From positions 865,194 to 929,193 of the forward strand of contig JAWQFM010000008.1 in NCBI GenBank assembly GCA_033442325.1: a DNA stretch of 64,000 nt, written 5' to 3'. This document shows, one piece after another, positions 1 to 64,000 of this stretch (positions are counted from its first letter, which is position 1; each line of letters begins with the position of its first letter). The stretch comes from Salpingoeca rosetta (Eukaryota; Protista; Choanoflagellata). The notes under the pieces were generated by a model. That model saw nothing but the letters and a program-made list of their open reading frames with translations. It ran no database searches and was not told the origin of the DNA. Made by a program: the position numbers and the translations under genes.

Positions 1-295
1 TGCTGTCCTGTGCTTTGTTGTTTGTATTTCTGCGTGTCTGTGTCTGCGCGCGGGGCGTGTGTCTGTCTGTCTGTCTGTCTGTCTGTGTGTATGTGTGTGT
101 GTGTCTGTCTGTCTGTCTGCCTGCCTGCCTGCCTGTGTGAGTGTGTGTGTAGGACATTGCTTCTCCTTTCCAGTGTGTGCATATACACGTGCGCACGTGT
201 GCATGCACACAGCGTGTTGTCGTCTTGATCTCATCGTTCTGCTCGTTCAACCGCTTGTGCGTGTGCGTGTGTACATGTCCGTGTCACGGCCACAG

Positions 296-2040
296 GGGCG
301 GCCTGGGTGGCACATCGAGTGCTCTGTGATGGCGAGTAGCGTCCTCAACGACAACATGGACATTCACTCCGGTGGCGTGGACCTCAAGTTCCCGCACCAC
401 GACAACGAATGCGCGCAGTCGGAGGTGCGCCGGCTTATGGTGGTGGTGGTGGTGGTGGTGGTGGCGGCGTGTTTGTTGCGGTAGGATGCAGCTGCGAGAT
501 GCGTGCGGATAAGACATCATCACATCCCACATGTACGAGCACACAGACACGCACACGCGCATGTACACCCACGTGCCACGTGCCCCCTCACATGTGCCCT
601 CCTCCCTCGTTGCTTGCAGGCATACTACGGCAACGACAAGTGGGTCAACTACTTTATCCACTCGGGCCATCTCCACATTGAGGGCCACAAGATGTCAAAG
701 AGCCTCAAGAACTTTATCACCATCAAGGTGTGTGTGGTGGGGGGGGGTTCTCTCCATTCGACACGTTGCATGTTCTCGCACGTCTCCACCGTTTTCCCGC
801 ACTGCTCCTACCTTCCTCTTCCACCCCTCAACATCCGCCATTGTACGTTTGTGCGTGTGTGTGTTTGTGCGTGTGTGCGTGTGTTTGTGTACACAGGAGG
901 CGCTGGACCAGTACACCGCGCGCCAGATCCGTCTCATGTTCCTCCTCCACAACTGGAAGGCCACCCTCGACTACAGGTGCGCCAACAAGCACAACTTGCA
1001 CACGCTCACGTGACCAATCGTGCGGCCATTCCTCCTTCGCTATTAATGCGTTTGCGTCCTTTGCGTCATCACCACCTTCTTCTTATGCGTGCGTGTGTGT
1101 GTGTGTGTGTGTGTGTGCAGTTCCCACTCCATGATGACGGCCATCTCCTACGAGAAAATGTTCAATGAGTTCTTCCTGAACGTTTCCGTGAGTTGCGACT
1201 GCGTTGTTTGCACTGGGTTTTGTGTGGCTGCCGGTGGATTTGTGGCTCTAGTTGCTCTCGCGTGAAGCACTGACGATTTTCCATGCACGCACACACACTC
1301 ATACACACACTCATACACACATACACATGCACACAATATGGCACACCAAACACGTATGTGTGTGTGCAGTCTGCGCTGTACGGAGCTGATCCGTTTTCGT
1401 TCTTCAAGCCGGACGCGGAGGACCGAGCAATCTTGCAGCAGTTCAAGGCGACCAAACAGCACATCCACAACGCCCTCTGCGACAGCATCGACACGGTAGG
1501 TGTGTGTGTGTTGTGTTGTGTCTTGTTTTGTGTAGCTTGACAAGCAAGCTCGCACTCGGCAAGCTCGCACTCATACTCCTTGTCAGTGGGCGGTGTCATC
1601 ATTGTTTGTACAACATGGCATTTGTCTAACATTCTCCTAGCTTCATTAACCGCCAAACACACGCATACACATGCACAAACACACACACACACACGCATAC
1701 ACACGCACACACACACACACAGCCACTGGTGATGCAGCTGTCAAAGCAGCTGATTACTGCGGTGAACGTGTACATCAAGGAGAAGGAGGCTGCTGGGAGC
1801 GCGCCCCAGGCTGCACTTCTGCGTCAGATTGGGCGCTACTTCACGGAGCTGCTTGCGCTGTTTGGTGTTGTGGAGACGCCCGAGGAGATTGGCTTCCACG
1901 CTGCTGGTGCGCAGGGCAGTATGGAGGACGCCGTCCTGCCGCAGCTGCTCGCCTTTGCACACACGCGCGAGGCTGTGCGCCAGACTGCCCTCACAAAGAA
2001 AGGTGCGTTGGTGGGGGGGATGCATGCGTGCGTGCGTGTG

Positions 2041-2106
<66 letters not shown>

Positions 2107-2527
2107 TCTACGTGCGTCTGTGTCTGTGTCTGTGTGCATGGGTGGGGAATCTGTTTTTTTCTTGCTCCTTGGCTGCTGTCATGGTTGCCCGACATGCCTT
2201 CAAATGTTCTTGCGTGCTCGTGCTATCGTTCTTGACGACCCTGTTCCCCCATCTCTTGTTGCCCTGTTCCGCCGTTCACAGACAAGGCCGTGCTGAAGAT
2301 GTGCGATGAAATCCGCGACGATGAGCTGCCAAACGTTGGCGTGCGCCTCGAAGACAAGGAACAAGGTGTGTGTGTGTGTGTACGTGCGCGGCTGTTTGTG
2401 GTGTACCTGATTTGCATTTCCTGTCCACGTACCTGCGCTGCTTGTGCAGCTCCTTTCGTTCAACACAACCACGCTTGGAATGTTAACAGTGCACACCTTT
2501 CCTTTCACCTTCTGAATCATACACACA

Positions 2528-2594
<67 letters not shown>

Positions 2595-2892
2595 ACGAAC
2601 GAACGAACACGCAGGCCCTGTTGTGAAGCTTGTGGATCGGGAGATTCTGATGCAGGAACGAGAGCGGGAGCTGGCCATCAAGCGGGAGAAGGAGCGCAAG
2701 AAGGCCGAAGCCGCGGCGAAGCGCGCCAAAGAGGAGGAGGAAAAGCGCGAGAAGGCAAAGATGCGCCCGCAGGACATGTTCAAGAACAACCCGGCCTACA
2801 GCCAGTTTAACGAGCGCGGTGTCCCGACCCACGACAAGGGTGAGTTGAGGCATGTGTGTGCATGTGTTTGTGTGTTTGTGTGTCTGCTGTTG

Positions 2893-2924
<32 letters not shown>

Positions 2925-3236
2925 GGTGGTGGTGGTGGTGGTGGTGGTGGTGGTGGTGGTGGTGTTGTGTGTGTGTGTGTGTGTTTGCGTGTGTGTAACC
3001 CTCTGTTTGTGTGTCTGTGCGTTCATGTCTGTACATTTGCACATGTGGTGCGTGAGAACGAACCCCCCTCTCTCTCTCCGACACAATTGTACGTTAATGC
3101 TGTCCCTTGTTTGCGCATACTGCGAACCATGCACACAGATGGGGAGCCGCTGCCCAAGTCTGCCCTGAAGAAGCTGGAGAAGCAGTGGAAGGCGCAGGAC
3201 AAGCTGCACAAGAAGTACTTCCCAGGCGAGGAGTAA
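296..3236 (+). CDS. CARS: Cytoplasmic cysteinyl-tRNA synthetase, 3' portion (about 9 exons visible; 5' end outside window)
   Basis: Spliced exons give [12 protein letters not shown]...[22 protein letters not shown] (296-424), [23 protein letters not shown] (class I KMSKS at 689-703), [33 protein letters not shown] and a C-terminal [40 protein letters not shown]. Stop TAA ends at 3236. GT-AG introns. Confidence 0.96.
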
Positions 3237-3526
3237 GGAGGGCGCTGCTGAAAGGACGAGTGGATGGTTGCTGTGACATGACGACTTTGCATCACGCGTC
3301 CGAACTCAAATGGAAGTCGAAAAACTGTTCAAATGGTTGCCAATTTTCCACACCCAACAACCCCACAAACAACTGGACAACAACAACATCAACATCAACA
3401 ACAACCTCAACCTCAACACCTCAACACCAACACGCACACACACGCAACCAAACCTCCTCTCCTTGCCGATCTACCCCACCCTTACACCGTCCTCTGGACA
3501 AGAAAACACTGACTGACAAGTTGACG

Positions 3527-5790
3527 ATGAGTGGAGAGGACAACAACAATGTTACGGTGACCCTTGGCGCTCCCACTTGGGCAGAAATTGCCAAGCACTT
3601 GCTCCGTCCCCCGTCTTGGCAACAGGACCCCTTCCCTGTGGCGAGATACTTTGACTGTGATCATGAGGACACAAACCTCGGTCCAAGCACATGTGTCGGC
3701 GTGCGGGGATTTTTCAACTTGATGTTGACATGCCGTGGCATGTACCACGACCTGCCTTGGGCCATGCCAAAATGGTGTCTTGCGGAAGAAGCTGTGCCAA
3801 AGGCCCCACCCAACAGGGCGCCGTCTACCTTTTCGTTTCAAGCACACAGCGAGCACTGGCTGGACACTTTCCAAGTGCGGCTCGCCCCACGTCAACAGGA
3901 ACCGTTGCACGTCGCAAGCGACGCAGTGGCGTTTGATGAGGGCGCATGGCTTCGGCAGCGCTTTCTCGTGCACTCCTGGCTTGGCATGACATGGAACAGT
4001 GAGTGCGTGTATTTGCAGCGGCAAGTGCAAGCACAAGCGCCAGCCTTCTGGAGCGACTTTGCCCGCTTTGGCCGAATCAAGTTCTCTTCTTTGCCTGCCA
4101 TGGAGGCGTGGACCAACCGACCTCACGGATCGAACGAGCGCACACAAGCCGACACAGAAGCCCCTGCAACGGCATCAACAGCGTCTGCAGAATCAACTCA
4201 TTCCGTGTCTGCCCCTTCAAGCTCCGCCGATGCAGGTGGGGGCACTCCAGTGCAAGTGCAGCCGGCGCTGTTCTCCATCAAAGCTGTGCTGGGACCCATG
4301 GGATCGGCAGAGCGCTTCATGGCGTGTCGCAAACAACTTGCACATGTCAAAGGTGGCACGTTCGAGCTGATTCTGTGGCATCGATGTCGACGGCTGACAA
4401 TTCGTGATGTCAGAGAGCTGCAGTTGTTTGCCGACGGCGTTCACATCAAGCGTGTTGACTTTGCCAACATTGATGATCTGTATTGGTTTGCCTCCGCGCA
4501 CAATGGGTGCGTTGAGGGCAAGATGACCAACATAGGTCGTATTCATTTGGAAGGCGGATGCGACGGGTATGCGACCTTAACAGACATCGCGCCACTCGTC
4601 GACACTCCGCGTGTCCAGATTGAGGAGTTTCAAGAATGTCGCGCGAACATGACACCTCTGTGCAACGCCCGACAGCTCGTACTCTGCCAGCATGTGGATG
4701 AAGTCTCATTTCTCGGCAACGTGCATCATGTTGAGTGGCTGCATTGTATGGTCGAGGAGCTGTCCCTCAATGCGAGCCGCGTCGCGCTTGGGAACCTTGA
4801 GCCAGATGATGACTCCGTTGCCCTGCATTTACCAAACGCGACATACATTGCTCTGAAAGGGTGCCCCGGTGCTGTGGTGCTTGAGTGCCCTGTGCGCCTG
4901 CAGTTCTTGCAACTCTACGGTTGCACCAATGCTCAGCTGCCGACATTCGAGCACGCCCATGTGGTGGACATTGACATGGAGCTTGGTGTGGAGGCACTGC
5001 GCGATTTGGGCTCTCGCGTCGACAAGCTTGTGCTTCGCGATGACGCTGCAAAGCTTGTGTCGCAGCTCGGCACAATTCCCGTGTGTGTGGAGGTGCATGG
5101 ATCAGCGGAAGACATTGGTCTCGCGGACGGCGTGCTTCCCGCGTGTGTGCGGCGTGCAGTGTTGACTGTCCACACGAATGCCTTTCATGTTGGCTTGCTT
5201 GCACATGTGCAGCAACTGACACTGCAGGCAGGCGAAGGCAGCCGACCAGCCATTCAGGGCTTGGATGAGCTGCGCAATCTGAAGGCGTTGCGCATCGTCG
5301 GGTGTGAGCTGAGCGGCACAGTCAGCGCAAGCGAGCAAGTGTGTTTCACCGATTGCTCTGGCTCCATCACGGTTGAGAATGCCGGTACCCTTTACATCAC
5401 TGACAAGAGAGATGCAACGGAGAAACGAGAGAGTGACGCCACACTGATGCAGGTGCTTTCAACACGCAATGTGCATGTATGCCGCATTGTCGACTGTGAG
5501 CTTGAAACGCTGTGCGGTTTTGCAGGCGTGCACTGCCTTGTTCTTCAGTGTTGTACTGTGGCCGACGCTGAAACGCTCCCGCAGGTAGCCTGCCTCTGCC
5601 TGCGAGGCCGCTGTTACAGGCAGCCCATCGTCTCCCTTGTCGGCCGGGCACGGGAGGACATGATTGCCGTTATCAATAGCGGGCAGACTGACGTGTCAGA
5701 GGACCTCCAGCTGCTCCAAGACGACAAGGATATTAACGATGATGACATCCTACAGGACTTTGAAGATGAAGACGACGACGACGACGACAG

Positions 5791-5825
<35 letters not shown>

Positions 5826-5827
5826 GA
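3527..5827 (+). CDS. Intronless 766-aa protein with divergent F-box-like N-terminus, degenerate leucine-rich repeats and poly-Asp tail
   Basis: Uninterrupted ORF from ATG 3527. LRR-like segments TLTDIAPLVDTPRVQI, VDEVSFLGNVHHVEWLHC, IQGLDELRNLKALRIVGCEL, LETLCGFAGVHCLVLQCC. N-terminal WAEIAKHL...FFNLMLTCRGMY resembles a split F-box. Coding status is strong; the domain calls are tentative. Confidence 0.7.
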
Positions 5828-6636
5828 TGAAGGAGGTGGATAGCGTGTGCTTCTGTGCGTTCGTTTTGGGGTGGTTGTTTTCCCCCTCGCGCACCCGTGC
5901 CCATCTCATAGACTGACCGTTGCATTGCACTCTTTGTTTTGGTGGATATTTGTTGACCTTGTTTCTCTCGCGCTCGGGTGCATGTGAGGCAGCAAGCCTG
6001 CTTGGATTGCCCCCTTCCTTGCATTCATTGCTGTAGTGTTGTGACGTTGTCTTTGACACACTTTCTTGTTCGAATTGCGCTTGTTTGTTGTTCCTCCCGT
6101 TGGCTTGCGATTTGCGTCACACGAGGCAGTCAAACGAGAAAAACCGCGGGTCGAGTGGCTGTGTGTGTTCATGTACATGTGTGCGCATGTGTGTTTGTGT
6201 GTGTATGTGTATGTGTGCTTGTGTGTGGACATGTGCGCCAGACAAGCAAACAGACACTCTTTCCTCCCCCACGCTGCCATACGATACCCCGAATTTCCTC
6301 CAAGTAAACGAATGCACTTTGTCAGCGAGCAAAACCGTTTTCCACGCTCTCCTCTTCGTTCATCTTTCAGCATTCAAACTCTCCACCAACCAAACCCACC
6401 TGCCCTGATCACAGTCAGAGTCGCAACAGGCACAGTCGCAACCAGTCGCACAGTCGCAACCAGTCACATCATCACGTTGTCACCTCCTCTCCTCCTCCTC
6501 CTAACTTCCTCACTTCCCTGACTTCCTTTTGCTTCCTTGTTTGGGTTACCAAAAGGCGAGGACACTGCCAAGCACGCAAGCAAGCCCTTTTGGCGTCCCC
6601 TGTACCCCTCCTTTCTCCCTTGCCCTCCAGCCAGAA

Positions 6637-7374
6637 ATGTTCAGGCTGCGCCGGAAGAAGAAGAGCAGCGGCACCATCCTGTGCTGCGTGCATCTTCCCA
6701 ATGATAGCTCCATCAACCTCGCCATCGACGTGCGTTCTCTATTGCTACATGTTTGGTGCCGTGATCCCGCCTGCATGGTTTGGATTTGCTTGCATGCATA
6801 TGTATCGCGGCGTGGGGAAGCACCGAGCGAAAGAGGGGGAACGGGGACGTGTGACTGTGTGACTGTGTGTGCATGTGTGTGTGTGACTGTGTGTGTGTGT
6901 GTGCATGTGTGTATGTGTGTATGTGTGTGGTATTTGATGGCAAAGTCATCGTTTGTGACGTGATTTGAACACGCGAACTGTAACGCTTCTCGGAGATGAC
7001 ACCATACCATTCCTTGTCCTTGTACAGGAGAAGGCACGTGGATTGGATCTCTGGCGAGACGTGATGGCTTCGCTCTCTCTGCCAGAGCAAGACTTTTTTG
7101 GACTCAAGTACGCCGCCCCCGACAAGGTTTGGCCCAAATACCACACGTTGCGGCACAAACCATTGACAATCCCACACAGTCCACCGGCCTCCTTGCATTT
7201 TGCACGCACTGGACAGCAAACTGTGTTGTGCGAAGCACACAAATACACACACACACACGCACGCACGAAGGAACACACACTGACACACAAACACGCAAGG
7301 AACACACACACTGAAACACAAACACACGCACACACACACACACACACAAAGGGACACACACGCCTACGCAAATA

Positions 7375-7413
<39 letters not shown>

Positions 7414-8608
7414 ACACACACACATACACACACACACACACCCTACATTCCCTCCATCAAGGCATGGAAGCGAAAAAGCTCGCGGCTGACCTTTCGTCGC
7501 GCTTCAAAGAAGCAGAACAACGGTCTGCGCGATGTGCACACATCCCTGACCTGGGTACAACTCAATGACAAGCTTTCAGAACAGCTTGGACAGCCCGATC
7601 CGTACCTGAACGAGGATCTACCCCCAAGCGTCGTTCGTCCAGACGACCTCCATGGCACTTGGCATGTTTACATGGCAGTCAAGTTTTACGTCGGCCCAAC
7701 AATCACCTCATGGTGGTCACACGCTTCAAAGTACGGCAGGGGAGGGGGCGGTGGCAGTGCAAGTAGCTGTGTGCAATGTGTGCATCAGTGTGAGTGCATG
7801 TTCAATGTGCGTGCGTGTGCGTGTGCGTGTGTATGTGTGCGTTTGCGCGCGTGTGCGCGTCAGGAGTGCGCGTCCACTCGTCCACTGTGTGTGTGTGTGG
7901 TGAATCGCCACTCGGATGCATGCACGCACTGCGCTGCGCTCACTGCTTGTTGTTCTTCTTGCGACAACCAGAGAGCTACTGTTTCATCAGCTCCGCCATG
8001 ATGTCGCCTGCGGCCTCCTGGAGGTAGCGAACGCGTCCCCTGTAATTTTGTCCATCGTATCCGTATCGCATACGTGTCCAACCTGCTCTGTCTGTCTGTG
8101 TCTGTATGTCTGTGTATGTCTGTGTGTGTCTGTGTGTGTGTGCCTGTGTCTGTCTGTTCTCTCTGTCTTTCTTCCCTGTCTTTCTTTTCTCTCTTTCTTT
8201 CTCTTTCTTCTCTCCCTTTCTTCGCTCTCTCTCTCTTTCTCTTTCTTCTCTCTCTCTCTCTCAACCTGGAGGCACTCTCGACTAACTTGCACACGCGCAC
8301 AATTTCAATTTCAGGTCCCCTTGGATGTTGGCGTCAAGTTGGGCGGGTACGCCATGCACGTGATTGAGGGTGACTTTGATCCGGGCAAACACAGCGGCCT
8401 GGACTATCTCTACGCCTACCATTTCCTCCCAAAGACCGACGATGACACGCTCAAGTTCGTGCCCAGAAACTGGGCATGTGCATGTGTGTGTGTGTGTGTT
8501 AAGGAACATGTGCATGTTCTGCTTAGCTGCACGTACACGCATCCTCGCACTCACAAATACACCCAGGCACATTCACCCACGCACTCACAAATACACTCAC
8601 GCACACAC

Positions 8609-8639
<31 letters not shown>

Positions 8640-11600
8640 TAACCCCACACCCCCCACACCCACACACATGCTTTCAACACCACCAGGGCCATTCAGCAAG
8701 AGCATCGCCAGTGCCGCGGCATGATCACTTCAGCCGACGCCCTCACGCAGTTCATTGACACATGTCAGCACCTCGAAGAATACGGCGTCCTCATGTTTCA
8801 CGCTTTTCACAACAACACGGTCCGTCCCCTGGCAAGCACTTGTCCGAGTAATCGCCGTGGCATGAGAACAATATCAGTACACTGCTGCTGATTCATCATC
8901 CCGTGCGTCGTGAACCCACAAGATCAACACGTAATTGCGGCTCACACGCCTGTTGTTGGCACCCATCCACCAACCACCCTTGGTATTGTCACTTGGTCCA
9001 GCCGATTGTGGCTGGCGTGTCTCCAAAAGGCCTTTATGTCTACAAGGACAAGCGACGGCTGTACTCCCACCCATGGTACGGCACTCGATGTCTCGATGTT
9101 GCCTGCGGGCACCATGGCGCGCGTGCGCTGACGGGTTTGCTTTCGTTGTGTTTCGTGTGGTTCTTGTTGTGTGCTGCATTTGGCTGTCATTCCGTTGCCT
9201 TGGCACGAGATGGCGCACATTCACAGTGTCAACCCCCCCCCCCTTTTTTTGTTTGTTCTCACTGGCATGTGCGTGCGCAGGCACGCGTTGCGAAAGCTTG
9301 ACTACTCTGGAAAAAAGCTGCACGTTGTGCTGTTGCAACGCGAGGTGCAATCAGCCACACACCCACACATTACCCTTGTCTTCTCCACCCAAGAGGCCTG
9401 CAAAGTAAGATACCGTCCACCTTGCAAGGTGTGCTGTGTACACGTGGTGGCGTGGAAACACCACGATGTGGTGTCCTTGGTGTGGAATGAACAACTACAT
9501 GATGCCTTTTCCTTGGTTCTCGTGCTTCCCTCTCATTTGTGTTCGTTACATCATCGCTGCAGGCGTTTTGGAAGGCCGCCATTCATCACCACACCTTCTT
9601 CCACCGCAAGACGCCAAGCCTCAAGGTTAGCAAAGGATGGGTTGTACGTAGCGCCAGCTTCCGCGACGCACACGCATTTAAACAACTTATACACGTGCAA
9701 ACATGCATGCATGCACACACACACACACACACAAACACAAACACACACATACACACATGCACACAAACACACATGCACACAAACACACACATGCACACAA
9801 ACACACATGCACACAAACACACACACACACACATGCACACAAACACAGACTTACACACGCACCCGTTAACATATCTACCCATGCCTCTTCCACATGCGTC
9901 GATTTATGTGTGCACAGTCTCTTGCGGTTGGCTCTGAGTCCGCTGTGACACTGCACCAAGCCGTGCACTCCGCTCGAAGCAACAACAAGCTCCTTCTCAA
10001 GGCGGGACTCAGCAAAGAGTACGAGCATGACTGCCACACCACATTGCACACTTCTGCCTACGTTGGGCTGCATACGTTTCATGACACGTTCTGGTCCCTT
10101 TTTGTTTGGCGACGCTCATCATGCGTGTTGTCATGTCTTGTGCATGTGTGCGTATATGTGCATGTGTGTGCCGTGTGGTTGGCTACCCTGCTGCTGTTAG
10201 GACAATGCACCTGCCATCTGTGGGGCATTCGCAGCGCCCATCCCACGATGCATCCAAAGCTTCCCTCGCCTCCCTCATTGCAGGTACGCGTGACTGTGTT
10301 TGTGGTATATGTGGTGTGTGGTGTGCGTTTGTTTGTTGCTCTCTGAGCGAAGTCTCGTTTACTGGTGCGTTTTGTTTTTGGCGTGTCTTGGAGTGTTTGT
10401 CTTCCTTCACTCCGTTAGCATCGCGTTCCATGTCGTGCTAATCCTCGCCCCGCCCCATCCCCGCCTTTCCCTGCCCGCCCCTCTTGCAATAGGCGTGCAA
10501 GCCACGCCACGCCCAAGCAACGCAGACAAGCACAACACGTGGGTGCGGCGCGCCGTTATGATCGGCAGCAGTCCAGATGTCATTGGAGGTGCGTGGCGTG
10601 ACACGCGGCCCTTTTGTGTTCACTGGAGGTTGCAATGTCGAGCGTTTTCAGTCTTTTCTTCCCTTGCTTATTTGCCTGCCTGCATGCACGCATGCATGCA
10701 TGCATGAGTGGCTCTTGTCAACAGCCTGTTCATCAACGAGTCGCATCACCTCACCAAACGCACTGCCCCCCTGTGCTTCGTTCTTGTCTTGTCTTTTGTC
10801 GTGACCCAGGCCTGTCGGCCGAGCGCGGAGAAATTGTGGAGATCGTGGACTCGTCAGATCACGACTGGTGGCTCGTCAAAGCTGCACAGGATGTTGGAAG
10901 GTGAGAGGATGGCACGCACGCACACGCAGCAGGCAGCAAGCACGGAGGCTCGCGTTGAAGCATCCACAACAACAATTTGATCACATGTTGATGAACGAAC
11001 GGTTTTGTTGGTATTTGTGTGTATTTGTGTGTGTTGTTAAACCACTCGTTGTTTGCACCCAACTGGGCTTTTCACTCACACGCTCCTCTCTATCATGACC
11101 GACCACGAACCCATGCCCTGCACACTCTCACATGCATGTCCTTTGACCACCATCAGGGTGCCTGCGCGCATGGTGCGTGAGTTTCGGTGCGAGCCGCACC
11201 ACGTCGTTGAAGCGTTGTCGGACTTTGCCTCCGAGGAGCTTGCGTTCAACAAGGGCGATGTGCTGTTCATTCTCAAGGAGGTGAGGATTGGAGACTACAA
11301 GCATACATGACATGACAATTGTTCATGCACAACACAACTACACAAATACACAACTACACAACGCAACACAACATAAAATAACACATCACATCACATCACA
11401 ACTCCACAACTCCACAACTCCACAACTCCACACCACAACCACAGCCACAACGAAAACAAAACCACACAACGCAACACAACATAACACATCACATCACAAC
11501 TACACAACTACACAACTACACAACTCCACAACTACACAACAACACACCACAACACGTTTCTCGCGCTCACTGGCCATCTGCGTCTGGCGCAACATGTGGA

Positions 11601-11798
11601 CAGCAACCGGACAAGCTCGTGGTGACAACGGGGACAGCACACGGCGAGGTGCCGGCCAAGGTCATCAACTTTGACTTTGCAAAGAGCAGATACTACGACG
11701 AAGAAGAAGAAGAAGAAGAAGAGGTGGTGGAAGGGGATATGGATGGCAGTGGCATCAGTTGGAAGAGAACAAGCCGCCGCAGTCCATCCATTCTTTGA
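6637..11798 (+). CDS. FERM domain protein with two C-terminal SH3-like domains (about 15 exons)
   Basis: FERM F1-F3 exons: [16 protein letters not shown] / [28 protein letters not shown] / VKFYV / [13 protein letters not shown] / EGDFDP / [11 protein letters not shown] / [14 protein letters not shown] / KLDYSGKKL / [15 protein letters not shown]3 #1: [29 protein letters not shown]3 #2: [27 protein letters not shown]. Stop TGA 11796-11798. Confidence 0.88.
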
Positions 11799-12257
11799 GA
11801 AGGGAACAGCATGCGGAACTAGAACAAAATGACCACATTCCCGTGGTGGATCAGACCACCAGATGAGACGAGTGGGCTGTCTTTGTTTCCGCATGCCATT
11901 GTTGCGTCATAACGTTTGATCGTGAATCTGTTGCTGTCGTCGTCATTCACCGTTTGCGACTTCTTTGAGTTTCTCGTTGCTGAAGTTTAGCATTGGAAGC
12001 AACGTGGGCTGTGCTTCCTCTCTTTCCTCCGTCGTTGTTGCTGCTGTTCATTTATTTGCTCTTTGCTCATTTTGCCCGCACGCTCATACGCCCTCCATAT
12101 TGTCGAAACTAGCTGTCAAACAAGTCAAAAACAGTCCCAACACCTCTGCAAGCAAGCGTAACCCGAATAACGAAGATGATAGACAAAGCTGGAGTGTAAA
12201 ACAGAGTCAAGCCTTTACACATGGACACACACACACACACACGCACACAACACGACA

Positions 12258-19498
<7,241 letters not shown>

Positions 19499-19828
19499 CG
19501 TGCTTCCCCTCCACAACAACGGCTATGACCGACCTCCCAGTCGAAGACAGCTACTGGCTACCTTGTTAGCGAGCTAACAACACCGTGCTTCTTGCCAGGA
19601 GCAGTCGGACGGAGCAGAGCAGTCGGACGGAGCAGAGCAGGCAGGTTGAGTGTGCTGGTCGTAGTGGTTGGTTTGGTTTGTCGCGGCAAAATTGCTGTTG
19701 CCAGGAGATGATTTTGTGCTGTCGCATTCCACCACTTCTTTCGTCGCGCTTTTCTCCTCCTCCTGCGTGCTGCTCGCTCCACTGTGTGTCTGCTATCTGT
19801 CTGTCCACCACCCACCCACCCGACAACG

Positions 19829-21061
19829 ATGGAGATGAACGAGGAAGCGGGCGTGGTGATGCAGCGCCTGATAGAGTCGCATGGCTCTGTGGAGAAGCTT
19901 CCCTCGACGATCCTCGGGTTGACACCGATGCTGGCCCACGGCATGGATTGGCGCGATTTCATTGGCCAGGTCACCGCCGCTGGCTTAGCACAGCAGGACG
20001 GCCGTCAGCTCCACTGGAACGCCACCGCCGTCAACCAGTGGTATGATGCCCGTCTCGTCGACTCGGATTATGAAGACGACTTTGAAGAAGAAGAAGAACA
20101 AGACAGTGAAGAAGACCAAGAGGAAGAGGAGGCGGCGGCGGTGCTGGACGGCCAGGGTCAGGGGCAGCAGCAGCAGCACCAGGGACAGCAAGCCCAAGCA
20201 CAGCAAGAAACAGTCCCCGCGCCGCTGCCGCCATCGACAACATCCGGCACCAACGGCGGCGGTGCAAGCCATGTCCAGAAGCTGTTCAACTTCTCGGATA
20301 CGGCCAGCACGCAGATCGGGCCAGGCGAAGAGACCAGCCCTCGCACGGCCCCTCTCAACGCGGCGGCAGTCCAAGCAACATCGTCGTCGTCGACCAACCC
20401 ATACGGCCCGCCTCCAGGCACCGTTCCTGCGGACAGTCGCCCTTCGCGGCCCTTTCCGTTTCAGACGACACCACCTCCCACCCCGCAGTACGTTACTGGC
20501 CCGCCCACTCCAAACAGCCTGCGCGCCATGAAGTCTGGCGCCGTGGCCCCGCCTGCGCGGCCCCCATCCCACGACGCACCGAGGACGCAAGCGCAACAAC
20601 AGCTACAGCAGCAGCAGCAGCAGCAAGCTTCCGCAGTTTTGCCAACTGCAGACGATGAGGAAGTGGTTGCTGCAATCAAGCAACATCTTGTGGAAGTTGG
20701 AGGCGAGGCCGTCGCCTGTTCCCTGCCCATCCATCTGCACCACGTTGTGCCACACGCGAGTGACACGATCAAGCGCCACGGCAGGTTCCGCAACTTTGTC
20801 GATGCATTCCACCACAAGGGCATCGCGTTTGTCGAAAACTCGAGTGGTGGGAACGTGCGGCTGACACATGGCCTCGCTCACCGGTCGCTGTCCCAGAAGA
20901 GGACGAAAGCCGGCCAGCCGCCTGCAGCCGAACAAGGCCAGCAGCAGAGTTTTCAACAACAAGTTCAAGAGCAATTCAAGCAAGGACAACAACAACAGCA
21001 ACAACAGCCGCCTCCTCAGCAGCCACCACGGCAGGAGCAGGCAACACAGCCAAAGCCACAG

Positions 21062-21099
<38 letters not shown>

Positions 21100-22080
21100 A
21101 CAACAGCACCAGCAACAACAGCACCAGCAACAACAACACCAGCTACAACAGCACCAGCAACAACAGCACCAGCAGCAGGTAGCGATGGACCCGCGTCTGG
21201 CACAGCGCGTGCCTCCGAGCGGTGCGCCTTCTGTGGAAGAGGTTGCTCGCGCCATCAGGAAGTACCTGCAGGCTGCTGGCGGTGCGGCCTGTGCCAGCGC
21301 CGTTCCCCTCCATCTGCAGCACGAGATGCCATCGGCGATTGACACCATCGGCGCCTTTGGGCGCTTCCGCGCGTTTGTTGACATGTGCGACAGTAAGGGC
21401 CTGGGATTTGAGTTCATCCACGACAACATGAATGGTCGCGTGCAGCTCACCAGCCGTTCCAACGCAACAGCACCAGCAGCACCACCAAAACCAACACCAG
21501 CACCGAAACCAAAACCAGCACCAACAGCAGCCCCAACTGCACCCACAGCAACAGCGCCACCGCGGCGCCACTCCATCAACACCCCGTCAACGAGTGATGT
21601 TGCTCGCGTCATCAGGCACTACCTGCGGGACAAAGGCGGCTCTGTCATTGCCAGCTCCATCCCAATCTATCTGAGGGACGCGATGCCTGACGCTGACACA
21701 ACCATGAAGAAATACGGCAGGTTTCGCAGCTTCGTTGAGGAGTGTGCTCAGAGAGACCTGGGGTTTAAGTATGTCCCCGACAACGCGAGTGGCCTTGTCT
21801 GCCTGACCGAGCGTGAGCATGATTCGCGTTCGCAGCCCCACTCCAGCATCACCCCCCCGTCAGCGAGTGAAGTTGCTCGCGTCATCCGCCGTTTCCTGCA
21901 CGGCCAACATGGCTCCATCATTGCCAGCTCCATCCCACCGTACCTCAAGCACGCAATGCCTGGGGCTGAGGCAACCATCAAGAAATACGGCAAGTTCCGC
22001 AGCTTCGTTGAAGAGTGTGCGAAAAGAAGGTTGGGGTTTGAGTACGTCCCCGACAACGCGAGTGGGTTTGTGCGCCTGAC

Positions 22081-22115
<35 letters not shown>

Positions 22116-23221
22116 GTGGCAACGCGAGCGTGCGTACTGCCAACACTGCAGCCATTCCTGCATCAGCAACGGCGGTGCACCATCCGTTGGCTGCACGTGC
22201 CCCGACGACTGCTGCTAACACAACCAGCAGCAACGCAGCGCAGCCAGCAGGCGTGGCGCCCGCTCCACCGGCTCCTCCTGCTGCCCTGCAGGCGTCGTCA
22301 GCCCACGCACATGTCCAACACCACCAGCACCAGCAGCAGCAGCAAGAACAGCAGCAAGAACAGCAGCAGCAGCAGCACGAACAGCAGCAGCAGCAAGAGC
22401 AGCAGCAACCTTCTTCTTCTTCGGCCCCATCAACCGCGGGTGCCACGAGTGCGACTGCTACTGCTCCCACTGAGGCCAGTGCAACGAGCCAGGGCGCGCG
22501 CTTTGATGTTGATGCTGCTGCGTTTGCCGATCACGTGGCAACGCGCTTGCCACTCTCGACGCGGCTCGTAGAGTACGTGAACCGCCACGCTTCCGAGGTG
22601 GCAGGCGTCGACCTGCATGTTGACGGCCGGGCCATTGTCTGGCAGCGCGGCCCGCATGACGAGAAGCCGCGGCCCGAGGTTTTTGTGGACGCCCACACGT
22701 GCCACGAGGTCGTCGAGTGGCCCGAGACGAACCACCTCGGCTGCCTCGCCATCGACAACGCGTTGCACAAGGTGTGCGTGCTGCGTGACAGCATGGACCA
22801 CCTGTCGTGCGTCACCATTCGCCTCGTGCACCCGATGCTGCCACTGCCGCACTTCCCCTTCCTTGCCAAGAAGGCGGCCACTGGTGGCTTCTTTGCCTTC
22901 CGCGGCACCGACCGCGCCGTGTGCAATGCCTTCCTTCGCACCGCCGCCAAGCACCTGTGCATGTCCAACCACGTCGTTGTGCTTGATCCGTACGGCGAGA
23001 TTGCCGGCCAGGGCCAGCGCTGCGAGGCCCTCATTGGCGGCGCTGTGCGCATGCCGCTGTTCCCCGATGACGACAGTGCGCGCGCTGTGGAGCGAGCCAC
23101 CGTCGTGCTGGACGCAGACATTGTCATCTTGTGTATCACGCCAGCGCACAAGCACGCCCACTTGGCAAACATTGCCGAGCAGCTCCCTGTCTCCCTCATC
23201 ACCGCCATGATCACAAAGTGA
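19829..23221 (+). CDS. Intronless 1130-aa Q/P-rich protein with four LOTUS/OST-HTH-like repeats and a C-terminal degenerate Ycf45/SpoIIIAA-like P-loop domain
   Basis: Single long ORF. Four repeats of about 72 aa (V.R.IR.YL...GG....S.IP.YL....P.A..T.KKYG.FR.FV.......GF..V.DN..G.V.LT) at about 20651-20866, 21224-21451, 21580-21808 and 21853-22081. The C-terminal domain (about 22500-23218) contains IDNALHKVCVLRD, VVVLDPYGEIAGQG and IGGAVRMP. Confidence 0.85.
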
Positions 23222-23574
23222 TGGGTGTATGTGTGTGTGTGCGTGTGTGTGTATGTGTGTGCGCGCGCGCTTGTTTGTGAGAGAGTGAGCGTGTGCGCGT
23301 GTATGTCGTGTGTGTGAGTGTTTGCGCGCGTGTATGTGTGAGTCAGTGCGTGAGTGTGAGCGCGTGTTTGTGTACAGTTTCATTGTTGAACGACTGATGT
23401 ATGTGTTGAGTATGATGCGTTCATCACATCATGTCACCCCTCGCTCTTTGCCCCCTTGCTTGCGATTGTGCGTCTGCGTTGCCAATTGGCTGGTTGGGTT
23501 CATTTGAAGATGAACAGAGTACCCCGTTGTCACAATCTGCATCGAGAAGCGAAGCTGCCTTTGCACACACATAT

Positions 23575-23661
<87 letters not shown>

Positions 23662-23667
23662 CAGCTG

Positions 23668-25923
23668 CTACGCTGTTTGCGGTGAGGTGTGGCTGGTGCC
23701 GTTGTCTTCCTGCTCGTCAAAGAGTTTGGCGATGAATGTGTTGCTGAGGACACCACGTGGGTCGAGCCGTCGCCTGAAGTGATTGAACCGGTCAACGGGG
23801 AAGCGCTCTCGCATGCGTGCTCTCAACTCACGCAGCTCAGCGGGATCTGTTGGGACTTCAAGCTTGGCCCAGTGTACATACGCGTCATACTTGGCATCAA
23901 GGTTGTCGGCGACCAATTGCCTGTACTTGAAGAACGCTTGCGTAATGGCCTCGCGCTCGCGCGTGTCTGCCGTACACAAGTACATGATGATGCCCGCCCA
24001 TGCGTGGATGCCGTCCTCGTGTGCCGGTACGCGGCCTGGCCCAGGGCCACCGACACTCATGGCGGAGGTGGAGGTGCGCGTCCACCGCTGCTCGATAGGC
24101 GCCGGTGCAGGCACGTGGTTGTCCTCAATCAGGGCGAGCAGGTCTGCCATGAACGCCATATCGGCCATGTCGGGCGCTTGCAACGTGCCTGCAGGGAAGC
24201 ACACCTCGTTCACCCACTGCTGCCCTCCGCACTCAAATCCAAGCACCTGTGAGTGTGCACAATGTGAGTGAGTGCGCTCAATGTGGGTGAGTGCGCTCAA
24301 TGTGAGTGAGTGAGTGTGCGCAATGTGTGCGAGGGTGTGTGCGCAATGTGTGCGAGGGTGTGGTACGCTCACCTCGTCGCTGTAGCCGACGCTGGTGATG
24401 CCCTGGTTTCGGCGCCAGAACTCGGCTTCGGCAGCGTTGCACTTCTTCACGTGCTCAACATCTGCACGTGGCAGAGGTGTTGGATGGGTGTGTGTGTGTG
24501 TGTGAGGTTAGCAGGCATGCAAACGGAAGACCACACATACACACAGAGGCAGACAGACACAGACACAGAAGCAGACAGAGAGACAGAGAGACAGAGAGAC
24601 AGAGAGACAGAGGCAGACACACACACACAGACACACAGACACACACGCACGCACACACACAAACACACAAACACACACAGACACACAGACACACAGACAC
24701 ACACGCACGCACACACACACACAGACACACACACGCACGCACACACGCACACACGCACGCACACACACACACACACAGACACACAGACACACACACACAC
24801 ACACACACACAGACACAGACACACAGTCGGTACCTCGAGGGTTGGCGGCCAGGATGGCGTCGCGAAGGTCCGCAAAGTGCATCGTGCGCATGCGGTCTTG
24901 GGAGATGCTCGGGTTGACCTGTTGCAGCAGCGATCGCAGTGGCGCCAGCGCATATGCCTCGTGCTCGCTCGCCTGCTTCTCCTCGGCCTCTGCTTCGTCC
25001 TGTGCCCGCGCGGCATGTGTGGTGTTGTTGCACTCCACAACAACCACGGCGTCCTCGTACGGGATCCACATGTATCGGACGTGCTTGTTGCGCCGCAGCC
25101 GCTCCTTGTGGCCGCGGCGGGCCTCCTCGCGCGTGATGACGCTAGTTCGCTCCGTCAGGAGGTGGTGATCAACGCACTGCAGCGTGACGGTGCCCATGAT
25201 GCCCAGCGCACCGAGTCCAACGCGTGCGAGGTCAAACAGCTCCGGGTGTGACTCGCGTGTGACGCTCAAGGTGCCCTGGGCGGGCGTGATGAGGCTGAAG
25301 CCAACAACCTGGTCGTCCGCGGGCGGGATGGCTGCGCCGGTGCCGTGCGCGCCGGCTTGCACGAAGCCGCCAATCTGCTGCTCTCGGATGGACGCGTAGT
25401 TCTGCAGCGTGAGCCCATATGGCCGGAGCTTCTCCACGACGTCTGCCACGCGTGCGCCGGCCTCCACGCACACCTGCTTCGAGTCCGGGTCCACCCACAG
25501 CACGCGGTTGCAGTTGACCATGCTCAGCATGCCCTCGTCACTGAATGCCAGGCCGTTTGGCGAGATGGCCGAGCCCACAACGCGCAGCCGCTGGCCCGTC
25601 GCGTGTGCTCTCGCAAGCGCGTCCTCCACCTCACCCAGGCTGTTCGGCTCCACGAACACGCGAGGCCACGCCGTGTGCGTCCCAGACCAGTTGACCACCT
25701 CGTGACTGTCGTGGTCATGATTGCCGTCGTCATCATCCCTGCCTGCTTCTGCGTGCGCCAGGCGACATCCACGCATCCAGCCGTGTGTGATGGTGGTGGT
25801 GCCACCTCTTCCCTCTTCCCCTTTGCTGGCTGGTTCCCATGCGCTCCATGGGTGCAGCAGCGCTGCTCCCGATGCTGCTCCCGCCACAGCTGCCCACCGC
25901 ATGAACACCCTCCCCACCACCAT
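23668..25923 (-). CDS. GLDH: L-galactono-1,4-lactone dehydrogenase (FAD-linked aldonolactone oxidoreductase); exons 25923-24834, 24461-24373, 24246-23668
   Basis: [83 protein letters not shown] and LDPRGVLSN are typical plant/algal GLDH motifs. Splice phases are consistent. Confidence 0.93.
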
Positions 25924-26031
25924 TGTCCTCTGACTTTAGTCTTCTTGGCTTCTTGCGTTGTTGTCTTGCTTCTTTTGGCTGTAACATGCACTTCTTTGCT
26001 TGGTGTCCGTGGTGGTCATTTCATGCCGCCT

Positions 26032-26103
26032 GTGGATGTGTGCTGTGTGTGCATGTGATGCGTGGATGTGTGCTGTGTGTGCATGTGATGCGTGGATGTG
26101 TGT
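26032..26103. repeat. 30-bp tandem repeat (about 2.4 copies) between the GALNT stop and the GLDH start
   Basis: Unit gtggatgtgtgctgtgtgtgcatgtgatgc. Confidence 0.85.
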
Positions 26104-26121
26104 GGTGTGTGTCGAGCTACA

Positions 26122-31628
<5,507 letters not shown>

Positions 31629-31821
31629 TGTCGGCGTCGTCTGCGGGCAGTTGGTCGTCGTTGTTGTCCTTCTCCTCCCTTTCCTTCTTCCGTTTCTGAC
31701 AACAACGTCAAATTTGCCTTTGGCCACCAAGCAGCAGAACGCAATTTTGCCTTTCCAAATTTTCAGTTTCGAAGAGAGCAGAAGAGGAAGCAGGAAGGAC
31801 ACCAACCCACCAACGAGCAGC
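31629..31821. promoter_or_regulatory. Short divergent promoter region between GALNT and FBF1-like
   Basis: Head-to-head ATGs at 31628 (-) and 31822 (+), 193 bp apart. Confidence 0.55.
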
Positions 31822-31911
31822 ATGGACGACATCGATGCGTTGCTGGACTCGCTCGCTGACAACAGCGACAAGAGCAAGATGAAGCGTGCGTTCCATGTCA
31901 TGTTCGTGTGT

Positions 31912-31998
<87 letters not shown>

Positions 31999-33723
31999 GC
32001 ATGCTCTGTAGTCTGTGCTCTATACACTGTTCGCTGTTTGCGCTGTGCTCTGTGTGCTCTGTACACTGTTCGCTCTGCGCTGCGCTCTGTGTTCTGTTCG
32101 CTGTTTGCGCTGTGTTCTGTACACTGTTCGCTGTTTGCGCTGTGCTCTGTGTACCCTGTGCTTTGTGCTCCTCGCCCTTCCCTTATGCATGCCCCACTCA
32201 TGTGTCATTCCTGGTGTACTTGCTGCAGCAGCAAGCGGAGGATCATCAAGGCCATCTCGACGGGGCATGTCTGCGACGAGGACGAGGACGACGACGACGG
32301 CCGGTGCTGGGCGTGCTGCTGGCACAGCACGTGGGTCTGCCGCGCGCGCAGGCAGTGGTGCACGTGGCAAGAAGTCTGCGGGAACGCCCAAAGACCAAGA
32401 TTTTTATGCCAGCATGCGCCAAGAGGTCGACGACGATGTAAGTTCAGCACTCATCCTGCTGTGTTTGTTGTGCACATGTCCACGTGTACACGTGTATGTG
32501 TGTGCATGTACGTGATCTTGTGTTTGTGTGCATGTACGGATCTTGTTTGTGTGTGCCATGCGTGCATGTGTTAGTGCACGCACACGTGTAATTGCACGTG
32601 TACGTTCTTTGGCATGACATTATGGACTCTGCCAGCTCGTGGCTGAACTGAATTTGCTTGCTTGGGGCGATTTTGTTTTGTCTTCTTGGCTGTAACAGTG
32701 GGATGACAGTGACGAAGACATCATGTCAAACGTCGATGCCAGCAAGATGGCCGCAGACCTCGGCGTGAGCACAGTCACAAACACAATTCAGCATACACCA
32801 ACCTGCACATGATTCAACAGCTTGCTCAACAACATCGACGACCACACAACATCAACAACCACACACACACACACACATGCACACACACACACATGCACAC
32901 ACACACACACACACACATGCACACACACACACATACGAGCGAATGTCCTCCTCATCACTATCACCTGCTCCTCTGTCTCGTCCGCTATCCGCATTGACCA
33001 GGACCTGGACGATATGGACGACGCGCTCTTTGGCGGGCTTGGCGGCAGTGGTGGTGGAGAAACGAAGACGAAGAAGAAGAAGAAGCCCACGACGGCGACA
33101 ACAGCAGCCGCATCACGGACAGCGGCAACAGCAACATCAACCGCAGCCAAAGCAAGGCCTGCAGCCGCGACAAAGGCGACAGAAGCGCAGCCCCCAGCTA
33201 CAAAGCACCAGCAGAGCAAGAAATCAGCAGCCCCGCCTGCCAGCACCAGCACCGCCGCACAGAACGACTCCGACGACTGGGATCTGAGCGGTGCTGACGA
33301 TCTCCTAGCAGACTTGGGCGATTCAAAGCCAAAGGCGCGCGCACAGGGTGGCGCCCGTACAGCAGCCGCGACAACATCAGCTGCTGGGAAAGGCCAGTCT
33401 GTTGGGCGCAGTGACACCGCGTATGTGCCGTCGATGGGTGGTCGTGGCGGCATGAGCGCAATGCTTGAGCCGCGCACAGGGCGCCCAGGCACATCTACGG
33501 GACGAAGGGGCGCTGGAACACAGGGAACAACTGCCGCAGCCACCGCAGCAAAGGCAACAGCACCCCCTCGTGCCGGTGCAGTGGCAACGACGAAGCGAAG
33601 CAGTAGCACGGCCGGGCGGGCAGCGTCCAACAGGGCGTCTCGCGCAGACAGTGATCTCGACTTTGGCAGCAGCTTTGGTGATGACGACGAAGAGCAGAGC
33701 AGTGGCAGCGGCGCTGTTGTTGG

Positions 33724-33756
<33 letters not shown>

Positions 33757-35559
33757 GCTTGGTTTGCTCGGTGATGACGAGCCAGCGGGAAGGAAGCAGC
33801 AGCAGCAACAACAACAACAACAACGACGACCAAGCACGCTGGGCACACAAGGCTCCAGAGCAACGGCTGCAGCAGCAGGCGACGCTGCTCGTGGTCGCGG
33901 CGGTGGACGCGGCGGTGACGACGGTGCCCTGCCGTTCCGACCGTCCACAGGCACGGGCAGACGGCGGCAGGGCACGGGCCCCACAGGTAGCAGTGGTGAT
34001 GATGGCGGCGGCAGCGGCGGTGTGCAGATGCCGTGGGAGGAGCCATCGCGACGCGGTGCTGGTGCTGGCGCTGGGCGAAGGCGGACATCATCGTCGGCAT
34101 CGTTCGAGTGGGGTGAATCTGCCGGCGAGGAAGAGGCACCGACACATGTGGGCGGTCGCGTGGAGGATGAACGAGGTCACGGGGTCGAAGGGAACGTGTT
34201 TGCTGGCGAGGAAGAAGGAGCTCAAGCACACCACCAACAGCAGCAGCAGCAGCAGCAAGGGGGCCGTCCACAGAGCCGCAGCGAGGCAGCAGCAGACCTG
34301 AGCTGGCTCTCACAGAGCCGTGGCGCAAGTCGCACGGAGGCACACGCTAAATCCTCATCACCGCAACCACAACAGCCACAGCAACAACAGCAACAACAGC
34401 AACAGCCACAGCAACCACAACAGCCACAGCAACAACAGCCACAGCAACAACAACAGCAGCAGCAGTGGCCGCCCACATCTTCCAGCCGTCGTGGTGGCGG
34501 TTTCCTCGACTTTCTGCACAGCCGCAGCGGCGCTGCACCACCACAACAGCAGCAGCAGCAACAGCAGCAGCAGCAACGACGCGGTGGTGGTGGTGGTGGG
34601 AGTGGGGTTAATGCGACTCAAGCGGCACCAGCAATGAGACAAGCAGGACCATCTGTAATGGGTACAGCGGGCGCAGGGGCGTTGGGTGAACAGCCAGCAC
34701 CGACAGCGCTGAGCCGTGAGACGACGAACAAGGAGATTTCGCGGCTCGAACAAGAGGTGCAGCGCTTGCAATCGGAACTGAAAACAACGCACCAAGCTTT
34801 AGATGGCGCCAGCACCAAGCATGAGAAGCAGGTATCTTTTCGTTTGTGTGTGCGTGTGCGTGCGTACGCGCGTTGGTGTATGGTTGTGTGTTTCTCGCTG
34901 ATGACGTTTGCTGTCTTTGAGCGGAGGCATCTGTGGTACCAAGCGAGAGTGTGAGTGTGCGCTGTGAATGGACTGTGCCAAAAGCCGTCCTCCCCGAAAT
35001 TCACATGTGCACGCGTTCATGTGCTCATCGTACAGGCGGTGGAATTGCAGGCCGCAAGGGATGAGTTGACATCAAGCCAAAAGACAATGAATGAATACAA
35101 GCAGCAAATCCAACAGGTGACTTGGGCAAGACCAGCCATAGTTGGCAGGATTGCGATGTGCATGTGTGCGTTTCTTTGCGTCATACATTTTGCCAGAATG
35201 CGTTCACGATATGCACGCACAATATTCGATGATGACTGCGCGACTCACGCTCTCCACCCTCTGTCGCATTCACGTTTTCGCTCGCGCACGTGAATCAGCT
35301 GACGGATGAGCGGGATTCCTTGGCAAGGAAGGTGAAGACGCTTGAAGAAGACGCGGCGACTGCCGCGGAATCGCGCGATAAACAGCTGTTGGAGCGCGAT
35401 GAGGAACTGCAGCGCCTGCGAGACCGTGTAGCGCACACGGACGAGATCCTGCGCAAGGAGCTCGACAGCGTCCATCAACGCCACCGCGACGCCGTTGCCA
35501 AGGTGCGCCGGTGCATGTGTTGATTCTGGGCGTGATGATGATGATGCTGATGATGATGC

Positions 35560-35603
<44 letters not shown>

Positions 35604-35628
35604 CTGATGATGCTGATGATGATGATGC

Positions 35629-35666
<38 letters not shown>

Positions 35667-35676
35667 GTGGTGGTGT

Positions 35677-35746
<70 letters not shown>

Positions 35747-38700
35747 GGTGTCAACGGTTGTTGTTCCCGCTTGCCTGTGCTGTGTGACTTGAGCGAGTGC
35801 TTTTCATGACGTATCCTTCTGTGTGCAAATGTGTACGCATGTATGAATCCATGGTGTTGCCTCTACCACCTCACGTACTGGCCGTGTCTGCTTCGCTTCC
35901 AGCTGCAAGAAGAGTCTGATGCGCGGTACGAGGCGCTGCTGAAGCGAAAGGACGCCGAGATTGAGTCCATCCGCCAGTCTCACAAGGTCTCACAGGCTGG
36001 GCTGCTGGATTTTACGCATGCACATAGACGTGTTCACACTTGCACACACTGCAGTGGCTGTCTGAACTGACACATCACCGCTTACCCTCACCCCCCTCCT
36101 CCTCCAAATCGCCCTAACTTGCGCTGCTTGTTCACAGGTGGAGATTGCAGACTTGGAGGCGTCGCATTCGCTCGTGCTGCAAACACGCGAGCAGCAGCAC
36201 CAGGCAGACCTTGCGCAGGTGCGGGAGCTGAGCAAGCAGCAGGTTGCCTCTGCGTTGGAGAACAAGGAGAATGCCGAGGGCATTCGCGTGCTGCTGTCCC
36301 AGTTGAAGAACACAACCGAGGGTGTGGACACCATTCAGCAACGCCTTCGTGCTGCCATGAGCGAGCAGCTTGGAGAGCGCGAGGCACGCGTTGTCGAGCG
36401 AGAAAAGGTGCGATGTGCGTGTTGTATGTGTGGTGTGGTAGATGGGTGTCGTGTGGTGTGATGCGTTGAATGTACGTGGCTGAGGATGCGGGGTCAGTGT
36501 CAGTGTTTGTGTGCATGTGTTTTCAGGTGTAAACCTAGTATTTGGTCTGAGATCGTTGGGACGTTTGCACTCTGAGTTGTGTTGCGCAGTTTCGTCACCG
36601 AGTTGCTTCCATCTCCATGCTGTTATTTGTTGGCAGGCGCTTGATGAAGCCATGGAGAGCTTGAAGAAGCAACAACTCTCCCTGGACGAGGTGCGTTCAC
36701 ACCCTGCGAATCTGTTGTATGAGACACCAGCTTCTTGTGCCATGGGGTGGCAGTGGAGAGGTGTTTGTATCCTGCCGTACCTGCGTGTGTATTTGTGTTG
36801 TGTGTGTGTGTGTGTGTGCGTGTTGTGTGTGTGTGTGTGTGTGTGCTCTCGCCCGCGCAGGGGCCCGCGTGTCGTGTGTGCGCGTTCACACGTGTTCACT
36901 GTGTGTGTTTGTGCATATGTGTAGGAGCGACGCGACATGCAGCGCGTGTATGCAAAGCTGGAGGTGGAACTGCGAGAGCAGCGAACGCAGCTGGAGCAGC
37001 GGCAGTGGCGCCTGACGCAAGATGAGGCGCGTGTGCAGGCGAACCAGCAAGCCATTGACGACCAGCGCGCTGTCGCCATGCAGCAGTCGCAGGAGGAGCG
37101 TGCACAGATCCAAAGCCTGGTAGGGTGCTCGGCTTTATGTGTGTGTGTGTGTTGGGGGGGGGCGGTGTTGTGAGATGCATTGCGGCTGATTGCACTTGTT
37201 TGTATATTGCTGCTGCGGCAGTGAATGAAAAGAGGCAATGCGCTGCCTTTTCACCGACTCCCAACATGCACGCACTCACCCGACTGCCACCAACCACCAC
37301 CACAACACAACACAACACAACACAACACAACACAACACAACACAACACAACACAACACAACACAACACAACACAAACATACATACACACTCACATGGCGT
37401 GTGTGTCTGTACATGGCAGCGGGAGGCGCTGTCGCGGGAGAGGCGGGAAATGCTGCGAGAACTCAACGACCAGCGGCGCGATCTGGCAGAGGAGCGCGCG
37501 TCTGTGAAACAGGCAAAGCGGGAAGCAGAGCTGAGAGACAGGCGCAAGACGGATGAGATGATGGAGACGACGGCGCAGGTGGAGAAGGCCATGGCGAGCG
37601 TGCACCAGGAGCAGCTGCAGATTGAACAGCGCTCGTCTGCACTCAAGCGGCAGGAGCGAGAGCTGGAGAAGGTGAAGCGACGGCTGAAACTCGAACGCGA
37701 GCGATTGGCAGAGGAGCGACAGCAGTTGATGGAGACGGCAACAATGGTGGAGGAAAAGTCCGCAGCTGCGCTTGCATTGCATCAGCGTGCGCAAGAGGAC
37801 CTGGCAGCAGCACGAGAGGCGCACGAGGTGTGTGTGTGCTTTTGTGTGCATTTGTGTGCATGTGCGTGTGTGTTTGTGTGTGTTTGTGTGTGTTTGTGTG
37901 CGTGCGTGTGTGTTCGTGTGCGTGTGTGTTCGTGTGTGTGTGTGTTGGGTGCATGTGCTGGAAAGCTTTCTCCGTGTGCCTCACGTTTGATGCAACGCTC
38001 CGTTGATTGTTGCTTTGCAGCATGTGGAGGCGTTGAACCTGGCCATCGCAAACGAAAAGGCGGAATTGCTCGCTCTTCAGTCTGAACTCAAGGTGACGAT
38101 GAGGACTCACCGTCGTCCATATTCTGGATCGTTCATCCACCACCATTGTTGTTGTGTGCTCACATTCACTCACGAACATTGACAACTACGCACACACACA
38201 CGCACTACAACATACTTACACGCACAACATGCATGCATACACACATACATGCACACCCTGGCGCTGGTGAACGTTAGGCGGCCGAGACGCGGCTGTATGA
38301 AACTCGTGCACGCATGGAGCTGTCATCGTCCAACTCTGGCCCACACACGCAGCAACAACAGCAACAAAGAAAGCCGTCAACGCAACAAGCGTACACCACG
38401 GGTCACGATTCTGGGGCACACAATAGCGGCGGCGACACAGCGTTTGCGCAGACAATGCAGCAGCTCGAAGCCCTGAAGGTACACGTACATATACTCACAC
38501 ACTCACACACTCACATACATTCACGGACACACGTACTCGCTCACGGGTGCGCTTGCACTTGCACTTCTTGTGGGTCTTTACGCAGGCATGCACTCATCTT
38601 TGCATGCTTGGGCGTTGTTGTGTCTGCTTGTCGACCTTTCAGGCGCAATATGAGGAGATGAACGCAGCCGTCTCTGCCAATCTCCAACAGCCGAGGTGCG

Positions 38701-39007
38701 CGTACGTGTATGTGCGCTGTGGCGCGTGTGCTTATTTTTGTGCATGTCAATAAACGTTCGCTGAACTCCCCCATCCCTCCCCCACATATGTGTTCGCGTG
38801 CTTTTTGCAACTTGCAACAGGTCGGAACAACGCTCAGGGAGCAAGAAAGGTGTGCACTGGAACCCACAGCACCACCACCAACACCAACAGCGTGATGTGA
38901 ATAACAGCGCCGATCCACACGCGTCTTCGCCAATGAAACTCACGCTGACGTCTCGACGACAACTTCGCGATCTCGTGAACACGTGGCGATCAGAGATGAG
39001 CGCGTGA
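31822..39007 (+). CDS. FBF1: Fas-binding factor 1-like (centriole distal appendage/transition fibre coiled-coil protein)
   Basis: Long disordered N-half with DDLL-type acidic motifs, then coiled-coil exons. ERRDMQRVYAKLEVELREQRTQLEQRQWRLTQDEARVQANQQAIDDQRAVAMQQSQEERAQI and REALSRERREMLRELNDQRRDLAEE match my recollection of the FBF1 conserved coiled coil. Last exon stops at 39007. Confidence 0.75.
35533..35750. repeat. (GAT)n/(GGT)n compound microsatellite in an FBF1-like intron
   Basis: About 200 bp of GAT with GCT and GGT interruptions. Confidence 0.9.
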
Positions 39008-39315
39008 TTCACCTGCGTGCGTGCGTGCGTGCGTGCGTGTGTGTATGTGTATGCGTGTGTGCTTGTTGTGTATTGGAGACAGAAACGGCTGCTGCTGTAG
39101 AGTGAGACGTGCTGTTTTGCCTGCTTGTGTACAATTGAATCCACGTGTAATGTCGATATGAGCGCGTTCTCCTCCACCCCTTGGCTTGCTTTGTGGGTTG
39201 CTTTTCCTCATGCTGGTGTTTGTCAGTTATGTGTAGTAAAGGCACGATGACTATCCCGTCAGCACGACAGCACAAAGCACAGCGATATCCATCCTGCATC
39301 CAGTGTGGTGTGCAA

Positions 39316-44156
<4,841 letters not shown>

Positions 44157-44274
44157 TGTAGAAATGTAGTCAAAGATATTCGCCAATCGCCATCAGTGTT
44201 TGTGTTGTTGGTTGGTTGGAAGAAGACGGCTTGTTGTTGTTGGTTGAGCCAGTGCGGCAGTGCAGTCGTCCGTC
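44157..44274. promoter_or_regulatory. Very short divergent (probably bidirectional) promoter region between ALG9 and FNDC3-like
   Basis: Head-to-head ATGs at 44156 (-) and 44275 (+), 118 bp apart. Confidence 0.6.
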
Positions 44275-51673
<7,399 letters not shown>

Positions 51674-51717
51674 GCAAACGCCTTTGCTGCTGATGCTGCT
51701 GCTGCTGCTGCTGCTGC

Positions 51718-51759
<42 letters not shown>

Positions 51760-51902
51760 GTGTGTGATGTGCCTGAAAGATAGTTCTTAGGAGTTTTAGC
51801 TCTGTGTATTCGTTTGTCGCAGGAAAAATTGTAACACCCAATAAAGAACGAGCAACGCAGTGTACCTCGAACACGATTTCGTCATCACCACCACCATCAT
51901 AA

Positions 51903-52813
<911 letters not shown>

Positions 52814-53190
52814 CTTGGACCTGACCAGTCTGTGCAATTCTTGCAGACAGATGAATGAAGATGAATGAAGATGGCTGGATTGCATTGCATTGCTTGTCCT
52901 TGAGCGGTGTTGTGATGGTGGGCGAGGCAGCGTTGCCGCCGTCGTGTCACGGCCCCCCCCACACACACGCGCGCGCATATGGATTGGTTCACTTATGTTA
53001 TTGTTGGCATGTAACAGTGGCAGCAAATGCAGAAGGCAACCCATGACGTGAAGCACCGAAGGAGGATACATCATTGACACACGACGAAACGAACTGCACA
53101 CCGGACGCGCCCTCGCCATGTGGTAGACAAGCAAATACACAAACACATACGCACACAAACAACACAAACACTAGTACACACACAAACACT

Positions 53191-53261
<71 letters not shown>

Positions 53262-53287
53262 ACAAACAAACATGGGAAACTAGATAG

Positions 53288-53576
53288 CTAGCTGCCGACA
53301 GCGAAGATGTGTGTAAAGACGTCGCCAAGGCCGTGCTCCTCGAGATATTGCCGCACCTGGCCCATATCCGCATGGTTCCCGCGCTGTCCGTGCGCGTCGA
53401 CAATCAGCTCGTGCATGCGCGGGAACTTGCGCTCGCTCTCAACATCACTGGTCGCCACTGTCTGCGTCACCTGCTTGGACGACAAGAACGCACACAGGCA
53501 ACATGGGACGCGGGGGTGGTGTTAGAAGTCGCGTGTGGCGTGAACAGAGACAAAAGACAGAGAGAGAGAGAGAGAC

Positions 53577-53609
<33 letters not shown>

Positions 53610-54792
53610 CAGAGAGAGACAACATAGGTGTGGCGAATCAGCATGTGTACACATACACAAAGGTACACAAAGATACACACACATGCACGCAAACACCCAC
53701 ACCTCCACACAGATACATCTGACGCACCTTGACTTGCATCTTCTGCCAGGGGAGGCGGCGAAGGCGATGGGTGTAGTCGATGACGTTCGCTTCCACGCCC
53801 TCAATGCAGACCAGTCCCGGCTTGCCGACAACAGAGAAGCCGCTCAGGTCGAGTTCGTGTGCTGAAGAGAAAGTTGGAACAGGGAGGAGGAGGAGGGAGG
53901 AGGGGGCGATGTGAGTATGCACGAAGTGGGGGAGGGAGGGCAGACAGAGGAGGAACACAGAGAGGCTGGCGAGGGTTAAGGGCGCAAAGAACACACGCAT
54001 ACAAAATGTGCATACAACACACAACACGCACATATGCACGCACATATGCATACAACACACAACATGCACATGCACACGCATACAACACACAACGCACACA
54101 CCGTGTGCGAGGATGTCTCGTCGCTTGGACTTGTTGTAGATGTGATGAAAGTAGATGAACTGGCGCATGAAGCCGTCGTGCTTGCCTGTGTTGCTCGATC
54201 CACGTTGGGAAGTGTCTTGATCCACGTTGCTGTTGTCGCCGTTGCTGCGGCCATCTGCGGCGCTCACTTCTTCCACCACCTCCTCAACCAGCTGTGGCAC
54301 GGCGTCGATGAGCTGGAACAAGCAGCAGTCCCCTGCAAACTCATCTGCAGCCAGGGTCAGCAGGCGCTGCTGTAATGCATCGGACACGGCACGCGAGTGT
54401 GATGGGCAGCGCACCAACAGCTGAGGGCCCGCCTCAGCCGGATACTCGGGCGGCAGGGTGATGTTCAATTCCACACTGCCTGCGTGCTCCGTGTTCACCT
54501 TTGCCACAAATGTCAATGTTGCTGGCGGGTGCTGCTGCTGTCCTTTGCTAGAGTGGCGCTGCGCATTGTCACCCCCATCCCCCGCACCGGTGGTGTGGGC
54601 AGTGGCCGTCTCCAACGCACGCCGCCAATCCGACAAGCGGCTGACGGCGTCCGCGTCCACAGTCAATGAGCCCTCATCCTCGAAGATGCACAGCAGCGAC
54701 TCGCACTCCTCCAGCTGCAACGACAACACGCAGGGAGCATGGGGGTGAGTGGTGTGCAACGAGAACGCAGGGAGCAAGCGTGTGCATCGTCG

Positions 54793-54843
<51 letters not shown>

Positions 54844-54944
54844 TGTGTGTATGTGTCTGTGTGTCTGTGTGTTTGTGTGTGTATGTGTCTGTGTGTCTGT
54901 GTGTCTGTGTGCACCTGTTCCGCAATGTTGTCCTGAATTGTCAT
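53288..54944 (-). CDS. RWDD2: RWD domain-containing protein 2 (RWD + DUF1115)
   Basis: [29 protein letters not shown] (RWD YP motif), [78 protein letters not shown]. Confidence 0.92.
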
Positions 54945-55164
54945 CCTTCTTCTTGCTTGCTTGCTTGTTTATGAGCCGTGACTGAACCAGCGACCCGTTT
55001 CCCCCTCACCTTCATCCATCAGCTCTGCTTCACGACGTCATGAGCCAACCCACACGCTCCCTCGTCACACACACACACACACACATCCACACACGCACAC
55101 ATACACACACACATCCACACACACTCGTCACACACATCCACATACACACACACTCACACACACA

Positions 55165-56298
55165 CTACTTCTTTGAGAAGAAAGACATGAGGGAGGCCTG
55201 CTTCGCCTTCTTTTTCGCTTTCTTCGCTCCAGAAGCTGCCGCTGACGATGACGATGATGACGCCTGTTTGTTCTTGCTGCTGCTGCTGCTGCTGTTGGCC
55301 TGCTGCGCTTTCCGCTTTGCATTTGCACGTCGCTCCTTCTCGGCAGCAATGTCTGCTTCTGTCAGCGGCACCTCCTCCACCACCTCCACGTCCTTGGACA
55401 CTGCAGGGTGCCGGTGGTCGTGCACAGAGTTGAGTGGCATCGGGCAGAACGCGTGCCGGTGGTCGTGCACAGAGTTGAGTGGCATCGGGCAGAACGCGTT
55501 AATCCACAAGCGTACACACATGTACACAAACACACACACACACACACATGTACACACATGCACACATGTACACAAACACACACACACACACACATGTACA
55601 CACACATGTACACACACACGTGCACTACATATGCACACGTACCCATGTATCCTTTGTCGTTGCGAAACGTCTTGCGGACTGTCTTGCGAACCGTCTTGGT
55701 GCGTGGAATGTCTTCTTCATCGTCAGCTTCACCAGCATCACCGTCACGGGTACTTGCATCGTCAGCGCCAGTCGCTGTGTTCTGCTCAGCCTCTTCCTCG
55801 TCACGCTTCTTCGTTGCCGCAGCAGCCGGTTTGTTGGTGGCCCCAGCGCTCTTCTCGTCTGCATGCGTGTCCATCGTTGTGTTCTGTTCTCTTTCCTCGC
55901 CCTCCCTCCCTGCTTGCTTCTCTTCTCCTCCCTCTTCCTCGTCCTCCACGTCTGTCTCATCTGCGTCTTCATCCATCGCGCTGTCTGCCGTGCTCTGCAC
56001 CTGTGCAGTTCCTCCCTCCTTCTCCTCCTTGACATCCTCCTCCTCTCGCTCCTGCTGCTGCTCCTGCTGCTGCTGCTTGGGTGCCTCCTCTGCTTCGTCC
56101 TCGTCATCGCTGTCGATGATTCGCGCGCGCGCGTTCGTCTTCACCGGATTGGGCTGCAGTTGTTGTTACAGTGGGGAAGAAGGTGTAGAAGACACGGGTG
56201 TTATCACGCATGGGTGTGAACAGGCACAGGTGAGAGCAAGCATGTGCAACGATTGGCACTTGCACGATTGCACACGGGTGCTACCCCACCCCACGTAA

Positions 56299-56382
<84 letters not shown>

Positions 56383-57612
56383 GCACGCACACACACACAC
56401 ACACATGTGCACATACGCTGACCTGTGCAAACTCTTCATCGTCCTCGTCATCATCAAAGACACGCGATGCAGGGGCGGCGGAGGGTTTGCTGCTTTGCCG
56501 CTGGAACGCTTTGCCAATTGCACTGCTCTGCACACTCGTCCTCTTGTTCTTCTGCTTCTTGCTCCCGTTGCCGCCATTACCACCGCCGCTGTTGCTGCTC
56601 TTTCGTGTCTGGCTCTTCTTGCGCGATGTGAAAAAGCTGGACGGTTTCTCCTTCACCTACACGCATGATGTAACCCATGGAGAGGGGGGGGGAGGAGGAG
56701 GAGGAGGAGGAGGGAGCGCGTTTGAGTTTGCGTGGGGAAGAGCACAAGAACTGGAAGCCTGCATACGCGCATATGTGCGACGGTGTGAGCAGTGTATGTC
56801 GTGTACACCGCATGCTGCCACGCACCAGTGTTCCCTCGTTGATCTTGTAGCGCTTTGTGTGGTCGTCCACGGCTTGCTGCAATGGATCTTCTTCGTCTGT
56901 TCAAGTACGCACATGGACGCACATGCGTGAATACGCGCGCGTGTGAGAACATTCGACGCAAACGCACCGCACACACACGCGCACGCAGGACGCACACACG
57001 TACACTCACACACACGCACACACACACACGCACATGAAGCGGGACAACACCACGGCATGTCTCATGTGCGCACCAAAAGTGTCTGCCACATCTGCGGTCG
57101 ACGTGCTCTCTGTGAAGGAGTGCTTTGTTGCAACGTTCGAATTGACAATACCGCACAGCCCGGCCAGGGAGTCGAGCGTCTCCCGCTGCAGCGCGTAGTC
57201 CGCAGCATACACCGCCGTCGACACGTCCTGCAAGGGTTAGCGGGCACATCAAAGGTGCACAGTGAGCAGAGTACACAATGGATGGGAGGGCACAGTGAGC
57301 AAGAGCGTGAAGAGAGGAGGGGAGGGACGGTTGGCATGATGTGAAGTAACGACGCGAGTGGTTTCGTGCATGCAGCATTGCCACACAAGCGCTGACGCTA
57401 CCTTGGGCTGAGCTTTGCACACGCTGTAGATGTGCTCTGATGAGATTCGCTCAAACTCCTTGCGCTTCTCTGTGTGTGGGGGGAAAGGGGGGGGGCAAAA
57501 GGGTGTGAACATGTGAATGTGGAAACTTGACAGTGACGTTCACTGGGGAAGCGCGCAAAACAGACAGAACCAGGCAAACACACACACGCGCGCACATTGA
57601 CGCTTGGTTTCA

Positions 57613-57697
<85 letters not shown>

Positions 57698-58115
57698 ACC
57701 TGCGAGATTGGTGTCTGATACGAGCTGGAAGACACGGCCTCCACCCTAGCAGCCAGAACACAAGCACGAGCGCACACAAAAGCGAATCAACAAGGTTGGA
57801 GCGTGTGAGTGAGTGAGAGAGCAAGGGAGAGGAAGAGAGAGTCAGAGAGCCAGAGAGAGAGCCAGAAGAGAGACGATGGAATACAAGATCGTCAACACAG
57901 ACATGCATGTTTTGGAGCAGTGTTGCTCATTTACCGCGGCCTTTGTTCGCGTTCCTCCCAAGAGGTACATGCATGACACAGGATGGTTTTGTTTCTTGCA
58001 TTGTTGCACGTATGCATACAACACCCTGCCACAGACACAGGTCCAGTGAATCGGCGAGTGAGCACAGGACCCATGTGGATGATCTGTGCCACACACACAC
58101 ACACACACACATACA

Positions 58116-58198
<83 letters not shown>

Positions 58199-58356
58199 GA
58201 AAGCAATACAGAGAGAGTAATCACGCCCCGACCCCCACGTACGTACTGCTTGGCAATGTTCACGTTGAGTTGGAACTTGCAGCTGAGGAACTTGTATGTC
58301 ACCACCTCATCCTGATCCTGCACCAGCTCCTCCACGTTCTGCAGCAGTGTCTCCAT
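55165..58356 (-). CDS. POLD3: DNA polymerase delta subunit 3 (Cdc27/p66)
   Basis: N-terminal EELVQDQDEVVTYKFLSCKFQLNVNIAKQ and EHIYSV, acidic disordered middle, RKTFRNDKGYMVSKDV, and C-terminal PIP box KQASLMSFFSKK*. Confidence 0.93.
55408..55497. repeat. Perfect 45-bp tandem duplication in the last POLD3 intron, next to the 3' splice site
   Basis: gtgccggtggtcgtgcacagagttgagtggcatcgggcagaacgc occurs at 55408-55452 and 55453-55497. Confidence 0.92.
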
Positions 58357-58775
58357 CGTGGCTGCTGCTGCTGTTTGGTCGTGTTTGGCTTTGGCGGTTT
58401 TTGGCGCGCTGTTTTGCCAACTCGCCAAGCAAGTGGTAAACATGGATTTGCCGCCGCCCAAGTGGCAAAGACAAACGGGCTGCTCTCGCGCAGCGTGCAA
58501 GTGTTGTGCTTGACCACCGTTCTTGTGTGTTACTTAATGTAAAAGCAGGAGTGCAGAGCGAAGGCGGCGGAGGAGGAGACAGAAGGAGACAGCAAGCGCA
58601 CATCCAAACGAGAATGAAAGCGGACAGAAACAAGGTCAGATATGCACGTCAGCACTCGTCACAACACGTCGTGTAGGAACAGCAAAACCAAGAGGTACCA
58701 CAGAAAAGCAAGGACTAAGTCGACTAAAACTGGATCAGCTACGGGCAACATTCATGGTCGCTGTTGTTGACCGTG

Positions 58776-59665
58776 CTACTGAGGATAAAACCTGCACTGG
58801 AGCGCCGTCATCGTTTCCTGCATGGCGTACAAATGCGCGCAGACCAACACGCATGTGAGCAACCACAGCTTGTGTGTATGTGTGTGTGTGTGTGTGTTGT
58901 GTATGTGTCTTGGTGCTGATACACGCATCGAGTGAATGGAAGGCACACGGGGGCACCCTTAGGAGGGGGGTGGGGTGTCTGGCAACTACACGTGCATCAC
59001 ATTGAGCGTCACAATCGCACACACACACTCACTAACTCACGAACTCACGAACACACCTGTATGATTGGCTGCATGAAGGTGTCGTATGTGTTGATGAGAG
59101 CCATGCCATCCTGGTTTGGTCCCGGTCGCCCAAGCAATTCTGTGTGTATGCGGAAGGAGGTGGCAAAGAAGAGTTGGTGAAGGGCTCATTGATGAAGATG
59201 ACGGTGACAATGACATTGGCATTGACGACAGCATGCATGCAGCTCGTTCAGCATGGGCAGCGCAGCAATCGCGTGAACCCGCAGTTATTTGTGTCAACAT
59301 GGAATCCCCAACACACACGCACGCACATGCAAACACATTGCACACACATGCACATGCATACGCACACACATCGCAAGGACGCACTCCTTCATCGTACCGA
59401 TTTTGTTACAAAGGGCAGAGAGGCGAGAGCAGCCGACGACAGACATGCCGCTCTTGAGAGAATGCGCAGTGTCTCCAAAGTCCTTCATGGTCTCTGCGGT
59501 GAACACCTCTTGGTGTCGAAGCCCTTGCAGCTTGGTGATTTTCTCCTGCACGCTCGCAACAATGTCGTTGAACAGGTCCGGAATGTCCCGCACTTGCGCA
59601 AAGATGGCCTCGTCTATCAACGGTACGCTGTCCAAGTTGCGTGACAACACCTCACTCGGATCCAT
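58776..59665 (-). CDS. Stand-alone histidine phosphotransfer (HPt, Ypd1/AHP-like) protein, 130 aa; exons 59665-59398, 59139-59057, 58817-58776
   Basis: Spliced product [130 protein letters not shown]. It carries the HPt signature AHxLKxxxxxxGxxxLxxxCxxIE and N-terminal LIDxxIFxQ. Both introns are GT-AG and phase-consistent. Confidence 0.87.
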
Positions 59666-59966
59666 CTCTCTTTGCGTCTGTGAATGTATGTATGTATGTA
59701 TGTATGTATGTGTGTGTGACGATGTGTGTGAGTGTCTGTGAGTGTGTTCGCGTGTGTGTGTCTGTGTTCGCGTGTGTGTGTGTGTGTATGGTGTGGTGTT
59801 GCGGTCTCGCTCGAGTTGGTTGTTGTCGCTGCCGCGGTTATGCTGAAAATTATGGACTTCTTCAACAAATCTTCCACAATCGCCTCCTTTCTCCAAACCA
59901 AACAAACCACTCGCTCACTCAAAGCACTCCACAACTCCACTGACTGACGCTTTCTTCCTGTTCACG

Positions 59967-60652
59967 ATGGATGAGGTGGACAAGATCATCCTGCTCACGC
60001 TGCGGCAGCTGGGCACGGACGTGGAAGAGGATGTCGCTTCACTCGCAGGTGAGTCGTCTCACTCGTTTGTTGGTTTTCTTGTGCACGGCTTTGCGCACTT
60101 GCTTGCTGGCTTGAATGCAAGCAATGATTCTCCCACACACGCACACGCACACATCCACGCTGACACCACAACACACGCACACACACGCGCACACACACAC
60201 ACACATCCACGCTGACACCACACACGCACACGCACGCGCACACGCACATACCCGCGCACAGACTTGCCCACAAAGGCGTTTGTGGAAGGCGCGGCACGCT
60301 GCATCAACACCATCAACGGCAACGATGAGGCACGTCCGGGCCATGTCTGTGCTTGTGCTTGTGCTTGTTTGTGCATGTTAGTGTGCGCGCTTTCATGTAA
60401 ACGTCAAGGTACTGCCAACCCACATCCAATGCAGCTCGTGTCATGACACCGACAAAGTTCTCACCATCCTTTGCTGATATGGTCGCTGCACTCGTCATAC
60501 AGATGCCGCTGTCTTTGCCAGGAAGCATGGCTGCTCGCTTCCGTGTCGGCACCACGCTGGCAACTGCCTGCCAGGTGCGTGAACACTCGCACGAACCTCA
60601 AAACACGCTCACACACACGATCACGATCACACACACACACACACACACACGA

Positions 60653-60692
<40 letters not shown>

Positions 60693-61692
60693 ACAAACGA
60701 ACGAACACAGCCCTGAGACTCTCTTGTGTACACGCACATGAGCGCTCTGTCGGTGGAAAGCGTGTCAGCTGCTTGCGTTCGAGACATGTGCGCGCTCAGT
60801 GTCGCTGCTGCCTGACAAGTGCACACCTGTGATGGGCACATTGCCTGCAGGACCTGGGATATGGCTCAAACATTGGGTACAACACGTTCCTGTACTCAAA
60901 CGAGGACGACTGCAGACAACTTCTCATGTGGTATGGCGGCTGAGCTCACATGCGAGTGTACAGGCTGTGTGCAACCAATCCACGCGCTATTCGATGGTGC
61001 TGGTGCTAGTTTGGTGATGTGTTGATAGCGATGGTGGCGGCGGTTGTGGCAGTCGTGATGGTCCAAGTCAAGCCTCAATTGCGATGGCGCGGCCATGTCT
61101 CTCTGCCTTTACCTGAACTTCCTCAGGCTGATTGAGCGTCTTCCAAAGGAAACCACCTCCACGACAGGCGCCGAAACCCTTGGTGCGCTCACTTGCACAC
61201 AAGCACACACGCATGTTCAGCTTCCTTCACCTTCACGTGCACCCCTTACAACTCACGGCGTGTGCGCATGTATGTATGTGTGTGTGTGTGACAGGACAAG
61301 AGGCGATGCTGCAGCGGGCAATCACTGCTGAGATTGACAAGCAGCTGTCGTGCCCATGGATCCCGCCCGCCTTCCACCGCGATGGCCTCTGCTGGTCAAA
61401 CAACCGCACCGCCTGGCACCTCATCGTGAGGCCATACGCTGCAGTGCACATATTGTGGTGGTTGTGGAAGTCACGGTCATCGTGCTCGTGGTGCTGTTTA
61501 GTCAAGTTGCGAGCGGCCTTGCTTGGTACGACGCGTCAACTTACCGACATGTGCACACGTGCACTCATCTGCACGCACCACTACATGCGCGCGCACTTGC
61601 GTGTATTACATCAGAGTCGACGCGGCGTGCGATCGTTTCGCTCCACCACCCTCTTCACATCAGAGATGGACGCCGCTAACACCGGTCAGTTG

Positions 61693-61790
<98 letters not shown>

Positions 61791-63136
61791 CATTTTGTTG
61801 GTCTGCATGCACCTGTGTGTGCGCAACGTGGCAGCCTCTGATTCACGTCCACATCACCCGCCCCCTTGTCCGCGTCCTCATCATCGCTATGTGGTACGGC
61901 AGCCCGCGCCGCGTACGAGACGACGAACCAGCAGACAATACCGCAGCAGCGGAGCGTCGCCACATCCTCCCTTGCCGTAAGCCCCAACGAGTCATCCTCA
62001 TGTCACACCAGCGTGGACTACAGTTTGCCTCGTGGTTCATGCACTTATCACGCGGACGTATACCTTCTTCCCTTCAAGTGCACCCCACTCACTCAACCAA
62101 CAACCACGACAAACACCATCACGACCAACACCATCACGACAAACACCATCACGACAAACACCATCACGACAAACATCATCACGGCAAACACCATCCCCCC
62201 TTCCTTTGCCCTTCGTGTGCAGTCGATTCTGGCGCGCAATTCGCGTCTGCTTGCGAGCGAGCGGGCGCGAGAGGAAGAACTGACGGCCGCAGGCAGAGAC
62301 CCCGCACTGCCAAACGAGGTACACAGTTGTACACAGTCGCATACCGTATGCCTGCGTGTGTCTGTCTGTGTGTGTGTCTGTGTGTGTACGTGTACAAGCT
62401 GCTGCACGTGAGCTCACGCTGAGATAACTTGACGATGTTGCCACCGCTAATTTGGCGACAGGATTTCGTCCGGCAGAAGCGCACCACCACGCGTCGCACC
62501 ATCAGCGCCAAAGTGAAGGCGGCGCTTTTCAATGACGCCAAACAGGAGGTGGACATGGCCAAGTTCCTCGCCAAATTCTCCGGTACGCAGCTTCTTTGTT
62601 GCCTTCCTTCCTCTCTTCCTTCCTTCCTTCCTTCCTTCGCTTCCTTCCATCTTGATCAACCCAACAAACACACACGCTTGCTGGCACATGTAACCTCGCC
62701 CACCGCTGACTGTCGTGCGCGTGCACAGGCATTGAACTGGGCAAGATGTCCATGTTCCGTGCAAAGCACAAGCTGCAATTTGCAAAGGAGGACGAAGCGG
62801 CGGTGGCGGCGACAAAGACGGTGACAGATGAGGAACTCAAGCAGCAGCGGGAGGACGAATTGTCCGCTTTGCAGGGCGAAGTGGAGGACTTGGAGTCGTC
62901 CTTGCAGGCCATGCGCGACAATCTTGCATCACTGCAGTCCACAGCGGAGGCGCTGGCCGAGCAAACAGCACGCATGCAGGAGGAGAACGAGGCACTCACA
63001 AAGGAGCAGAAAGTTCGCAAGAGGGTACGCGCAGAGATGTGCACATGCCCACGCTTGCATGATGAGTTTTGTCCGCGTGTGTGTAGTCCACTGCCTTCTT
63101 CTCCCTGATTCCCTGATGCGCGACCACCACCACGAC

Positions 63137-63228
<92 letters not shown>

Positions 63229-64000
63229 CCGCGGCAGGTGCTTGATCTTCTGCCGAATGCGGAGGAGAACATGCAGCTGCTCAAGGACAAGATTGACGAG
63301 GTGGCAGCCAAGTTGGCGGCGCTGGCGGAGCGATGGGAGGAGCACCGCGTCGCTCTCATCAAGGAGTACAGAGACCTCAAGGTTGTATTTAATGTCGTTT
63401 GGTGTGTTGCTTGATGGTGTTTGGTGTTGTTTCGTTTGCTCATGTACACGTCGTTTGGGGACACTGCTCTCTGTGTGTGCTTTCGCACGAGCGCTGCCCT
63501 GACCTGCTTCCCCCCACACCATGCCAACACACGCTCGCGTGTTCTGCGCGTTTCCGTGCGCCCGAATCGGCCGCCAGGTTGCTGCCGCGAACAAGAACTC
63601 TGAGGCGCGGAAGCAAGCGGAGAGCATCCAGGAGTTGCGCTCGCAGGCCAAACAGATTATTGCCGACGCAAAGCAGAAGGAACAGCTCTTCCAGCAGCTT
63701 GTGCAGGACTACGAACGCATGAACAAGGTTGCTCAGGGGTGAAGCGTGTGTGTGCGTGTGTGTCTGTGTGTGTGTGTGTGCGTGTGTGTCTGTGTGTGTG
63801 TTTGTGTCTGTGTGTCTGTGTGTTTGGGCATATCTGTGTCTTCTTTCATTCGTTGACGACGGTCAATGCTCATGCACATCCCCTTCCCCTTCACTTCCCT
63901 TTCACCACACCATCGGCGCTCACATGCAATCTTCCTCCTCCTCCCATCGTCATCAGGATATTCTTCGCTCCTCGTACACGTCGCGCATCCTCGAGATTGT
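59967..64000 (+). CDS. CCDC22: Coiled-coil domain-containing protein 22 (Commander/CCC complex), 5' portion; continues beyond window
   Basis: MDEVDKIILLTLRQLG, LPGSMAARFRVGTTLATACQDLGYGSNIGYNTFLYSNE..RQLLMWLIERLPKE, PWIPP, coiled-coil exons with LDLLPNAEENM..LAERWEEHRVALIKEYR, and RSSYTSRILEI at the window end. Confidence 0.95.
62105..62194. repeat. 15-bp minisatellite (cacgacaaacaccat, about 6 copies) in a CCDC22 intron
   Basis: Direct inspection. Confidence 0.8.
63138..63227. repeat. (CAT)n microsatellite just upstream of a CCDC22 3' splice site
   Basis: Direct inspection. Confidence 0.9.

Follow-up and report, generated by a model that had tools for sequence, protein, structure and literature searches.

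Four LOTUS-like repeats and a degenerate Ycf45/SpoIIIAA-like domain in a candidate RNP scaffold of Salpingoeca rosetta

LOTUS (OST-HTH) proteins are familiar chiefly for organising the germ granules of animals. The domain itself predates animals, and what it does in general is debated, with both RNA binding and helicase regulation being proposed. In MARF1 (Limkain-b1), a closely packed tandem array of minimal LOTUS domains is combined with an NYN nuclease and RRM domains. TDRD5, TDRD7, Tejas and Tapas carry Tudor domains together with an N-terminal extended LOTUS domain that binds Vasa, and the insect-specific protein Oskar joins a single dimerising extended LOTUS domain to the inactive, SGNH-hydrolase-like OSK domain. 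LOTUS-plus-IDR proteins scaffold germ granules (PMC8331183); among them, MIP-1 and MIP-2 of C. elegans bind the Vasa homologue GLH-1 and act as condensate scaffolds (PMC8331183). Outside this group, bacterial Ycf45-like proteins consist of a SpoIIIAA-like NTPase followed by PF25516 and R3H domains.

The gene described here lies within a 64,000-nucleotide stretch of Salpingoeca rosetta DNA (the window; Table 1) and encodes a combination of domains that appears to be undescribed: the word "ATPase" does not occur in the original survey of OST-HTH architectures (PMC2848206), and a full-text literature search for the LOTUS domain together with choanoflagellates returned nothing relevant. The protein differs from MARF1 in that a Pfam search finds neither NYN nor RRM, in that its repeats are spaced by disordered linkers of 18–170 residues, and in having a pseudo-NTPase at the C-terminus; no sequence homology with MARF1 is detectable. 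Compared with the TDRD5/TDRD7/Tejas/Tapas group it is without Tudor domains and without an evident alpha-5 extension. Its likeness to Oskar is one of analogy and not of homology, since the dead enzyme belongs here to a P-loop NTPase family as opposed to the SGNH hydrolases. The divergent LOTUS domains set within long intrinsically disordered regions resemble those of MIP-1 and MIP-2, although the C. elegans proteins have two such domains and no enzyme-derived domain. Finally, the C-terminal domain aligns in one register with the N-domain and P-loop core of the Ycf45-like NTPases and is joined, as in their R3H and RRM fusions, to predicted nucleic-acid-binding domains, whereas Walker A lacks GK[ST], Walker B lacks the catalytic glutamate, PF25516 and R3H are absent, and the Pfam and TIGRFAM models fail.

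The coding sequence occupies one open frame on the forward strand (19784..23221) with its first ATG at position 19829. Three stranded RNA-seq runs read the region from about 19.6 to 23.55 kb continuously on one strand, with depth unbroken from bin 19536–19719 to bin 23400–23583 (X21–X23), and the only joints inside the transcript are CAA/CAG-repeat artefacts without GT..AG ends. The single-exon frame of 1130 residues, proposed in an earlier note made from the sequence alone, is therefore borne out by the ORF listing and by reads that contain no intron-like joint, and the gene is transcribed.

Table 1. Features of the gene and its product, with positions counted from the first nucleotide of the window.
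Feature	Position	Strand	Evidence
Unspliced transcript, approximate ends	19600..23560	+	Stranded RNA-seq depth, no GT..AG joints inside
Coding sequence, single exon, 1130 aa + stop	19829..23221	+	ORF listing, RNA-seq
N-terminal region, aa 1–79	19829..20065	+	ESM Atlas best score 0.78, no family
Acidic tract, 48% E, 20% D	20066..20140	+	Composition
Disordered linker 1, Q/P/A/T-rich	20141..20653	+	Composition
LOTUS-like repeat R1, aa 276–346	20654..20866	+	
PolyQ linker 2, 49% Q, 16-Q run	20867..21229	+	Composition
LOTUS-like repeat R2, aa 468–541	21230..21451	+	Repeat alignment; own-genome profile match 136.9 bits
Linker 3, P/A/T-rich; 30% P, 24% A	21452..21589	+	Composition
LOTUS-like repeat R3, aa 588–660	21590..21808	+	ESM Atlas neighbours; part of 273-nt tandem duplication
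LOTUS-like repeat R4, aa 679–751	21863..22081	+	69% identical to R3; TRF
Disordered linker 4, A/Q/S/T-rich, poly-S, Q/E runs	22082..22489	+	Composition
Degenerate, truncated Ycf45/SpoIIIAA-like P-loop NTPase, aa 888–1130 (243 aa)	22490..23218	+	Sequence and language-model comparison
Walker A-equivalent site, GTDRAVCN	22904..22927	+	BLAST and hhalign registers agree

Four repeats of about 72 residues, as the note had also claimed, are recovered in an alignment of 76 columns in which 20 columns are invariant and pairwise identity ranges from 36 to 69%. The last two are visible at the DNA level as a tandem repeat of 273 nt with 80% matches (TRF). When the 72-residue unit was modelled with AF2, a winged helix was obtained at a pLDDT of 93.2, with an alpha1-beta1-alpha2-alpha3-beta2-beta3 core for which LOTUS domains are the closest relatives among solved structures. 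A fold search of the ESM Atlas with this model gave an NYN+OST-HTH cluster as its top match (TM 0.78, rmsd 1.5 Å), and OST-HTH is present in 86 of the 100 ESM Atlas clusters nearest to R3 in language-model space (best score 0.92). The sequence signal is far fainter. PF12872 has no match at E <= 10 in the whole protein or in any single repeat, nor any in a six-frame search of the genome, and the repeat profile has none among PDB sequences. Aligned by hhalign to 31 bacterial OST-HTH domains, the four-repeat profile gives a weak match (score 20.3, P = 0.0019, probability 14%) which nevertheless runs end to end over 65 columns (6–74 to 20–88) and outscores each of 200 column shuffles (maximum 19.6, mean 10.2). 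A conserved motif of OST-HTH domains, G-h-x-p-h, lies in the insert that precedes their third helix (PMC2848206). At the corresponding loop–helix junction G-[RK]-F-R-x-F-V is retained in every one of the four repeats; their glycine comes two positions later than the family Y-G in the profile alignment, where the hydrophobic register agrees.

Winged helices are among the very common folds. One alternative is that the protein is a DNA-binding transcription regulator, with its tandem winged helices on DNA and its glutamine-rich and acidic tracts serving as activation domains. Tracts of both kinds are classic activation-domain compositions and are present here alongside the winged helices. When Foldseek matches are ordered by E-value, DNA-binding winged helices (AspA, F93, Zur and FOXO) head the list, none of them significantly. 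In the fold searches LOTUS ranks above every DNA-binding winged helix; its Z margin over other winged helices is about 1 unit. We regard the transcription-regulator reading as improbable. Taken together, the fold searches, the language-model neighbours and the weak but full-length profile match support the view that the repeats are divergent LOTUS-type winged helices.

Minimal LOTUS domains bind G4 or G-rich RNA, from bacteria to animals (PMC7498356), while binding to DEAD-box helicases needs the C-terminal alpha-5 extension of the extended form (PMC5458760), which is confined to animals (PMC7498356). R2, R3 and R4 resemble the minimal form because each passes directly into P/S-rich low-complexity sequence, and RNA binding is therefore a better analogy for them than helicase recruitment; by this analogy, the repeats more likely bind RNA than recruit a DEAD-box helicase. 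The competing account would have at least one repeat act as an extended LOTUS domain, binding the C-terminal RecA domain of a Vasa-type DEAD-box helicase and concentrating it in granules as Oskar, Tejas and MIP-1 do. Extended LOTUS domains do account for three of the top structural matches (TDRD7 L1, Tejas and TDRD5 L1), the roughly 15 proline-free residues that follow R1 could make a short helix, and recruitment of Vasa homologues is documented for LOTUS-plus-IDR proteins (PMC8331183, PMC5458760). Such a role is nonetheless distinctly unlikely given the requirement for alpha-5, the tracts that follow R2–R4, the restriction of extended LOTUS to animals, and a modelled 72-residue unit that stops at the beta-hairpin.

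A fifth, N-terminal winged helix had also been suggested but is not supported. Neither the ESM Atlas (Table 1) nor hhalign gave a significant match for the first 79 residues, either as a winged helix or as a degenerate repeat. The hhalign score against the repeat profile (13.6) lies between the mean (9.4) and the maximum (17.1) of the shuffles, and the part that aligns, in register, is confined to helix 1 and the GG turn.

For the C-terminal domain, the language-model neighbours in the ESM Atlas are Chloroflexota clusters annotated AAA/NTPase_1/Spore_III_AA (score 0.92), and the sole credible match among 1.84 billion proteins is a Euglena RRM-NTPase, P0002 (phmmer, E = 6.6e-4). This protein combines an RRM with a Spore_III_AA domain and scores 134.5 bits against a bacterial Ycf45-like HMM, to which our domain gives 8.8 bits, ranking first of 2001 against shuffles (hmmsearch). 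Aligned by hhalign to 22 bacterial Ycf45-like proteins, the domain scores 36.9 (P = 2.7e-4, probability 42%), about 7 SD above the shuffles (mean 15.8, SD 2.9, maximum 24.9). The relationship is remote, at 23–26% identity. Of the family blocks outside the catalytic motifs, several survive (LH+V..LR, T.R, LR..A, V.LD..GEI.G.G, IG.A.RM and AVE). The catalytic motifs are lost: where the family has GrPGvGKT (GxPGxGKT) and P0002 has GEPRSGKS, the Walker A equivalent reads GTDRAVCN, while the Walker B equivalent is, depending on the alignment, VVLDAD or VILCIT, neither of which contains the D-E pair. The domain stops near position 318 of the 604 in the family, just after the T-x-A-H block. The sporulation protein SpoIIIAA proper was considered as a relative and set aside, its hhalign match being short and out of register.

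Could this likeness have arisen by chance or composition, the domain being some other or novel alpha/beta fold unrelated to Ycf45/SpoIIIAA? Neither PF19568 nor TIGR02858 matches the protein at E <= 10, and a genome search with PF19568 is empty at E <= 1; neither the domain nor P0002 matches any PDB sequence. An AF2 model built on a two-sequence alignment with P0002 was unusable (pLDDT 34.8). The bit score against the bacterial HMM and the hhalign probability are both low, SpoIIIAA proper offers no in-register match, and all of the catalytic motifs are missing, as they would be from any unrelated sequence. What makes a chance resemblance unlikely is that four partly independent lines, namely the language-model neighbours, the phmmer match, the hmmsearch rank and the hhalign score, give one family and one register, with the retained blocks in agreement. 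These comparisons of sequence and language-model embedding support a remote, Walker-A-less relative of the Ycf45/SpoIIIAA-like NTPases which is, judged from its motifs, catalytically dead and C-terminally truncated. The dead Ycf45/SpoIIIAA ATPase of the earlier note therefore stands, on the strength of the P0002 match, the hhalign score and the loss of Walker A.

No relatives of the whole protein were identified. Pfam and NCBIfam gave nothing at E <= 10 for the protein or any of its domains, and in the 55.4-Mb assembly (68 contigs) neither the repeats nor the C-terminal domain had a detectable paralogue, the searches returning only the gene itself. Residues 888–1130 and 588–751 found no protein homologues in a set that apparently lacks the proteins of this genome and of its near relatives, and P0002 as a query in a homologue search retrieved only itself. 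Searches of metagenome contigs, for which the repeat profile and C-terminal domain served as queries, and of genome contigs, for which P0002 served, gave pattern matches but no relative. The top match in a representative search, P0001, is a repetitive low-complexity protein aligned over eight short stretches and was dismissed as spurious. No orthologue was found, and these searches therefore give no link by descent to the animal germ-plasm proteins.

With neither orthologue nor paralogue detectable, a high content of low-complexity sequence, a recent internal duplication and degenerate domains, the gene might be taken for a young, fast-evolving orphan that is transcribed but effectively neutral and has no specific molecular function. 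We consider this highly improbable. The missing orthologues are weak evidence because proteins of this genome and of near relatives seem to be absent from the databases searched; moreover, a 3.4-kb frame has been kept open at 58–64% GC, the 20 positions are invariant in all four repeats and their core folds confidently, dN/dS among the repeats is 0.34–0.55 (0.47 for R3 against R4), and expression is steady across all three RNA-seq runs.

We conclude that this is an expressed, lineage-restricted gene whose product combines four divergent minimal-type LOTUS domains, long Q/P/S/A-rich disordered linkers and a dead, truncated relative of the Ycf45-like NTPases, which together probably make up an RNP scaffold or adaptor. 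By analogy, the protein is most likely a multivalent RNA-binding scaffold: the four LOTUS domains would bind RNA multivalently, with targets that may be G-rich or structured as for the minimal LOTUS domains that have been tested, the glutamine-rich linkers would add weak self-association, and the pseudo-NTPase would serve as a protein-interaction or oligomerisation module as opposed to an enzyme. The logic of such an assembly would be comparable to that of MARF1, TDRD5/7 and MIP-1/2. A role specifically as an RNA-granule scaffold is one that we infer. A bolder proposal, which we think unlikely as it stands, is that evolution outside animals arrived independently at a solution like that of Oskar, with the LOTUS array, prion-like linkers and dead oligomerisation domain nucleating a specific RNP condensate. 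If true, this would place a condensate, which could be a stage-specific granule (sexual or starvation-related, for example), in a unicellular relative of animals, and the Ycf45-like pseudo-NTPase would give the valency that is supplied by Tudor or OSK domains in animal germ plasm.

The protein adds a new partner to the LOTUS repertoire, in that four very divergent LOTUS domains are joined through prion-like linkers to a dead Ycf45-like NTPase, and it illustrates how whole LOTUS arrays escape curated HMMs yet come out easily by structure prediction. Being compact and intron-free, it offers a candidate with which to test whether RNPs in protists are scaffolded multivalently by LOTUS-plus-IDR proteins. 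Since Ycf45-like modules recur beside R3H (in bacteria), RRM (in P0002) and now LOTUS, their domain partners point to an RNA-linked role, a first hint as to what this module does.

The opposite strand is transcribed on both sides of the gene, giving convergent and divergent neighbours. Of the intron-dense surroundings described in the earlier note, the two flanking genes were checked, and both are spliced: RNA-seq reads show a 253-nt intron (CT..AC ends) in the minus-strand gene upstream, and the downstream neighbour, an ALO/FAD-oxidase gene, comprises at least two ORFs with a splice-like loose end at 24248.

The gene occupies the only long open frame in an ORF listing of its region (19784..23221, plus strand); the first ATG lies at 19829 and the stop codon at 23219–23221, giving a protein of 1130 residues. 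Expression was followed in three stranded RNA-seq runs (2026, same organism label) over window positions 18800–24300, using one quarter of the reads of each run. Within that quarter, depth was unbroken on one library strand from bin 19536–19719 to bin 23400–23583 (approximately 5–50x), and by library convention the transcript is from the plus strand. The joints found inside the gene connect CAA/CAG-repeat tracts only, have no GT..AG ends and carry foreign letters. These joints are cross-mapping from other polyQ loci, and the coding sequence is therefore unspliced. The gene is thus both expressed and intron-free, confirming the single-exon frame seen in the earlier note.

The protein consists of four foldable LOTUS-type domains (the repeats R1–R4, listed in the table), long disordered spacers rich in Q, P, S and A, and a C-terminal domain (residues 888–1130) devoid of an NTP-binding P-loop. 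Aligned over 76 columns, the repeats share 20 invariant positions and show pairwise identities of 36–69%, in agreement with the four repeats and biased low-complexity spacers first noticed in the sequence. The inter-repeat segments are extreme in composition, including an acidic tract (48% E), a linker in which Q makes up 49% and includes a run of 16, another that is 30% P and 24% A, and finally poly-S plus Q/E-rich sequence. Together with their 18-residue linker, R3 and R4 also form a tandem repeat at the DNA level (21574–22081; period 273 nt, 1.9 copies, 80% matches), which means that the array grew recently by unequal crossing-over. The dN/dS ratio among the repeats is 0.34–0.55 (0.47 for R3–R4, with dS 0.42). 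Within the organism's own genome, neither the repeat nor the C-terminal domain turned up outside this gene.

Repeats of the protein and simple-sequence tracts flanking the gene
Feature	Position	Location
R1	residues 276-346	
R2	residues 468-541	
R3	residues 588-660	
R4	residues 679-751	
Imperfect (CA)n microsatellite	18902-19034	upstream of gene
GT-rich dinucleotide tract	23225-23373	begins four bases past stop codon
Perfect (AC)41 microsatellite	23577-23659	between convergent 3' ends

Searches of Pfam and NCBIfam with the whole protein and with each single repeat gave no LOTUS (OST-HTH, PF12872) or other match at E <= 10, and a repeat profile found none among PDB sequences. Structure-based and feature-based evidence consistently points to the LOTUS fold. 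AlphaFold2, supplied with R1 and the four repeats as alignment, returned a model (pLDDT 93.2, pTM 0.81) in the order helix, strand, helix, short helix, helix, beta-hairpin. The best match in an ESM Atlas fold search was a bacterial NYN+OST-HTH cluster (TM 0.78, rmsd 1.5 Å, 67 residues), with an OST-HTH cluster in the first row (TM 0.73), and 86 of the 100 clusters nearest to R3 in language-model features were OST-HTH (best score 0.92, 192 of 256 features shared). In the Foldseek check suggested in the earlier note, the top TM-score (0.71/0.69) belonged to the Tejas LOTUS domain, but every E-value was non-significant and generic winged helices were listed first. When the four-repeat profile was aligned by hhalign to 31 bacterial OST-HTH domains fetched with PF12872, the match ran end to end over 65 columns with a score of 20.3 (P 0.0019, probability only 14%), which none of 200 column-shuffled controls reached (maximum 19.6, mean 10.2, SD 2.3). 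LOTUS leads the other winged helices by about 1 Z unit, so the assignment is strong though short of absolute. A DNA-binding regulator, which the generic winged helices might suggest, is very unlikely. We read R1–R4 as highly probable LOTUS domains divergent enough to evade Pfam. The fifth, N-terminal winged helix once envisaged gained no significant support, since the N-terminus aligned with the repeat profile at residues 4–21 only, where it keeps the register of helix 1 and the GG turn, the score (13.6) fell inside the shuffle range (maximum 17.1), and the best ESM Atlas score for the first 79 residues, 0.78, came with no family.

LOTUS domains fall into an extended subclass, with a C-terminal alpha-5 helix required to bind and stimulate Vasa, and a minimal subclass without it, as in MARF1 (Jeske et al., PMC5458760). 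Ding et al. (PMC7498356) report binding to G-rich or G4 RNA for both kinds, in domains of bacterial, plant and animal origin, and the extended form as restricted to animals. In R2, R3 and R4 the hairpin leads directly into P/S-rich low-complexity sequence; R1 alone is followed by about 15 residues without proline. On present evidence the repeats would be minimal LOTUS domains, making RNA binding the better-founded analogy and DEAD-box recruitment the minority reading. That the protein is a helicase recruiter, with the stretch behind R1 as the nearest candidate for an alpha-5 helix, is accordingly quite unlikely.

The C-terminal domain had no match in Pfam, NCBIfam or PDB sequences. Its language-model neighbours are clusters from bacteria, chiefly Chloroflexota, that carry the annotations AAA, NTPase_1, AAA_5 or Spore_III_AA (best score 0.92, 190 of 256 features shared), and the best family-bearing matches had a common family or clan in 10 of 10 cases. 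A phmmer search of 1.84 billion representatives gave two matches. One, P0001, is repetitive and of low complexity, its match being broken into eight short pieces, and was discarded; the other, P0002, matched once, over query residues 84–224 (E 6.6e-4), and is a Euglena gracilis transcript product (EukProt) in which an RRM accompanies a Spore_III_AA-like region. Bacterial members fetched with PF19568 form two groups, SpoIIIAA proper (sporulation, ~340 aa) and Ycf45-like proteins (500–640 aa), the latter combining a SpoIIIAA-like NTPase, PF25516 'PTPase' and R3H, which was present in two of the three checked (L131, L135, L148). Against an HMM of the Ycf45-like group P0002 scored 134.5 bits and the C-terminal domain only 8.8 bits, the latter ranking first among 2000 shuffles (shuffle best 4.9). 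By hhalign the domain matched the Ycf45-like family over 117 columns (score 36.9, P 2.7e-4; 80 shuffled queries, mean 15.8, SD 2.9, maximum 24.9) in the same register as BLAST to P0002, and had no in-register match to SpoIIIAA proper.

The motifs kept are non-catalytic: LP and (D)xGR of the N-domain, L-H-[KR]-[VI], T-x-R, L-R-x-x-A, V-x-[LV]-D-x-x-x-E-I-x-G-x-G, I-G-x-A-x-R-M, A-V-E and T-x-A-H. At the Walker A position GTDRAVCN stands against the family's G-r-P-G-v-G-K-T, and at Walker B the corresponding segment reads VVLDAD in one alignment and VILCIT in another. The protein stops near family position 318 of 604, so the rest of the ATPase core, PF25516 and R3H are all absent. An AlphaFold2 model of the domain with P0002 as sole aligned sequence failed (pLDDT 34.8). 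That this part of the protein, and this part only, is unrelated to Ycf45/SpoIIIAA could draw on the low bit score and is unlikely given the shared register. We consider the domain probably homologous to Ycf45-like NTPases, in which case loss of NTPase activity would be near certain; the dead Ycf45/SpoIIIAA domain of the earlier note thus survives as a remote Ycf45-like match with its Walker A lost. P0002 itself has D-Q instead of D-E at Walker B.

Beyond P0002, no relatives were found in two word-indexed protein searches, the whole-library search, two metagenome scans and one genome-collection scan. The same databases, searched without finding orthologues, did not return the protein itself and may leave out records of this genome or of near relatives, so this absence is weak evidence; a functionless orphan, which it might suggest, is highly improbable for this expressed gene. 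YCF45 homologues of cyanobacterial ancestry occur in plastid-lacking Phytophthora and Naegleria, Monosiga not being listed (Maruyama et al., PMC3087521). OST-HTH proteins are recorded in choanoflagellates, with fusions described to domains for RNA binding, anchoring and the ubiquitin system; that survey nowhere uses the word ATPase (Anantharaman et al., PMC2848206). A full-text literature search for LOTUS domain with choanoflagellate gave a single paper, on an unrelated matter. The combination of LOTUS domains, disordered linkers and pseudo-NTPase, assembled from parts of known kinds, appears undescribed, as had been supposed.

By analogy, each LOTUS domain would make one weak RNA contact and four on flexible tethers would provide avidity, as proposed for the tandem LOTUS array of MARF1 (PMC7498356). 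The Q-rich linkers may favour self-association, and the pseudo-NTPase may be retained as an interaction or oligomerisation surface, parallel to Oskar's dead OSK domain and to the Tudor domains found in TDRD proteins. The Ycf45-like module recurs in fusion with nucleic-acid-binding domains (R3H; RRM in P0002; now LOTUS), a pattern that suggests action on or close to RNA by the module itself. A role as RNA-binding scaffold or adaptor is, taken singly, a tentative proposal falling a little short of even chances; the full description, a LOTUS array with disordered spacers and a pseudo-NTPase as a putative RNA scaffold, with its conditional steps flagged as such, is moderately favoured.

Both flanks of the gene are read from the opposite strand, placing it between a divergent upstream and a convergent downstream neighbour. 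An RNA-seq joint in the upstream minus-strand neighbour (18819>19073, CT..AC ends) marks a 253-nt GT..AG intron (18820–19072); the large ORFs examined on that side (15587–17176, 17289–18347 and 17807–18709) had no Pfam match. The downstream neighbour (minus strand, 23668–24450 and 24508–25923) carries FAD_binding_4 and ALO domains (gulono-/arabinono-1,4-lactone oxidase-like) and is divided among at least two ORFs or exons, with a splice-like loose end of RNA reads at 24248, which partly bears out the intron-dense surroundings. An out-of-frame ATG at 19708, which may lie in the 5' UTR depending on the exact transcription start, opens a 113-codon ORF (19708–20046) overlapping the main start codon. 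An A>G difference at 21001, within a CAA/CAG repeat, is carried by roughly 40% of the RNA reads in each of the three runs and also shows up, at low frequency, in a contig run; reads cross-mapped from other polyQ loci are its probable source, rather than editing or an allele. Further differences, at 20164, 22028 and 22651, each appear in a single run only.
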